Below, in pieces: positions 1 to 64,000 of a stretch of DNA of 64,000 nucleotides (its first letter is position 1; each line of letters opens with the position of its first letter). This stretch comes from an uncultured Acidobacteriota bacterium. Lineage in GTDB: Bacteria > Actinomycetota > Acidimicrobiia > Spongiisociales > ZC4RG35. The translations under genes were made by a program, and so were the position numbers. Below the pieces are notes generated by a model, which was not told the origin of the DNA, ran no database searches, and was given only the letters and a program-made list of their open reading frames with translations. The DNA lies in the NCBI GenBank assembly GCA_963828465.1, contig CAWHEU010000022.1, positions 512,001 to 576,000 of the forward strand, read 5' to 3'.

Positions 1-1
1 A

Positions 2-154
2 GGATTGCTCCTGGCAGGGCTCATCGTCGTTGTGGCCAGGCTGGGAGGCAGCCCCGCGCCGACCGTGTCGGTGTTGTGGCTGGCACTGGTCGCTGCGGTC
101 ATCGCCGGTTTCACCGGCTGGCTGGCCGGTCGACGAAAGCGATCCGGCCCGTAG
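2..154 (+). CDS. 3' end of a membrane protein (partial, runs in from the window edge)
   Basis: Open frame GLLLAGLIVVVARLGG...LWLALVAAVIAGFTGWLAGRRKRSGP*, two hydrophobic stretches, TAG at 152-154. Confidence 0.6.
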   Translation, partial: GLLLAGLIVVVARLGGSPAPTVSVLWLALVAAVIAGFTGWLAGRRKRSGP

Positions 155-157
155 AAT
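152..157 (+). promoter_or_regulatory. Putative -10 box (TAGAAT) of rnpB
   Basis: TAGAAT lies a few nt before the P1 helix of RNase P RNA. Confidence 0.5.
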
Positions 158-160
158 GAT

Positions 161-509
161 GTAGTGAGCCCGCTGGGCGACCGCGGTCGAGAGATCGAGG
201 AAAGTCCGGACTCCACAGGGCGTGGTGCTGGGTAACACCCAGGCGGGGTGACCCGACGGAAAGTGCAGCAGAGAGCAGACCGCCGATGGCCCGAGAGGGC
301 ACAGGCAAGGGTGAAACGGTGAGGTAAGAGCTCACCAGCGTCGCAGGCGACTGCGACGGCTCGGCAAACCCCACCAGGAGCAAGGCCAAGCAGGGACGTC
401 GGCGGCCCGTCGATCAAGTCCTGGGTAGGCCGCATGAGCGCATCGGCAACGGTGCGCCCAGATGGATGGTCGTCCTCGACAGAATCCGGCTTACAGGCGG
501 ACTCATTAC
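161..509 (+). ncRNA. rnpB: RNase P RNA, bacterial type A
   Basis: Universal GAGGAAAGTCCGGACTCC near 197, GGTGAAACGG, GGCAAACCCC..GGAGCAAGGCC, 3' ACAGAATCCGGCTTACAG; GTAGTGAGCCCGCT pairs with GGCGGACTCATTAC (P1). Confidence 0.97.
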
Positions 510-547
510 GCCAAACCCCCTCTAACCAGGGGGTTTGGCCTTTTCTA
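478..547 (+). repeat. Direct repeat copy 1 (attL-like): rnpB 3' end plus terminator
   Basis: 70 bp identical to 3648-3717 except TTA/CCT at 506-508. Confidence 0.95.
510..547 (+). terminator. Intrinsic terminator-like hairpin after rnpB
   Basis: GCCAAACCCCCT-ctaacc-AGGGGGTTTGGC followed by CTTTTCT. Confidence 0.8.
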
Positions 548-720
548 GACGTTCTCCGAAGCCGCCATTGCACGAGGATTCAACAAGAGCGCCGGTCCAA
601 GCTGAGAATCGACTGCTTCGGTGGTCCGCTGGTCATCGTCAGGCCAGAGGTGCGAGTACGTGTCGAGCGTCTCCTGCGCGGTGGCATGGCCCAACCGTCG
701 CTGCACGACGGTCACTGAAC
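545..720 (-). pseudogene. Tyrosine recombinase/integrase C-terminal fragment
   Basis: SVTVVQRRLGHATAQETLDTYSHLWPD matches box II LGH...T..Y.H; no N-terminal or HxxR part upstream; points toward the att repeat. Confidence 0.85.
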
Positions 721-763
721 AAGGGTGGGGCAAGCCCCGGTGACTGTAAGAGGACCTCACTTC

Positions 764-785
764 TGTCACTGCCAGTCCATACGTT
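764..785 (+). promoter_or_regulatory. PafBC/RecA-NDp-like promoter
   Basis: TGTCAC-N10-TA-CGT-T, versus mycobacterial consensus TGTCGG-N10-TA-N3-T; ATG at 792 is 7 nt after the -10. Confidence 0.45.
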
Positions 786-788
786 CCG

Positions 789-899
789 ATGATGACCGAT
801 TGTCCGAACTGCGACCACCCGGTGATCTATCACAACGAGCATGGATGTTTTGCCGCACCGGATTGTGACTGCACCGAACAGTCCGACCGCGCAAATTGA
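789..899 (+). CDS. Small Cys/His-rich putative metal-binding protein (35-36 aa), absent from the ORF track
   Basis: MMTDCPNCDHPVIYHNEHGCFAAPDCDCTEQSDRAN*; CxxCxH...H...C...CxC; leaderless-type promoter just upstream. Confidence 0.55.
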   Translation: MMTDCPNCDHPVIYHNEHGCFAAPDCDCTEQSDRAN

Positions 900-1063
900 G
901 ATGGTGCGGGCGGCGGCCTGACCGACGCGAGCAAGGGAAGGTTCGCGAAAAGTCGATGGACCCCAAACGACGCCATGAGCGATTGCATGGGTGAGGACTC
1001 CCTGGGCGTTCAGGTCCTCGAGGAAGGTCCCGGTCTCACCAACTGGCCGAGGGCGCTTCCGGG

Positions 1064-1110
1064 ACGACGAGACCCCCTGGGTTTGATGTGGGCCAGGGGG
1101 TCTGTCGTTT
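1064..1110 (+). repeat. Hairpin family A, copy 1
   Basis: ACGACGAGACCCCCTGG-loop-CCAGGGGGTCTGTCGTTT; related to 2082-2132. Confidence 0.75.
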
Positions 1111-1238
1111 ACCCGCTTCGCTCCGAACGACTGTACCCGGCCACGCCGGGCCGATTGAGTGGGCAGCAATAAGTGTTTGGTGCGGGGGGCGCCTTGTGCG
1201 TCCGCTACGAACCCGCACAAATCGACAACCCCCCAAAG

Positions 1239-1282
1239 CTCGTCGAATCACGTCAGAAACGGCCAGCCATTGGGGGGTTCTC
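1239..1282 (+). repeat. 44-bp intergenic repeat B, copy 1
   Basis: CTCGTCGAATCACGTCAGAAACGGCCAGCCATTGGGGGGTTCTC; 43/44 identical to 2760-2803. Confidence 0.95.
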
Positions 1283-1308
1283 TCTTGCGTGATCCCTAAT
1301 CTCCGCTG

Positions 1309-1836
1309 GTGGATCACTTCTTTGGAGAAGACCTCCTCTTTGAAGTGCCCGTTTATCGGATCTCCTACGACGAGTTTCACAAGGAGTTAAAAGACACCAT
1401 TCTGGAGACCGCAAGGAACATGGAAGGCTCAGACTCATGGGGTCAGCTTCCTCACGCGGAGATCCGCGAGGAAGCTGAGAGATGGGCGCTGCGAAGGTAT
1501 GGTCGCCCGTACTGGTACAACGAGATGATCGGTGTCATCCGCATATACCAAGACGGCGGATCGATCAAGGGTCAATTCTGGGGTCAGCCTCAGAAGTCAT
1601 TTCGTCGGAACTTCCGCCATTACAACTACCGGGACCGGGGTCGTGTCATCGAAATCCATGAACCGCCAGGTGACCTGACCTCGATGGATGTGTATGAGGA
1701 GCTGAGGGATGACCTTCGTGGCCTCACTCGAAAGGGTGGAACACTCGAGCGCAGACACGTCGATCTGAGCACGTTTGAGCGGCTTGGGCCCTACATCGAT
1801 TGGTTGAAGGTGTTGGGCTGGCGACAGGGCACCTAG
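1309..1836 (+). CDS. Hypothetical soluble protein (175 aa), island cargo
   Basis: Protein-like composition (FEVPVYR, YNEMIGVIRI, GPYIDW); TAATCT -10 box 7 nt before the GTG. Confidence 0.8.
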   Translation: MDHFFGEDLLFEVPVYRISYDEFHKELKDTILETARNMEGSDSWGQLPHAEIREEAERWALRRYGRPYWYNEMIGVIRIYQDGGSIKGQFWGQPQKSFRRNFRHYNYRDRGRVIEIHEPPGDLTSMDVYEELRDDLRGLTRKGGTLERRHVDLSTFERLGPYIDWLKVLGWRQGT

Positions 1837-2081
1837 GTCCGGGCCCGCAGCACCGTAATGAAGAGGCCTACCGGGGGCCCGTGATGTTGGACGATTGGCG
1901 ATGCGTGCAGTGGTTGTCACGATGTCGAGGCCCCAACAAACCAGTTACGAAGACGCGTCGATCCTCACGGGTTAGGCACGACCAAAGTTTCGCGCTTTCG
2001 TTTTCGCGCCGTGGAAATTGGGAAAGTGAGTGCCCGAATAGGAGTGCAGGGCGTCCAAGTCCGGCGAGCTCCGTTCCACAC

Positions 2082-2132
2082 ACGACGAATCCCCCTGGAT
2101 TTGGGGGAGGCTCCAGGGGGATTCTGTCGTTT
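2082..2132 (+). repeat. Hairpin family A, copy 2
   Basis: ACGACGAATCCCCCTGGA-loop-TCCAGGGGGATTCTGTCGTTT. Confidence 0.75.
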
Positions 2133-2199
2133 CCCTCCGTTGAGATTGCACCGAGGAGGACCGAATGGCTGGATATCAGGACGGAGAGCTGGCGGCAAC

Positions 2200-2706
2200 G
2201 TGATCGTCCTCATCCGCCTCTGGGCTTTTCTCCGCTACGTCTTGGCGTTGGCCGGGTTTGTGTGCCTCCTCCTCACGGTGAGCACTGTCACCGGGTGGTT
2301 CACCGTGTCCGCCGAGGGCGCGCAGCTCGAGTGGTATTGGCTGCTCGCCGCAGCGTTCATGCTCGGCTTCCTCAGCACCGTCGGTGACACGCCATTCCCA
2401 GGTGTCTCCCGCGATGGACCTCGCCAGGTGGCTCCGGATCGGCTGGCTCCCAGTCTCGGTCATCCCATTCCGGAAGTTATCCGGGCGATGCTTGTCGCAG
2501 GAGTTTGGGGAGGTCTCACCTACCTGCTTGGCCTCCATCCGATCGTGATTTTTGCTGTAGCGGCCCTCGTCGGGATCGGCTTATCACTCCGCCGACAGAG
2601 GAGAGGGCGGCACGGTGTAGCAGCTAGAGACAGGCTGAGGAGATCCCAAATTCAGGACCGCTCTGAAACAGGGCCGAAGCCAATGATTGGGAGCTGGTGG
2701 CCATGA
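2200..2706 (+). CDS. Hypothetical membrane protein (~4 TM), island cargo
   Basis: Four hydrophobic segments; GTG start overlaps the stop of a 12-aa mini-ORF (GTGA). Confidence 0.65.
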   Translation: MIVLIRLWAFLRYVLALAGFVCLLLTVSTVTGWFTVSAEGAQLEWYWLLAAAFMLGFLSTVGDTPFPGVSRDGPRQVAPDRLAPSLGHPIPEVIRAMLVAGVWGGLTYLLGLHPIVIFAVAALVGIGLSLRRQRRGRHGVAARDRLRRSQIQDRSETGPKPMIGSWWP

Positions 2707-2759
2707 GGCAATCCCCGTCGGGGGGTTCTCTATTCGTGACATGTGGAATCGAAAAAAGA

Positions 2760-2803
2760 CTCGTCGCATCACGTCAGAAACGGCCAGCCATTGGGGGGTT
2801 CTC
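2760..2803 (+). repeat. 44-bp intergenic repeat B, copy 2
   Basis: CTCGTCGCATCACGTCAGAAACGGCCAGCCATTGGGGGGTTCTC. Confidence 0.95.
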
Positions 2804-2842
2804 AGCCTTCGCGGTATCTGTCGCACGGAATAACTTGATCGC

Positions 2843-3335
2843 ATGAACGAATGGCTGACGGCCCTAGCCATCCTCGCTCCCCTGCTTGGAGTCTGGATTG
2901 GCGGCGTGCTTGAACGTCGCTCCCGATCGGAAGAACGAGAGCGATTAGAGCGGTGGGAACTCGTTAAAGACTCTTCGCGCATCCTGGGACGAGTGGGCCT
3001 CCTGCTGCGAACGAGCGACCCAAAGACCTATCACCTCTTCGTCCTGCCAGGGAGTGACTCTGCAACGAAGATCACGGAGAAGAGCGACGAAGCCGGCGCG
3101 CTGGCTCCGATGATGTCGGAGCTCGCGGTCCGATGGCCAGCTGCTGCAGACGATCTTCTCATCCTCGAGAAGGGAACTCGGGATGCTTGCAATCAACCTC
3201 GGCCTGGTGGTTCTCACCTCAGACGATCCTGAGAGCGACCAACTGGACCCGGCGATTCGTTCGCACGGAAAGGCGACAGCGGCTCTGGATCGACTCACGA
3301 AACGTCTGCACAGTCGCGAGCCAGCAATCAACTAA
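2843..3335 (+). CDS. Hypothetical protein with N-terminal TM helix and helical domain; apparent +1 frameshift near 3173
   Basis: MNEWLTALAILAPLLGVWIGG...; removing one G from AAGGGAA continues EKELGMLAINLGLVV...REPAIN* to 3335; TAACTT -10 box 7 nt before ATG. Confidence 0.65.
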
Positions 3336-3474
3336 GGCCAGCATTGCATTCTTTGAGAGTCCGATGCCGGCGAAGTTTTTTCGCCACCCTCTCCGGCCTT
3401 CCCGAACTCGACTCTCCAGGTCCTAGTCTTTCGTTGACCACATCAACCGGCTGCGGCCCCTGTCCGGTGTTCTG

Positions 3475-3500
3475 GAAGCGGCCAGCCCATTGGGGTTCTC
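3475..3500 (+). repeat. Degenerate repeat B, copy 3
   Basis: GAAGCGGCCAGCCCATTGGGGTTCTC. Confidence 0.7.
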
Positions 3501-3647
3501 TGTCCGACGCTCCCATTCAACAGATATTCAACAAGAGGCCGTTGAATCAGGTAGAAACGTGTAGAAGCAGGTAGAACCGTCGGGATGGTGTTTCCCCAGG
3601 TCACCGCCGGAAAACGGCACGTCTTCCCAGGTCAGAAAGGTGCCGGT

Positions 3648-3717
3648 GACAGAATCCGGCTTACAGGCGGACTCACCTCGCCAAACCCCCTCTAACCAGG
3701 GGGTTTGGCCTTTTCTA
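3648..3717 (+). repeat. Direct repeat copy 2 (attR-like) of rnpB 3' end plus terminator
   Basis: GACAGAATCCGGCTTACAGGCGGACTCA-cct-CGCCAAACCCCCTCTAACCAGGGGGTTTGGCCTTTTCTA. Confidence 0.95.
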
Positions 3718-3924
3718 AGCCTTACGCGGTCCCCGTGAACCGGAGTGCGGGCTACTGGTCGGCCTGGTATGTCTGCCGCGTTGGATGTTTTCGGGTGGCA
3801 CTGGGGCGGCATATGTTCCGCACGATTCGGACATAGCGCCAACGTGCATCCATGGCGATTTGGCGTTCGCTCTGATAATCCACTCGCCGCAATGCCGACA
3901 CAGGGCGTCGGGTTTGTTCGACAT
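3715..3924 (-). CDS. Small phage-like protein with CxxC...H...C motif
   Basis: MSNKPDALCRHCGEWI...WMH...SC. Confidence 0.4.
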   Translation of the reverse strand: MSNKPDALCRHCGEWIIRANAKSPWMHVGAMSESCGTYAAPVPPENIQRGRHTRPTSSPHSGSRGPRKA

Positions 3925-4033
3925 CGGTTCCGTTATCGGTATCGAGCGGGAATTCCTGTACCGCGGCGGCCCGGCGTGCGGATCGGGCGACGAATCCCCC
4001 GCTGATATCGACCGTCAAGGGTTCGGTTCGCCT

Positions 4034-4432
4034 CTACGACGAAATCGCGGCGACGGCGCTGACCTCGATCAGCGCACCGGGCACTCCTAGCGCGGCCACC
4101 CGAGCGCCTACAACCGGCGGGGTCGCTCCCGCCAACTCGGCGGCTGCGACCGGATAGGCCGCATCGAGGTCGACGCCGTCGACGAACAGAACCGTCATCA
4201 TCACCAGGTCCTGGACGCTTGCGCCGGACGCGGCCAGCGCGATGTGCAGGTTCTTCATCACCTGTTGGGTCTGGGCGGCGACGTCGTCGCCACCGACGAG
4301 GGCCCCATCGCCGTCGACGGCGTTCTGGCCACCGATGTATACGGTCGTAGCGCCCGGCGGCACGACCGCGACGTGCGTGAAAGCTGGGGATTGCACAAGT
4401 CCTTCTGGCCGAAGCAGTGACGTCTGCGCCAT
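4034..4432 (-). CDS. RidA/YjgF family protein
   Basis: VYIGGQ, AQTQQVMKNL, LGVPGALIEVSAVA; RBS GAGGAG. Confidence 0.9.
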   Translation of the reverse strand: MAQTSLLRPEGLVQSPAFTHVAVVPPGATTVYIGGQNAVDGDGALVGGDDVAAQTQQVMKNLHIALAASGASVQDLVMMTVLFVDGVDLDAAYPVAAAELAGATPPVVGARVAALGVPGALIEVSAVAAISS

Positions 4433-4584
4433 GCGTCCATCTCCTCAGTCCCGACCGTCGGCCGGGTCATTAAGGGCACGATGCTACGCGTCGGCGACCG
4501 GCTCACAGGCACCTGCTCCGGGTCTCACGCAGGACTGTGCACCGGCGTGCCCAAGCTCCTTGCGCGGCTCCCTTCGACCAGGGG

Positions 4585-5367
4585 CTAGTGCGGGAGATCG
4601 AGCTCTACCCACACGGCGGCGTGGTCGCTCAGCTTGCCGTCGAGCCAGTCTTCGCGGTAACCGCACCGCGCTGCCCGCGCCGATTGGGACGCATACACGT
4701 GGTCGTAACGGCGCCGCTTCGGGTGGCGTCCTCTTGGGATGTAACTCGTTGGATTCTCCGCAAACCCATTCAGCCACCGGTAGGCGTCGCTGAGGTCGTG
4801 GTCGCGCAAGCCCCACAGGACCGCACCCTCGGCTTGCTCCCAGCGCTCCGCCAGCTCAGGGTGGCTCGACGCCCAAGTCTCGATCGACCCGTCCTCCTGC
4901 TCTGCCTGTGGGGTGTTGAAGTCGCCGCACAAGATCCGCGGCCCGTGCGCTGGGCGGGCGAGCCGAGCGTAGATGCCTTCGAACGTCTTGAGCTTCTCGA
5001 CCGGCCGGCTCACGCCGGGAGGCAGGTGCGCATTGTGGATCTCTAGGGCGGTGTTAGGAATAGACACCAGCGCTGAAAGCACCTTTTCGGGATAGGGGAT
5101 CTCGCACCCGCCCTCGGGCAGCACTCCGAGCGGCCACCGGCTCGCGATCAGATTGGCATAGCGTCGGCCGGGGCCGATCAGGTGTGTACTGCTCGCGATT
5201 GCAGTTAGACCGGCGTCCGTCAGATGCTTTCGCCAGCCGGGCTCAGACCCATGGGTGACCTCTTGAAGGCAGACGAGAAGCGGCTGCTCGCCGAGAAGCG
5301 CTTAGGCCTGACGCCCGAGGGTGGCGTCTACCCGACCATTGACGTTCCAAGAGAAGAGCTTGAGCAC
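4585..5367 (-). pseudogene. Endonuclease/exonuclease/phosphatase (EEP) family protein with in-frame TAA at 5302-5304
   Basis: LFSWNVNG...QA*ALLGEQPLLVCLQEV...LIASRWP...NAHLP...CGDFN...YDHVY...SDHAAV, all in one frame. Confidence 0.85.
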
Positions 5368-5591
5368 GCTACCGCCTATGCAGTCGCCCCCATCCTCGCC
5401 GATCTGACGCTATGCATTTCCATGCTGCCGACAATCGGATTTCTGTCCGAGAATGCACGACGCGGGCCGGACCGCAGCGGATTCCTGAAATCCAGCGGGT
5501 TCCAGGCGCCCCGGCATAGCCTGAATGTCGTCTGAAACCTTCCCGGCCGCTCGTGGGTCGAACCAGCGGAACCAAGAGGAGGATTGCTCGT

Positions 5592-6272
5592 ATGGTCGTC
5601 AACAAGTACCTGGCCGAGTTCCTGGGGACCTTTGTCCTGGTTTTCTTCGGGTCCATGGGGATCCTCGCCGTCGGTGGTGCCGTTGGAGCCGCCGAGATCG
5701 TTGCGATCTCATTTGCCTTCGGGCTTGCGCTTCTGGCCGGCATCTGGGCCGTGGCGCACATCTCCGGAGCTCACTTCAACCCAGCCGTGACCCTGGCGAT
5801 GCTGATCGACGGCCGGACTTCGTTCGGAGACGCGATCGGGTATTGGGTCGGGCAGTTCGCCGGTGCCACGGTCGCCTCGCTCGTGGTCATGGCGGCTACC
5901 AGCCGCGAGGCAGTCGGGGGGACGGTTACCGGTTACGCGAACCTGACCACCGGGATCATCATGGAGATAATCCTCACCGCCGTCTTCATATGGATGATCA
6001 TGGCTGTCACCAGGACGGGTGGGAGTCATGCCGCTGCCGGCATCGCCCTGACCCTGGTCGGGGTCCATTTGGCCGGCATCCCGTTCTCCGGGGCGTCGGT
6101 GAACCCGGCTCGTTCCTTCGGGCCGGCGGTGGTTTCGGGCGATTTCGACCAGCTCTGGGTCTACATCGTGTTCCCGCTTGTGGGTGGGCTAGTCGCATGG
6201 GGCCTGTACCGGCTGTTCCCAGCGGCAACGCCCTCGGCGGTGGACACGGTGGAAGTCGTGACCGAGACCTGA
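5592..6272 (+). CDS. Aquaporin (MIP family, AqpZ-like)
   Basis: AEFLGTF, HISGAHFNPAVT, SVNPARSFGPA. Confidence 0.95.
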   Translation: MVVNKYLAEFLGTFVLVFFGSMGILAVGGAVGAAEIVAISFAFGLALLAGIWAVAHISGAHFNPAVTLAMLIDGRTSFGDAIGYWVGQFAGATVASLVVMAATSREAVGGTVTGYANLTTGIIMEIILTAVFIWMIMAVTRTGGSHAAAGIALTLVGVHLAGIPFSGASVNPARSFGPAVVSGDFDQLWVYIVFPLVGGLVAWGLYRLFPAATPSAVDTVEVVTET

Positions 6273-6274
6273 CC

Positions 6275-6733
6275 TCAGGAGAAGAGCGGGTCTTCTCCCA
6301 GATCTTCTAGACCCATCACCCAGCCGGCGGGCAGCGACCAGTGGCGGGCGCCCTTGATCATCGAATCGAGGTGACCCTGCTCGGGATAGTGTTCGCCGTT
6401 GGGTGAGGCCTTGGCTACGAAGGTGAGGCAGTCGTGTTTGTTGCCCTCGCGATCGACCGCCTTGACGTCCCAGTCGGCGACACGCCCTTCACCCTCCTCG
6501 GCGTCGGTTAAGGCCCCGACCTCGCTGTCGGGGACATCGAAGATCCCGCCCCACACGGTATGACCGGACTCAGCGACCAGTGAAGGCAGTCCCTGAGCCT
6601 CGTCGGAGTCGACAAAGACCAGGCGGGTCTCCGGGAAATGGGCCGTGAACAAGAACCTTGCACCCGGCGACACGGCGGCGATCCTGTCAGGGTCGAGGAA
6701 GGATGCGTAAGCGAAGTACAGCGTCGATTTCAC
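6275..6733 (-). CDS. Gamma-glutamylcyclotransferase family protein
   Basis: LYFAYAS N-terminus, VWGGIF, EEGEG, GARHWSLP. Confidence 0.8.
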   Translation of the reverse strand: MKSTLYFAYASFLDPDRIAAVSPGARFLFTAHFPETRLVFVDSDEAQGLPSLVAESGHTVWGGIFDVPDSEVGALTDAEEGEGRVADWDVKAVDREGNKHDCLTFVAKASPNGEHYPEQGHLDSMIKGARHWSLPAGWVMGLEDLGEDPLFS

Positions 6734-6819
6734 GGGTAGCCGAGTGTAACGAGCGAATGACGGCCGCCGGTGCAAGGCTGGACCAGCCCGCAGGCGGTCG
6801 ATACATCGATAGGTGGTAG

Positions 6820-7209
6820 ATGAGTCTGAAGAACGCGGCCAAATCACCGTATTGGCGTGACGAGTTGCTCGAACTGGAGCAGCGTCTCCTCGACCCGACT
6901 GTGCGCGGGTCCCCGCAAGCCGTAATACCGCTACTGCATCCCGAATTCCTCGAGTTCGGGAGCAGCGGCCGGGTCTACACCAAGGAGATGATGGTGCAGA
7001 TGATGGTGCAGGAGACGCCAGGCGTCGTGAAGATCCGCGACTTCGACGTCCGGGAGATCACGCCCGAGGTGGCCCTGGTCACCTATCGGACCGTCGGGGG
7101 AGAGGGCAAGGAGACGCGCCGCAGCTCGATATGGCTGCGTCGGGAGTCGGGGTGGCAGATCGTGTTCCACCAGGGAACCAGAGTCCACAATCGGCTCTAT
7201 GACGGCTAG
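6820..7209 (+). CDS. DUF4440 / NTF2-like protein
   Basis: LLHPEFLEFGSSG, RRSSIW...WQIVFHQGT. Confidence 0.85.
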   Translation: MSLKNAAKSPYWRDELLELEQRLLDPTVRGSPQAVIPLLHPEFLEFGSSGRVYTKEMMVQMMVQETPGVVKIRDFDVREITPEVALVTYRTVGGEGKETRRSSIWLRRESGWQIVFHQGTRVHNRLYDG

Positions 7210-7248
7210 CTGCCATAGAGCCAAAGGTGGTCATAGGCTCGTTCGCCC

Positions 7249-8646
7249 TTGAGGCGTTTCGAGCTGTTCCTTATCTTTGGCGAGGCGTTCGCCGTCGCCT
7301 GGCCGGCCGTGTTCGGGGTTCGCACCAGGCGAGGAATCGTCGCCGGTCTCTTGCTCGTGCTCTTCATCGTTCACTGGCAGGCGGAGGGGCTGCGTTGGCA
7401 GATGATCCCGGTTTACGGCGCTGCCTTGGGCCTCGCCATCGGCGACATCCTCTCGGTCGAGCGCCGGCTCGATTGGACTCAGCGGATATCCAGGGGAATA
7501 TTCGGGCTTGCCGGGGTAGCGCTGGGCGCGATCCTCCCTCTCGTCTTGCCTGTCCCCGAGTTGCCCGCGCCCACCGGGCCGGAGCCCATTGGGACCATCA
7601 CTTACGAGCTCGTGGATTCGGAACGTGAGGAGACCTATGGGCCGTCACCGGGACCGGGAAGACGTCTGATGGCGCAAGTCTGGTACCCGGCGTTGGACCA
7701 AGGGGAGGTGGACCCGCTCATCTGGAGTGCGGACTGGGACATCGTCGCGCCCGGGGTTTCTGCGTTGATGGGCTTCCCTGGCTGGTTCTTGAGTCACACC
7801 CAATACAGCCTTTCCCATGCCGGCGAGTCGATTCCCGTCGCCCCGGGTACCTACCCAGTGGTCGTGTACAGCCACGGATGGACCGGCTTCCGGACCAATG
7901 TGGTCCATCAGATCGAGAGTCTGGTGAGCAACGGCTTCATCGTGGTTGCCATCGACCACACCTACGGTGCCGTGACTACTCGTTTCCCTGATGGAGAGGT
8001 CATCGACTACGACCCGGCGGCGTTGCCCGACCCGGCCGAAGTGGGGGAGGAGCCCTACCTCGAAGCCACCGAGGCTTTGGTGGATGTCTTCTCCCAGGAC
8101 ATCGCGAGCGTGGCCAATGCACTCGAGGCGGGACCCAACGGGCCCTTTGGAGCCCTTGCTGAAAGCGTGGACCTGACCAGGCTCGGCGTCTACGGCAACG
8201 AAACCGGCGGAGGCGCTGCCGTGCAATTTTGTCTGGAGGACGAGCGATGTGATGCGGTCCTCGGCCTCGATCCATGGGTCGAGCCGATTCCCGATCGGGT
8301 TCTCGCCATCTCGGCGGTACGGCCCGCCCTCTTCATGAGATCGGATGACTGGAGGGGCACCGACAACGACGCCATTCTGCGCGGGATCGCCGAGCGTTCG
8401 ACGTCTACGAGTTATTGGATCGGGGTGGAGGGGGCCGCTGAGACGGACTTCGTCGGGATGCCATTTCTCTCGCCTCTCGGAGCGAGATTCGGATGGAAGG
8501 GGCCGATCCCGGCCGGCCGCATCGTCCCGATCATCGACCGCTATCTGGTCGGATTCTTCGACGTGTACCTCCTCGGCACCGGCTCCGCCGCCCTCGACAC
8601 CTCCGCATTCGAGGAGGTCAGCCTGGAGGTCGTCCTTCCCGACTAG
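7249..8646 (+). CDS. Membrane-anchored PAF-acetylhydrolase-like alpha/beta hydrolase with non-canonical catalytic residues
   Basis: N-terminal TMs with RWQM, PAPTGP..IG, QVWYPA, YSHGWTG, IDHTY; elbow reads GNETGG. Confidence 0.85.
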   Translation: MRRFELFLIFGEAFAVAWPAVFGVRTRRGIVAGLLLVLFIVHWQAEGLRWQMIPVYGAALGLAIGDILSVERRLDWTQRISRGIFGLAGVALGAILPLVLPVPELPAPTGPEPIGTITYELVDSEREETYGPSPGPGRRLMAQVWYPALDQGEVDPLIWSADWDIVAPGVSALMGFPGWFLSHTQYSLSHAGESIPVAPGTYPVVVYSHGWTGFRTNVVHQIESLVSNGFIVVAIDHTYGAVTTRFPDGEVIDYDPAALPDPAEVGEEPYLEATEALVDVFSQDIASVANALEAGPNGPFGALAESVDLTRLGVYGNETGGGAAVQFCLEDERCDAVLGLDPWVEPIPDRVLAISAVRPALFMRSDDWRGTDNDAILRGIAERSTSTSYWIGVEGAAETDFVGMPFLSPLGARFGWKGPIPAGRIVPIIDRYLVGFFDVYLLGTGSAALDTSAFEEVSLEVVLPD

Positions 8647-9242
8647 GCGTCCGGCCGTTGCTGGGTGTCACCCGTGATCTGCTGGCCGGGCTGCTCACCG
8701 TTGCGGATGGAGTCGATCGTCGCCCCGAGGATGAGGGCGTCCGCCTCTCCGATGATCTTCCCCACCACTGTTCCCTCCGGGTCGATGAAGAAGGTCTCCG
8801 GGATCCCGAACACCCCGTAGGCGATGGCGGTTCGGCTGCCCGGATCGGCCAGATACCGGGTCGTACTCGATGCGCCTGCCTCGGCGAGGTAAGAAAGCGA
8901 TTCTGCCGCCGCCTCCTGGTAGGCGACCTGCACGAAGGTGACGTCTTGGTCGTCGAATGACTCGGAGGCGGCCACCAGGTCATCGTGCTCGTCGCGGCAC
9001 TCCAAGCACCACGAGGCGAAGAAGTTGACCACGACTATGTCACCGCGCAGATCAGACAGGGACGTACCTTCTGAGCCGTCGAGTCCGGCAAGCGTGAACT
9101 CGGGCGCGGGCTTTCCGATGAGTGGGGAATCAACAAGGCCGGGATCACTTCCGAACCGGCTCGCCAGCACCACGGCGAGGACGACCGTTACTCCAACGAC
9201 GGCGAGACCTGCCCAGCGCAGGACCCTCCCGGTCAAGGGCAC
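8643..9242 (-). CDS. ccmG: CcmG/DsbE (TlpA-like) thiol-disulfide oxidoreductase
   Basis: SPLIGKPAPEF, NFFASWCLEC, YGVFGIPETFFID; last gene of the ccm operon. Confidence 0.85.
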   Translation of the reverse strand: MPLTGRVLRWAGLAVVGVTVVLAVVLASRFGSDPGLVDSPLIGKPAPEFTLAGLDGSEGTSLSDLRGDIVVVNFFASWCLECRDEHDDLVAASESFDDQDVTFVQVAYQEAAAESLSYLAEAGASSTTRYLADPGSRTAIAYGVFGIPETFFIDPEGTVVGKIIGEADALILGATIDSIRNGEQPGQQITGDTQQRPDA

Positions 9243-10237
9243 TCACCCCCGTCATTTGCCATTCCGAGGTCCGCCTCGATCTGGATCCTGGTCTCGGCGG
9301 CGAGTTCAGGGTCGGCCAGCAGTTCTTCGAAGGTCTCGATCGCCTGGTCGGTTTCCCCTGCCCCGCACCAGAGAACTCGTGCCCTCACGTAGCGGGCAAC
9401 CGATGACGAGGGGTCGATGGCCAGGGCCTCGTCGATGAGACGGGTTGCGGTCTCCACCTCCCCGTTCCCGTCGTACGCCATCCAACCGAGCCGCACCAAT
9501 GCCGTGATTGCCTCAGCGCCGGTGGCGTTGGGGTCCTCTGCCACTACCAGGTAGTGAGGGAACGCGGATCGATAGTCGCCCCCGTCGAAGTACCGCTCGG
9601 CCAGGGCGAGTCGCATCCCGTTGATCTGCGGATCCTCAACGTTGGCGGCGATCACCGCCTCCATGGTTTCGTTGCTGACCTCTGACAGGTCTTGCTCGTC
9701 GATGTCCGCTGCCCCGGCCGCCGCCGCCGGGCGGTCCTGTAGCGAGTTGGCGGCCACAACCACAATCCCGGCAAAGGCCAGGACCAGCACCACACCACCG
9801 ATCACCAGTCGGGTCCGACTCTTCCCGGGTGAAGTGGCCTCGTCGGCTCTCTGGCCAGGATGACGCCGCCACCACAGGATCACTGCAATCCCGACCGCCA
9901 GGGCCACCACGGGCGCGACCCAGAGCACCAGTGTGTTGCCGGAGGCCGGCGGGTCGAGGAGGACTGCCCCGGTGTAAGAGCCCAGGAGCTCGTCGATTAT
10001 CTGCTGGTCGGGCACGCCGGATGAAACCCGCTCAGAAACGAGGTCCATCATGTCCTCAGCCATCTGGGAAGGGGAGTTGGCGATGGACTCTCCCTGGCAC
10101 ACCGGGCACTTGATGCGGGTCCCGATCTGCTCGACCCGGTCCGATGTCGCCGGCTGGGTCGAAGTGAGGAGGAGCAGCACCACCGCCATCACCGCGATGA
10201 CGGCCACCGAGGCGATGTTGCGGGTGCGCTCAGACAT
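9233..10237 (-). CDS. ccmH: CcmH fused to TM and TPR (CcmI-like) domain
   Basis: IKCPVCQGESIANS; C-terminal TPR helices. Confidence 0.88.
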   Translation of the reverse strand: MSERTRNIASVAVIAVMAVVLLLLTSTQPATSDRVEQIGTRIKCPVCQGESIANSPSQMAEDMMDLVSERVSSGVPDQQIIDELLGSYTGAVLLDPPASGNTLVLWVAPVVALAVGIAVILWWRRHPGQRADEATSPGKSRTRLVIGGVVLVLAFAGIVVVAANSLQDRPAAAAGAADIDEQDLSEVSNETMEAVIAANVEDPQINGMRLALAERYFDGGDYRSAFPHYLVVAEDPNATGAEAITALVRLGWMAYDGNGEVETATRLIDEALAIDPSSSVARYVRARVLWCGAGETDQAIETFEELLADPELAAETRIQIEADLGMANDGGECP

Positions 10238-12239
10238 CGGCCAGCACCAGTGGTTCCTCGGCGACCTGATCACGGCGTCTCACTGTCAGCGACCAGAAGC
10301 CGCCCGCGGCTGTCGTCACGCCGCCAAGCCACAGCAGCCAGATCATCGGCGAGGTGTCGAGGCCGAGCTGAACCGTCTCGGCGTCGAGGTTTCGCAGGGT
10401 GAGGTAGAGATCGCCGCTGGGCCGGCTCATCACGGCGGGGGTGATGATGCCGCCCATCTCGGTGTCGTAGAAGTTCGCGCTCGGCTCGAGCACGGTGATG
10501 GTGCGATCGTCACGGCTGACCTCGACTCGAACACCCTGGACGACACGATTGGGCTCTTCGCGGCGGAACGGCGCGTCGTAAGTGAGGGTGTACCCGGCGA
10601 ATTCGACCGATTCGCCAGGCGCCAGTTCCACTTCTGTGTGGAGGGGGAGGTTGGCGGCAAACGCGATGCCAATGGCGACGAGGACGACACCGATATGGCT
10701 GAGTTGGCCGGCCCAGAACGATTGGTCGTTCCCGATGACGGTCCTCGCCTCCTGATGGAGCGAAAGCCCAGATTTGGCCTTGCGGGCGCCGGCGAATTCG
10801 AGGAGCAGCCCGCCGATCGCCGCTGCCACGAAGACGCCGAGGACGATGGCGAGGATCACCCAGGCGACTCGGGTCACGGTCAGGGCAACGACCAAACCCG
10901 AGGTCAGGGCGACGATCGTCGGCCAGCGAAGCCGTCGCCAGAGCAGGCCAGGTGCCGCCCCACGCCACGGCGTGACCGGGCCGAACCCCATCGTCAGGAG
11001 CAACATGAAGGAGAGGGGAACCGCGAGGCGATTGAAGAAAGGCTCGCCCACTCCGACCTGAGTCCCGGTGAACGCCTCGAGCAGGAGGGGGTACGTGGTG
11101 CCGATCAGAACCACGAAGGCGTAGACGGTCAGCAGCAGGTTGTTGACCAGAAAAGTGCCCTCACGGGATACGAATGTCTCGATACGGGGTGACGACGCCA
11201 CCAGGTGAGAACGCATGGCGAAGAGGGTGAACGAGCCGGCCAGCACCAACACCAGGAAGCCGAGGAGCGCCGGCCCGATGGCGGATTGGGTGAATGAGTG
11301 GACGGAGTTGATCGTCCCCGACCGGGTGAGAAAGGTGCCGAGGATGGTGAGAGCGAAGGCGCTGATCACGAGTACGAAGTTCCATGCCTGGAGCATCCCT
11401 CGCCGTTGCTGAACCAACCCGGAGTGGATGAAGGCGGTAGCGGCGAGCCAGGGCATAAGCGAAGCGTTCTCAACGGGGTCCCAGGCCCAGTAACCGCCCC
11501 AGGAAAGGACCTCATACGCCCACCAGCCACCCAACGTGATCCCAAGCGTCAGGAATGACCATGCGACCAGCGTCGAACGGTGGCTTCGACGCAACCACTC
11601 GGGGCCGGGGACCCCGAGGGCAAGTGCCCCGATTGCATAGGCGAATGGCACCGTGAGCCCGACATAGCCGATGTACAGGACCGGCGGATGGACCGCCATG
11701 AGGAAATGGTTCTGAAGGAGCGGGTTCGGGCCCGGCCCGTTGGCAGGTACGTCGGCTGCCGTGAACGGCCACGCGCTCGAAGCTGCGCACCCGGTGGCGA
11801 GAGCGTCCACACACACCTCGAACGGGTTGGCCACGGTGATCATGAGACCGAAGAAGAAGACGCCGACTCCAGCCATCACAGCCACGGCGGCCGATCCCAA
11901 GCGATCGGACGCCTGGCGCACCACTACCCAGGTGAAGACGGCCAGGACCAGGCCCCAGAGGATTATCGAGCCCTCGAGGGCGGCCCAGGCCGTGGCGACG
12001 TCGAAGGGAAATGGGGTGGCGCTGGAGTGGTGGTTGGCGACATAGGCCAGGCTGAAATCGTCGGTCAGCAGGGCGACCTGCATCGCGACCATCGAGATGA
12101 CCGCTCCCGCCAGGACCAGCTTTCCCGGTGTCCGAATGTCCGCCTCCCCGCCTCGTGCGCGGCGGATGCCCCTCACCACGAGAAGGATCGACCCGATCAG
12201 GGCTGCGATCACTCCGGCCGATCCGAGAAAGGCCAGCAT
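10230..12239 (-). CDS. ccmF: Cytochrome c heme lyase CcmF
   Basis: NPLLQ, HPP, WGGYWAWDPVENAS, GTFLTRSG, SVHSF. Confidence 0.97.
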   Translation of the reverse strand: MLAFLGSAGVIAALIGSILLVVRGIRRARGGEADIRTPGKLVLAGAVISMVAMQVALLTDDFSLAYVANHHSSATPFPFDVATAWAALEGSIILWGLVLAVFTWVVVRQASDRLGSAAVAVMAGVGVFFFGLMITVANPFEVCVDALATGCAASSAWPFTAADVPANGPGPNPLLQNHFLMAVHPPVLYIGYVGLTVPFAYAIGALALGVPGPEWLRRSHRSTLVAWSFLTLGITLGGWWAYEVLSWGGYWAWDPVENASLMPWLAATAFIHSGLVQQRRGMLQAWNFVLVISAFALTILGTFLTRSGTINSVHSFTQSAIGPALLGFLVLVLAGSFTLFAMRSHLVASSPRIETFVSREGTFLVNNLLLTVYAFVVLIGTTYPLLLEAFTGTQVGVGEPFFNRLAVPLSFMLLLTMGFGPVTPWRGAAPGLLWRRLRWPTIVALTSGLVVALTVTRVAWVILAIVLGVFVAAAIGGLLLEFAGARKAKSGLSLHQEARTVIGNDQSFWAGQLSHIGVVLVAIGIAFAANLPLHTEVELAPGESVEFAGYTLTYDAPFRREEPNRVVQGVRVEVSRDDRTITVLEPSANFYDTEMGGIITPAVMSRPSGDLYLTLRNLDAETVQLGLDTSPMIWLLWLGGVTTAAGGFWSLTVRRRDQVAEEPLVLADV

Positions 12240-12646
12240 CAACCCTCCGGGTAGCCCCCGCCCTCCTCGGGGACCTCGTAGTTCTCGTCGTGTCGGATCA
12301 GCGCGGAATCGGCCTGGAACGTGTCCCCGGACCACGCACCTTCGAGAAGGAGGGGGACCTCCTCGGCGAAGAGCGACGGCTGGGGGCCGTTGAGGACGAC
12401 CGGGATGTCAGCCCCTCCGTCGGTCACCTCGAAAGAGGTCGACTCGTCGGCTTCCACCACAGTCCCGGCCACGACGATGCCGGCGAGCCGGAACCGCTCG
12501 CCGTCGGGGAAGTCGGCACGCTGGTCCACCGCCTCGGATGGGTAGAGGTAGTAGGTGAGGCTGTCGTTCAGTCCGGTGAATGTGAGGGCGAGCACGATGG
12601 CAATAACCCCCCCGATGCCGAGGTAGACGAATCGGCGGTGACTCAC
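12239..12646 (-). CDS. ccmE: Heme chaperone CcmE
   Basis: N-terminal TM, RLAG.V, RHDENY heme-binding motif. Confidence 0.93.
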   Translation of the reverse strand: MSHRRFVYLGIGGVIAIVLALTFTGLNDSLTYYLYPSEAVDQRADFPDGERFRLAGIVVAGTVVEADESTSFEVTDGGADIPVVLNGPQPSLFAEEVPLLLEGAWSGDTFQADSALIRHDENYEVPEEGGGYPEG

Positions 12647-12648
12647 CG

Positions 12649-12753
12649 TCAGCCCTTGGCTCGCCGATATCGCAGATGGAGACGGGCTGCGTACCAGACG
12701 AAAGCTGCGTAGCAGATGAAGAATGTGCCGAAGACGATGACCTGATCAGACAT
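12649..12753 (-). CDS. ccmD: Small single-TM CcmD-like protein (34 aa), absent from the ORF track
   Basis: MSDQVIVFGTFFICYAAFVWYAARLHLRYRRAKG* between ccmC and ccmE. Confidence 0.65.
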   Translation of the reverse strand: MSDQVIVFGTFFICYAAFVWYAARLHLRYRRAKG

Positions 12754-13456
12754 CCTCGACCTCGGAGAGCAGGGGAGTGGCCACGGCATCGCCTGCTGGG
12801 ACGGTCTCGCCTGACCTCGACTCCTCGGCCTTGGCCACCTCGACTCGGGCTGCGGTCAGCGCGACATAGAGCAGCGTGAAGGCGAGGAAGTTGACCAGCA
12901 GGGCGATCACCATCTCGTCCGGCATCGTGGCCCCGTCGGGCCGGATCGACTGGGTCTGGTGCAGCGAACGGAACAGGTTGACCGAGAAATAGACCAGCGG
13001 CACCTGGACCACGGCAATGGCGCCGAGGATGGCCGAGCGTCTCGCCCTCATGACCGGGTCGGGGGTGGCCCGGCGCAGGGCCAGATAGCCGATGTAGACG
13101 AAGAACATGACCGCGGTCGATGCCATGCGCGGATCGGCCCAGTCCCAGGCCCTGCCCCAGACCGCCTGCCCCCACACCATGCCGGTGAACAGACCGGTCG
13201 CGGTGAACAGGACGCCGGTCTCCACGGATGCCTCGGCGATTCGGTCCCATCGGTCTGTCTTCCGCACCAGCCAGAGGATGGAGGCCAGGGCTGTGACACC
13301 GAACGCTAGGAAGGCGACCCACATCGAGGGGGCGTGGATGTTGACGATCCGGGTGAATTCGCCCTGGAGACGGTCGGTGGGCGATGTGAGCGTGAGATAG
13401 AGGCCCGCAACCATCGCCGCAGCGGCGATCGCCATCAGAATGCGGACTCGTTTCAT
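12746..13456 (-). CDS. ccmC: Heme exporter CcmC
   Basis: HAP, WGQAVWGRAWDWADPR (WWD domain), SLHQ. Confidence 0.93.
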   Translation of the reverse strand: MKRVRILMAIAAAAMVAGLYLTLTSPTDRLQGEFTRIVNIHAPSMWVAFLAFGVTALASILWLVRKTDRWDRIAEASVETGVLFTATGLFTGMVWGQAVWGRAWDWADPRMASTAVMFFVYIGYLALRRATPDPVMRARRSAILGAIAVVQVPLVYFSVNLFRSLHQTQSIRPDGATMPDEMVIALLVNFLAFTLLYVALTAARVEVAKAEESRSGETVPAGDAVATPLLSEVEDV

Positions 13457-14127
13457 CTCGAAGCCTCCTCGAGCGGTCGGGCCAGCGCGACGCCGGCCAC
13501 GGCCAGCGCCAGGTCGGTCGCGACCAGCAGCAACAACCACGGCAGGATACTTGTGTCCCGGGTTAGTGATTCCAGGGTCTGGGAGCCTCCAATAACGAGG
13601 GGGATCGCCAGTGGGGCGACGATGAGGGATGCAAGGACGGTGCGACTCCGCAATCCCGCCGTGACCTCCCCGGCGAGCGTCCCGAGCTCGGTCAGTCCCA
13701 CCGCGGTCAGGAGCACGGCGAGGATGACCGCGCCTGGCCAGCCTGAGGGGAGGCGGGGGCTGTACAGGACGAACGTCGCCACCAGGAGGACAATCATGAA
13801 ACCCAACATGAGCACCGAGCCGGACATGGTCCGACCGACGAATCGGGCGGCCGGATCGACTCCGAGGAGCGCGTAGAGGTCCCTTCTCTCCGGCCGGTCG
13901 TCAGCGGCCTGGCGCAAGGCCACCTGCATCCCGAACAGGACGCCGATCGCCCAGAAGACGGCGGGCCCGAGCTGCGTGATGGCGGAGAGGTCCACGCCGA
14001 GGGCAAGGGGGAATACGAGGAGAGCGATGATGGCGAAAGGCAGGATTATCCGCAGGACGTCGCCCATCCGTCGTTCTACCCGGAGGTCGACGCGGCTGAT
14101 CTCGATGGCCTGGTCCCAGAACGTCAT
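13453..14127 (-). CDS. ccmB: Heme exporter permease CcmB
   Basis: Multi-TM, DLRVE.R, PLAIPLVI; operon position. Confidence 0.85.
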   Translation of the reverse strand: MTFWDQAIEISRVDLRVERRMGDVLRIILPFAIIALLVFPLALGVDLSAITQLGPAVFWAIGVLFGMQVALRQAADDRPERRDLYALLGVDPAARFVGRTMSGSVLMLGFMIVLLVATFVLYSPRLPSGWPGAVILAVLLTAVGLTELGTLAGEVTAGLRSRTVLASLIVAPLAIPLVIGGSQTLESLTRDTSILPWLLLLVATDLALAVAGVALARPLEEASR

Positions 14128-14783
14128 GCCGCCAGCTCCAGACGGCCGGCAGAGATAGCCATCACCCGGCCGGCTCGCTCGGCGAGATGCGCGGCATCGT
14201 GCGAAACCATCACAACCGCGCCGCCGTTCTCGGTAGTTCGGGTGATCAGAGCATCGATCAACTGTTGGGCGTCGACGTCGAGACCCGAAAACGCTTCATC
14301 GAGCAGGAGGAGCCTGGGCCGGGTTATGAGCAGCCTGGCCGCCTCGGTACGACGCAACATGCCGTATGAGCTCTGTTCGACCTTCCGGTCCGCAGCCTCT
14401 GCCAGCCCTACGACCTGCAGGGCGCGCTCGATCCGGGCCGTGTCCCCACCGAACAGACGGGTGGCATGATCCAGATTCTCCCGAAGAGTCAGCTCTCCGA
14501 CCACGGTGGGGATGTGGCCGACGAGGCCGATCTCGCGCCGGATCCCGTAAACCTCGGAGGTGCCGAGCGCCGCCCCCAGAACACGGCCTGTGCCTTGGGC
14601 GGGGGCTGTCAGGGTGGCGAGGAGCCGGAGGAGCGTCGTCTTGCCCGATCCGTTCGGACCGGCGATCCCGAGGACCTCGGCGGTACCCACCGACAGGGTG
14701 AGGTCGCGCAGGATCGTCTGACCACCGAGCGAAACACCTGCATCCTCGAGTTCGACATGGGTGCCCACCCGGTCAAGTCTCAT
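14124..14783 (-). CDS. ccmA: ABC ATPase CcmA (start uncertain)
   Basis: GPNGSGKTT, SYGM, LLLDEAFSGLD, SHD. Confidence 0.88.
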   Translation of the reverse strand: MRLDRVGTHVELEDAGVSLGGQTILRDLTLSVGTAEVLGIAGPNGSGKTTLLRLLATLTAPAQGTGRVLGAALGTSEVYGIRREIGLVGHIPTVVGELTLRENLDHATRLFGGDTARIERALQVVGLAEAADRKVEQSSYGMLRRTEAARLLITRPRLLLLDEAFSGLDVDAQQLIDALITRTTENGGAVVMVSHDAAHLAERAGRVMAISAGRLELAA

Positions 14784-14838
14784 TGGGCACGGGGTCAGAC
14801 TCAAGTTGTCGGAATGCCTCATTAGCTTCAGCGGGGGT

Positions 14839-15543
14839 ATGAGCCAGGAGATCGTCATCGACCCGCGTTTCCGGGGCCCGCCAAACAGCGCCAACGGTGG
14901 ATATGCCTGTGGCGTCGTAGGCGAGGGGATCGACGGTGTCGCCACGGCTACATTGCGTCGCCCCCCACGGCTCGATGTCCCCATGATCCTGATCGAAAAC
15001 GGGCGGCAGGTCCGGCTGATGGACGGCGACGATCTCGTCGGTGAAGCCGTGCCGGACACCCTCGACATAGTCGTCCCAACTGGCCCGGACTTCGACACCG
15101 CGGTGGCGGCATCCAGAAGCTATGCAGGCTTCGAAGCCCACCCGTTCCCGACTTGCTTCGTCTGCGGGCCCGAGCGCGAGCCGGGCGACGGGCTCCGCAT
15201 CTTCCCCGGTCGTCTCGACGGTTCGCCGGTGGTGGCCGCCCCATGGGCACCCGATGAGTCGCTAGTCGGTGCCGAAGGCGTGGTGGAGCGGCGTCATGTC
15301 TGGGCCGCCCTCGATTGCCCGTCATATTTCGGGCTCGAGAACACTCCGATGGCCCTGCTCGGCCGTCTCACGGCGCGGATCGACCGGCTGCCCGAGATCG
15401 GGGAGCGTCTGACCATCATCGGCTGGCCGATGGGCATGGAAGGTCGAAAGCACTTCGCCGGGTCGGCCTTGCTCGATGCTGACGGCGACGAAGTGGCCGT
15501 CGCCGCGGCGACGTGGATCGAGATCGACCGACTACCGCTCTGA
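14839..15543 (+). CDS. Hotdog-fold thioesterase-like protein
   Basis: FRGPPNSANGGY, HPFPTCFVCGP, WAALDCP. Confidence 0.8.
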   Translation: MSQEIVIDPRFRGPPNSANGGYACGVVGEGIDGVATATLRRPPRLDVPMILIENGRQVRLMDGDDLVGEAVPDTLDIVVPTGPDFDTAVAASRSYAGFEAHPFPTCFVCGPEREPGDGLRIFPGRLDGSPVVAAPWAPDESLVGAEGVVERRHVWAALDCPSYFGLENTPMALLGRLTARIDRLPEIGERLTIIGWPMGMEGRKHFAGSALLDADGDEVAVAAATWIEIDRLPL

Positions 15544-17169
15544 GCGGGCTCCAAGACGGACGACGGGCCGAACGGGCAGGGCGAGACTGCCGGTGGCGTC
15601 GATCAGACGCATGGGTGTGGATTTCATCCAGTTCCAGATCAGACGTGCCTCCTCGGCGGTCTCGACAGAGTCCGGGACGTCGTTTCCCGGTTCATCTCCG
15701 ACATCGGGCGTGGGTCGGAGAGGCGGACTCGAGCCGGCACGCCAGGTGCAGACGAGCCGTCCGTGATCCACGACAACGTGGGACCCGTCTTGCCCCTCCA
15801 TCTCGCAGACTCCCAGGCCACCCAGGGCAACCCAGGTTCGGCTGATCTCGATGGCCCGGGCCAGGGCGTCGTGACGGTCCCGCGCCCATCCGGCCTCCTC
15901 GTATCGCTGCTCCGATGAGAGCTGTTCCATCCGCTCGACCAGCGGTTCGAGCACTAGCTCGGATCGGCAGGAGATCCCTTCGACGATCTGGTCGACCACG
16001 TGCTGGTACTCGATCGGATCCAAAGAGCCGTCGCATGGGCAGAGCGCTGCTCCCATCTGGGCGGGTGCGCAGCGCGCCGACCGGGTACCGGGTCGCGAGG
16101 AACAGCGTCTGATCATGGTGGCGTCCCAGAGTGCCGACACCACCAGGTCGGCGGCCGTCTTGGATCGAAAGGGCCCGAGATGGGCCAATGCATTCGTCTT
16201 GAGAGTCCTCACCACAGACAGCCTCGGGAAGGGCTCGGCGGTCAGTTTCACCCAATGTGAGGACTTTGGGGGTCGGGACCGTCGGTTGTAGCGGGGGCGG
16301 TAGGTGTGGATGAGTCGAAGCTCGGTAATCTCCGCTTCCAGGGGCGTGGGGCACACGATGTGGTCGACGGAGTCGAGCTCACGCATGAGGCTGCCGATAG
16401 TCCGCCGCTGGTCTCCATAGAAGTACTGGCGAACCCTCGCCCTGAGATTGGTGGCCTTGCCCACGTAGATGGGCGTGCCATGCCGGTCCCGGAACAGATA
16501 GACGCCCGGTTGACGGGGGAGGGAGTCGGTCAAGGCGATCTTGGAGTAGTGGGCGGAGCCACGGGCACGAGGGAGTTGGAGCAGGTCGTCGAGGTTGGTC
16601 ACACCGAGGCTGCCGGCCCGCTCCAAGAGCCCGTGGAGGACATGAGCGGTGGCACGGGCATCATCGAGTGCGCGGTGGATGGGTGTCACCGGGCTGCGGA
16701 AATGGGCAGCGAGGGTCTGCAGCCGCATATTCCGCACCTCCTCTCTGACCAGCCGACGTCCCAGCCCGGCGGTGTCCACGGTGTCGTTGCTCAACGACGG
16801 ATAGCCGTGCAGAGCCGCCGCCGCGTTGAGAAACGAGATGTCGAAGCGAATGTTGTGGCCCACGATTACCGCGTTGTCGATGAACTCGAGGAAGGTGGGA
16901 AGAGCAGTGCCGATGTCGGGGGCCTCGACCACCATCGCCTCGGTGATGCCGGTCAGGATCGTGATCAACGGCGGGATGGGAAGCCCGGGATCGACCAGGG
17001 TCTGAAAGGTCCCGAGCAACTCACCACCCCGGTACTTGACCGCTCCGATCTCGGTGATGGCGCAATCCCGGGGCGATCCACCGGTTGTCTCCAGGTCCAA
17101 GACGCAGAAGGTGACGTCGAAAAGCGGCGTGGAGAGATCGTCGAAGCTGGGCTGGAGCAGGGCTGACAC
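15532..17169 (-). CDS. DEDD exonuclease fused to GIY-YIG/UvrC-like domain (Rv2191-like)
   Basis: DLETTG, HN..FD, HRALDDA; PGVYLF, YVGKA.NLR.RV. Confidence 0.93.
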   Translation of the reverse strand: MSALLQPSFDDLSTPLFDVTFCVLDLETTGGSPRDCAITEIGAVKYRGGELLGTFQTLVDPGLPIPPLITILTGITEAMVVEAPDIGTALPTFLEFIDNAVIVGHNIRFDISFLNAAAALHGYPSLSNDTVDTAGLGRRLVREEVRNMRLQTLAAHFRSPVTPIHRALDDARATAHVLHGLLERAGSLGVTNLDDLLQLPRARGSAHYSKIALTDSLPRQPGVYLFRDRHGTPIYVGKATNLRARVRQYFYGDQRRTIGSLMRELDSVDHIVCPTPLEAEITELRLIHTYRPRYNRRSRPPKSSHWVKLTAEPFPRLSVVRTLKTNALAHLGPFRSKTAADLVVSALWDATMIRRCSSRPGTRSARCAPAQMGAALCPCDGSLDPIEYQHVVDQIVEGISCRSELVLEPLVERMEQLSSEQRYEEAGWARDRHDALARAIEISRTWVALGGLGVCEMEGQDGSHVVVDHGRLVCTWRAGSSPPLRPTPDVGDEPGNDVPDSVETAEEARLIWNWMKSTPMRLIDATGSLALPVRPVVRLGARSER

Positions 17170-17186
17170 GCCCTCCCGAGGCTAAT

Positions 17187-17200
17187 CGAACATATGTTCG
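17187..17200. promoter_or_regulatory. LexA (SOS) box in the promoter spacer of the DEDD/GIY-YIG gene
   Basis: Perfect palindrome CGAACATATGTTCG between TTGCAC and TAGCCT on the minus strand. Confidence 0.88.
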
Positions 17201-17209
17201 GTGCAAGGA

Positions 17210-17977
17210 CTAAGCAGATCGCTGCCGCAAGGCCTCGTAAGCGAGCACGGCCATGGAGACCGACACATTGAGGGAGTCCGTCGATCCGTGCATCGGCACG
17301 GAGACAGTCGTATCGGAGGCGGTGAGCGCCGATCCGGTGAGACCGGAGTGCTCGGCGCCGACGAGAAGGGCAATGGGTCCAGTCAGGTCGGCCTCCCAAA
17401 GCAGAACGGGGGCGCCAGGGTCGGCGGCCACGATCCGAGCCTGATGATTCCGGGCCCAGGCAATGGCGTCATCGAGGCCGGCGACGGCCAGCGGCACCGA
17501 GAAGATGGCTCCGGTCGATGCTCGCACCACGTTCGGGCTGAAAGCATCGGTTTGAGGATCCGCTGCGATCAAGGCGTCGGCCCCCACAGCGTCGGCAGTG
17601 CGGAGCAAGGCTCCAAGGTTCCCTGGCTTCTCGATCGCCTCCGCGATCAAGAACAGAGGATCGAGCCCTGGTGTCAAATGGTCGAGGGTGACATCCAACT
17701 GCCTGAAGACGCCGATCACACCTTGCGACCGGCCCCGATACGAGGCGCGGTCCAGGGCCTCGGCTGTCACCGACACCTCGGTCCCGGCGCGATGCGGTGC
17801 ACCTGAGAGGTGGGCCGGGTCGTAGTAGATCTCGAGAGGCTGGTGACCATGGGCGACAGCCCGATTCAGGTCTCTAATGCCCTCGACGAGGAACACCGAC
17901 TCCCGATCGCGCTGGTTGCGCTCACGAAGCGCGACCAGGCGCTTTATCCGTGGATTCGCCGCCGAGGTGATGTCCAT
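17210..17977 (-). CDS. TrmH/SpoU family RNA methyltransferase
   Basis: ITSAANP, EKPGNLGALLRTA, GAEHSGL, SLNVS. Confidence 0.93.
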   Translation of the reverse strand: MDITSAANPRIKRLVALRERNQRDRESVFLVEGIRDLNRAVAHGHQPLEIYYDPAHLSGAPHRAGTEVSVTAEALDRASYRGRSQGVIGVFRQLDVTLDHLTPGLDPLFLIAEAIEKPGNLGALLRTADAVGADALIAADPQTDAFSPNVVRASTGAIFSVPLAVAGLDDAIAWARNHQARIVAADPGAPVLLWEADLTGPIALLVGAEHSGLTGSALTASDTTVSVPMHGSTDSLNVSVSMAVLAYEALRQRSA

Positions 17978-18573
17978 CAGACCGCCCAACGCTCGCGGTG
18001 AACGACGGTGGCGCGGGGTCGTCTGCCCCGGGCCAGGCTTCCTGACCGGCGGTCAGGCATTGGATGGCCGACGGTCACCACGCCTATCGGGCTCTGGTGC
18101 TCGGGGATGGCAAGCAAGACGGCGAGGTCTTGCATCGAATGGACCCCGAGGAAGCCGGCGGCCAGTCCCTCGTTCACCGCGGCCAGGAGGACGGCCATCA
18201 TCGCCGCTCCAGCGTCGACCCACCAGTAAGGGACCGGCCAGTCGATCTCCTCCCCATCGGGGCCTAGCTTGTCAGGCTCCCGATAACGCTCCCGGTAGAT
18301 CGCCTCGCTGACGGTGATCACGATATGGGCTGGGGCTGTCGAGATCCATGGGTCGAAACCACCGGCGACGTACTCGTCTTCTTCGGCGAGGTGGGCGATC
18401 GATTTGCGGGTGGCTGCATCGGTCACGACCACGAATCCCATTCCCTGGCTGTATCCCGCCGACGGAGCGCGGAGCCCGGCATCGACGATCCTGTCGAGAG
18501 CCTCGGGCGGGACCGGATCGGGCATGTAGTTGCGCACCATGCGGCGCTTGCGGATTACTTCGTCGAATTCCAT
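17977..18573 (-). CDS. Nitroreductase family protein
   Basis: RRMVRNY, APSAG, DAG. Confidence 0.9.
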   Translation of the reverse strand: MEFDEVIRKRRMVRNYMPDPVPPEALDRIVDAGLRAPSAGYSQGMGFVVVTDAATRKSIAHLAEEDEYVAGGFDPWISTAPAHIVITVSEAIYRERYREPDKLGPDGEEIDWPVPYWWVDAGAAMMAVLLAAVNEGLAAGFLGVHSMQDLAVLLAIPEHQSPIGVVTVGHPMPDRRSGSLARGRRPRATVVHRERWAV

Positions 18574-18713
18574 GGGGGCAATCTTGTCACTTCCGCGCCC
18601 CCACCGAGCGCAGAAACTGATCGGTGACATCGGTCGTTGAATGGCTTATGGTGTCGGCGGCGGTTCAGGGTCGCCCAAGCCAGGACCGCGATTGACACGG
18701 AGGGAGCGGGCGA

Positions 18714-19613
18714 GTGACCGCATCGGCGGGGACCGAGATGACGGTGGTTTGGACACGGGGTAACGGTTGCTCCGAGTTGGCGTCTCTTCTTTCCGAAGGC
18801 GTGCCCGACCGGATCACCGGGGACCTCGTCGGGCAGTGCATCAGCCACCGGGCCGATCTTCTCGTCTCACGCAGATTCCCGGGATCGTTCGATCTGGTGA
18901 GTGTCGCCGTCCCCCTCGACTTCGTAGCCGAGAACGTAAAGCGGGTGGTCTCGGCCGTGGCCGGCGGGCCCCATTCGTTCCTGGCTGCAGACACCGCGTC
19001 GCGTCTGGGGCGCGGTCTGGCTGTCGAGTCCGAGATGCTTTCTGCAATCCGGCCGGGCGATGATCCGAGGGAAGCCGAGGATCTGCTCGACCACATCGGG
19101 CTGTCGGTTCCGGAGATGGGTGGCCGCGTCGTGGAAGTCGAGGGTATTTCCGAGCTCGTGGAGACTCTCGACGAGGGGACACTCGTGGTGTTCGGAGCCC
19201 CTGGTGGGTCCTGGTTGCAGCGGTCGATGTTCGGCCCGGGAGCGAGGCTACGGAGCAAGGCTCCGGCCGGGGCGATCATGGTGCGCAGTGCCCCGGACCG
19301 GGTCTTCCGCTGGATGGGGGAACCGGTGTTCGTCAGTCCTCTGCGGCTGGCCGACGACACCCTCCGCCTACACGAGGAAAACGTTCTGGCGGTTGCCGAC
19401 GAGGGAATGCTCATCGGCCTGGTGCGTCGGAATCGTCTCGAGGGGGCCGGCGATTCCCCGGTGGGCTCAGTGATGGAGGAGGCTCTGTCGGCAAAAGTCG
19501 ATGAGACCATCGCCGAGGCCATGGTGCTCGAGCCGACGTTCGGGCGGGATCCGATCCCTGTCACCGACCACGACGAGCACCTCGTCGGCGGATTGTCATT
19601 GCCAGTGGCCTGA
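18714..19613 (+). CDS. USP-like plus CBS-pair domain protein
   Basis: AVAGGPHS USP-like segment; C-terminal V.DEG.LIGLV and PVTDHDEHLVG. Confidence 0.65.
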   Translation: MTASAGTEMTVVWTRGNGCSELASLLSEGVPDRITGDLVGQCISHRADLLVSRRFPGSFDLVSVAVPLDFVAENVKRVVSAVAGGPHSFLAADTASRLGRGLAVESEMLSAIRPGDDPREAEDLLDHIGLSVPEMGGRVVEVEGISELVETLDEGTLVVFGAPGGSWLQRSMFGPGARLRSKAPAGAIMVRSAPDRVFRWMGEPVFVSPLRLADDTLRLHEENVLAVADEGMLIGLVRRNRLEGAGDSPVGSVMEEALSAKVDETIAEAMVLEPTFGRDPIPVTDHDEHLVGGLSLPVA

Positions 19614-19634
19614 ATCCGTGCAGAATCTCCGGCG

Positions 19635-20546
19635 GTGAAATCGAGGGTTTCCTTCTGGAGTTTTTTCTGGGTCGTTATCGGCCTGGTGGTGGTATTCCAT
19701 ATCGCCGGCGGGTGGTACTTCTCGAGCGAGCTGATCCAGGATGGATTCGTGCCTGCGCCGGAGCCGATCATGCCCCCACAAGGCTCATACGAGTTGGAAG
19801 AGGTGACCTACAGCACTCCGTTGGGGGAGATGGACGCCTGGTATCTCCCCGCCGATGGTCCGACCTGGGTCATCCACATCCACGGACTTGGGACCACACC
19901 CGCAGAGGCTGAGCCATTGTTCGCTCCTCTGCAAGGCGCCGGTTATCCCCAACTGTCGATCACCTATCGCAACGATGACGGGCAGCCGATGGATCCGTCG
20001 GGCTATTACCAATACGGCGCCACTGAATGGGAGGACCTTGCCGGCGCCGTCGAGCACGCCGTAGCCAACGGGGCGCAGAATGTCGTCCTCAGCGGATTCT
20101 CGACCGGTGGCGCCCATGTGATGTCCTTCTTATCCCGCCAGCCGCAAGAGATCGTCAGCGGGGTCCTGTTGGACGCGCCCAACGTCGACTTCGGCCGCAC
20201 GGTCGACTACGCAGCAAGTCAGAGGGACCTTCCGGTCTTACCGCTCCCGGTCCCGGCAACAGTGTCGGCGACGGCCAAGTTCATCACCTCGTTGCGCATA
20301 GGAATCAACTGGAAGCTCCTCGACTACATATCCGATGCCGACGAGACCATTCGCCAACCGGTCCTGATCCATCATGGGACCGAAGACCTCACGGTCCCGC
20401 TCGAGACGAGCCTCGATCTCCAGGCCACGAACCCCGATCTGATCCAGCTGATCACAGTCGAGGGCGCTGGTCACATCGAGTCATTCGACGTCGACCGGCA
20501 AGGCTATGTGGACTCGGTGGTCGCATTTCTCGCCGAGCTGGGATGA
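19635..20546 (+). CDS. Secreted/membrane alpha/beta hydrolase
   Basis: HIHG, GFSTGG, HGTEDLTVP, GAGH. Confidence 0.88.
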   Translation: MKSRVSFWSFFWVVIGLVVVFHIAGGWYFSSELIQDGFVPAPEPIMPPQGSYELEEVTYSTPLGEMDAWYLPADGPTWVIHIHGLGTTPAEAEPLFAPLQGAGYPQLSITYRNDDGQPMDPSGYYQYGATEWEDLAGAVEHAVANGAQNVVLSGFSTGGAHVMSFLSRQPQEIVSGVLLDAPNVDFGRTVDYAASQRDLPVLPLPVPATVSATAKFITSLRIGINWKLLDYISDADETIRQPVLIHHGTEDLTVPLETSLDLQATNPDLIQLITVEGAGHIESFDVDRQGYVDSVVAFLAELG

Positions 20547-20602
20547 CCTGAGCTCACCTACTGTGCGCCTGGCGCTAGGAGGTGCTGGTGGCCGGCGACC
20601 CG

Positions 20603-21691
20603 ATGATCCGTCTCGAGAACGTGAAGAAGGTCTTTGCCGGGAGTTCTCGCGCCGCCGTGACCGACCTGAGTCTCGATATCGGACGCGGGGAGTGCGTGAC
20701 GCTCATCGGCCCATCGGGCTGCGGGAAGACGACCACCCTCAAGATGATCAACCGGATCATCGAGCCCACGTCCGGACGGATCGAGATCGATGGCCGCGAT
20801 GCCATGGCCATCCCTGCTCACGAGTTGCGCCGATCAATCGGCTACGTGATCCAGCAGATCGGATTGTTTCCCCATCGCACCATCGCCCAGAACATAGGCA
20901 CCGTCCCGGCCCTTCTCGGCTGGGACCAGGCGAGGATCGATGAGCGCGTGGCCGAACTGGTGGAGATCGTCGGGCTGGATGCCGAGATGATGGCTCGCTA
21001 CCCGTCTGAGCTGTCCGGAGGCCAACAGCAGCGTGCAGGCGTGGCTCGCGCTCTTGCCGCCGATCCACCCGTCCTGCTCATGGACGAGCCCTTCGGGGCG
21101 GTCGATCCGATCGTCAGGAAGAGGCTCCAGTATGAGTTTCAAGACTTGCAAGGTCGTTTGGGCAAGACTGTCGTTTTCGTTACCCACGACGTCGACGAGG
21201 CGATCCTGCTGGGGGATCGGATGGCGATCCTCAACATCGGGGGAATCGTCGAGCAATACGACATTCCCGAGAAGGTCCTGGCCGAGCCGGCGAGTGATTT
21301 CGTGGAGAGATTCCTCGGCGGAGAGCGTGGCCTGAAGCGCCTCGCACTGCTTCCGATCAACGAGGCGGACCTGGAGCACGGGCCATTCGTCGACGTCTCG
21401 ACGACCCCGGCCGAGGCTCATCGGGTCATGGAGCAGCACGGAGTCGATTGGCTCGGCCTCCTCGATGGCGAACGGCTATTGGGATGGGTCGACGGAGACC
21501 TCGTCGATTCCCAACCGCTGCGCGATCTCGATCCGAGACCCTTCCTCGTCACGCTGGACACCGAATCGACGTTGCGATCCGCCCTCGACGCGGTCGTCAC
21601 CAGCCACGCTCGGGTGGCGGTGGTGGTCGATGACGGGATCTATCGAGGGATGCTCGACCTGGAGTCGATTGCCGAGGGGATCACCGAATGA
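20603..21691 (+). CDS. Osmoprotectant ABC transporter ATP-binding protein with CBS domains
   Basis: GPSGCGKTT, YVIQQIGLFPH, LSGGQQQR, MDEPFGAVDP. Confidence 0.93.
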   Translation: MIRLENVKKVFAGSSRAAVTDLSLDIGRGECVTLIGPSGCGKTTTLKMINRIIEPTSGRIEIDGRDAMAIPAHELRRSIGYVIQQIGLFPHRTIAQNIGTVPALLGWDQARIDERVAELVEIVGLDAEMMARYPSELSGGQQQRAGVARALAADPPVLLMDEPFGAVDPIVRKRLQYEFQDLQGRLGKTVVFVTHDVDEAILLGDRMAILNIGGIVEQYDIPEKVLAEPASDFVERFLGGERGLKRLALLPINEADLEHGPFVDVSTTPAEAHRVMEQHGVDWLGLLDGERLLGWVDGDLVDSQPLRDLDPRPFLVTLDTESTLRSALDAVVTSHARVAVVVDDGIYRGMLDLESIAEGITE

Positions 21692-22350
21692 TGGTCCTGG
21701 GGCAAACCGCCCCATTGGTCGACTGGGATTGGATCGGTCGCAACATCGACCAGATCGCCGACCGCACCTGGGAGCACCTGAGTTTGACCGCTGTCTCCGT
21801 CGGGATCGGTCTGGTGGTATCCGTCGCGCTGGCGATCGTCGCTCTCCGCTGGCGGTGGTCTTACACGCCCATCACCTGGGTCACGGGGCTTCTCTACACG
21901 ATCCCGTCGCTCGCCCTCTTCGCCCTCCTGGTGCCCGTCGTCGGGCTCAACGCCACCAACGCCGTGATTGCCCTCACCTCGTACACGCTGCTCATCATCA
22001 TCCGCAACCTCGTGGCGGGCATCGACGGTGTCCCCGATGCGGTGCTGGAGGCGGCGGACGGCATGGGATACACGAGGCGGGCCAGGTTTTGGAAGATGGA
22101 GGTGCCTCTCGCCCTCCCGGTGATCATCGCCGGGCTTCGCATCGCCACAGTGACCACTGTCGGCCTGGTGACGGTGACCGCCGTTCTCGGCCTCGGTGGC
22201 TACGGGTATTTCATCCTGCGCGGGCTCAACACGTTCTTCTGGACTCAGATCCTGGTCGGGGTCGTCCTCTCGGTCGTGCTGGCGACGATCCTCGACATCG
22301 GGTTTCTCTTTCTGCAGAAAGTCCTCAGCCCTTGGGCGCGGAGGGCCTGA
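21688..22350 (+). CDS. Osmoprotectant ABC permease
   Basis: YTIPSLALF, EAADGMG, PLALPVIIAGLR. Confidence 0.92.
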   Translation: MMVLGQTAPLVDWDWIGRNIDQIADRTWEHLSLTAVSVGIGLVVSVALAIVALRWRWSYTPITWVTGLLYTIPSLALFALLVPVVGLNATNAVIALTSYTLLIIIRNLVAGIDGVPDAVLEAADGMGYTRRARFWKMEVPLALPVIIAGLRIATVTTVGLVTVTAVLGLGGYGYFILRGLNTFFWTQILVGVVLSVVLATILDIGFLFLQKVLSPWARRA

Positions 22351-23036
22351 TGACGACGTGGGAGTCCGTCCAGGAGTTTCTCTCGGAGCCCACCACGTGG
22401 TCGGGGCCGGATTCGATCTGGGCCCGGCTCGGGGAGCACATCTGGGTGTCGGTGGTGGCGGTGATCATCGCCGGGATCCTGGTGCTGCCGTTGGCGGTTT
22501 GGCTCGGTCACATCCGACGCGGCTCGGCAGTCGCCACAGCCGTCGTCAACATCGGGCGGGCCGTCCCCTCGTTCGGGATCCTGGCCATCGCCTTCCTCGT
22601 CCTGGTGCAGATGGGCGCAGGGGTAGGTGAGCCCTGGGCCGTCCTCGTGGCCCTCGTCGCGCTGGCTGCCCCTCCGATGTTCACCAACACCGTGGCCGGG
22701 ATCCAGGCAGTCGAGCCGGCGACGATCGAGTCGGCTCGGGGCATGGGCTTGACAGAGCGAGAGGTGTTGACCGGAGTCGAGCTGCCGCTTTCGGCGCCGC
22801 TGATGATGGAGGGTCTGCGAATCGCCTTCGTCCAGGTCATCGCCACCGCCACTCTGGGCGCCCTTGTCGCCTGGGGCGGGCTGGGCAGGTACATCGTCGA
22901 CGGATTTGCCAGACAAGACATGGGACGGCTGATCGTCGGGGCGGTCCTGGTCGGCCTTCTGGCCATCGCAGCCGAGTTGGGACTGTCGGCCATGCAGAGA
23001 GCTACGACTCCACACGGGATCAGGCCGGCCCGTTAA
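22350..23036 (+). CDS. Osmoprotectant ABC permease
   Basis: RAVPS, ESARGMG, VELPL, GGLGRYI. Confidence 0.92.
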   Translation: MTTWESVQEFLSEPTTWSGPDSIWARLGEHIWVSVVAVIIAGILVLPLAVWLGHIRRGSAVATAVVNIGRAVPSFGILAIAFLVLVQMGAGVGEPWAVLVALVALAAPPMFTNTVAGIQAVEPATIESARGMGLTEREVLTGVELPLSAPLMMEGLRIAFVQVIATATLGALVAWGGLGRYIVDGFARQDMGRLIVGAVLVGLLAIAAELGLSAMQRATTPHGIRPAR

Positions 23037-23125
23037 CGGGAATCTGCCGAAACTCTCTACGGTTTGCCAGGTGGGCCCTGGTGGAAAGACTGGGCCTGTT
23101 TTACAACCTAGAGAAGGAGATACCC

Positions 23126-24049
23126 ATGCGGAAACCATTCCGCGCTCGCGCCGTTGGGGCGATCCTGGGTCTGGCGCTCGTGGCCACGGCCTGTGGATCG
23201 GGTGACGGCGCCGAAGAGGGCACCCCGCCCGAAGGCGACCCGATCAGGGTTGCGTCCTTCAACTTCAACGAATCAGCGATTGTGGCCGAGATCTACGCCC
23301 AGGGCCTCGAGGCGAACGGCTACACGGTGGAGCGGCAGCTCAACCTGGGGAACCGCGAGGTGGTCAAGCCGGCGCTCGAGGAGGGCGAGATCGATCTGAT
23401 CCCTGAGTACACCGGGACCGTTGCCGGGTTCCTCGGGGCGGAGGCCTCCGCCGACTCCGACGCCACCTGGGAAGCAGCCAGCGCTGCGTGGGAGGAATTG
23501 GGGATCACTCTGCTTGCCTACAGCCCTGCGCAGGACAAGAACGCCTACGTCGTGACCGGGGAGACTGCCGAGGAATTCGGTCTTACGACTGTCTCCGATC
23601 TCGAGCCGGTTGCGGGCGAGATGATCTTCGGAGGACCGCCGGAGTGCCCGGAACGTCCGCTTTGCCTGCAGGGACTGCAGGAGGTCTACGGCCTGGAGTT
23701 CGCCGAGTTCGTCCCTCTCGATGTCGGTGGGCCGATCACCGTGGCTGCCCTGGAAGGCGGGGAGATCGACGTCGGCCTGCTGTTCACCACATCGGGCGTC
23801 ATCGCCGCCAACGAGTGGGTTTCACTCGAAGACGACATGGGCCTGAACCCGGCCGAGAACATCGTCCCGGCCATTCGCACCGAAGTGGTCGAGGCCTATG
23901 GCGACGACCTGGTCGCACTGCTCGACTCGTATTCGGAGGCTCTGACTACCGAGGACCTCACTGCGATGAACGCACGGGCCGACCTCGATCAGGAGGACCC
24001 GGCGCTGATCGCCGAAGAGTGGCTAACCACCAACGGGTTCCTCGAGTAG
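23126..24049 (+). CDS. Glycine betaine-type ABC substrate-binding lipoprotein
   Basis: Lipobox ATAC, F.ES..VAEIY, PEYTG. Confidence 0.92.
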   Translation: MRKPFRARAVGAILGLALVATACGSGDGAEEGTPPEGDPIRVASFNFNESAIVAEIYAQGLEANGYTVERQLNLGNREVVKPALEEGEIDLIPEYTGTVAGFLGAEASADSDATWEAASAAWEELGITLLAYSPAQDKNAYVVTGETAEEFGLTTVSDLEPVAGEMIFGGPPECPERPLCLQGLQEVYGLEFAEFVPLDVGGPITVAALEGGEIDVGLLFTTSGVIAANEWVSLEDDMGLNPAENIVPAIRTEVVEAYGDDLVALLDSYSEALTTEDLTAMNARADLDQEDPALIAEEWLTTNGFLE

Positions 24050-24052
24050 ATC

Positions 24053-24074
24053 TGTCACAGGCGTCTCGTACCTT
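24053..24074 (+). promoter_or_regulatory. PafBC/RecA-NDp-like promoter
   Basis: TGTCAC-N10-TA-CCT-T upstream of the small Cys-rich gene. Confidence 0.45.
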
Positions 24075-24093
24075 CGTCAACAGGAGGTACGAG

Positions 24094-24282
24094 ATGCTGA
24101 TCGATTGCGAGCAATGCGCGATGCAGGGCACGAGCGCCTGCGACGACTGTGTCGTCACCTTTATCCTGGCGGACGGCCCGGTGGACCTCGACGAGTCAGA
24201 GGTCAACGCACTGGCCAATCTGGCTGGGGAAGGATTGGTCCCGCGTCTTCGCCTGGTCCCCACGGAGAGACAGGCCGGGTGA
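24094..24282 (+). CDS. Small actinobacterial-type Cys-rich hypothetical protein
   Basis: MLIDCEQCAMQGTSACDDCVVT...GLVPRLRL; RBS AGGAGG. Confidence 0.8.
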   Translation: MLIDCEQCAMQGTSACDDCVVTFILADGPVDLDESEVNALANLAGEGLVPRLRLVPTERQAG

Positions 24283-24321
24283 GCCGGTTCGATACCGAGG
24301 GCCAATTACCCTCGCCCGGGC

Positions 24322-24633
24322 ATGGTCAAGTTCTATTCGATCGCTCTCGCCCTGGGTGTGATCGGTCTGATCGTGGTGATTCTCGGGGGCGCGTTCGCCG
24401 AGAACGTGAACCGCGAGGAGAGTGACCCGGGGCAGCGGATCGGACGCGGGGGCAGGGCGGCGATAGGTGCCCTGGTCGGATTCGGCATGGCCGGTCTCTC
24501 GGCCGAGTTCTCCACACTGGACCTGACCTGGCAGGTAGCCCTGCTCATCGCCGTCGTCGGGGCGGCGGCCGGGGCTCTTTGGGCGTGGTACGCCTCACGC
24601 AACGACGCTGGGTCCGATGCTGGTCCTGTCTGA
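24322..24633 (+). CDS. Small membrane protein (3 TM)
   Basis: Three hydrophobic helices, GFGMAGLSA. Confidence 0.7.
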   Translation: MVKFYSIALALGVIGLIVVILGGAFAENVNREESDPGQRIGRGGRAAIGALVGFGMAGLSAEFSTLDLTWQVALLIAVVGAAAGALWAWYASRNDAGSDAGPV

Positions 24634-25391
24634 TATCCATTTCGCAACGGAGCCACTGCGGCGGGTCGTAGCCACAGGGGAGACATTGCTCATCCTCGGC
24701 GACCTGGTGAATCTCACCGACTATCGGACCGGTGAGGGAGCAGTGGCGGACGTCCTGGGTATGGAGTTCGCACGGGCCTCGGCCACAGCACGTGGGGCAG
24801 GCGACTATCAGCAGATGCGAGGTCTCTGGCTGGACACCGTTGGTGACCGTATCGATGAGATCCGGGCCGCCATCGGTGAGGCAATCGACGCACAGTACGC
24901 CAGTGTGTCCGAGGCCCTCGAGGGTGGGCACGGATATGTGATCCACGGGAATGTCGATCGCCCCGGGTCATTGGAGCGGGCACTTCCACCCGGATACGAG
25001 TACGTGCACGGGCAGACCAGGGATATAGAGGGGCTCCGCTTTGGCTTCGTCGGGGGTGGGGCGGCCACCCCTCTGCAGGCCGAAGGGGAGGTCTCAGACG
25101 AGGAGATGAGCCGACTGCTCGACATCCTCGGTGAGGTAGACGTCCTCTGCACCCATGTCGCGCCGGCCCTCGATCCTTTGCAGACCGATGTCGTGACCGG
25201 AAGGGCCGAACGCGGGCTCGGCGCCCCTCCTCGACTACATCCGTGCCACGCCTCCCCGGCTGCACCTGTTCGGCGACGTTCACCAACCTCAGGCGAGCAG
25301 CTGGCGGGTTGGGCCAACACGCTGTCGCAATGTGGGCTATTTCCGGGCCACCGAACGGGCCATGCCCCTGGATCCGGCCGATCTCAGATAG
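24617..25391 (+). CDS. Metallophosphoesterase, +1 frameshift near 25215 (probable sequencing error)
   Basis: SDIH, GDL, GNVD, THVAP; shifted frame gives GSAPLLDYI...LFGDVHQP...NVGYFR. Confidence 0.85.
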
Positions 25392-25424
25392 GCCGCGGGC
25401 TGGCTAACCTCGGATCTCCCAGCC

Positions 25425-25865
25425 ATGACCGAAGGAACTTTCCAGACTCTCGAAATCGACGCACCGGCCGAGGCCCTCTATGACGTGGCGGCGGACATCG
25501 CCTCGTATCCCGAATGGGCAACCGGTGTCAAAGAGGTCGAGGTCTTGGAGCGCACCTCGGATGGGCTCGTGGAAAGGGCGCGCTTCGTCGTCGCAGGCAT
25601 GGTCAAGGAGATCGAGTACGTCCTTCGGTATACGCACGATCGACCCAATGTCCTGAGTTGGGTGGCGGAGGAGGACTCGAAAGACGTGCGGATGCTCGAG
25701 GGGTCGTACACCTTCACCGCTGTGGACGGGGCCACCGAGGTCGTCTACGCACTCACTGTGGAGCCGAATTTCAAGATGCCCGGCTTTCTCCGTCGACAGG
25801 CGGAGAACCAGATCGTCACAACAGCTCTGCGTGGGCTGCGCAAGAGGGTCACGGGCACGGTCTGA
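25425..25865 (+). CDS. SRPBCC/START polyketide-cyclase family protein
   Basis: D..SYPEW, LEGSY, V.Y.L; typical actinobacterial position beside ArsA. Confidence 0.88.
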   Translation: MTEGTFQTLEIDAPAEALYDVAADIASYPEWATGVKEVEVLERTSDGLVERARFVVAGMVKEIEYVLRYTHDRPNVLSWVAEEDSKDVRMLEGSYTFTAVDGATEVVYALTVEPNFKMPGFLRRQAENQIVTTALRGLRKRVTGTV

Positions 25866-25867
25866 GC

Positions 25868-27046
25868 ATGAGGATCGTCCTCGTCACGGGCAAGGGGGGA
25901 GTGGGCAAGACCACGGTCGCCGCCTGCACGGCGCTGCGAGCAGCCGACTCCGGTCATCGGACACTGATCACATCCACCGACCCGGCGCATTCGCTCGCCG
26001 ATGCCCTTGCCGTGAGCCTTGGATCCGATCCGGGCGAGGTCGTTTCCAATCTCGACGGCCAACAGATCGACACCCAGCGCCAGCTCGACCGCTACTGGGG
26101 CTCGATCCGCCGTCAGTTGATGGACGTGCTCGATTGGGGCGGAGCCGGCGGCATCGAGGCCGAGGAGTTCCTCGTCTTCCCCGGGATGGACGAGCTCTTC
26201 GCCCTTCTCGAGGTGAACCGTCATGCCCGATCCGGGCAGTACGACGTGATCGTGGTCGACTGCGCCCCGACCGCCGAAACCCTCCGTCTGCTCTCTCTCC
26301 CCGAGGTCCTGAGCTGGTACTTCGAGAAGGTCCTTCCCACCGAGCGACGGTTGATGAAGGCGGCCAGACCGATCCTGAGTCGGCTCACCGACCTTCCGCT
26401 ACCCCAAGACGAGGTGTTCACTACAGCCCAAACGATCTTCGAGTCGATCGAGGGGGTCAAGGAATTGATGTCGGACCCGGCCGTGACATCGGCCAGGCTG
26501 GTGGTGAACCCGGAGAAGATGGTCATCGACGAGGCGCGGCGCACATACAGCTACCTCGGATTGTTCGGATACGGCGTTGACGGGGTGATCGTCAACCGGG
26601 TCCTGCCCCAGGAGGTGGCCGATCCATACTTCGAGCGCTGGCGGGCCATTCAGAAGGGTCACCTCGAGACTGTGGACGACGCTTTCGCCGAAGTGCCCCG
26701 TCTCCATCTCCGGCTGTTCGACGATGAGATGGTCGGGGTCGATCGATTGCGATTCATGGCCGGGGAGCTCTACGGGGAGCGCGACCCGATTGCCGATTTC
26801 ACGGCCACCCACCCGTTCCGGATCATCGAGGCGGATGGCGGGCTGGCGATGGAGATGGACATACCATTCGTCGAGAAGTCCGATCTCGATGTGTACCGCC
26901 ACGGCCATGAGCTGTACATCCAGGTCGGTCCCTACCGGCGGTCGTTCATCCTGCCCGATGCCCTGCATCGCAGGGAAGTCACCCGAGCCCGTCTCGATGA
27001 GGGCACCCTCACCATTTCGTTCGCCGATCCGGACGCCAGATCATGA
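25868..27046 (+). CDS. ArsA/Get3-like ATPase with C-terminal HSP20-like domain
   Basis: GKGGVGKTT, STDPAHSL, DCAPTAETLRLL, beta-sandwich C-terminus. Confidence 0.92.
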   Translation: MRIVLVTGKGGVGKTTVAACTALRAADSGHRTLITSTDPAHSLADALAVSLGSDPGEVVSNLDGQQIDTQRQLDRYWGSIRRQLMDVLDWGGAGGIEAEEFLVFPGMDELFALLEVNRHARSGQYDVIVVDCAPTAETLRLLSLPEVLSWYFEKVLPTERRLMKAARPILSRLTDLPLPQDEVFTTAQTIFESIEGVKELMSDPAVTSARLVVNPEKMVIDEARRTYSYLGLFGYGVDGVIVNRVLPQEVADPYFERWRAIQKGHLETVDDAFAEVPRLHLRLFDDEMVGVDRLRFMAGELYGERDPIADFTATHPFRIIEADGGLAMEMDIPFVEKSDLDVYRHGHELYIQVGPYRRSFILPDALHRREVTRARLDEGTLTISFADPDARS

Positions 27047-27231
27047 GAGAGCAATCGGACACCATGCAGGCCCTTGGCCGGGCCGGAAGACGAGCGGGGT
27101 ACCACCTGATTCAGGCGGTGATCGAAGGGCTCAAGGCGGTCGAGGCAGTGTTCGAAGAAGTAAGCAAGATCGGCGACAAGCAGGACTCCACGACCGAGGA
27201 GCCTCCACGAACCAGGATCGATATCGAATGA
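27043..27231 (+). CDS. Small hypothetical protein
   Basis: ATGA-coupled on both sides; RTRIDIE C-terminus. Confidence 0.7.
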   Translation: MREQSDTMQALGRAGRRAGYHLIQAVIEGLKAVEAVFEEVSKIGDKQDSTTEEPPRTRIDIE

Positions 27232-27662
27232 CCGACGAGCGTCGCCCAATCAGGCCCGATGATGTGATACCCCCCAGCGGGGGATCGTCGTCGGTACAGA
27301 CGCGTCAGTTGGTCAAGGACGCCGCGCTGATGCTGCCCAATCTGGTCAAGCTGGTGGGCCGCTTGTTGAAGGATCCGAGGGTTCCCCGGCGGTCGAAGAT
27401 CGCTCTGGGCATGGCTGCGGCATATGTGGCCAGCCCGATCGATCTCGTTCCGGAGTTCATCCCCGTGATCGGTTGGGCTGATGACGTGATTTTCATGATG
27501 TTCGCCATCGACTCGTTGATCGAGAGGGCAGGTCCCGAGGTCGTGGCGGAACACTGGGACGGGCCGGGAGACCTTCTTTCGATGATTCGAGAGGTGACCG
27601 GAGTGGCCCGCAGCATCATCCCGAAGCGTTTGAGCCAGGCCCTGGATCGCATCTCCGGGTAG
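27228..27662 (+). CDS. YkvA/DUF1232 family protein
   Basis: DPRVP, YVASPIDLVPEFIPVIGWADD. Confidence 0.92.
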   Translation: MTDERRPIRPDDVIPPSGGSSSVQTRQLVKDAALMLPNLVKLVGRLLKDPRVPRRSKIALGMAAAYVASPIDLVPEFIPVIGWADDVIFMMFAIDSLIERAGPEVVAEHWDGPGDLLSMIREVTGVARSIIPKRLSQALDRISG

Positions 27663-27740
27663 CGCGGCCCGGCTTGCCAACACTCGTCAGCAGGCATTGA
27701 ATCGGGGTTTTTCTCGTCCTGAGCTACTTTGACCTATCTC

Positions 27741-28916
27741 ATGTTCGACTTCAGACGGATCGGGTCACTGCCTCCGTATGCCTTTGCCGAGGTCAATCGA
27801 CGGAAGGTCGCGGCCCGTCTCGCCGGCGTGGACGTCATCGATCTCGGGTTCGGCAACCCCGATATCCCGTCTCCCGATCTTGCGGTGGACGCTCTCGTCG
27901 AGGCGGCCAGACAGCCGGCCAATCACCGCTATTCCGCCTCTCGCGGCATCGATGACCTGAGGGAAGCGCTGGCCGGGCGCTATCGCCGCCGCTTCGGAGT
28001 GGAGCTCGACCCGGAAACCGAGGTCATCTCGACGATCGGGTCCAAAGAAGGTCTGTCCCATCTGATGTGGGCCCTTCTCCAACCCGGGGACGCAGCCATC
28101 GTTCCCGATCCCTCCTATCCAATCCACATCTACGCCCCGGTGATAGCCGGGGCGGAGGTACGAACTGCCCCGATCGGCTCCGAGGCCGACTATTTCGATG
28201 TGGTGCATCGGATGTTCCACGACTCGTGGCCCCGGCCGAGGGTGATCATCGTCAGCTTTCCCCACAACCCCACGGCTGCCACAGTCGACCTCGGGTTCTT
28301 CGAGCGACTCGTCGATCTGGCCCGGGAGAACGAAGTCGTCCTCGTCCACGACTTCGCCTATGCCGATATCGGCTTCGACGGCTATCGACCCCCGTCCCTG
28401 CTCGAGGTTCCGGGAGCGAAGGAAGTCGCTGTCGAGATCTACTCGTTGACCAAGGGCCATTCGATGGCAGGTTGGCGGGTCGGATTCATGGCAGGGAACA
28501 GGGATGTGGTAGCGGCCCTGGCCAAGCTGAAGAGCTATCTCGACTACGGGACTTTCCAGCCCATCCAGATAGCGGCCGCCGCCGCCTTGAACGAAGGCGA
28601 TGAGTTCGTCGAAAACGTGAACGTCGTGTACCAGGAGCGCCGGGACATCCTGGTCGACGGTCTGGCCGACCTTGGCTGGAAGATGGATCGCCCGCGAGGG
28701 ACCATGTTCGTCTGGGCTCCCATTCCGGGTCCCTACGAGGACCTCTCTTCGGCCGAGTTCTCGATCCACCTCCTCGAGGCCGCAGGGGTTGCGATCAGTC
28801 CCGGGGTCGGCTTCGGCCCGAGCGGTGAGGGCTTCGTTCGGTTCGCCCTGGTCGAGGAGGGCCCCCGGATCGAGGATGCCGTGGCCCGGATCGGGCAGGC
28901 CCTCGACCGTCTGTAG
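27741..28916 (+). CDS. Class I/II PLP aminotransferase (AlaC-like)
   Basis: DLGFGNPD, FPHNPT, HDFAY, SLTKGHSMAGWRVG, KSYLDYG. Confidence 0.9.
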   Translation: MFDFRRIGSLPPYAFAEVNRRKVAARLAGVDVIDLGFGNPDIPSPDLAVDALVEAARQPANHRYSASRGIDDLREALAGRYRRRFGVELDPETEVISTIGSKEGLSHLMWALLQPGDAAIVPDPSYPIHIYAPVIAGAEVRTAPIGSEADYFDVVHRMFHDSWPRPRVIIVSFPHNPTAATVDLGFFERLVDLARENEVVLVHDFAYADIGFDGYRPPSLLEVPGAKEVAVEIYSLTKGHSMAGWRVGFMAGNRDVVAALAKLKSYLDYGTFQPIQIAAAAALNEGDEFVENVNVVYQERRDILVDGLADLGWKMDRPRGTMFVWAPIPGPYEDLSSAEFSIHLLEAAGVAISPGVGFGPSGEGFVRFALVEEGPRIEDAVARIGQALDRL

Positions 28917-28925
28917 CCTGGTCCT

Positions 28926-29951
28926 ATGCCTTTCCCGGACGGCACCGCCGACTTCCGCTCCGACACCGTGACCCGCCCCACGCCGGACATGATTCAAGCC
29001 ATGGCGTCGGCGCCACTCGGTGACGACGTCTACTCGGACGATCCGACGGTCAACTTGCTCGAGGAGGAGTCGGCGGCGGTGACCGGCAAGGAGACCGCCA
29101 TCTACGTGCCGACCGGCACGATGGGGAACCAGCTTTCCATCATGGCCCAGACGAACCCGGGCGAAGAGGTCCTCGCCCACGAGGGGAGTCACGTCCGCAG
29201 CATCGAGGCCGGCGCTCCCCAGGCTCTCTCTGGTGTCGGCTTTCGCACCGTGAGCGGAGACGGGGGCCGCATCGAGCCCGAGGACGTGGAGCGGGCCATG
29301 GCCATGTCCGGTTTCTTCCCCAGAATCGGCCTGATGGTGTGGGAGAACACCCACAATCTCTCTGGAGGCCGGGTGATACCTCTCGATGTGATGGAGAAGA
29401 CCTCCGGGGTGGCCAGGGCGCATGGGCTCAAGATCCATATGGATGGGGCCAGGATCTTCAATGCCGTCGCCGCCAGCGGTGTGCCCGTCGATCGTTATGC
29501 CGCGGTGTCGGACACCATCCAGTTCTGCTTCTCGAAGGGGCTGGGGGCGCCAGTTGGGTCCATCGTCTGTGGCCCGGCTGATCTGATCTCCGAAATCCGG
29601 TATCTCCGCAAGCGACTCGGCGGCGGGATGCGTCAGGCCGGGGTGATCGCCGCCGCGGCGCGGGTTGCCCTGGCCGGTCGTGATCGCCTCGTCGAGGACC
29701 ACGCGCTGGCGCGTTTGCTGGGCGACGCAATTGCCGAGAAGTTCCCCAAAGCTGTCGACCCCTCTCTCATAGAGACCAACATGGTCAGGGTTCAGTTCGC
29801 CGCCCTCGGCATCGAATGGCCGGAGATGAAAGGGCGTCTGGACGGCGCCGGCATCAAGGTCAACCCACCACTCGGTGGCGGCTGGCGGATCGTCACCCAT
29901 CGCGATGTCGACGCGTCGGATGCGGACCGTCTGCTCTCGACCCTGCCGTAA
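28926..29951 (+). CDS. ltaE: Low-specificity L-threonine aldolase
   Basis: DFRSDTVT, GDDVY, HMDGARIFNA, FSKGLGAPVGS. Confidence 0.93.
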   Translation: MPFPDGTADFRSDTVTRPTPDMIQAMASAPLGDDVYSDDPTVNLLEEESAAVTGKETAIYVPTGTMGNQLSIMAQTNPGEEVLAHEGSHVRSIEAGAPQALSGVGFRTVSGDGGRIEPEDVERAMAMSGFFPRIGLMVWENTHNLSGGRVIPLDVMEKTSGVARAHGLKIHMDGARIFNAVAASGVPVDRYAAVSDTIQFCFSKGLGAPVGSIVCGPADLISEIRYLRKRLGGGMRQAGVIAAAARVALAGRDRLVEDHALARLLGDAIAEKFPKAVDPSLIETNMVRVQFAALGIEWPEMKGRLDGAGIKVNPPLGGGWRIVTHRDVDASDADRLLSTLP

Positions 29952-29981
29952 CGAGGGAGGGCCGACCCGAGTCGGATACTG

Positions 29982-30923
29982 GTGAGTGTCGGAATCCTGT
30001 TCCCGGGTCAGGGAAGTCAGACCGTGGGAATGGGGGCGGACCTCTTCGATGCGAGAGAGGACCTGCTCGGCGACCGCGCCGATGAGATTCTCGGTTTCTC
30101 CCTGCGATCCCTCTGCTTGGAGGGACCCGAGGAGGAGCTGACCCGCACCCAGCACGCCCAGCCGGCCCTCTTCGCCCTGTCTTATGCCTTGTGGGAGATG
30201 GTCGTCGCAGAGAATCATCTGACCCCTGGCGGCGCGGCCGGGCATTCACTGGGGGAGTACACCGCCCTCGCCGCGGCCGGGGTCTTCGACTTCGACACCG
30301 CCCTCGGTCTCGTGGCGCTGAGGGGGCGGGCCATGGCCCGCGCCGCCGATCGGGAAAGCTCCGGCATGGCGGCGCTGATCGGCGCCGACCGGGAGCAAGC
30401 ATCGGAGGTGACCCAGGCCCGCCGTGATCTTGGCGGCCGTCTGGAAGTGGCCAACTTGAATGCTCCGGGCCAGGTCGTCGTGGCAGGGGGAAAAGACGAT
30501 CTCGAGTGGCTGGGCGAGAACGGATCCCGACTCGGGATCCGGAGAGTGGTGCCGCTCAATGTGGCTGGGGCGTTTCACAGCCAGTTCATGGCCCCGGCGC
30601 GGGAAGAGCTGAAGACGGCCCTCGATGCGGTCGAGCTGTCCGACCCGTGGTTTCCGGTCTGGTCCAACACGACCGCCAGACCACATCAGACCGGCGAGAT
30701 CGGCGATCTCCTTGCTCGTCAGATGGTCGAGCCCGTCCTCTTTTCCGATTCCCTTCTCGACATGTCGGCCGCCGGCATCGACACATTCATCCATGTCGGC
30801 CCCGGCGACGTGACTGCAGGTCTGGCCCGCAGGACCATCGAAGGCGCCGCAGTTCACACGATCTCCCGAATCGACGACGTCCGGACCGCGTTGGATGCCG
30901 TCGTTACGATGGGCGAACACTGA
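29982..30923 (+). CDS. fabD: Malonyl-CoA:ACP transacylase
   Basis: FPGQGSQ, GHSLGEY, GAFHS. Confidence 0.96.
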   Translation: MSVGILFPGQGSQTVGMGADLFDAREDLLGDRADEILGFSLRSLCLEGPEEELTRTQHAQPALFALSYALWEMVVAENHLTPGGAAGHSLGEYTALAAAGVFDFDTALGLVALRGRAMARAADRESSGMAALIGADREQASEVTQARRDLGGRLEVANLNAPGQVVVAGGKDDLEWLGENGSRLGIRRVVPLNVAGAFHSQFMAPAREELKTALDAVELSDPWFPVWSNTTARPHQTGEIGDLLARQMVEPVLFSDSLLDMSAAGIDTFIHVGPGDVTAGLARRTIEGAAVHTISRIDDVRTALDAVVTMGEH

Positions 30924-30933
30924 GGAGACTGGT

Positions 30934-32019
30934 ATGAGAAACGCCGAGATAACAGGCTGGGGCATGTGCATGCCTCCCAACGTGCTCAGCAATCACGATC
31001 TCGAGCAGCTCGTCGACACCTCGGACGAATGGATCACCACGAGGACCGGTATCAAGGAGCGGCGGATCAGCCACGTCGAGGCGTCGGAGCTCGCTGCCGT
31101 AGCCGGTCTACGGGCGCTGGCCGCAGCCGGCAAGACCGTGAACGATCTCGACCTCCTTCTCGTGGCAACCTGCTCGGGCGACTCGATCATCCCCTCCACG
31201 GCGTCGGTCGTGCAGAAGCACATGGGGGCCTGGAACGCCGCGGCCCTCGACCTCAACGCCGCTTGCTCAGGGTTTGTCTACGGGCTGGTTGTAGGCACCA
31301 ACATGATCCGTGGCGGGACCAACAACACGGTCCTGCTCGTCGGAACGGAGAAGCTCCACTTCGTCACCGACTTCACCGACCGGACCACGTGTGTGCTGTT
31401 CGGCGACGGTGCCGGGGCGGTCGTGCTCGAGCCGACCGATGAGCCGGTCGGGCTTCTCTCCTCGGAACTGGGTATGGACGGATCCGTCGGCCACATCCTC
31501 GCCGTGCCCAGGGACGGCAGCTCGGGTGACCCGGGGCCGATCGACCCCCGGGAGTCGGCGATCGGCATGGAAGGGCCCGAGGTCTTCCGGCGTGCGGTCA
31601 CCACGATGGGGGACTCGGCTGCCCGTGCCATCAAGGATGCCGGTCTTTCACTTGACGATGTCGACCTGGTCATCCCGCATCAAGCCAACACCAGGATCAT
31701 CGACGCCACCGCCCGCCGTCTCGGCATCGATGAGAGCAAGGTGTTCGTCAATATCGAGTCGTATGGCAACACTTCAGCCGCCACGATCCCTGTTGCTCTC
31801 ACCGAGGCCCTGGAGCAGGGACGGGTCAAGCCCGGAGACAACATCGTGTTCACCGCATTCGGTGGGGGACTCAGTTGGGGATCGGCCGTGTACCGGTGGG
31901 GGGAGCGCGTCGAGCCGCTCGGCGAGAGCGATGCCGAGCTGCCACCGCCTGATCGCACCGCGATGGAGTTGCTCCAGGCCAATTTCGATTTCTTCGGCCT
32001 TTCCGAAAAGCTCACGTGA
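30934..32019 (+). CDS. fabH: Beta-ketoacyl-ACP synthase III
   Basis: AACSGF, FGDGAGA, PHQAN, GNTSAA. Confidence 0.96.
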   Translation: MRNAEITGWGMCMPPNVLSNHDLEQLVDTSDEWITTRTGIKERRISHVEASELAAVAGLRALAAAGKTVNDLDLLLVATCSGDSIIPSTASVVQKHMGAWNAAALDLNAACSGFVYGLVVGTNMIRGGTNNTVLLVGTEKLHFVTDFTDRTTCVLFGDGAGAVVLEPTDEPVGLLSSELGMDGSVGHILAVPRDGSSGDPGPIDPRESAIGMEGPEVFRRAVTTMGDSAARAIKDAGLSLDDVDLVIPHQANTRIIDATARRLGIDESKVFVNIESYGNTSAATIPVALTEALEQGRVKPGDNIVFTAFGGGLSWGSAVYRWGERVEPLGESDAELPPPDRTAMELLQANFDFFGLSEKLT

Positions 32020-32765
32020 GTGATGGCGCCGAGGGGAGGGTCGCCCTGGTCACCGGTGGTTCGAGAGGGATCGGCCGGGCGATTGCCCTTCGTCTTGCCT
32101 CATCCGGTCACCAGGTCGCGGTGAACTACGCCAAGCAGCCCGAAGCCGCGGCAGAGGTGGTGGAAGAGATCGGCGAGTCGGGGGGGACAGCCGTCGCCTA
32201 CAAGGCAGATGTCTCCGATGGCGACCAGGTCTCTGCGATGTTTGCCTCGGTCGAGGCCGATCTCGGCCCGGTCACCGTGCTGGTGAACAATGCCGGCATC
32301 ACCGCTGACAACCTCCTGCTGCGGATGAGCGCGGACGACTTCGACAGGGTGATAGCGACCAATCTGAAGTCGGTCTACGTCTGCACTCGTCTCGCTCTGC
32401 GCCCCATGCTCAGGGCGCACTGGGGAAGAGTGGTTTCCATCGCCTCTGTGGCCGGGATCACCGGCAACGCCGGGCAATCGAATTACGCCGCCTCGAAGGC
32501 CGGGATGATCGGCTTCTCCAAGGCGGTGTCGAAAGAGGTCGGGTCTCGGGGCATCACGGTCAATGTCGTGGCACCGGGCTTCATAGCAACCGACCTCACC
32601 GAAGATCTGAGTCAGGGGGTGAAAGACGAGGCCGTGAGCCGCACTGCCTTGCGCAGGTTCGGCGAGGCCGACGAGGTGGCAGGAGCGGTCGAGTTCCTCG
32701 TTTCCGACGCCGCCTCGTACATATCTGGTCAGGTGCTGGCCGTCGACGGCGGACTTGCCTTGTAG
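32016..32765 (+). CDS. fabG: 3-oxoacyl-ACP reductase
   Basis: TGGSRGIG, NNAGIT, YAASK. Confidence 0.95.
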   Translation: MSDGAEGRVALVTGGSRGIGRAIALRLASSGHQVAVNYAKQPEAAAEVVEEIGESGGTAVAYKADVSDGDQVSAMFASVEADLGPVTVLVNNAGITADNLLLRMSADDFDRVIATNLKSVYVCTRLALRPMLRAHWGRVVSIASVAGITGNAGQSNYAASKAGMIGFSKAVSKEVGSRGITVNVVAPGFIATDLTEDLSQGVKDEAVSRTALRRFGEADEVAGAVEFLVSDAASYISGQVLAVDGGLAL

Positions 32766-32798
32766 TTTTCCGCCAACCAACAACAAGAAGGAGGAACA

Positions 32799-33044
32799 GT
32801 GGAAAGAAGTGAAGTAGCCAACCGGCTGAGTGAGGTGCTCGTCTCGGAGCTCGGGCTGGAACAGTCCAAGATCGCCGAGGAGGCCCATTTCGAGGAGGAT
32901 CTCGATGTGGACAGCCTGGGCGTCGTGGAGCTCCTCATGGCCCTCGAAGACGAGTTCGGGGTGAAGATCCCGGATGAGGAGGCCGAGTCGATCATGACTG
33001 TTGGCCAGGCAATCGACGTGGTGTACGGAAAGCTGGGTGGCTGA
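32799..33044 (+). CDS. acpP: Acyl carrier protein
   Basis: DLDVDSL, EDEFG..IPDEEA. Confidence 0.96.
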   Translation: MERSEVANRLSEVLVSELGLEQSKIAEEAHFEEDLDVDSLGVVELLMALEDEFGVKIPDEEAESIMTVGQAIDVVYGKLGG

Positions 33045-33048
33045 TCTG

Positions 33049-34308
33049 ATGCCACCCGAGCGACGGCGCGTCGCCGTCACCGGGCTCGGCGCGGTGACAC
33101 CGCTGGGAGAAGACGTCGGTTCGACGTGGGACGGCATGTTGTCGGGACAGTCGGGGATCGGTCCGATCAGCCTCTTCGATACCGACGGGTACCGCACGAC
33201 GATCGCCGGCGAGGTCAGGGGCTGGGAGCCGGAGAAGCATTTCGATCGGCGCGAGGTCCGCAGGCTCGACCGGTTTGCTCAGTTCTTCCTCGTCGCAGTT
33301 CGTCAGGCGCTGGTACAGGCGGGCCTGTCGTTCGAGGAGGATGACCCGGCCGCGGCCAGGGCCGGCGTCGTGGTCGGCGCTGGGTTTGGTGGTATGGGGT
33401 CATTCATCGACGAGATCGTCACCCTTACTGAGAGGGGTCCGGACCGGGTGAGCCCAACCGGGGTGCCTCGGGTGATCCCCAACATGGCGGCCGGGCTCGC
33501 CTCGATCGAGCACAACCTGCTTGGTCCAGTCTCATGCGTTGTTACAGCCTGCTCCGCATCCGCCAACGCAATCGGCGACGGAGCCGAATTGATTCGCCGC
33601 GGCGCAGCTGACGTAGTGGTCGCAGGCGGGTCGGAAGCGGCCATCACCACATTCGGCATCGCCACCTTCGCCCAAGCCAGAGCGCTCTCGAGCCGCAACG
33701 ACGAGCCACAACGGGCATCGAGGCCCTTCGACGCCGACCGTGACGGTTTCGTCATGGGTGAGGGAGGAGCTGCGCTCATCCTGGAGGACATGGAAAAAGC
33801 GCTCGATCGGGGGGCGCCGGTGCTGGCCGAGCTGACCGGTTATGGCATGTCGGCCGATGCGTATCACATCACTCTGCCCAGGCCGGGAGGGAGTGGTGCG
33901 GCACGGGCCATGGTCAATGCCGTCGAAGACGCTGGTCTGGCTCCGGAGGACATCGGGTATATCAACGCCCACGGCACATCCACCGAGGCCAACGACGCAA
34001 CCGAGACTGCGGCGATCCGGATCGCAATGGGTGCGGCCGCCGACACCGTCCCGGTCTCCTCGACAAAGTCGATGACCGGTCACACTCTGGGCGGCGCCGG
34101 AGCCGTGGAGGCGGTGGCCTGCATCATGGCCCTTCGAGACCAGGTACTGCCCCCGACTATCAACTACGAGGTGCCAGACCCGGAATGTGACCTCGACTAC
34201 GTCCCGAATGTCAAGAGGGAGGCGTCCCTACGACATGCGATGTCGAATTCGTTCGGCTTTGGGGGGCACAATGTGTCATTGATCTTCAGCAAAGCCGAAG
34301 ATCAATGA
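33049..34308 (+). CDS. fabF: Beta-ketoacyl-ACP synthase II
   Basis: TACSAS, NAHGTST, KSMTGH, NSFGFGGHN. Confidence 0.96.
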   Translation: MPPERRRVAVTGLGAVTPLGEDVGSTWDGMLSGQSGIGPISLFDTDGYRTTIAGEVRGWEPEKHFDRREVRRLDRFAQFFLVAVRQALVQAGLSFEEDDPAAARAGVVVGAGFGGMGSFIDEIVTLTERGPDRVSPTGVPRVIPNMAAGLASIEHNLLGPVSCVVTACSASANAIGDGAELIRRGAADVVVAGGSEAAITTFGIATFAQARALSSRNDEPQRASRPFDADRDGFVMGEGGAALILEDMEKALDRGAPVLAELTGYGMSADAYHITLPRPGGSGAARAMVNAVEDAGLAPEDIGYINAHGTSTEANDATETAAIRIAMGAAADTVPVSSTKSMTGHTLGGAGAVEAVACIMALRDQVLPPTINYEVPDPECDLDYVPNVKREASLRHAMSNSFGFGGHNVSLIFSKAEDQ

Positions 34309-34382
34309 GTGGTGGGTTTTGGGTTTTGAGTTCTGAGTTCAGAACCCACCACCCATAACTCACAACTCACGACCCACCACTC
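34305..34382. repeat. Inverted array of degenerate heptamers between convergent genes
   Basis: ATGAGTG GTGGGTT TTGGGTT TTGAGTT CTGAGTT C AGAACCC ACCACCC ATAACTC ACAACTC ACGACCC ACCACTC. Confidence 0.8.
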
Positions 34383-34621
34383 TTCTCCCGCCATTCGGCG
34401 AGAGAGCGGTAAACCAGCACCAGGACGAGCGCGACGCCCACGGTGACGACCAGAAACGAGACGACGGCCACCAGGGCGGCCCATCCGGAACACGTGGTGA
34501 AACCACCGGCGCCGTCGGGCTGACGACAGCTCACATCTGTCACGAACCAGCCCAGGAATCCGGCGAGCAGGCCGAGACCGAGCGAGGGGATCGCAATCCA
34601 CGGGTTTGGCCTCCGTCTCAC
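34367..34621 (-). CDS. Small 2-TM membrane protein
   Basis: Two TMs, loop Cys pair, RSLAEW. Confidence 0.7.
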   Translation of the reverse strand: MRRRPNPWIAIPSLGLGLLAGFLGWFVTDVSCRQPDGAGGFTTCSGWAALVAVVSFLVVTVGVALVLVLVYRSLAEWREKSGGS

Positions 34622-35364
34622 CGAGTCGGGCGCCCGTGCTCATCGAGGTCGGCTGAGTCGAGGACCTCTCGCGGGGCCAGCTCGGGCGGGATCGGGTAAG
34701 CCGACCCCACTTCACGGGGCGGGTGGAAGGCGACCGCGACCGAAGGATGCCATGCAAGTACGGCAACGACGATCCCGGAGACCACACAAACGATCGCCGG
34801 AGCCAGCCATTGCGTGAAGGCGAGGCCGATCGCCACGATCGGCCAGAACACCCGGACCACGTAAAGCCCTCCGGGGAACACCCGGGCGAACCACAGCGCA
34901 GCCAAGGGAGCGCTCAACCCGACAATGAGAGCTCCCGGTGATATCTCGCTCCACGCCGCGACCCCGAGCGGGAAGGGGAGCCCGATGAGGATCAGGGGGA
35001 GGGCCACAGCTCGAGCCGGTAGGCCGACGGCCCCGGGCAGCTTCCGTAGCCCGGCGGTGAGGGCGGGGGAGAGCAGCGCGATCCCGGCAAGCACGGAGGC
35101 GGTGAGAGCGATCCCCCACAGGGCATCGATGGGGCGCACCACCCCGAGCAACAACATCGCTGCGACCACCAGGAGCAATGTCCTGTGTGCCCAGCGACCC
35201 CCGGTCACAGTCAGACCCACCATCCCCACGGTGGCCGGGGCGAGAAGACCCGTGACGACCAGCAGGACCGAGCCCGGAGCCAGTGGGCCGCTGTCCACCG
35301 CCAGTGCGGCAGCCCAGAGCAGGGCAGCGACGAGAGGTGTGCATGCCAGCAGGGGAACTGTCAC
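34618..35364 (-). CDS. Multi-TM hypothetical membrane protein
   Basis: About 8 hydrophobic helices; conserved-looking PIPPELAP.EVL..A.LDE.G tail. Confidence 0.75.
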   Translation of the reverse strand: MTVPLLACTPLVAALLWAAALAVDSGPLAPGSVLLVVTGLLAPATVGMVGLTVTGGRWAHRTLLLVVAAMLLLGVVRPIDALWGIALTASVLAGIALLSPALTAGLRKLPGAVGLPARAVALPLILIGLPFPLGVAAWSEISPGALIVGLSAPLAALWFARVFPGGLYVVRVFWPIVAIGLAFTQWLAPAIVCVVSGIVVAVLAWHPSVAVAFHPPREVGSAYPIPPELAPREVLDSADLDEHGRPTR

Positions 35365-35391
35365 CCGCGAAAGTTTCGCAGGACGCCCGGG

Positions 35392-36066
35392 TCAGGCGGA
35401 AGTCGGGCCGTCCGGGTTCCCGGCGTGCTCGAGTACCCGGAGACTCCGCTTTTCTCCGAAGCGTGGGGACTCGCCTGGCTCCCAGACCGTCTCCATCCGC
35501 CATGCAGGGCCGGGTCGGAGCGTCATCACGGTGCCAAGACCTGGCTTGTCCTGGTGGAGCGCGCCCAAAGGTGACCCAATCAGCCTGAGGATCCCAGCCT
35601 GGATCGGGTCTTGATGGGAGACGATGACCACGTCGCCATGGGGATGCTCGGCGTCAAGCCTCCTCGCAACGGAAGCCATTCGCTCAGCGAGGGCTTCGAG
35701 AGTCTCATCGGCGAATGGAAGGCTGTCCGGATGCTCCAGATAGGCCTCGAGGTCACCAGGGAACGTCGTGGAGAGGTCCCGCCAGGCATGACCCTTCCAC
35801 CGCCCGATCACGGCCCATTCGGTGAGGTCGGGGTCGACCTTGACCGGGACCCCGGTGCGAGCGGCGATCTCTTCGGCCGTGCGCAGCGAGCGCTCGAGTG
35901 GCGAGGACCAGATGGCCACGACCGGTCGAGGGCCCAGATAGCGACCAACTCGCCTCGCTTGCTCCACGCCGTGCGGCGACAGTCCGAAGCCGGGGAGGTC
36001 GGCGTAGACCAGATGCCCCGGGTTCTCGACCTCGGCGTGGCGAACCAGATGTACCAGTGCAGCCAT
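35392..36066 (-). CDS. Histidine phosphatase family protein
   Basis: HLVRHAEV, SSPLER, VSHQDPI. Confidence 0.9.
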   Translation of the reverse strand: MAALVHLVRHAEVENPGHLVYADLPGFGLSPHGVEQARRVGRYLGPRPVVAIWSSPLERSLRTAEEIAARTGVPVKVDPDLTEWAVIGRWKGHAWRDLSTTFPGDLEAYLEHPDSLPFADETLEALAERMASVARRLDAEHPHGDVVIVSHQDPIQAGILRLIGSPLGALHQDKPGLGTVMTLRPGPAWRMETVWEPGESPRFGEKRSLRVLEHAGNPDGPTSA

Positions 36067-36117
36067 GAGGACATTGTTGTCGGTCGTCGGGCACAGCCGA
36101 GGTAACTTCAGACCCGG

Positions 36118-37290
36118 ATGTGGGCTGAGCCGATTCTCCACGTGGACCTGGACGCCTTCTTCGTCGAGGCAGAGAGATTGCAGGACCCGGGACTGATCGG
36201 GAAGCCGGTCGCGGTTGGCGGCACGGGTAACAGAGGCGTAATCGCCAGCGCCTCATACGAGGCCCGTGTCCACGGCGTCCGATCCGCCCAACCGACGGCC
36301 ACCGCCCGTCGCCTGTGCCGGGACCTGGTCGTCGTGCCCCCATCACATGGCCGATATGGAGAACTGTCAGCTCGAGTCTTCGAGGTGTTTCGTGAATACA
36401 CCCCCTCTGTCGAAGGCCTCAGTGTCGATGAAGCCTTCCTCGACGTATCCGGGCTCCGTCGCCATTTCTCCACATCAACCGAGGTTGCCCTCTCGGTTCG
36501 TGGGGAGATCCGGAGCCGCCTCGGCCTCCCGGCCTCGGTCGGCATCGCCTCATCCAAATTCATTGCCAAGCTGGCGTCGGAGGCGGCCAAGCCAGACGGA
36601 TATCGGCATATCCCGAAGGACACCGAATTGGAGTTCCTCCATGCGCTCTCGGTGGATGCGTTGTGGGGGGTGGGGCCGGCGACCCTGGCCGGGCTGCAGC
36701 GCCTCGGTGTGGAGACCATCGGGGATCTCGCCGAACTGCCCGAGGCCGCCGTCGTCGGGTCTTTGGGCCCGACACAGGGTCGCCACCTCCTCGATCTCGC
36801 CCGGGGCATCGACCACCGCCCGGTGACGCCAGACGTCGATGCCAAATCGATCTCGGTCGAAGAGACCTACGACATTGATCTCGAAGGCATCGAGGTCATG
36901 GAGACCGCCCTCCTCGCCCATGCCCAGAGACTGGCCGACCGTCTTCATCGATCAGGCCTCGCGGCGCGCACGGTGACCCTGAAACTGAGGTTTGGCGACT
37001 TCACCACGGTGACCCGCAGTGTCACGTCCGGCACCGTCGTCGACGGCCCACGCGATCTCTATTTGATCGCGATCGGGCTCCTGGAACAGGTCGAGGTCGA
37101 TCGCCCGGTCCGTCTCCTCGGCCTGGGGGGATCAGGTCTCGAACCGGCAGGTGATCCCAGACAGATGCCGATCGGAGCAGAGGGCAACTGGGCGCGCGTC
37201 GACGAGGCGGTGGCCGACGTGCGAGACCGTTTCGGGGAACATTCTGTGGAACCGGCCCGTCTGATACGGGGGCCTGCCCCCGATGATTGA
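36118..37290 (+). CDS. dinB: DNA polymerase IV
   Basis: HVDLDAFF, SYEAR, SVDEAFLD, KLAS..AKPDG. Confidence 0.96.
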   Translation: MWAEPILHVDLDAFFVEAERLQDPGLIGKPVAVGGTGNRGVIASASYEARVHGVRSAQPTATARRLCRDLVVVPPSHGRYGELSARVFEVFREYTPSVEGLSVDEAFLDVSGLRRHFSTSTEVALSVRGEIRSRLGLPASVGIASSKFIAKLASEAAKPDGYRHIPKDTELEFLHALSVDALWGVGPATLAGLQRLGVETIGDLAELPEAAVVGSLGPTQGRHLLDLARGIDHRPVTPDVDAKSISVEETYDIDLEGIEVMETALLAHAQRLADRLHRSGLAARTVTLKLRFGDFTTVTRSVTSGTVVDGPRDLYLIAIGLLEQVEVDRPVRLLGLGGSGLEPAGDPRQMPIGAEGNWARVDEAVADVRDRFGEHSVEPARLIRGPAPDD

Positions 37291-37362
37291 TTTCACCGGT
37301 GAACTGTCTCCAGCCCGGGTGTATTGTGTCAGAGGGCTGTTACCAGATGTTGAGAGGTTGAC

Positions 37363-37698
37363 ATGGCCCTCGATGATCACGAACAGAAGATCCTGGCGGA
37401 GATAGAGCGGCAGTTCTACGAGGAAGATCCGGAGCTGGCCCGTGCCGTCAGGCAGATAGCCAAGCCCTCGCGTGTCGGGGTGCGGCTCGCCATGCTGGGG
37501 GTCGTCGCCGGTCTCGCCATCGTGATCGGCTTCTTCACCTCGAACACCGTCGTCGCCTTTCTCGGCTTCGGGCTGTTGGTCGGCTCGGCGGCCGCCCTGG
37601 TGACCGGGCTCAGATCGCGGGCGTGGCGCGCGACCGACAGCGAGCCACAAGGTGAAGAGCACGGTCCCGGCTGGCAGGATCCCTTTCGCCGCGACTGA
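37363..37698 (+). CDS. DUF3040 family membrane protein
   Basis: MALDDHEQKILAEIERQFYEEDPEL plus 2 TM. Confidence 0.88.
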   Translation: MALDDHEQKILAEIERQFYEEDPELARAVRQIAKPSRVGVRLAMLGVVAGLAIVIGFFTSNTVVAFLGFGLLVGSAAALVTGLRSRAWRATDSEPQGEEHGPGWQDPFRRD

Positions 37699-37814
37699 CT
37701 CCGAGCGGCTAATGTTCCCGGCCCTGGCGGTGGTCTCGGGAGGTTCCACCACCTGAGGAGGAGAGCGTCGGCCCATGACTCTGGGTCGGAGCAGTTGGTA
37801 TTAGGAAGGGACGC

Positions 37815-38312
37815 GTGGACCAGTCATTCACAGCCGAGCAGGCATGCCGGCTGACGAACTGCACTCATCATCAACTTCGATATTGGGATCGTGTTGGACT
37901 GGTCAAACCCTCCGTGCAGACAACGGGTGGAAGACCCGGGGTTCGTCGCCTCTATTCGTTCAGGGATCTCGTCGCACTGAGAGTCGTTCGCAGCCTTCTG
38001 GACAACGGCATGTCGCTGCAGAGGGTCAGACGTGCCTGGGACTATCTCCGCCGGGAGGGAGAGATGGACGACCATCTCGCCGAGGTCAAGCTCGTCACCG
38101 ACGGCCAAACCATATTTCACGTGGGCTCGGACGAGGGGGAGTTGATGGACGCCCTTCGCACAGGCCAGCTCGCCTTCTTCGTTGCAATCGACGAGATCGC
38201 CAGGGAGGTAGAGGAAGACGTCTCCAGATTCGAGCTGGATCGAAGCCGATTTCTGGACATGCTCCGCCGCGTCGAGGACGACATCGGCGAAGAGCGGGCC
38301 GCCGGCTCCTAG
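37815..38312 (+). CDS. MerR-family regulator (Rv1830-like)
   Basis: QLRYWDR.GLV.PS, RLYSFRDLV.LR, G.SLQ. Confidence 0.9.
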   Translation: MDQSFTAEQACRLTNCTHHQLRYWDRVGLVKPSVQTTGGRPGVRRLYSFRDLVALRVVRSLLDNGMSLQRVRRAWDYLRREGEMDDHLAEVKLVTDGQTIFHVGSDEGELMDALRTGQLAFFVAIDEIAREVEEDVSRFELDRSRFLDMLRRVEDDIGEERAAGS

Positions 38313-40627
38313 TCCCGGTCGATCAATGATTTCGGGTTGAGGGAGGCCAGTGCCCGATCCCGACCCTCGAAGTTCCGCTTGATCCAGGTTTCCACATGGG
38401 TCAGGTCCGAGACGTGCCCCAGACCCTCGCGGTTCCCGTAGACCGTGGCCGAATACGACGATGCCAATGGGACCAGTGACCGATCGGTGGCGTGGGCGAA
38501 CTCGAGGGGGGTCTGATTGGAGGGGACCGGGGCGCCGAGGTCGGCGAGGCGATCGACGATCTCGTCCCATGCCGCGGTGATGTCACCCTCGCGCAGCCGC
38601 TGTATCCGTCTCCGCCGTCTGAATGCCTTCAGGGTCGGGACCAGCGCGGCGAGAACTGCCAGGACCGGCAGTATCAGCCAGACCCACGTGAGTTGGAAGC
38701 CGCTGTTGGCGCCAGAACCGGCGCCGATCGCGCCTCCGCCCTCTTCGAACTGGCTTTCGGCGAAGAACCCTGGTTGACCGAGCGTGTCCGAGCCCTCCAC
38801 GCTCTCGGGCAGATAAGGCTCCGGGTCGAATTCAGCCGTGACGCTCTCGGGGAGCGTGCCGTCGGCCCGGGGAGTCGGATCGAAGCGAACCCAGCCGAAC
38901 CCATCCATCCACATCTCGACCCAGGCATGGGCATTGTTGTCCCGGACAACGATCAACTCGCTGCCGTCGTCCTGCAGCTCCACGGTGCCCGGTGTGAATC
39001 CCCAGACAACACGGCTGGGGATTCCCACGACACGGCCCAGGTAGGCCATGGCGGCGGCGAACTGCTCGCAATATCCGATCCGGTAGTTCTGGCTCTCCGG
39101 GTCCGTGAGCCACGCCTCCAGGTCGAGGGTGTCGTGCCCGGTCGACACCTCGGTGGAGTACGTGAAGTCACCGCTGTCCCGGAACCAGTGCTGGAGCAGC
39201 CACGCTGCCTCGAAAGGAGTCGAGGCACGCGCCGTCTGACGTCTCGCCTCCTGACCCAACGCCCGGGGAACCTCCTCGGTGAGATCAGTGAATCTCAAAA
39301 TGTCCGAGGGCGGGGTTACGTCGCCGGGGGGCTCACCGGGTTGCATCGAGGTCGCTCCGGCTTCGGCCGCATTGGCGAACAAGGGGCTGAGAGTGCCATT
39401 GGGGATGGTGGCCAGGGCACCGAGATCCGCATCCTGCAGGGGGAGGATCGACTGGGCGTCGTATTGGTCGCCCTCGTCCAACTCTGCCTGGTAGATGGCC
39501 GAGCCATCGGGGGTGATCTGGAACGCGCTGACATTGACCGACTCCGAACGGAAGAACTGCCCGACGCCGACAGTGGGCAGGACCTGGGACCTCAGGGCAG
39601 CGATCTGGACTCTCTGCGTGATCTCCTGGGTAGTTCCCCGATAGGCGTGCTCCGGGTTGCCGCCTCCGAGTCCCGGCTCGTAGAAGTCCGCCGGGCTGGT
39701 GGTGGGGCGCCAGGCCTCCCCGTCGAAGGAATCGAGACTCTCCATCCGCCAATAGATCTCGTTGGCGGGTGGTGCGTTCAGATCGAGGGTCGCCCGGAAG
39801 ACCACGGCATTCGATCGCCGGATGATGCTTTGGTGCAGGTCGGCGAGGCGATCGAATGTGACGTCGCCGAACCCGGGGCCATAGCCTCCGCCATACCGCC
39901 AGCGGACGTTCCCCGTAGCCGGGACCAGCGAAGAGGCCGAGTCGGCGACGAACAGGGATCCTCCCGCTACCAGGGCGGCGAGGATGAGGGCCATACCGCC
40001 CGCCCGCCGAGCAAGTGGCCGACCCTCGACATCACGGACCCTCCCGGCCTCCTGACGCCGCTCGATCCCGATCGAGGCCAGGGCCAGTGCGATCACTATG
40101 GCTACGGCCCCCATCCAGATCGGCCCGCCCGGTATCCGGTCCATCACCGCGAATTGGAGATAGAGGCCAAGGGAGGGGGCGATCATCGCAATCGAAGGAC
40201 CCGCGGTGGCCCCCCAGACGTAGAGGGCACCCGTGATCCACATCAGCACAGCCAGGACGGCCACGAGACCGGAGGTAGGGAACACCGGAGCCACACCGAA
40301 TCGGATCAGGTCGAGGGTCTGGCCCAGTTCGTCCCCCAGCCCACCCAGGGTGTCCGGGGTCGGGACGAAGCCCAATAACAGCGTGTCGGGGACGGCGATG
40401 CGGAAGAAAAGGGCTAGCCCGGCCACGACGAAGATCGCCATGGAGACTCTCTTGTTGTTGACTGTCTGGGCGAGCAGCCACCAGATCACCCCGCCAAGGA
40501 AGGCGGAGGCGAGCATGATGAGCTGCCAATCGGGCGCCTCCGGCCCGGTGTCGAGGAGCCGCCCGAGCCGGACGATCATCAACACGAAGGCGGCGGCGCC
40601 GGCTAGCCGACCGAGGCCGTTGTCCAT
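38309..40627 (-). CDS. Transglutaminase TgpA family (DUF3488 + TGc + DUF4129-like)
   Basis: GYCEQFAAAM, GIPSRVVWGF, AHAWVE, FDPTP. Confidence 0.92.
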   Translation of the reverse strand: MDNGLGRLAGAAAFVLMIVRLGRLLDTGPEAPDWQLIMLASAFLGGVIWWLLAQTVNNKRVSMAIFVVAGLALFFRIAVPDTLLLGFVPTPDTLGGLGDELGQTLDLIRFGVAPVFPTSGLVAVLAVLMWITGALYVWGATAGPSIAMIAPSLGLYLQFAVMDRIPGGPIWMGAVAIVIALALASIGIERRQEAGRVRDVEGRPLARRAGGMALILAALVAGGSLFVADSASSLVPATGNVRWRYGGGYGPGFGDVTFDRLADLHQSIIRRSNAVVFRATLDLNAPPANEIYWRMESLDSFDGEAWRPTTSPADFYEPGLGGGNPEHAYRGTTQEITQRVQIAALRSQVLPTVGVGQFFRSESVNVSAFQITPDGSAIYQAELDEGDQYDAQSILPLQDADLGALATIPNGTLSPLFANAAEAGATSMQPGEPPGDVTPPSDILRFTDLTEEVPRALGQEARRQTARASTPFEAAWLLQHWFRDSGDFTYSTEVSTGHDTLDLEAWLTDPESQNYRIGYCEQFAAAMAYLGRVVGIPSRVVWGFTPGTVELQDDGSELIVVRDNNAHAWVEMWMDGFGWVRFDPTPRADGTLPESVTAEFDPEPYLPESVEGSDTLGQPGFFAESQFEEGGGAIGAGSGANSGFQLTWVWLILPVLAVLAALVPTLKAFRRRRRIQRLREGDITAAWDEIVDRLADLGAPVPSNQTPLEFAHATDRSLVPLASSYSATVYGNREGLGHVSDLTHVETWIKRNFEGRDRALASLNPKSLIDRD

Positions 40628-41781
40628 GAGCTCCTCATTGCAATCATCCAGGTAGGCGCCCAGGCCTGGTCGGGTGCAACCGATACTGTCGTGACGCCCA
40701 TACGGTGGAAGCCGATCAGGGTCTGAGAGGTCGAAGCCGACGCAGTCATCAGGACGGTTGTCGGGAAGTCGCCCGCCAGCAGTTGCTGAACACCTAGGAG
40801 CGGCCGGTCGGCTACCCCGGTGACGATGACAAGGGCCCCACCGCCACCCTTCTGTCGAATCCTCCCGGCGACGGCTTCGATGTCGATTGCGGGGTCGGGT
40901 TGCACCAGCGCGAGGCGCTCCATCGCCGAGGAGTAGCGGGCGGCGTCAATGGCCTCCGCATCGCCGGCCCAGAGGTCCGCGTCGAATCCTGAGGCGACGA
41001 GATGGGTGACGACCGTGGCCGCGCCCGAGACCGCCTTCTCGAACGCGTCCTGTGACTCGTAGCTGGTGCTGCGCACATCGAGAAGGACCAGGGCGCGGGA
41101 TTGCCACGGGGTCTCGAGCTGGCGGATCATCAGCTCATCGGTTCGAGCCGATGATGGCCAATGAACCCGTCGCAGGTCGTCGCCCTGCTGATACTCACGC
41201 AAGGTGTAGAAGTCTTCGCCTCCGCGCTGAGAATGTTCGGGGCGGGACGCCTGCATGGCCGGGTCCTGGCCCCGGACAATCGGGAACCCGCTCAGCTCCT
41301 CAACGGCGGGATAGACCACGATCCGGTCCGCCGGGCCGGTCAACTCGCTCGTCTCCGCCAGACCGAGAGGATCGCTCACCCGCGCCATCGTCGGCCCGAC
41401 CCGGTAGACGCCACGGGGACGGCAGGTGACCCGATAGGTGGCTGTTGCCGACTCCTTGGACTTGAGTCGCGCCACCTCGAACACCGCCACACCGAGACGG
41501 TTCACGTCGTCCTCGATGGATAGACGGCTGACACCGTGTCGTGATGGGTTCTCGATCAGCAGCGTGACGGTCGTCGTCTCGCCGTCGTGAACCGTGGACG
41601 AGCCGAGTCTCCGGTTCACCTCGAGGTTGGGCCGCCGTCTCCGCACGTGGATGAGGGCGACTGCCTGCGCCAAGAGGAGGAACACGCCGGTGAGAAGCAA
41701 CTCGACCTCGCCGAGGGCATACCAAAGGACGAGAAGGGCAAGACCGGCGCCCGACAGGGCCCAACCTCGCAGTGTCGGCAT
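40603..41781 (-). CDS. DUF58 family protein
   Basis: DPLGL, LREYQQGDDLRRVHWPSSAR. Confidence 0.93.
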   Translation of the reverse strand: MPTLRGWALSGAGLALLVLWYALGEVELLLTGVFLLLAQAVALIHVRRRRPNLEVNRRLGSSTVHDGETTTVTLLIENPSRHGVSRLSIEDDVNRLGVAVFEVARLKSKESATATYRVTCRPRGVYRVGPTMARVSDPLGLAETSELTGPADRIVVYPAVEELSGFPIVRGQDPAMQASRPEHSQRGGEDFYTLREYQQGDDLRRVHWPSSARTDELMIRQLETPWQSRALVLLDVRSTSYESQDAFEKAVSGAATVVTHLVASGFDADLWAGDAEAIDAARYSSAMERLALVQPDPAIDIEAVAGRIRQKGGGGALVIVTGVADRPLLGVQQLLAGDFPTTVLMTASASTSQTLIGFHRMGVTTVSVAPDQAWAPTWMIAMRSSWTTASVG

Positions 41782-42761
41782 CAGGTGGCGATCCGGGACG
41801 TGGTGCCCGGCACCCTCAACCTGCCCATCAGGTCTTCGATGACGTCGGGGAGCGTCTCGCCGCGCATCTGGGCCTCGGGTCGCAGCCCCATGCGATGTTC
41901 CAACACAGGGTGGGCCAGCAGCTTGATGTCGTCGGGTGTGACGTACTCCCTGCCCTGAGAGGCGGCTCGTGCCCTCGACAGCCGTTGGAGGAAGAGCGCC
42001 GAACGCGGCGAGGCGCCAAGCAGGACATCGGGATGCTGGCGGGTTCCGTCTACCAGGTCGATGATGTAGGTCTTCACCGACGAGGAGACCGTCACCTCGC
42101 GGGCCACCACCACGAGCTCTTCGATCTCCTCGACCGAAACCACGGGCTCCAGGTCCAGGAAGGTCGAGCGAACGCCATGGGTATCGAGGATCTCGAGCTC
42201 TTTCTGCCGGCTCGGATAACCGATGACCACTCTCATCATGAACCGGTCCAGCTGGGACTCGGGGAGTGGATATGTCCCCTCGTGCTCTAGAGGGTTCTGG
42301 GTCGCCATGACCATGAACGGGAGTGGCAGGGCGCGGGTCACACCGTCCGAGGTGACCTGGCGCTCCTCCATCGCCTCGAGCAGGGCGGATTGTGTCTTCG
42401 GGCTGGCCCTGTTGATCTCGTCCCCGACCACGATGTTGGCGAAGATCGGACCGGGCTTGAATTCGAACTCGTTGCGGTTGCGGTCCCAGACGGACACGCC
42501 GGTGACGTCGGAGGGGAGGAGATCCGGGGTGAACTGGACCCGTTGGAATTCGCTGTCGATCGACCGGGCTACCGACTTGGCCAACTGCGTCTTCCCAACA
42601 CCGGGGACATCCTCCACGAGGACGTGGCCCTCGGCCACCAGGGCGAGCAGCACCAGTTCGACCACATCCCGCTTTCCCTGAATGACCTTTTCGACGTTGG
42701 TCGCGATCAGGTCGAATCGTTTCGAGAATGCTTCGATTTGCTGAGGTGATACCACGTCCAA
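41781..42761 (-). CDS. moxR: MoxR family AAA+ ATPase
   Basis: EDVPGVGKT, QFTPDLLPSD, DEINRA, ATQNP. Confidence 0.95.
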   Translation of the reverse strand: MDVVSPQQIEAFSKRFDLIATNVEKVIQGKRDVVELVLLALVAEGHVLVEDVPGVGKTQLAKSVARSIDSEFQRVQFTPDLLPSDVTGVSVWDRNRNEFEFKPGPIFANIVVGDEINRASPKTQSALLEAMEERQVTSDGVTRALPLPFMVMATQNPLEHEGTYPLPESQLDRFMMRVVIGYPSRQKELEILDTHGVRSTFLDLEPVVSVEEIEELVVVAREVTVSSSVKTYIIDLVDGTRQHPDVLLGASPRSALFLQRLSRARAASQGREYVTPDDIKLLAHPVLEHRMGLRPEAQMRGETLPDVIEDLMGRLRVPGTTSRIAT

Positions 42762-42837
42762 AGACCCTCCCGACTCGCTTTTGTGGCTTCGATCCTACTG
42801 AGAGACGCTTTTATAGGTAGCTAGAGTTCCCACGGGA

Positions 42838-43089
42838 GTGTCCGACCGATCCATACACAATGGGCCCGGACTGGGCAGGGGTCTGTTTGCCTTGGCTGGC
42901 AGGCCCGTTTTGCTATGGGAAGCGGTCCGTGCCGCCGTAGCGATGAGACGTCGCCATGGTGCCTTTCCCTCCAACGTGTACCTCGACTGGCGGCTGCACA
43001 CGGCCTATGGCCATGCCTCGACGGAACCTCGACCCGAGGATTTGGCGTCTTATCTTTCATGGCGTAGAAGGATGCGTGCGATCTCATGA
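42838..43089 (+). CDS. Hypothetical protein
   Basis: YLDWRLHTAYG...DL..YL.W.R; ATGA-coupled to the next gene. Confidence 0.7.
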   Translation: MSDRSIHNGPGLGRGLFALAGRPVLLWEAVRAAVAMRRRHGAFPSNVYLDWRLHTAYGHASTEPRPEDLASYLSWRRRMRAIS

Positions 43090-43670
43090 AAGAGAAACTG
43101 GTCGAGCGGCTTCAGGACATACCCGGCGTGGAGTCGGTGTCGTTGAATCTCGAAGAACTCGAATCCGGGATCAAGGTCAAACTCGACGAGGACGCCGACG
43201 AGGCCCAAGTCCTCGAGTCGGTCCGTGCCCTCCTGGTGGCCTACGGGGTGAGATCTCTCGAGCATTCTGATCTCGAGATAGGAAATCGCCTCTCCCAGGC
43301 CAGGGCAGCTCTCGGCGTGGACGTCCGAATCTCCCAGGTGAAAGGCGGAGCCAGGGTCGAGGTCATCGGCACCGCCGTGCGCTCGTTCCGGCTTGTGCCC
43401 TCCACACCCATGGCGATCGCTCAGGGCATGTCCGACGCCTGGTGTCAGGTGCTTGGGCGCATACCGCTGGAGATCACGAGGGTCACCCTTTCCCCGGACG
43501 ATGGAACGCTCACTGTCGTCGCCACCGACGGGACTCAGGAGCGGACCGGCCACGCTGACCTCGAGGGTGGCTGGACCATGGCGTTGCCGCTGGCGGTGGG
43601 TCGTGCGATCGGGGTCGTGGAGCCTGCTTCTGAGGCGGGGGAGTCCGGTTTGACCCACACCGATTGGTAA
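43086..43670 (+). CDS. Hypothetical protein
   Basis: 194-aa protein-like ORF in an apparent operon. Confidence 0.75.
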   Translation: MKEKLVERLQDIPGVESVSLNLEELESGIKVKLDEDADEAQVLESVRALLVAYGVRSLEHSDLEIGNRLSQARAALGVDVRISQVKGGARVEVIGTAVRSFRLVPSTPMAIAQGMSDAWCQVLGRIPLEITRVTLSPDDGTLTVVATDGTQERTGHADLEGGWTMALPLAVGRAIGVVEPASEAGESGLTHTDW

Positions 43671-43697
43671 CGTCTCCGGGCAGGAACAGCGTTTCTA

Positions 43698-44195
43698 ATG
43701 GCACGGGTCCTTGTATTGAACGCCAGCTACGAGCCGCTCTCGGTGGTGACCACACGCCGGGCGGTCGTCCTCGTCCTCAACCAGAAGGCCAGCGTCGTCG
43801 TGGGGAAAGACGAGACCTGGAGTTCCGAGAGCTCATCGGTCGAGGTTCCGTCTGTCGTTCGCCTCACCCGCTATGTGAAGGTGCCATATCGCCGCGCTGC
43901 CCCGGTCACCCGACGAGCCGTCTTCGGGCGTGACGGCCACCGATGCCAGTACTGCGGAGGGCCGGCCGAATCCCTCGATCATGTGCTTCCCCGCTCCCGC
44001 GGTGGAGACCACAGCTGGGAAAACGTGGTGGCGTGCTGTCGTCCTTGCAACATCTCCAAGGGGGATCGCCTGCCCACCGAGGCGGGGCTTCGGTTGAGCA
44101 CCAAGCCGGGCCCGCCCCGAAGGTATGCCTGGATCTATGCCTCGACCGGGTATCAAGTAGATCCTGCCTGGCATCCCTATCTCGAAGTCGCCTAG
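43698..44195 (+). CDS. HNH endonuclease
   Basis: LVLNASYEPL, RDGHRCQYCG, DHVLPRSRGG..WEN.VACC..CN. Confidence 0.93.
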   Translation: MARVLVLNASYEPLSVVTTRRAVVLVLNQKASVVVGKDETWSSESSSVEVPSVVRLTRYVKVPYRRAAPVTRRAVFGRDGHRCQYCGGPAESLDHVLPRSRGGDHSWENVVACCRPCNISKGDRLPTEAGLRLSTKPGPPRRYAWIYASTGYQVDPAWHPYLEVA

Positions 44196-44205
44196 CCGTC
44201 TGACC

Positions 44206-44763
44206 ATGGCGCCGCTTCGCCAGGTCTCGGTCGAAGACGCAGATCAAATAGCCGCCATCTACGAGCCCCTGGTGCGGGAGACCGCCGTCTCCTTCGAACT
44301 GGATCCTCCGAGTCCCGCCGAGATGGCGGATCGCATCCGATCGGTCACCTCCGGCCATCCCTGGTTGGTCAGCGAAGAGAGCGGGGTGATCCTCGCCTAC
44401 GCCTATGCGACCTCGTTCCGGGGGCGCTCGGCATACCGGTGGTCGGTCGAGACCACGGTCTATGTGCACGAGGAGCATCGGGGCCGCGGAGTGGGTCGGC
44501 AGGTGTACAGGGGTCTTCTCGACCTCTCAGCCCTCTGGGGTTTCGCCAATGCGTTTGCCGGCATCGCCCTGCCCAACCCGGACAGCGAAGCTCTCCATGC
44601 CTCGATGGGGTTTACCTCGATCGGGATCTTTCCACGGGCGGGGCACAAGCTGGGGGAGTGGCACGACGTCGGCTGGTGGCATCGACCACTCGCATCCAGT
44701 GACCCGCCGCGTGAGCCGGCCCCCCCTCCCAACGATCAGATTCGGGCTCTCCTCCAACCCTGA
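44206..44763 (+). CDS. GNAT N-acetyltransferase (Pat/YncA-like)
   Basis: SFELDPP, YAYA, RSAY.WSVE, RGRGVG, GHKLGEWHDV. Confidence 0.9.
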   Translation: MAPLRQVSVEDADQIAAIYEPLVRETAVSFELDPPSPAEMADRIRSVTSGHPWLVSEESGVILAYAYATSFRGRSAYRWSVETTVYVHEEHRGRGVGRQVYRGLLDLSALWGFANAFAGIALPNPDSEALHASMGFTSIGIFPRAGHKLGEWHDVGWWHRPLASSDPPREPAPPPNDQIRALLQP

Positions 44764-44841
44764 ACCAACTCCTTCTTGTCCTTCTTTCGTCACCTCAGGG
44801 GGCGTCCGTGTCGCCGGCAGGTCACTGGGTGGGGCAAAAGG

Positions 44842-44872
44842 TTGACAAGTGGGGTGAAGTGGGTCATAGTGG
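44842..44872 (+). promoter_or_regulatory. dcw promoter with MraZ-type operator repeats
   Basis: TTGACA-17bp-CATAGT; AGTGG at 44848, 44858 and 44868 (10-bp period). Confidence 0.8.
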
Positions 44873-44931
44873 CGAATACGGCCCATGAGAAGTGGGGTCA
44901 GTGACATGAGGACGGACGGAGAAGCAAAGCA

Positions 44932-45345
44932 GTGTTCCTTGGCGAGTACTTCCACAGTCTCGACGGGAAGAGCCGGGTGGTCATGCCCTCCGGTTTTCGC
45001 CGTGATCTCGAAGACGGTTGTGTCGTCACCAAGGGCCAGGACCGTCAACTCGTCCTCTTCCCGTCCGGTGAGTTCGAGGCGAGGGCGACAGAGGTGACCG
45101 AGATGGAGCAGAACCGCTTCGGACGGCGATTCTCGCGCACGGTCTTCTCCGGCGCCGACCTGCAATCTCTCGACAAGTCGGGGCGGGTGCTCATCAAGCC
45201 CGACCTGAGGGACTTCGCCGACCTGGAGACGGGCAACGAGATCGCGGTGATCGGTGTCTTCGACCACGTCGAGCTGTGGAACAAGACGCAATATCTCGAG
45301 GATCGTGCCCTCGGCGATCAGAGGTACCTGGAGGAGGACGACTAA
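44932..45345 (+). CDS. mraZ: Transcriptional regulator MraZ
   Basis: FLGEY.HSLD.K.R, DKSGRV, IGVFDHVELW. Confidence 0.96.
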   Translation: MFLGEYFHSLDGKSRVVMPSGFRRDLEDGCVVTKGQDRQLVLFPSGEFEARATEVTEMEQNRFGRRFSRTVFSGADLQSLDKSGRVLIKPDLRDFADLETGNEIAVIGVFDHVELWNKTQYLEDRALGDQRYLEEDD

Positions 45346-45372
45346 CGACAGCAAGTGCGTGGCTGGTTCATC

Positions 45373-45447
45373 GCCAGCCCCCCGGAACCAATGGAAGGCC
45401 CCTGACTCCGCCCGCTTCCAATTGGTACCAGCGCCCGGGGGGCTGGC
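45373..45447 (+). promoter_or_regulatory. Long hairpin between mraZ and rsmH (position of the actinobacterial mraW RNA motif)
   Basis: 13-bp perfect stem GCCAGCCCCCCGG/CCGGGGGGCTGGC plus inner ACCAATGGAAG/CTTCCAATTGGT. Confidence 0.55.
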
Positions 45448-45448
45448 A

Positions 45449-46384
45449 ATGAGCCAGAACCGGGACAACGACGACCGGGACTACCACCGGCCGGTTCTGG
45501 AGCATGAGGTGGCTGGGCTGCTGGCCCCGGTGCTGCCGGGTGTCGTGGTGGACGCGACATTCGGTGGCGGGGGACACACCCGCCGGTTACTGGATGAGTT
45601 CGGAGAGAGCGTGAAAGTTGTAGCGATAGATCGCGATCCTGCGGCACTGGCCAACGCCAGCGAGCTCGGCGTACCCGCCGTCCAGGGCAACTTCGCCGAC
45701 CTGAGCGACCTCGTCAGCTCGGTCACCGAGGAGCCGGTGTCCGGCGTCCTCTTCGATTTTGGGGTCTCTTCCCATCAGCTCGACGAGCCCGATCGGGGCT
45801 TCTCCTATCGCCATGACGGGCCGCTGGACATGCGCATGGGCCCCGATGCCGCCTACACCGCGGGCGAGGTGGTCAACGAATGGCCCGAGGACCGTCTCGC
45901 CGATGTCATCCGGCGTTTTGGTGAGGAGCCCCTGGCGCGGCGTCTCGCACATGCCATTGTCGAGGGGCGCCCATATCAGTCGACCAGCCAGCTATCCACC
46001 GTCGTGGCCGCGGCGGTCCCCGCGGCGCGCCGTCGGGCGGGTCATCCCGCCCGACGGACCTTCCAGGCGATCCGCATCGCGGTCAACGGTGAGCTCGACG
46101 CCCTAACGACTGGTCTCGACAGCGCCATCGAGCTGGTGAGACCACAAGGACGGGTCCTGGCCATCTCATACCACTCCCTCGAGGACCGAATCGTGAAGCG
46201 GCGGTTCACCCAAGGCGCCACCGGCTGCACCTGCCCTCCGGATCTCCCGGTTTGTGGATGCGGGAACAGCGCCGAGTTGCGGATTCTCACCAGAAAGCCG
46301 ATTCGCGCCTCCGCTGCTGAGGTCGAGGGGAACAATCGAGCCCGCTCTGCGTCCCTGCGCGCTGCCGAAAAGGTGGCGGCATGA
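45449..46384 (+). CDS. rsmH: 16S rRNA m4C1402 methyltransferase
   Basis: HRPVL, DATFGGGGH, GVSSHQLD, PLDMRM, YHSLEDR. Confidence 0.96.
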   Translation: MSQNRDNDDRDYHRPVLEHEVAGLLAPVLPGVVVDATFGGGGHTRRLLDEFGESVKVVAIDRDPAALANASELGVPAVQGNFADLSDLVSSVTEEPVSGVLFDFGVSSHQLDEPDRGFSYRHDGPLDMRMGPDAAYTAGEVVNEWPEDRLADVIRRFGEEPLARRLAHAIVEGRPYQSTSQLSTVVAAAVPAARRRAGHPARRTFQAIRIAVNGELDALTTGLDSAIELVRPQGRVLAISYHSLEDRIVKRRFTQGATGCTCPPDLPVCGCGNSAELRILTRKPIRASAAEVEGNNRARSASLRAAEKVAA

Positions 46385-46767
46385 CAGCGGCACGCCCACT
46401 GCGGCATCCGGCCCCCAAGCAGGGGGGCATGCGGGTCCTGCGGGGACGAAAGCAGCTTCGGAGACCTGCTCTCGCCCCCTGGATGATGATGGTGCTGATC
46501 GGCGTGGCCGCGTTCCTGGGTCTCGGCTTCGCCAGAACGTCCCTGGACAGGTCGGCGTTCGAGCTCGATCGTCTCGATCGTGCCATTGCCGAGCAGGAGG
46601 CGATCAACGAGCAACTTCGCCTCGAGATCGCCCGCATGGAGAACCCGGCGCGCATCGCGCCACTGGCCGAGGAGCTCGGATTGATGATCCCGGGCGATAC
46701 CAGACAACTTCTGGTGGATCTTGGAGGCCCGGCGGTGGCCTCCGTCGATGAGGGAGATACGCAATGA
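46381..46767 (+). CDS. ftsL: FtsL-like cell division protein
   Basis: TM plus coiled coil, P.RI..LAEELGL; lies between rsmH and ftsI. Confidence 0.75.
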   Translation: MTAARPLRHPAPKQGGMRVLRGRKQLRRPALAPWMMMVLIGVAAFLGLGFARTSLDRSAFELDRLDRAIAEQEAINEQLRLEIARMENPARIAPLAEELGLMIPGDTRQLLVDLGGPAVASVDEGDTQ

Positions 46768-48624
46768 GGACCCGACGGCGCGCTGGAGCCGGGCTCCCGG
46801 AGGGAACAAGTCGTTCCCGACCACCGGAGTCACGGCCGGGGCCATAGCCGTGGCTGCCGGCAAGGCCGCCACCAGACCTGACCGTTCCCGGGTAAGGGTT
46901 GCCCTCATCGGGCTCTCCTTGGTGATCGCCCTGCTCGGGCTGGCCGTCCGGCTATTTCCAGGTGCAGGTGGTCCAGGCGGCCGATCTCGCCGGCCAGGGT
47001 CTGGACCAGCGTCTCGTGACCCGGGATCTCGCCCCACAGCGGGGCAAGATCTATGACCGAAACGGGGAGTTGCTGGCGATGACGGTGGAGGCGCAGAGCA
47101 TCTGGGCCAATCCGACGCAGGTAGAGGAGCCGCTCTGGGTCGCCCAACAGGTGGGCGGGCTCCTTGGTGTCGATTCTCAGGAGTTGCTCACCAGGCTCGA
47201 GTCGGATCGTGAGTTCGTCTATCTCAAACGCCAGGTCGAGCCCGGTGTGGCCGAGCAGATCGCGGCGCTCGAGGTGAAGGGCATATACACCCACCCCGAA
47301 TCGACTCGCATCTACCCGGCTGGGGCAGTGGCCTCCCATGTGACCGGTTTCGTCGACATCGACGGGAACGGGCAAGAGGGTCTGGAGTACATGTACGACG
47401 ACCCACTGCGCGGCGTCCCGGGCAAGGCCGTCTTCGAGCGCGACCTCGAGGGCCGAATCATCCCTCAGGGAATAAGCGACATCGTCGCCGCCGTGCCTGG
47501 CACGGACCTGAACACGACCATCGATCTGCCGTTGCAATACCAGGCCCAGCAGGAATGTCTCGCCGCCGTCGACCGCACCGGCGCCGAGTCGTGTTGGGTG
47601 GTGGTGCTCGACGTCGAATCTGGAGGGGTCCTGGCTCTGGCCGGCGCTCCGGTGTTCGATCCGCAGACGCGCCAGACCCTTGACGAGACCTGTGACACGG
47701 CGCTCGACCCGACCTGTCATGCATTCAGGAACTTCATCGTGCGTGGCGTCTACGAACCGGGTTCGACCCAGAAGCTGATCACGGTGGCAGCCGCCCTCGA
47801 AGAGGGTGAGGTGAAGGCCGGGACCGTGATACCGGGCGTCGCCGATCTCCTGGAACTCCGCCCGGACGCCTGTCGTTCGGCGGATGACGACCTATTCGGC
47901 TGCTACCGCGACTTCGAGGAGCACGAAACCGCCAATATGAGCGTGAGGGAGATATTCACCAGGTCCTCGAATGTGGGAACGATCCTCGTTGCAGAGAAAC
48001 TGGGGCAGGACCGACTCATTTCCTACATCGAGCGGTTCGGCCTCGGTTCGCAGACCGGTGTCGACTACTCGGTCGAGGCACCCGGGACGCTGAACTTCGA
48101 GGCGGGTTGTGAGACATGCTGGGCATCGGCCGCGATCGGCTACTCGGTCGCTGCCACCCCGCTCCAGATGGCCGCGGCCTATGGCGCCATCGGGAACGAC
48201 GGGATCTGGACGGCCCCGCACATCGTCGCCTCCACGACTGACGTCGATGGCGATCAAGATGTCGCCGGTTTGGAGACCAAACGCGTCGTGTCGTCGGAGA
48301 CAGCAGTCCTCATGCAAGAACTGTTGGCCAATGTGGTCGACGAGGGCACCGGACAGAGCGGCCACGGTGGAGGGCTACCAGGTCGGAGGAAAGACCGGAA
48401 CCGCCAACAAGTTGGGTGATGACGGGCGTTACACCGAGGTGACCAGGGCGTCGTTCGTCGGGATGGCGCCGATGAGTGACCCGAAGGTCGTAGTTGCGGT
48501 TCTCATCGACGCCCCATCCCACAGATATCGGACCGGGGGAGCAGCCGCGGCGCCTGTGTTCGCGCAGGTCATGGAGCAAGCACTCCACCGATTGGGGGTG
48601 CCCCCCGATGCTGGCGCCGGGTAG
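46764..48624 (+). CDS. ftsI: Class B PBP FtsI, split by frameshifts near 46955 and 48360 (start uncertain)
   Basis: RGKIYDRNG, EPGSTQK (SxxK), SSN, GKTGT in a shifted frame. Confidence 0.9.
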
Positions 48625-50095
48625 CACCGTGGGTGCGGCATCGGGCCGGGTCGGAGGTCTCGTCGTCGGCGACCCCGAAATCTGGCTCGGCGATGTGACC
48701 CATGATTCGGCGCTCGCCGGTCCCGACGTACTCTTCGTCGCCGTCAAGGGCTCGACCTACGACGGGCACGATTACGTCGGCTCGGCGGTAAGAGCCGGTT
48801 CTCCCGCCGTCGTAGTCGAGACGCTCCAGGACTCGCCGGCCACACAGATCGTGGTCGGCGACACCCGAACCGCCATGGGCCCGATCGCGGCCCTGGTCCA
48901 CGGCGACCCCTCGACCCTCCTGGCCGTCGTCGGCGTCACCGGGACCAACGGCAAGACCACAGTCACCCACTACCTCGAATCGCTCCTCACCTCCGCCGGC
49001 CGGGTCGTCGGGTTGATCGGGACGATCGAGACACGTGTTGGGGCGATGTCCCTGCCCTCGGTGAGAACCACCCCGGAGGCCACCGACTTCCAGCGTCTGC
49101 TCGGCGAGATGAGACAACTCGACGCCGGTGTCGTCGCCGCCGAGGTCTCGTCACACGCCCTGGAGATGGGCCGCGTAGCCGGCACCCGGTTCGAAGTCGC
49201 TGCGTTCACCAACCTGTCCCAGGACCATCTCGATTTTCACGGGTCGATGGAGTCCTACCGCCGCGCCAAGGAGCGCCTGTTCCGGGAGTACGAGGTGGGG
49301 ACAGCCGTACTCAATGTCGACGACCCTGTGGGCGCCGCGATCGCATCCTGGGTGAAGACGCAAGTGATCAGGGTCGGCCGTGCCGGCGAAGTTCGCGCCG
49401 AAAGGGTGGAGACGTCACTGGCTGGGACGCGCTTCGACCTGGCGACAGATCACGGGGCCGTCCCCATCACCTCCGATCTGATCGGCTCGTTCAACGTGGA
49501 GAACGCCCTGGTAGCGGTGGGCTGCTCCCTGGCCCTCGGGTTGACCCTCGACGAGATCTCCGACGGGCTGGCGAGTCTTGGAGGTGTGCCCGGTCGATTC
49601 GAGCATGTCTCAGGGAGCGGGCCGATCCACGTCATTGTCGACTACGCCCACACTCCCGGCGGAGTCGAGGAGGCCATAGCCGTGGCAAGGTCGATAGCGG
49701 CGGGGCGGGTGATCGCTGTGGTCGGCGCAGGCGGCGACCGGGACCGGGAGAAGCGGCCAATGATGGGTCGGGCGGCGACGGGCGCCGATCTGGCCATCCT
49801 GACCAGCGACAACCCGCGTTCTGAAGACCCTGATCAGATCCTCTCCGAAGTGGCCGGCGGCGCGGCCGGGCCCTGGGTCATCCTCGAAGTCGACCGACGA
49901 CGCGCCATCGAGTCGGCCATCGCAGCCGCCGAGGAGGGAGACGTGGTCCTGGTTCTCGGCAAGGGGCACGAGACCGGGCAGGAGGTCCGGGGCGAGGTGC
50001 TTCCGTTCGATGATCGCAGGGTGGCCAGGGAGATCCTGGCCGCACGGTTCGGGTCCGCTGATTTCGACCTTGATTCAGGGAGCATGACGACGTGA
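48608..50095 (+). CDS. murE: MurE ligase (meso-DAP type)
   Basis: GTNGKTT, EVSSH, DHLDFH, DYAHTP, DNPR. Confidence 0.96.
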   Translation: MLAPGSTVGAASGRVGGLVVGDPEIWLGDVTHDSALAGPDVLFVAVKGSTYDGHDYVGSAVRAGSPAVVVETLQDSPATQIVVGDTRTAMGPIAALVHGDPSTLLAVVGVTGTNGKTTVTHYLESLLTSAGRVVGLIGTIETRVGAMSLPSVRTTPEATDFQRLLGEMRQLDAGVVAAEVSSHALEMGRVAGTRFEVAAFTNLSQDHLDFHGSMESYRRAKERLFREYEVGTAVLNVDDPVGAAIASWVKTQVIRVGRAGEVRAERVETSLAGTRFDLATDHGAVPITSDLIGSFNVENALVAVGCSLALGLTLDEISDGLASLGGVPGRFEHVSGSGPIHVIVDYAHTPGGVEEAIAVARSIAAGRVIAVVGAGGDRDREKRPMMGRAATGADLAILTSDNPRSEDPDQILSEVAGGAAGPWVILEVDRRRAIESAIAAAEEGDVVLVLGKGHETGQEVRGEVLPFDDRRVAREILAARFGSADFDLDSGSMTT

Positions 50096-51144
50096 TACCG
50101 CTCCTGACCGCCGCCGCTGTCGGGCTGCTCGTGTCGATCTTCGGCACTCCGTACGCCATTCGCTTCTTCAGACGGCGCGAGATAGGGCAGTTCATCCAGG
50201 AGGAGATCGCCGGGATGCACGGCCACAAGCAGGGGACGCCGACCATGGGAGGCGTGGTCTTCGTCCTCGCGGCAATCATCGGGTACCTGGTGTCGCATGT
50301 CCGTCTGGTGTCGCCGGCCGGCGGGATCGGATTGGAGCTCGATCCGTTCACCGACGGCGGGCTGCTTGCAGTGTTCGCATTGGCAGGCATGGGAGTCGTC
50401 GGGTTCCTCGACGACTGGATCAAGTTCTCCAACAAGCGGAGCCTCGGTCTCTCCAAGTCGGCCAAGTTCGGCGGTCAGCTGGCGATAGCCGCCCTGTTTG
50501 CCTGGGGCGCCACCGAAGCCGGGGTTGTCACCGAGATCTCTTTTGTCCGGCCGCTCGGCATCGATCTCGGCGCGTTCTTCGTGATCTGGGTGCTCTTGAT
50601 GCTGACCGGGTGGGCGAATGGCGTGAACCTGGCCGACGGCATGGATGGCCTCGCCGGCGGGTCATCTGCCCTGGTCGTTGCCTCTTACACCGTCATTGCC
50701 TTCTGGCAGTTCCGAAACCCCCAGGTCTACGAGTCGGTTGACCCCCTCGAGCTGGCCATTATCTCGGCTGCGATGTTCGGGGCGATCCTCGGCTTCCTCT
50801 GGTGGAACGCACCGCCGGCCAAGATCATCATGGGAGATGTCGGCTCACAGGGCATCGGAGGGCTCCTTGCTGCTTTGGCTCTCCTCACCAACACCAGTCT
50901 CCTCCTGGTCGTGCTGGGAGCGATCTTCGTGGCCGAGACCGCCTCGGTGATCCTCCAGGTCGCCAGCTTCAAGATCTTCGGGAAGCGGATCTTCCGCATG
51001 TCGCCGATCCACTATCACTTCGATCTCGGTGGATGGCCCGAGACCACGGTCGTCATCAGGTTCTGGATCCTGACCGGTTTCGGCGTCGCCCTCGGGCTCG
51101 GTTTCTTCTATGGCGACTTCCTCCGGTTAGAGGACTTGTTGTGA
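50092..51144 (+). CDS. mraY: Phospho-MurNAc-pentapeptide translocase
   Basis: KQGTPTMGG, GFLDD, N..DGMDGL, MGDVGS. Confidence 0.96.
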   Translation: MIPLLTAAAVGLLVSIFGTPYAIRFFRRREIGQFIQEEIAGMHGHKQGTPTMGGVVFVLAAIIGYLVSHVRLVSPAGGIGLELDPFTDGGLLAVFALAGMGVVGFLDDWIKFSNKRSLGLSKSAKFGGQLAIAALFAWGATEAGVVTEISFVRPLGIDLGAFFVIWVLLMLTGWANGVNLADGMDGLAGGSSALVVASYTVIAFWQFRNPQVYESVDPLELAIISAAMFGAILGFLWWNAPPAKIIMGDVGSQGIGGLLAALALLTNTSLLLVVLGAIFVAETASVILQVASFKIFGKRIFRMSPIHYHFDLGGWPETTVVIRFWILTGFGVALGLGFFYGDFLRLEDLL

Positions 51145-52439
51145 CCCGGGTACTCGTCCTCGGTGCTGGGGTCTCCGGTCTGGCCGCCGCTGCTCTCGCC
51201 CGGGATCGCGAGATGACGGTGACGATCTACACCCGGGATCAGCCCGAAATCGCCCTGGAGAAGGGATTCCCCGTCGCCAGTGGCGCATGGGACCCGGTCC
51301 TGCTCACCGGCATCGACCTCGTGGTCGCCAGCCCCGGATTCCCCGAGCGCTCCCTGCCCATCGTCGAGGCCCTGGAATGGGGGATCCCCGTGTGGAGCGA
51401 GGTCGAATTCGCCTGGAGGCACCTGGATGTCCCGGTAGCGGCCGTCACGGGCACGAACGGGAAGACCACTGTCACCGAGGCGGCCTCTGCCATGCTCGAG
51501 GCATCGGGGATCGACGCCCCGGCGGCGGGCAACATCGGTTCGGCCCTCTCCGAGCATGTAGGCCAGGGCCACGAGGCCGTGGTCGTCGAGGTGTCCAGCT
51601 TCCAACTCCGCTTCTGCGAGGAGTTCCACCCGGCAGCGGCCGCGATCACGAATGTGGCCCTCGACCATCTCGACTGGCACGGCTCAGAGCATTCATACCG
51701 GGCGGCCAAGGCGAGGATCTTCATGAATCAGACCGACGAGGACCTCCTGGTGTTCGATGCCGACGATGAGGGCGCCGCATCGCTGGTCGCCGGGGCGCAG
51801 AGTGAATTGTTCCCCGTCTCGGGGACTCACCTTCCACCCGGCGGCGGTGGTGTCGACGACGACCATCTAGTGATCGGTGGGCTGACCATCTCGATCGGTG
51901 ATCTCGTCTCAGACGACCCGACCCATCTGGTCAACATCGCCTCGGCTTCCGCGCTCGCGCTGCGTATGGGGGCGACCGCCGATGGGGTTACGGAGGCGGC
52001 CAGGTCATTCGCGCCGGGCCCTCATCGGAGATCGTTGGTGGCGCGAAGTGGCGGCGTCACCTGGATCGACGACTCGAAGGCGACCAACACCCACGCCGCC
52101 GTCAACTCGATCAGGGCTCACGACTCAGTGGTTCTCATCGCCGGGGGCCTGGCCAAGGGGCTCGACGTCGCACCGATCGCCCGCGAGCCCAATGTTCGCT
52201 TCCTGATCGGGATCGGCGAGGCCGGGCCCGATCTGGCGTCGGCGGCGGGGGAGCGAGGACGTGTGGCAGGCACCCTGGAGCGTGCCGTCGAGCTGGCGGT
52301 GGAACTCGCAGAGCCCGGTGACACGGTGCTTCTCGCTCCCGGCTGCGCCAGCTTCGACCAGTTCTCCTCTTACGAGGAGCGCGGGGACAGATTCGCGGGC
52401 TTGGTCCGATCGATCACGGAGGAGGCAAGGTCCGGATGA
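51141..52439 (+). CDS. murD: MurD ligase
   Basis: GTNGKTT, EVSSFQL, DDSKATN, LAPGCASFDQF. Confidence 0.96.
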   Translation: MTRVLVLGAGVSGLAAAALARDREMTVTIYTRDQPEIALEKGFPVASGAWDPVLLTGIDLVVASPGFPERSLPIVEALEWGIPVWSEVEFAWRHLDVPVAAVTGTNGKTTVTEAASAMLEASGIDAPAAGNIGSALSEHVGQGHEAVVVEVSSFQLRFCEEFHPAAAAITNVALDHLDWHGSEHSYRAAKARIFMNQTDEDLLVFDADDEGAASLVAGAQSELFPVSGTHLPPGGGGVDDDHLVIGGLTISIGDLVSDDPTHLVNIASASALALRMGATADGVTEAARSFAPGPHRRSLVARSGGVTWIDDSKATNTHAAVNSIRAHDSVVLIAGGLAKGLDVAPIAREPNVRFLIGIGEAGPDLASAAGERGRVAGTLERAVELAVELAEPGDTVLLAPGCASFDQFSSYEERGDRFAGLVRSITEEARSG

Positions 52440-53599
52440 CAGCGAACGTGACATCGATCGCGAAGGTTCGCGCGGCGGCCCGAAGCCGGGCCGAGCGGCT
52501 CAAGATGAACAACCGCACCGCGACCGCTCTCCTCGTCATGGCCGTGGTCCTGATAGTCATCGGGCTGGGCGCGACCCAGTCGGCTTCGTCGGCGGTCGCC
52601 ATCGACCAGTCCGAGGACCGCTTCTACTTCTTCAAAAGACAGCTGGTCGGTGTCGGGATAGGGACTGTGGCCCTCCTCATCACCAGTCGAATCCCGTACC
52701 GCGTTTACCGCAGGCTCGCCCTGCCCGGTTTCTTCGTCACCGTGGGCCTGCTCATCGCGGTGCTGGCGGTGGGACCGGTAATCGGTGGTTCGCAGCGGTG
52801 GCTGCCGATCGCAGGTTTCAGCTTTCAGCCATCCGAGGTGGCGAAGATCGCGATCGTCTTGGTCCTAGCTCATCTCTTCGAGAAGAAACACCGGCTTCTC
52901 ACCCGATTCGGCCACTTCCTGGTCCCCGTCGTGTTCACGGTCGGTGTGCTCGGCGGCCTCGTGATGCTTCAGCCCGACCTGGGGACGACAATCATCATCG
53001 GCGCGGCTGCGATGGCGGTGATCATGGCCAGCGACACCCCGCTTCGGTACGTGCTCGTCCTCTCTGTCCTGGTCGTGCTGGCCGCCTGGGTTCTTGCTTT
53101 CGGCGACGCGTACAGGGTCGACCGCATCGTCGGGTTCCTCGACCCCTGGGGGAACGCCAGTGGAGAGGGCTACCAGGTGATCCAGGGCTATTACGCCTTG
53201 TCCAACGGCGGTCTCTTCGGGGTGGGACTGGGGGCCAGCCGCGCCCGATGGTTCTATCTGCCGAACGCCCACACCGACTTCATCTTCGCCATCATCGGAG
53301 AGGAGACCGGGCTGATTGGCGGGCTGACTGTCATCGGTCTCTACATCGTGCTCGCATTGGCTGGCTGGATGGTCGCAGTAAGGGCACCGGACCGCTTCGG
53401 CAGGATGATTGCGGCGGGTCTCACCGCCTGGATCACCTTTCAGGCCATCGTCAACATCGGAGGCGTCCTGGGTGTCATGCCGATCACCGGCATCTCTCTT
53501 CCGTTTGTCTCATTCGGGAGCACTTCGCTGATCGTGTGTATGGCGTCGCTCGGCATCCTCGTCAACATCGCCCAGGCAGGGGTGCAGCCCAAGACATGA
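52436..53599 (+). CDS. ftsW: SEDS glycosyltransferase FtsW
   Basis: RW, QPSE..K, QPDLGT, HTDFIF, LPFVSFG. Confidence 0.95.
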   Translation: MTANVTSIAKVRAAARSRAERLKMNNRTATALLVMAVVLIVIGLGATQSASSAVAIDQSEDRFYFFKRQLVGVGIGTVALLITSRIPYRVYRRLALPGFFVTVGLLIAVLAVGPVIGGSQRWLPIAGFSFQPSEVAKIAIVLVLAHLFEKKHRLLTRFGHFLVPVVFTVGVLGGLVMLQPDLGTTIIIGAAAMAVIMASDTPLRYVLVLSVLVVLAAWVLAFGDAYRVDRIVGFLDPWGNASGEGYQVIQGYYALSNGGLFGVGLGASRARWFYLPNAHTDFIFAIIGEETGLIGGLTVIGLYIVLALAGWMVAVRAPDRFGRMIAAGLTAWITFQAIVNIGGVLGVMPITGISLPFVSFGSTSLIVCMASLGILVNIAQAGVQPKT

Positions 53600-54669
53600 C
53601 CTTTCTGATCGCCGCAGCCGGCACGGGTGGCCACGTGTTCCCTGGGCTGGCCGTTGGCGAGGCTCTCGTAGCACGTGGGACCCCCAAGGAGTCGATCCTG
53701 TATGTCGGGGGCGACCGGCTGGAGAAATCTGTCTATCCAGCAGCGGGGTTTCCGTTCCTCCAAGTAGAGGTGAGGGGTCTTCAGCGGTCTATGACCCCTC
53801 GAAACCTGAGCCTGCCGCGGGTGGTGTGGCGGGCGCGTGACGCCATCGGCGCCGCCATGGAGGACAGAGAGGTGAAGGTGGTGCTCGGGATGGGGGGCTA
53901 TGTGACCATCCCGGCCGCATTGGCCACCAGAAGCTCGCAGTCCGTGCTGATCGTCGCTGAGCAGAACGCGGGTAGCGGTCTCGCCAACCGGATCGCCTCG
54001 CGCTGGGCAACACGCATCTTCACCTCCTTCCCCGACACCGAAGGGCTGAAGCGAGGGGAGTGGGTCGGCAACCCGGTGCGCCAAGCGCTGTCGAGCCTGG
54101 ACCGGGAGGAGGTCAGACCGCAGGCGCTAGCTCACTACGGCCTCGATGCGGGATCCCCGGTCCTGGGCGCCATGGGCGGCTCGCTAGGTGCTGGTGTGAT
54201 CAACGGAGCCGTAGACGATCTGGTCACGAATTGGGAGGGGAGCCGGATCCAGGTCTTGCATCTCACCGGCGAGGGCAAGGTCACCACGGAAGGAAATCTG
54301 TCCGAAGCAGTCCACCGGGTGCAGGGTTCGTTCGAGGAGAGGATGGAGCTGTTCTACGCCGCCAGCGACCTGGTTGTTGCTCGCGCCGGCGGTGGGGTTG
54401 CCGAACTGACGGCGACCGCGACACCATCGATCCTCATCCCCGGCGAGTTCGGCTCGTCGGGTCATCAGACGGCTAACGCCGCATTCCTCGAGGGGGCTGG
54501 GGCTGCGAAGGTCGTCGCACAGGACCGTCTCGACATGCTTTCGGGCCTCGTCTCGGAGATCCTTTTGTCGCCGGAGCGACTCGAGGCCATGCGGATCGGC
54601 GCCAGAAGCATCGCCAAGCCGCACGCAGCGATGACAATCGCTGAAGCGATGGAGGAGCTGGCGAGTTGA
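53596..54669 (+). CDS. murG: MurG glycosyltransferase
   Basis: GTGGHVFP, GGYV, EQN, GNPVR, GGSLGA. Confidence 0.95.
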   Translation: MTFLIAAAGTGGHVFPGLAVGEALVARGTPKESILYVGGDRLEKSVYPAAGFPFLQVEVRGLQRSMTPRNLSLPRVVWRARDAIGAAMEDREVKVVLGMGGYVTIPAALATRSSQSVLIVAEQNAGSGLANRIASRWATRIFTSFPDTEGLKRGEWVGNPVRQALSSLDREEVRPQALAHYGLDAGSPVLGAMGGSLGAGVINGAVDDLVTNWEGSRIQVLHLTGEGKVTTEGNLSEAVHRVQGSFEERMELFYAASDLVVARAGGGVAELTATATPSILIPGEFGSSGHQTANAAFLEGAGAAKVVAQDRLDMLSGLVSEILLSPERLEAMRIGARSIAKPHAAMTIAEAMEELAS

Positions 54670-56021
54670 GATTGGACCATCGACGGATCCATCTTGTCGG
54701 GGCGGGCGGCGCCGGGATGAGCGCCATAGCCAAGGTGCTGGCAGGCATGGGTCACGAGGTCTCAGGGTCGGACCAGCGAGGAGGGTCGACTCTGGACAGG
54801 CTGGAGGACTTCGGCATAGCCACGCACACGGGTCATCACCCGGACGTGGCCCGCGGCTCCGACCTCGTGGTCGCCTCGTCGGCCGTACCCGATCAGGACC
54901 CCGAGCTGCTCGCAGCGGCGGAGGCCGGGGTACCGGTCTGGCGCCGTCCGGATCTCCTCGCCGCTCTCACCGAGAGGATCACCACGATCGGGGCCACCGG
55001 CACCCACGGGAAGACGACGACGACGGCGCTATTGGTTGCGGCGTTGAAGGCATTGGGCGAGGATCCGAGCTTCATCGTCGGCGGGGATCTGGCCGACTGG
55101 AACACCAACGGCCATTTCGGAGCGACGCCCCTGCTCGTGGTAGAGGCCGACGAGGCCTTTCGCACCTTTGAGCGGCTGCGACTCGCCGGTCTCATCGTGA
55201 CCAACGTCGAGCCGGAGCACTTGGAGCACTTCGGGTCCGAGTCGGACCTCGAGGATGCGTTCGTCAGAGTGGCCGAGAGCGTCGATGGGCCGCTGGTCGT
55301 CTGTGCCGACGATCCGGGCTCGAGCGAAGTGGCCCGCCGCACCGGGGCCATCACTTACGGCCTGGACCCGGCGGCGGACTGGCGAATCATCGACTTGACG
55401 AGGCACGACGGTGGCACCCGGTTCGAGTTGGTCGGGCCGTCGGCACATGCTCACGTCAGCCTGGGACGGCCGGGTGCCCATGTGGCTCTGAATGCGGCGG
55501 GTGCTCTGGCCCTGCTCGGCTCCCTGGGACGCGACATCGCCGCAGCCGCGCTCGGTCTCGCATCGTTCCGCGGCGTCGGCCGCCGATGGGAGCACCGCGG
55601 AACGGTTTCGGGAGTCACTCTGATCGACGACTACGCCCATCATCCCACCGAGGTGGCGGCAACCGTGGCGGTGGGGAGAGATCTGGCGAGCGGGGTCCTG
55701 TGGGCGGTCTTTCAGCCCCATCTCTACAGCAGGACGGCCCGATTCCACGACGAGTTCGGCGCTGCCCTCAGCGCGGCGGACGAAGTCGTCATCACGGACG
55801 TCTACGGGTCCCGGGAAGAGCCGGTCCCCGGTGTCACCGGCGCCATGGTCGTCGAGGCGGTGCGTCGTCACGGTGCCAACGCCCACTACGTCCCACACCG
55901 TCGCGATCTCGCCGATTTTCTGGCCGAGCGTGTCGCCGAAGGGGACCTGGTCCTGACCATGGGGGCTGGGGACATCACTCTCGTGCCCACCGAGCTCGCC
56001 ATACGTCTCGCGGAGCGATGA
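54666..56021 (+). CDS. murC: MurC ligase
   Basis: GAGGAGMS, GTHGKTTTT, EADE, DDYAHHPTE. Confidence 0.96.
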   Translation: MRLDHRRIHLVGAGGAGMSAIAKVLAGMGHEVSGSDQRGGSTLDRLEDFGIATHTGHHPDVARGSDLVVASSAVPDQDPELLAAAEAGVPVWRRPDLLAALTERITTIGATGTHGKTTTTALLVAALKALGEDPSFIVGGDLADWNTNGHFGATPLLVVEADEAFRTFERLRLAGLIVTNVEPEHLEHFGSESDLEDAFVRVAESVDGPLVVCADDPGSSEVARRTGAITYGLDPAADWRIIDLTRHDGGTRFELVGPSAHAHVSLGRPGAHVALNAAGALALLGSLGRDIAAAALGLASFRGVGRRWEHRGTVSGVTLIDDYAHHPTEVAATVAVGRDLASGVLWAVFQPHLYSRTARFHDEFGAALSAADEVVITDVYGSREEPVPGVTGAMVVEAVRRHGANAHYVPHRRDLADFLAERVAEGDLVLTMGAGDITLVPTELAIRLAER

Positions 56022-56926
56022 TGACGTCCCTCGATTCGCTCATCAGTTCCGGGAAGATCCTCGAGCGAGTCCCTCTCGGTCCGTACACCACATACAAGTC
56101 GGGTGGGCCGGCCCGATACCTCGCCGAGGTGGATGACGCCGAGGCGCTCGACGTTCTGGTGGCCTCGGGGGTGAGCTCCGAGTTGCCGATCCTCGTCCTG
56201 GGGCGCGGCTCGAATCTGGTCGTCTCCGACTCCGGGTTCGAGGGCCTGGTCATCCGTCTCGGATCATCTTTCGGTGGGGTGAAGGTCGAGGGGACACAGG
56301 TGCGCGCCGGCGCGGCCGCACCGTTGGCGCAGGTGGCGCGCAGCAGTGTGGACGCCGGTCTTGCCGGCCTCGAGTTCTTCATCGGGGTTCCCGGATCGGT
56401 CGGGGGAGCCGTCCGCCAGAACGCGGGGTGCTTCGGAACTGAGACCCGCGACCGTCTCGTCGAGGCCTCGATATTGGATCTAACCGACGGAACGATGGGC
56501 ATCTTCGGCCCGGACGACCTGGACCTGTCCTACCGGCACTCCAACATCACCTCGACGCGGGTCGTCGTGAGCGCCTCATTCCAGGCCTCGCCCGGTGACA
56601 CGGACACCGGCCGCGCCGAATTGCGACGCATCACCCGATGGCGCCGTGACAACCAGCCGGGGGGGACATTCAACGCCGGCAGCGTGTTCAAGAACCCGGT
56701 CGGGGCGACGGCCGGGGAGATAATCGACGGGCTTGGGTTGAAGGGGCTGAGGGTGGGGGACGTCGCCGTGTCGGAGAAACACGCCAATTTCTTCGTGGCC
56801 GGGTCATCTGCGACATCTGAGGACATTCGGAGCTTGGTGGTGGCGGTCAAAGACCGTGTTTTCGAGGAGTCGGGCACCATGCTGGAGCCGGAGATCCAGT
56901 TCGTTGGATTCGATGATGAGAATTGA
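56018..56926 (+). CDS. murB: UDP-N-acetylenolpyruvylglucosamine reductase
   Basis: GGPA, GRGSN, PGSVGGA..NAG, GSVFKNP, HANF. Confidence 0.95.
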   Translation: MMTSLDSLISSGKILERVPLGPYTTYKSGGPARYLAEVDDAEALDVLVASGVSSELPILVLGRGSNLVVSDSGFEGLVIRLGSSFGGVKVEGTQVRAGAAAPLAQVARSSVDAGLAGLEFFIGVPGSVGGAVRQNAGCFGTETRDRLVEASILDLTDGTMGIFGPDDLDLSYRHSNITSTRVVVSASFQASPGDTDTGRAELRRITRWRRDNQPGGTFNAGSVFKNPVGATAGEIIDGLGLKGLRVGDVAVSEKHANFFVAGSSATSEDIRSLVVAVKDRVFEESGTMLEPEIQFVGFDDEN

Positions 56927-57656
56927 CCCACGACTAGCCGAGCGACGACGGGTTGTCGCCGAGGACCGAGCGCGACGCAAGGTCAGCCGCCTGGTCAAGT
57001 TCCTCGTTGCCCTCGGGTTCGCCGGGGCAGTCGTCTGGCTCTTCCTCTCGCCTTTGCTCAGCGTCGCCTCCGTGACGACCTCGGGAATCGCGGCCAGCTC
57101 CGCCGACAGCGTCCTGGTCGAGCATGACGTGGTCGAGGGCACGCCGCTCATACTGATCCGGTCGAACGACGTTGAGAGCGCCCTCGAGAGCGACCCGTGG
57201 GTCCGCGAGTCCATGGTCGAGCTCGATTGGCCGACCGGTGTCGTTGTGCGGGTCCAGGAGAGGGTTCCTGCTGCCTGGCTGGAGACCAACGAGGGGTGGG
57301 GGCTCTTCGCCGTCGATGGCGTCCAGCTTGGCACCGCCTCCGACCCCGATCCTGCGATGCCGTGGATCGAATTGGGTGCGATCCCCGCCGATGAGACCGA
57401 GACCTCCCAGGAGGTCCTCGGATCGCTCGAATTCGTAGCCACGCTGCCAGAGGAGCTCCGGGCCACGGCCAGGGTGCGTTCCGAGCCCGGGGGAGAGATC
57501 TGGGCAGAGGTTGCCGGGTTTCAGGTGCGACTCGGGCGGCCGGTGGAGATGGGCGCCAAGGCGTTGAGCTTGGCCGCATTGCTCCGTGAGGAGCCTGCAC
57601 CGGGCTCGACCCTGACTCTCATCGCCCCGACCCATCCGGCCGTCTTGCCCCCGTGA
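56913..57656 (+). CDS. ftsQ: FtsQ/DivIB-like protein
   Basis: TM, SPLL, PWV, ER.P POTRA-like pattern; precedes ftsZ. Confidence 0.85.
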   Translation: MMRIDPRLAERRRVVAEDRARRKVSRLVKFLVALGFAGAVVWLFLSPLLSVASVTTSGIAASSADSVLVEHDVVEGTPLILIRSNDVESALESDPWVRESMVELDWPTGVVVRVQERVPAAWLETNEGWGLFAVDGVQLGTASDPDPAMPWIELGAIPADETETSQEVLGSLEFVATLPEELRATARVRSEPGGEIWAEVAGFQVRLGRPVEMGAKALSLAALLREEPAPGSTLTLIAPTHPAVLPP

Positions 57657-57772
57657 CGGTCTGACCCGAAGGTGTAGACGTCTAGTTGAAGGTTAGAGAT
57701 TGAGTCTTTACTAACCCGTCGGCGAACGGTAAACCTCTACTTCAGCTTCCGATATCCACTGGAGGAATTGTC

Positions 57773-58822
57773 GTGAACTCGTCGAGCGGCGGCTATTTGG
57801 CCGTCATCAAAGTCGTAGGGATCGGCGGTGGCGGCGTCAACGCCGTCAATCGCATGGTCGACGCGGGCATACGCGGTGTCGAGTTCATCGCGTTGAACAC
57901 CGATGCCCAAGCACTGCTCATGAGCGATGCCGATGTCAAACTCGACATCGGCCGCGAGGTGACCAGAGGCCTGGGCGCCGGCGCCAACCCCGAGATCGGT
58001 CGTGCCGCCGCCGAAGAGCACAAGGCGGAGTTGGAGGATGTCCTCAAGGGCTCCGACATGATCTTCATCACGGCGGGCGAGGGTGGTGGCACCGGTACCG
58101 GTGGGGCGCCCGTAGTTGCCGAGGTAGCCCGGTCCGTCGGCGCTCTCACTGTTGGCGTGGTCACCCGGCCGTTCGGTTTCGAGGGGAGACGTCGGGCGGT
58201 GCACGCCGAACAGGGCATCGACGATCTCAAGGATGCGGTCGACACCTTGATCGTCATCCCCAACGACCGACTGCTCGAAGTGGGAGACCCCGAAGCCCCG
58301 ATCGCCGAGACCTTCCGGCTGGCCGATGAGGTCCTGATGAGCGGTGTTGCCGGAATCACCGACCTGATCACGACTCCGGGCCTGATCAACGTCGACTTCG
58401 CCGACGTGCGGACCATCATGTCGGACGCCGGCTCAGCGGTGATGGGCATCGGCCGGGCCACTGGTGAGAACCGAGCCAAGCAGGCCGCGGAGCGCGCCAT
58501 CTCCAGCCCGATGCTGGAGACTTCGATGGAAGGCGCCAAAGGTGTCCTCCTCTCCGTATCCGGGCCCTCCTCGATGACGCTCCACGAGGCCACGGAAGCG
58601 GCCCGGGTCGTCGCCGATCACGCCGACACCGAGGCGGACATCATCTTCGGGGCGATCGTCGACGACGACCTTGGTGAGGAGATGAAGGTGACCGTGATCG
58701 CGGCCGGATTCGAACGGAGACGTCAAGGCCGCTCGGCAACCACGCGCCCCTCGACTCGCTCCTATTCCGGCTTCGACGAGGGGGACGACGTCCTAGACAT
58801 CCCCACCTTCGTCCAGGGATGA
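57773..58822 (+). CDS. ftsZ: Cell division protein FtsZ
   Basis: [31 protein letters not shown]. Confidence 0.98.
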
Positions 58823-59442
58823 ACCGGGCCCCCGGTGTCGACGGGGCGGCGTTCACCGATGCGACAGACGGAGACCAGCGCAACGATCTGACGGCGCGAT
58901 CGGCGGTGTCGTCCTGGCTGGGGATCTCGCGTGACTGGGCTACGGTTCGCCAGGTCCACGGATCCGTCGTTGTTCGCGCCGAGGCTTCGGGAGAGCTAGA
59001 CGAGGCCGATGCCATCTGGAGCGACGTGCCCGGCCTCCCAATGGCTGTGTTCACCGCCGACTGCTTCGGGGTCGTGCTCACCTCCGAGTCCGCCGTGGGC
59101 GTGGCTCATGCCGGTTGGCGGGGGGTAACGAGTGGTGTCGTCCCCGCCCTACGGGAGGAGATGATGCAGTCAGGCCATGTGCCCCGGGTCGCAGCCATCG
59201 GGCCCGGAATCGGCCCGTGTTGCTTCGAAGTGGGTTCTGAGGTGGCAGATCGGTTCCCCGAGGACTTGACGGAGACCCGATGGGGAGCGACCTCGGTGGA
59301 CCTGGCGAAGGTTCTGAGCAGGCAGCTCGAAGGGTTGGACATCTGGCTCTCTGGCGCTTGCACCATGCATGAGGCGAGCCTGTACAGCCATCGTCGGAGC
59401 GGGACTTCGCTGCGCAATGCGACGATTGCCTGGGTGTCATGA
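58819..59442 (+). CDS. pgeF: YfiH/PgeF family protein
   Basis: [25 protein letters not shown]. Confidence 0.92.
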
Positions 59443-60113
59443 GCTACGACGATGCTGTCAAGAACTACGACGATGTCGCGGCGCGGATGACGGCGGCAGC
59501 CGAGCGATCCGGCAGGGATGCTTCGGCGGTCCGACTGGTGGCGGTGTCCAAGGCGAAATCGGTGGCCGACATCGAGGCTGTGTATGAATTGGGTCACCGC
59601 GACTTCGGCGAGAACCGCGCCCAGGAGATGGCGGAGAAGGCGGCGAGGCTGCCCGATGACATCCGTTGGCACTTCGTCGGCGGTCTGCAGACGAACAAGG
59701 CACGTCTGATCCGACCCATCACCCATCTCCTCCATTCGATGGACAGGGAATCGCTTGCCGGAGCATGGGCGAAGGGAAGCGGACTGCCGCCGCCGGTCCT
59801 GTTGCAGGTGAACACCGGGCACGAGCCTCAGAAATCGGGAGTGGAGCCAGGCGATGCTGCCGCGACGCTGGCCCAGGTCCGGTCCGTCGGGCTGGAGGTC
59901 CGCGGGTTGATGGTTATCCCACCACTCACGGATGACCCGGAGGCGCAGCGCGCCCATTTCGCCGTGTTGCGGGAGATCCGGTCCGTCCTGGCCGTCGAGC
60001 ATCCCGAGATCATCGAGCTCTCGATGGGAATGACCGACGACTTCGAGATAGCGATCGAGGAAGGCTCCTCAATTATCCGCGTGGGACGGGCTATCTTTGG
60101 TGAACGCACCTGA
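59439..60113 (+). CDS. yggS: PLP homeostasis protein YggS
   Basis: VAVSK, FGENRAQE, LSMGMT.D, RVGRAIFG. Confidence 0.95.
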   Translation: MSYDDAVKNYDDVAARMTAAAERSGRDASAVRLVAVSKAKSVADIEAVYELGHRDFGENRAQEMAEKAARLPDDIRWHFVGGLQTNKARLIRPITHLLHSMDRESLAGAWAKGSGLPPPVLLQVNTGHEPQKSGVEPGDAAATLAQVRSVGLEVRGLMVIPPLTDDPEAQRAHFAVLREIRSVLAVEHPEIIELSMGMTDDFEIAIEEGSSIIRVGRAIFGERT

Positions 60114-60122
60114 CGGAGTGAT

Positions 60123-60656
60123 ATGTCGTCACTGTTCTCCAAAGCTCTCGTCTACCTGGGACTGGTCGACGAGGACCAGCTCGATTCCGAGACCGCCGAT
60201 CGCCCTGCGGCCGGCACCATCGAGGAGCCTGCACGACGTGTCGAACCGCGGCGGGTCGAGCAATTCCCGCCCAGCCGGAGGGTGGAGCCGCCGCCTACTG
60301 GACGTGCCGCCACGAGGCCCCAGGGTCGCGACGGCCTTGAAACCGTCGGAGTCGTGAGGACTGTCGAGACACAGTCCGATGTCATCCTCGTCGAGGAGTT
60401 CGGTGATGCCCGGATCCTTGCCGATCGCATCCGGGACCGGGTGCCGGTCGTCCTCGACATGCGCCGAGCTGATCACGACCTGGTTCGCCGGGTGGTCGAC
60501 TTCTCCTCGGGTCTGATCTACGCCCTCGACGGCTCGATGCGGAAAGTGGGCGATGGGCTCGTGGTCGTGCTGCCTCCGAGGGTCACCCTGAGCCGGGAGG
60601 AAAAGCGGCGTCTCTCCACGCTGGGGGCTTACGAGCTCGACGACATCGACGACTGA
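60123..60656 (+). CDS. sepF: Cell division protein SepF
   Basis: K..VYLGL amphipathic N-terminus, RRVVDFSSGL. Confidence 0.92.
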   Translation: MSSLFSKALVYLGLVDEDQLDSETADRPAAGTIEEPARRVEPRRVEQFPPSRRVEPPPTGRAATRPQGRDGLETVGVVRTVETQSDVILVEEFGDARILADRIRDRVPVVLDMRRADHDLVRRVVDFSSGLIYALDGSMRKVGDGLVVVLPPRVTLSREEKRRLSTLGAYELDDIDD

Positions 60657-60659
60657 CCT

Positions 60660-60929
60660 GTGAACATCGGCGGCGTCCTGATCCTGATCCTGCAGATCTA
60701 CTTCTATGCCGTTCTGGCGTGGGTGATCCTGTCCTGGATCCCGACGTCCTCGGAGCACCCGCTCGGCAAGGTCAACGTATTCCTGGATCGGGTCATCTAC
60801 CCGGTGATACTTCCGCTTCGCCGGGTCATCCCGCCCGTTCGTCTCGGCGGTGGGATGCTCGACCTCACACCTATCGTCCTCCTCATCGGGATCCAGTTGC
60901 TGATGGGGCTGGTGCGGGGGATCTTCTGA
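60660..60929 (+). CDS. YggT family membrane protein
   Basis: ILSW, PLRRVIPP, LDLTPI. Confidence 0.9.
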   Translation: MNIGGVLILILQIYFYAVLAWVILSWIPTSSEHPLGKVNVFLDRVIYPVILPLRRVIPPVRLGGGMLDLTPIVLLIGIQLLMGLVRGIF

Positions 60930-60988
60930 TCCTTGGAGCCAGGCGGGTTCGTTCGTATCCTCACTCCACAACCAAGGGGTAGATAGCT

Positions 60989-61747
60989 ATGGCGATAACA
61001 CCCGCCGACATCGAGAAGAAGACCTTCTCCACCGCGCTCCGGGGCTACGACCTCGACGAGGTCGATGACTTCCTCGACGAGATGGTGGTTGCGGTCCGCG
61101 AGATCGAGGAGGAGCTCGCCCAAGCCAGGGAGCGGGTCGCCCAACTCGAGCAAGACCCGGATGCAGTTGCGGCGCTCGCCGCCGTCTCGGCTGCGCCGAC
61201 CACTCCGGCGCCCGATGAGTCCGCTGTGGGTCGAGCGCTCATCGCCGCCCAGGCGGCAGCGGACAGGATGCTCGACGACGCACGAACCGAAGCGGACAGG
61301 ATCGTTGGGGACGCCAGGTCGGAGGCCGACACCTTCGCCCGGGAGCGGGATCAGAAGAAGGCGGAAGTCGACGCCGAGATGGCCGAGATGACCGGTCTTG
61401 TTGCCGGAGTTCGCAACCAGCTCGCCGTTCTCGCCACAACCGTGGCCGACAAGCTCGATGAGATGGATGTGGTCGTTTCGGGAGCCCATAGCAAGGGCTT
61501 GATGGACCAAGACACTGACACGGGGACGGCCGATTCCGAGCACGACATGGCAGACGACTCCGCGGATGAGATCGTCGACGGTGGCGACGAGTTGGATCAG
61601 GATGCCGAAGGTGGGGATGATTCCGAGTCGGACGAGGAAGCCGGCTTGGAGGTCGATCTGGCGGAAGTCGAGTCCGCCGAGGGCGACGACGATGCCGGCT
61701 CTTCAGAGATTGAGGGCGGGGACGGCGAGGAGAACCAGGAGAGCTGA
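60989..61747 (+). CDS. divIVA: DivIVA/Wag31 with long acidic tail
   Basis: ITPADI..KTF, RGYD..EVDDFLD, coiled coils. Confidence 0.93.
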   Translation: MAITPADIEKKTFSTALRGYDLDEVDDFLDEMVVAVREIEEELAQARERVAQLEQDPDAVAALAAVSAAPTTPAPDESAVGRALIAAQAAADRMLDDARTEADRIVGDARSEADTFARERDQKKAEVDAEMAEMTGLVAGVRNQLAVLATTVADKLDEMDVVVSGAHSKGLMDQDTDTGTADSEHDMADDSADEIVDGGDELDQDAEGGDDSESDEEAGLEVDLAEVESAEGDDDAGSSEIEGGDGEENQES

Positions 61748-61750
61748 TCC

Positions 61751-61951
61751 TTGGGCTCGGCCGGCGACCTCGGCTTCTCCTATCAGGCCCCTCGCCCCGA
61801 TGAGATCGTGATCTCACGAGATGGCGTCCCCGTGGCCACGCTGCGCGGGGAAGCGGCCGAGAAGTTCAAGAGCCGCATTGGAGACGGCGACCCCCAGCAA
61901 CTCATGGCTCGAGTCACCGGCAACTACAGGCGGGGAAACGAGCGTCGTTAG
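61751..61951 (+). CDS. Small conserved-looking hypothetical protein
   Basis: LRG..A.KF, Q.LMAR.TGNYRRGNER. Confidence 0.7.
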   Translation: MGSAGDLGFSYQAPRPDEIVISRDGVPVATLRGEAAEKFKSRIGDGDPQQLMARVTGNYRRGNERR

Positions 61952-64000
61952 CGAGTCGGAGCCGGGCTGACCCGAAGTGAGACAGTCCGCCGATCGATGT
62001 CGAAGGACTGTCCCTGGTCGTCGACACCCTCCTCGATCGAGACCGCCAGCACCTCAGCGCCGATCTCGGTGGCATGGGTGGCGATGGCAGATCGAATCAG
62101 CGGGTCCTGGCTTCCCCACACCAGAACCACCCGGTCGGTCACATCTAGACCGGCCTCACGTCGCAGTCTCTGCGCCCGGCTGATCACCTCCCTGGCGATG
62201 CCCTCGAGAAGCAATTCATCGGAGACATGGGTGTCGAGAGCGACCGCGAAGTCCGGTCCAGCCTCGACGACGGTTTCCTCCCTGGGTGTGCGCTCGACGA
62301 CGAGATCAGTCGAGCCAATGTCTCGTCCGACAATGGAGACCGTGCCACCACCGAGGACGAATTCAAGATCCTCGGGTCCGAGGGCCGCTATGGCACTCGC
62401 CGCCTCTGGCATGTTCGACCCGTATAGCGGGCCGAGCGTGCGGAAGTTGGCTTTGGCCGACAGGTGAACCAGCTCCGCTTCGTCGGCGGACGTAGCCACA
62501 ACCTTGACATTCAGCTCATCGGCTATCACATCGGAATGCGCCTCCACTGCCCGGGCCACGTCGGAGTCGCGGGTGAGCACAGTCAGCTTCATCAGTGGCT
62601 GACGAACGCGGAGACCCTCCCTCTTGCGCAGGTTGCGTCCCAGGCGAACCACCTCCCGGACCACTCCCATCGCCGCTTCCAGGTCCCGGTCGATGAGGGC
62701 GGTCTCGGCCTCGGGGAAGTCACGGTGATGAACGCTGGTAACGGCATCAGGATGATGGCGGGCAATCAGGTCCTGATACAGGTGCTCGGTGATGAACGGC
62801 AAGACAGGGGCGAGCACCTCGATGAATCTGGTCAACACCTCGTAGAGCGTGGCGAAGGCGGCCAGTTTGTCGGCGTCGCCTTCACCCGACTCACCCCGGG
62901 TCCGCCAAAACCGACGTCGTGACCGACGCACGTACCAGTTGGTCAGGTGATCGATGAACCCCAGGGTGGGTGGCACGACGTTGTAGAGGTAATAGCCCTC
63001 CATCTGTGTGTTGACTTCGGACACGAGGCTCTGCAGGACGGACAGGATCCATCGATCCAGCTCTGGCCGGTCACCCGGTTTCGGGGCCATCTCGAGGTCG
63101 GCCACGGTGATGCCGTCCGCCTCGGCGTACGTGGTGAAGAAGCTGTAGGTGTTCCACATCGGCAGGAGGACCGTGCGGACCACCTCGGCGACCCCGTCAC
63201 TGCTGAAGCGGAGCGGCTCGGCCCGAAGGACCGGCGAGTTGATGAGGAAAGCCCGCAGCGCATCCGCCCCCATGTGGTCGAAGATCTCCGAAGGGTCCGG
63301 GTAGTTCTTGAGGCTCTTGGACATCTTTCGTCCGTCCTCGGCCAGGATCAGCCCGTTGACGACGCAGTTCTCGAAGGCAGGAGCGTCGAAGAGGGCAGTA
63401 GAGAGGACAATGAGGGTGTAGAACCAGCCCCTGGTCTGGTCGAGGCCTTCGGCGATGAATTTCGCGGGGAAGGCCGCCTCGAATCGCTCGGCGTTCTCGA
63501 ACGGGTAGTGCAGCATCCCATAGGGCATAGAGCCAGACTCGAACCAGCCATCGAGGACCTCGGGGACCCTGATCATCGAACCACCGCAAGAGGAGCACGC
63601 CCAGCCGATTTCGTCGATGACGTGCTTGTGGAGATCGGCGGGTCGTTGCCCGGTGAGAGCCTCCAGCTCGTCGAGGGAGCCGACGGCGACCGCTTCGTCA
63701 CAGCCGGTGCATTCCCATACCGGGATGCATGAGCCCCAATATCGGTTGCGGCTGACGGCCCAGTCGCGGGCATTCGCCAGCCAGTTGCCGTAGCGACGGC
63801 TTCCCACATAGTCGGGCACCCAATGGATCGTGTCGTTGATCTCCACCATGCGGTCCTTGATTTCTTCGACACGGATGAACCAGGTCGGGATCGCCTTGTA
63901 GATCAATGGTGTGCCCGTCCGCTCGCAGAAGGGGTAGGAGTGGGTGATCCTGTCGGCGTGGACCAAGCTGCCCGAAGACCGCAAGAGATCGATGAGGGTC
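61948..64000 (-). CDS. ileS: Isoleucyl-tRNA synthetase, type 2 (5' part beyond window)
   Basis: DWAVSRNRYWG, WFESGSMP, EGLDQTRGWFY, KMSKS, LTNWYVRRSRRR. Confidence 0.96.
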   Translation of the reverse strand, partial: TLIDLLRSSGSLVHADRITHSYPFCERTGTPLIYKAIPTWFIRVEEIKDRMVEINDTIHWVPDYVGSRRYGNWLANARDWAVSRNRYWGSCIPVWECTGCDEAVAVGSLDELEALTGQRPADLHKHVIDEIGWACSSCGGSMIRVPEVLDGWFESGSMPYGMLHYPFENAERFEAAFPAKFIAEGLDQTRGWFYTLIVLSTALFDAPAFENCVVNGLILAEDGRKMSKSLKNYPDPSEIFDHMGADALRAFLINSPVLRAEPLRFSSDGVAEVVRTVLLPMWNTYSFFTTYAEADGITVADLEMAPKPGDRPELDRWILSVLQSLVSEVNTQMEGYYLYNVVPPTLGFIDHLTNWYVRRSRRRFWRTRGESGEGDADKLAAFATLYEVLTRFIEVLAPVLPFITEHLYQDLIARHHPDAVTSVHHRDFPEAETALIDRDLEAAMGVVREVVRLGRNLRKREGLRVRQPLMKLTVLTRDSDVARAVEAHSDVIADELNVKVVATSADEAELVHLSAKANFRTLGPLYGSNMPEAASAIAALGPEDLEFVLGGGTVSIVGRDIGSTDLVVERTPREETVVEAGPDFAVALDTHVSDELLLEGIAREVISRAQRLRREAGLDVTDRVVLVWGSQDPLIRSAIATHATEIGAEVLAVSIEEGVDDQGQSFDIDRRTVSLRVSPAPTR

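Follow-up and report, generated by a model that had tools for sequence, protein, structure and literature searches.

A probable decayed integrative element at the 3' end of rnpB, and an rnpB-associated group of actinobacterial tyrosine integrases

Stable RNA genes as integration targets

By the textbook rule, tyrosine integrases direct integration to the 3' ends of tRNA and tmRNA genes, and Williams reportedly described, in 2002, genomic islands and prophages integrated at such ends. In actinomycetes, the integrative conjugative or mobilisable elements pSAM2, SLP1 and similar target tRNA genes. A stable RNA gene of another kind is used by the Enterococcus phage phiEf11, which integrates into ffs (the 4.5S RNA gene), as confirmed by PCR on lysogens (PMC12540744). 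The non-coding RNA targets given in the introduction of that report are tRNA/tmRNA and csRNA genes, and rnpB is not named there (PMC12540744). In our literature search, no report described rnpB in the role of an attachment site.

Here we describe a locus at rnpB, the gene of the RNase P RNA, at the beginning of a 64,000-nt stretch of bacterial DNA (the window; all positions refer to it). Positions 478-3717 are very probably the decayed remnant of an integrative element that a tyrosine integrase inserted into the 3' end of rnpB through site-specific recombination. As far as can be judged from the sequence, the mechanism is the known tRNA/tmRNA 3'-end strategy with a new target. As in tRNA/tmRNA islands, an integrase lies beside the intact gene copy, the 3' end appears to be supplied by the element, the native fragment, displaced to the far end, forms a direct repeat, and relatives have empty sites. 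In contrast to those islands, the target is a ribozyme gene, and the duplication covers the P1 3' strand together with the second half of the P4 3' strand, extending in the window to the terminator. The rnpB elements described below share with phiEf11 a non-tRNA stable RNA gene as attB and a short identical core near the integrase gene (27 nt in phiEf11, 24-35 nt in the rnpB elements), but they use another RNA gene in another phylum and are predicted from sequence (PMC12540744).

A duplicated rnpB 3' end and an integrase remnant

Positions 165-509 of the forward strand match Rfam RF00010, the class A RNase P RNA, over its full length (296.9 bits, E = 4e-96, model positions 1-367; gathering score, 100 bits), and the final ~32 nt of this rnpB would come from the island side of the junction. 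This is the only rnpB copy in its own genome (3.07 Mb, 29 contigs searched), and the target gene is complete in sequence after the insertion; its P1 helix has one C.A mismatch. No tRNA or tmRNA scored above the Rfam threshold across the whole window. A promoter-like site (TCGACG, 16 nt, TAGAAT; 130-157, forward strand) lies just upstream of rnpB in a consensus scan, and is weak evidence because shuffled sequences give a mean of 1.0 such sites, compared with the single one found in 1-4200.

The initial annotation had reported that the end of rnpB and its terminator recur 3170 bp downstream, and both the repeat search and Rfam agree with it. A single 70-nt direct repeat (family D1) joins 478-547 to 3648-3717, both on the forward strand, with 67 of 70 positions identical (96%) and a start-to-start distance of 3170. 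The three mismatches are at 506-508 in the proximal copy and 3676-3678 in the distal copy; the first 28 nt of the repeat (478-505 in the proximal copy) are identical in both, and the duplicated rnpB portion is 32 nt long if the Rfam end point is used. The remainder is a 12-pair hairpin with a T tract, and the terminator scan placed terminators at 510-539 and 3680-3709. A 70-nt match of 96% identity within 8 kb cannot be due to chance. We designate the proximal copy attL (rnpB 3' end, 478-509; terminator hairpin and T tract, 510-547) and the distal copy attR, which would be the native end of rnpB and its terminator, displaced by the insertion. The attR version, CACCTCGCC, has one change relative to CACCACGCC of the relatives, and the attL version, CATTACGCC, has two. 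Since the terminator is the same in both copies, the terminator sequences of the element and of the native gene are indistinguishable.

An ORF on the reverse strand (545-769, 74 aa, C-terminus containing CSVTVVQRRLGHATAQETLDTYSHLWPDDD) abuts the proximal copy, and its stop codon (545-547) is the final 3 nt of that repeat. The listed ORF extends to 769, but integrase homology ends at 722, which leaves an integrase pseudogene at 548-722 that comprises the last ~58 codons (containing CSVTVVQRRLGH and TYSH), delimited from the ORF list, PHROG matches and alignment to P0001-P0011. Its identity to the last ~58 residues of intact 372-375-aa integrases is 72-73%, and the ORF matches the integrase family phrog_1 (E = 2.3e-5), while Pfam returned no family for it at E values up to 0.1, PF00589 included. 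Of the full catalytic set R..K..HxxR..H/W..Y, the window ORF retains two residues, the final His (LGH) and the Tyr (TYSH), and everything upstream of CSVTVVQ is missing. The remnant is that of a tyrosine integrase, as the initial annotation had it, in an assignment based on ~58 residues. A variant contig of the soil-metagenome run X1 diverges past 722 and reads HYASLLISSG there when translated by hand. The window's integrase is truncated at 722/723 and no further member of its family was found in the genome, so that the island has lost the ability to move by its own enzyme.

In the scheme that we propose, the attP of the element would have included the final ~30 nt of rnpB, made up of the P1 3' strand and the second half of the P4 3' strand, together with a terminator of the element's own. 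The recombination of this attP with the chromosomal rnpB 3' end (attB), by an integrase presumably active on rnpB, would have produced a complete rnpB with an element-derived end and terminator (attL) and displaced the native 3' end 3.17 kb downstream (attR). The crossover would lie between 478 and 505 here. It had been placed earlier in or just before the P4 3' strand; a position in the strand is possible, whereas one before it is less likely, as the repeats of complete elements begin inside this strand (TCCGGCTTACAGG and CCCGGCCTACAGG), which favors a crossover in or after its second half. A later deletion with its breakpoint at 722/723 would then have reduced the integrase to its present remnant, and the island may now be lost only through homologous recombination between the repeats.

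Occupied and empty rnpB sites, and the integrase group

The site is empty in two genomes of the same genus, G017 and G012, where rnpB and its terminator are followed by the RidA-like flank after 58 or 468 nt. A third (G015) has a different, 1.49-kb island at rnpB, in which the first 19 nt past the terminator are identical and the attR-side arm is 80% identical to window 3516-3715, and a fourth (G001) also carries a different island there, with a second rnpB 3' copy ~1 kb downstream. In addition, contig 8 of run X1 (467 nt, depth 5.64) fuses window 456-477 to 3648-4092 with 2 other letters, and carries the attR version with 0 differences within 3648-3717. As this contig was assembled at k=31, reads spanning the 28-nt shared segment should have been needed to form it. 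Our analysis thus showed that the island is real and polymorphic within the genus. The initial annotation of an integrative island stands with respect to the empty sites of the two genomes and of X1, but what remains in the window has decayed and is not active as an element. Its suggestion of a tRNA-like strategy agrees with the observation that the proximal copy completes the only rnpB and the distal copy equals the 3' end in the empty-site contig.

Among the contigs listed for runs X1-X4, none bridges attL or attR, and none corresponds to an attP circle or excision product of the window's island. Those of X2 end at 505 and resume at 509, and none listed spans 3571-3648. Support for the integrated arrangement thus comes from the assembly itself, which comprises 29 contigs with 4.81% contamination; given that X1 contains the empty-site form, a separate small DNA with an rnpB 3' fragment and an island-free chromosome could have been threaded together through their shared 28-nt and 39-nt segments. 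We consider such an artefact very unlikely. Free DNA of 3.2 kb would hardly persist with its integrase truncated and no gene for replication, and integrated islands of the same geometry are present in G015, G001 and complete genomes. Moreover, contig 9 of X2 ends exactly at 505, which would be the expected de Bruijn branch if rnpB continues both as attL and as empty site.

Beyond the genus, we identified intact 372-375-aa integrases (P0001-P0009) and intact integrases at duplicated rnpB 3' ends. PF00589 scores were 85.8 bits for P0001, 79.2 for L187 and 84.9 for L185 (cut-off, 27.1 bits). Residues R195, K234, H301, R304, H327 and Y337, which we take to be the catalytic set of tyrosine recombinases, are invariant in 10/10 intact relatives (alignment A3). 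A search of 185,579 species genomes yielded 469 relatives, and in 71 of the best 80 the integrase gene adjoins rnpB or an rnpB 3' fragment (66 detected by blastn, 4 by motif and 1 by eye); in 42 of these 71, the distance between the integrase stop codon and the ACAG of P4 is 52-77 nt. The rnpB-adjacent relatives span Acidimicrobiia, Nocardioides, Mycobacterium, Geodermatophilaceae and others, and include pseudogene copies (L024/L054, L025, L026, L028, L030, L195). Nine of the 80 (L059, L065, L069, L087, L092, L106, L121, L122, L126) have no rnpB nearby.

In a quick tree of 80 rows, one branch (SH-aLRT 95) contains all 60 rnpB-adjacent rows and 8 rows without rnpB, while 9/9 tRNA-adjacent rows fall outside, tRNA-Arg- and tRNA-Sec-adjacent relatives among them. 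In a FastTree of 118 rows, the ancestor of the 67 rnpB rows holds 95 rows and 0/11 tRNA rows (support 99). Because the sampling took the best 80 of 469 relatives selected by two motifs and used a small outgroup, the term clade is limited here to the sampled relatives; together with the nine loci without nearby rnpB, the eight such rows inside the clade indicate that specificity is not absolute or that the context of these loci is incomplete. An rnpB-specific integrase subfamily, anticipated for "these Actinobacteria" in the initial annotation, is thus borne out as a group, but not in its taxonomic limits, since it spans much of Actinomycetota and phages.

Complete elements with both ends are 8-16 kb long, and repeats of the rnpB 3' end, 24-31 nt in length, delimit them. 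Examples include those of M. aurum (29-nt repeats 15.7 kb apart), Nocardioidaceae SSC3 (24-nt repeats, spacing 13.7 kb), Nocardioides MH1 (31-nt and 29-nt repeats at 8.1 and 9.6 kb) and Actinotalea ferrariae (spacing 16.3 kb). Their cargo includes Xis-like HTH_17, AAA_25 and a phage capsid protein. Contig L187 encodes, beside an rnpB 96% identical to that of the window, an intact 398-aa integrase, an HTH_17 protein and a TrwC relaxase. This union of integrase, Xis-like HTH_17 and relaxase, and the AAA_25 and HTH_17 genes of the 8-16 kb elements, resemble elements of the pSAM2/SLP1 type, which differ in their target gene; no FtsK-like transfer gene was found in the element parts examined.

Phages also carry members of the group. 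The 94-kb viral contig L154 has solely an rnpB 3' fragment, 54 nt past the integrase stop, flanked by an SLT-domain gene and Xis-like, CI-like and Gam-like genes. In the isolated temperate Arthrobacter phage Kukla (PQ362669.1), 35 nt identical to the rnpB 3' end of G424 begin 10 nt past the integrase stop. Both fragments are candidate attP sites, and the Kukla record names no attachment site in its annotation. Among phage proteins, the M. aurum rnpB-adjacent integrase is matched best (39% identity) by the integrases of Kukla and of TripleJ (NC_049470.1), a further isolated temperate Arthrobacter phage; that of Kukla is 34% identical to P0001 and falls inside the rnpB group in the FastTree. Kukla resembles the rnpB elements in its integrase and adjoining rnpB 3'-end sequence, but its core has the same orientation as the integrase and is not convergent with it.

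These comparisons bear on two further readings of the locus. A local segmental duplication of the rnpB 3' end, without site-specific recombination and with the integrase fragment as a chance neighbor, would be in line with short extra rnpB 3' copies that have no integrase of this family between them in G011 (738 bp apart), G028 (152 bp) and G073 (3.7 kb), although decayed tandem islands would leave just such copies. We regard it as highly improbable, because the remnant's stop codon lies inside the repeat, like those of the intact elements at the 42 loci, because most of the best relatives sit at this same single-copy gene, and because the region between the repeats matches its own genome elsewhere in small pieces only, all in another island remnant. 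There is next to no chance that the integrase is a resident host gene held by synteny, as its adjacency to rnpB across many actinobacterial families might suggest, given that its presence varies inside one genus, that many copies are pseudogenes, and that members occur in repeat-bounded elements with varied cargo, in viral contigs and in an isolated phage.

Returning to integration at rnpB, we tentatively propose that this gene may be the dedicated attachment site of a phylum-wide actinobacterial tyrosine-integrase clade, present in temperate phages, relaxase-bearing mobilisable elements and small islands, whose insertions replace the P4/P1 3' strand and terminator of the ribozyme, and that this site class may be undescribed in print. 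Since each insertion would swap these parts of an essential ribozyme, repeated visits would rewrite the gene end; possible scars are the P1 mismatch in the window genome and, in the genus, the terminator of element type that follows single-copy rnpB genes, and the testable question arises how much foreign 3' sequence RNase P RNA tolerates. If this proposal is true, a coherent, large clade aimed at rnpB would constitute a third class of stable-RNA target, and island finders that are limited to tRNA/tmRNA genes, or that file such sites as intergenic, could gain a whole set of actinobacterial elements. In addition, integrating vectors for Actinomycetota could use rnpB as a landing site that is conserved, essential and present in one copy, with the isolated phage Kukla as a starting point. 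The window's own copy is an ordinary dead remnant, of value as a pointer to the integrase family.

Interior and flanks of the island

No excisionase was seen in the window's island, which also has no relaxase, HTH_17 or AAA_25 genes. Next to the integrase remnant, an ORF at 789-899 (forward strand, as are all interior features below) encodes a 36-aa Cys-rich protein (CPNC..CDC) with homologues in other island remnants; it has no PHROG match, and the surrounding DNA (764-901) matches contig C18 of its own genome as well as G003 and G021. A 44-nt repeat (family D2, 98%) has two copies in the genome, both in the island, at 1239-1282 (~27 nt upstream of ORF 1309) and 2760-2803 (~40 nt upstream of ORF 2843).

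The first of these ORFs (1309-1836) encodes a 175-aa cargo protein with no Pfam or PHROG match and only weak leads, under 0.9, in an Atlas search. A second cargo ORF (2200-2706; start codon uncertain within ORF 2011-2706) has several hydrophobic stretches and, judged by eye, probably encodes a membrane protein; it has homologous DNA in G008, G024, G020 and G006, and no Pfam or PHROG match. Two overlapping ORFs in different frames (2843-3232 and 3183-3335; together 2843-3335), with no family match in Pfam or PHROG, are possibly one frameshifted cargo gene. The arm adjoining attR (3503-3647) contains repeated TTCAACA and CAGGTAGAA motifs (repeats D6, 555-589/3503-3537, and D13), which are candidate integrase arm sites.

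Immediately outside attR, a second, older mobile remnant (3718-4018, reverse strand) holds a 69-aa ORF (3715-3924) with a weak match to phrog_15923. This remnant is missing from the empty sites of G017 and G012, and copies of it are found in C18, adjoining tRNA-Val, and in G006, G008 and G020. It is followed by the conserved chromosomal flank, a RidA/L-PSP family gene (4034-4432, reverse strand; PF01042, 62.8 bits) that is syntenic with rnpB in G012 and G017.

The rnpB 3' end and the integrase remnant

Our analysis recovered both features from which the initial annotation had proposed an island (478-3717) attached at rnpB, namely a duplicated rnpB 3' end and a C-terminal tyrosine-integrase remnant beside the proximal copy. 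The class A RNase P RNA matched by Rfam (+ strand, 165-509; 296.9 bits) is full-length and is the single rnpB of this genome (3.07 Mb, 29 contigs). A 70-nt direct repeat, with 67/70 positions identical and a spacing of 3170 bp, is found at 478-547 (attL) and 3648-3717 (attR), and is made up of the terminal 32 nt of rnpB and its terminator (12-pair hairpin and T tract). All three differences are clustered at 506-508, with 28 shared nt upstream and 39 nt downstream. Much of the island has a G+C content of 54-60%, lower than that of rnpB and the flank downstream (~65-67%).

The remnant corresponds to a minus-strand ORF (545-769) that matches PHROG integrases and whose stop codon is formed by the final three bases of the proximal repeat. 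It ends in ..CSVTVVQRRLGHATAQETLDTYSHLWPDDD.. and aligns, at 72-73% identity, with intact integrases over their last ~58 residues. A Pfam search of this ORF and of the island cargo ORFs gave no match, and comparison of the cargo ORFs with PHROGs and the Atlas gave nothing usable. Since a PF00589 profile search of the genome retrieved just two matches, both on other contigs and probably Xer-type proteins, the genome has no helper integrase of the rnpB family.

Two further observations concern this region. The P1 helix of rnpB (166-173 with 496-503) has a C.A mismatch (5' GAGCCCGC versus 3' GCGGACTC), which is common to genomes G012, G023 and G003, is compensated as T-A in G006 and is G-C in other genus members; it may be a scar left when an element brought in its own 3' strand. 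In addition, the island harbors a 44-nt direct repeat (1239-1282 and 2760-2803; 98% identical), with a partial third copy at 3475-3495. Both full copies lie 27-40 nt upstream of an ORF start and are the only ones in this genome, and homologous pieces are multi-copy in G003, G006, G019 and G004; this repeat may be a promoter or operator shared by this island family.

Occupied and empty sites

Comparison of window positions 1-5200 with the genomes of 40 relatives identified two that lack the island: in G017, rnpB and its terminator are followed 58 nt on by a RidA-like gene, and in G012 by 468 nt of other DNA and then the RidA-like gene. At the same place, G015 carries a different 1.49-kb island with a 294-aa ORF as cargo, which matches the window in the 19 nt immediately following the terminator and has an arm at the distal repeat that is 80% similar. 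G001 has a second rnpB 3' copy ~1 kb downstream. The unpublished genome G038 gave a partial rnpB match only (window 166-367), which supports no claim.

We also compared contigs of four soil-metagenome runs (X1-X4) with positions 1-4600. Contig 8 of X1 (467 nt) joins window 456-477 to 3648-4092 with two letters differing, and is thus an empty site bearing the distal version of the repeat. No contig among those listed bridges attL or attR (uncovered stretches carrying no weight), so that the integrated state in the window rests on the assembly. No circular junction of the island was seen among these contigs. Another X1 contig diverges past 722, where its hand-translated minus strand reads HYASLLISSG, the residues that precede CSVTVVQ in intact integrases; because X1 continues here as the intact proteins do, the integrase deletion breakpoint in the window is placed, by sequence comparison, at 722/723. 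Two other loose ends, at 465 (X2) and 933 (X1), look like copies from other organisms or paralogs.

Other indels lie near the island. The empty sites of G017 and G012 lack the 300 nt beyond attR (3718-4018, with a 69-aa ORF at 3715-3924), which recur in the window's own genome on contig C18 (L015, 9234-10145) beside tRNA-Val(gac), accompanied by homologues of window 764-901 and 1180-1280. This segment looks like a second, older mobile remnant, and the region downstream of rnpB may therefore be a tandem graveyard of islands. A further indel is 4502-5481, which includes a minus-strand ORF of the Exo_endo_phos family (4585-5124); in G012 and G017 the flanks of this stretch are present without it.

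An integrase family adjoining rnpB

Using a longer integrase remnant (L024) as query, we recovered nine intact proteins (P0001-P0009; 372-375 aa), in whose alignment R195, K234, H301, R304, H327 and Y337 are invariant; P0001 scores 85.8 bits on PF00589. When 185,579 species, each represented by one genome, were scanned with the alignment, 469 relatives were found, of which the best 80 loci (46-100% identity to P0001) were analyzed. According to record titles, the hosts of these best 80 of 469 include Acidimicrobiia, Nocardioides, Mycobacterium, Mycolicibacterium, Geodermatophilus, Blastococcus, Modestobacter, Janibacter, Actinotalea, Pseudonocardiales and Propionibacteriaceae. An rnpB gene or its 3' fragment adjoins the integrase in 71 of the best 80 loci (66 detected by blastn, four by the P4 motif [L056, L071, L072, and L105] and one by eye [L076]) and in nine there is none. 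Rfam found no rnpB in 16 loci lacking a blastn match, five of which have 3' fragments only.

Two layouts were observed: convergent, with the integrase stop 52-77 nt from the ACAG of P4 (42 loci), and tandem, with the integrase start ~207 nt after rnpB (seven loci). The same-direction subgroup, with the integrase ~207 nt after P4, comprises L056, L058, L060, L083, L101, L105, L115 and L076; the tandem spacer is rich in GAGGAC/TCCTCA repeats that probably serve as binding sites for proteins in the attachment region.

Among 401 genomes sampled from the window's order, six of the seven strong hits outside its own genome (≥60% identity, E ≤3e-13) adjoin rnpB or a 3' fragment, L029 being the exception, and more distant hits adjoin tRNA-Arg, -Ser, -Lys or -Sec. 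One of seven rnpB-adjacent remnants comes from the unpublished genome G269 (L027). Many rnpB-adjacent integrases of the window's subgroup are truncated or interrupted (L195, L024/L054, L025, L026, L028 and L030): that of L195 (2579-2794) is cut at ~residue 300, and that of L054 is interrupted by an in-frame stop and has lost 24 residues, among them the first catalytic Arg. Integrase decay after insertion seems to be the rule in this subgroup.

The proposal that rnpB-adjacent integrases form a subfamily is supported by a quick IQ-TREE phylogeny (91 rows; 29 of 108 locus ORFs excluded as too short, too long or interrupted), in which 60/60 rnpB-adjacent rows share one branch (SH-aLRT 95). This branch also takes in eight rows without rnpB and 12 without context, among them the window remnant, which groups in a 10-row set (SH-aLRT 95) with P0001, P0002 and P0004-P0009, nearest to P0008, P0007 and P0005. 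Nine tRNA-adjacent rows form a separate branch (support 97). A FastTree phylogeny of 118 rows, viral ones included, agrees: the 95 rows that descend from the common ancestor of 67 rnpB rows comprise none of the 11 tRNA rows. These trees sample the ingroup by best hits, assume the root and contain long branches. One row outside the rnpB clade is an intact 397-aa integrase of the unpublished genome G027 (L032, 520-1713), which overlaps by 13 nt the end of a convergent glnA-like ORF (1701-3131, minus); L032 may represent an island with the 3' end of a glutamine synthetase gene as its target.

Proposed attachment mechanism and complete elements

The data fit the scheme of integration at tRNA and tmRNA genes. 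In its counterpart here, attP would carry the rnpB 3' end, in the window's subgroup together with a terminator of core AAACCCCCTCTAACCAGGGGGTTT, and recombination would restore rnpB with element sequence, given a presumed enzyme activity of the integrase. In the window, the crossover is expected within 478-505 because the distal copy retains the empty-site version; candidate arm sites lie at 3503-3647 and 555-589. In the full-text literature searched, rnpB is not named as an attachment site, and the passages on rnpB or RNase P deal with phylogeny, annotation or expression. A 2025 report presents ffs as a novel site and, for non-coding RNA targets already known, lists tRNA/tmRNA and csRNA (PMC12540744).

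Of the 401 genomes, many of them fragmented, 196 contain a match to a degenerate 20-nt pattern of the rnpB 3' end, and 10 of these contain two (including the unpublished G027 [L032] and G216); the reversed-pattern control gave six hits in all. The second copy of G015 escapes the pattern, so 10 is an undercount. No rnpB-family integrase lies between or beside the extra copies in G073, G011, G220 and G259. Among the terminators examined (L004-L014, L024-L030, and L053), the AAACCCCCTCTAACCAGGGGGTTT core accompanies the integrase across several genera. Some single-copy, island-free genus members have this core or a near variant, which may be the footprint of past integrations; G016, G018 (L012; unpublished, single-copy rnpB), G002, G004 and G001 have an unrelated hairpin as rnpB terminator.

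Complete elements are bounded by rnpB 3'-end repeats in Mycobacterium aurum (exact, 29 nt, 15.7 kb away), a Nocardioidaceae chromosome (exact, 24 nt, 13.7 kb), Nocardioides sp. MH1 (exact, 31 and 29 nt, at 8.1 and 9.6 kb) and Actinotalea ferrariae (16.3 kb). The second copies in the first three were found by blastn-short on 60 kb of flank; a strict P4 motif search of five complete genomes returned the gene itself only, because the repeats begin further 3', at (A/T/C)CCGGC(T/C)TACAGG within the P4 3' strand. The cargo includes HTH_17 (Xis-like), AAA_25, methyltransferase, SAD/SRA-like and HATPase_c_3 proteins, and a phage capsid protein in MH1. In metagenome contig L187, an rnpB 96% identical to that of the window has as neighbors an intact integrase (398 aa), an HTH_17 gene and a TrwC relaxase (917 aa).

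In the 94-kb viral contig of L154, rnpB is represented solely by a 3' fragment, 54 nt past the integrase stop, with an SLT-domain gene on one side and Xis-like, CI-like and Gam-like genes on the other; by its position, this fragment is a candidate attP. No GenBank phage integrase was >40% identical to the M. aurum protein. In the isolated Arthrobacter phage Kukla, a 35-nt stretch that begins 10 nt past the integrase stop is identical to the rnpB 3' end of genome G424, and its first 26 nt are found exactly in 4/301 genomes sampled from the order of G424 and with one or two mismatches in six more.
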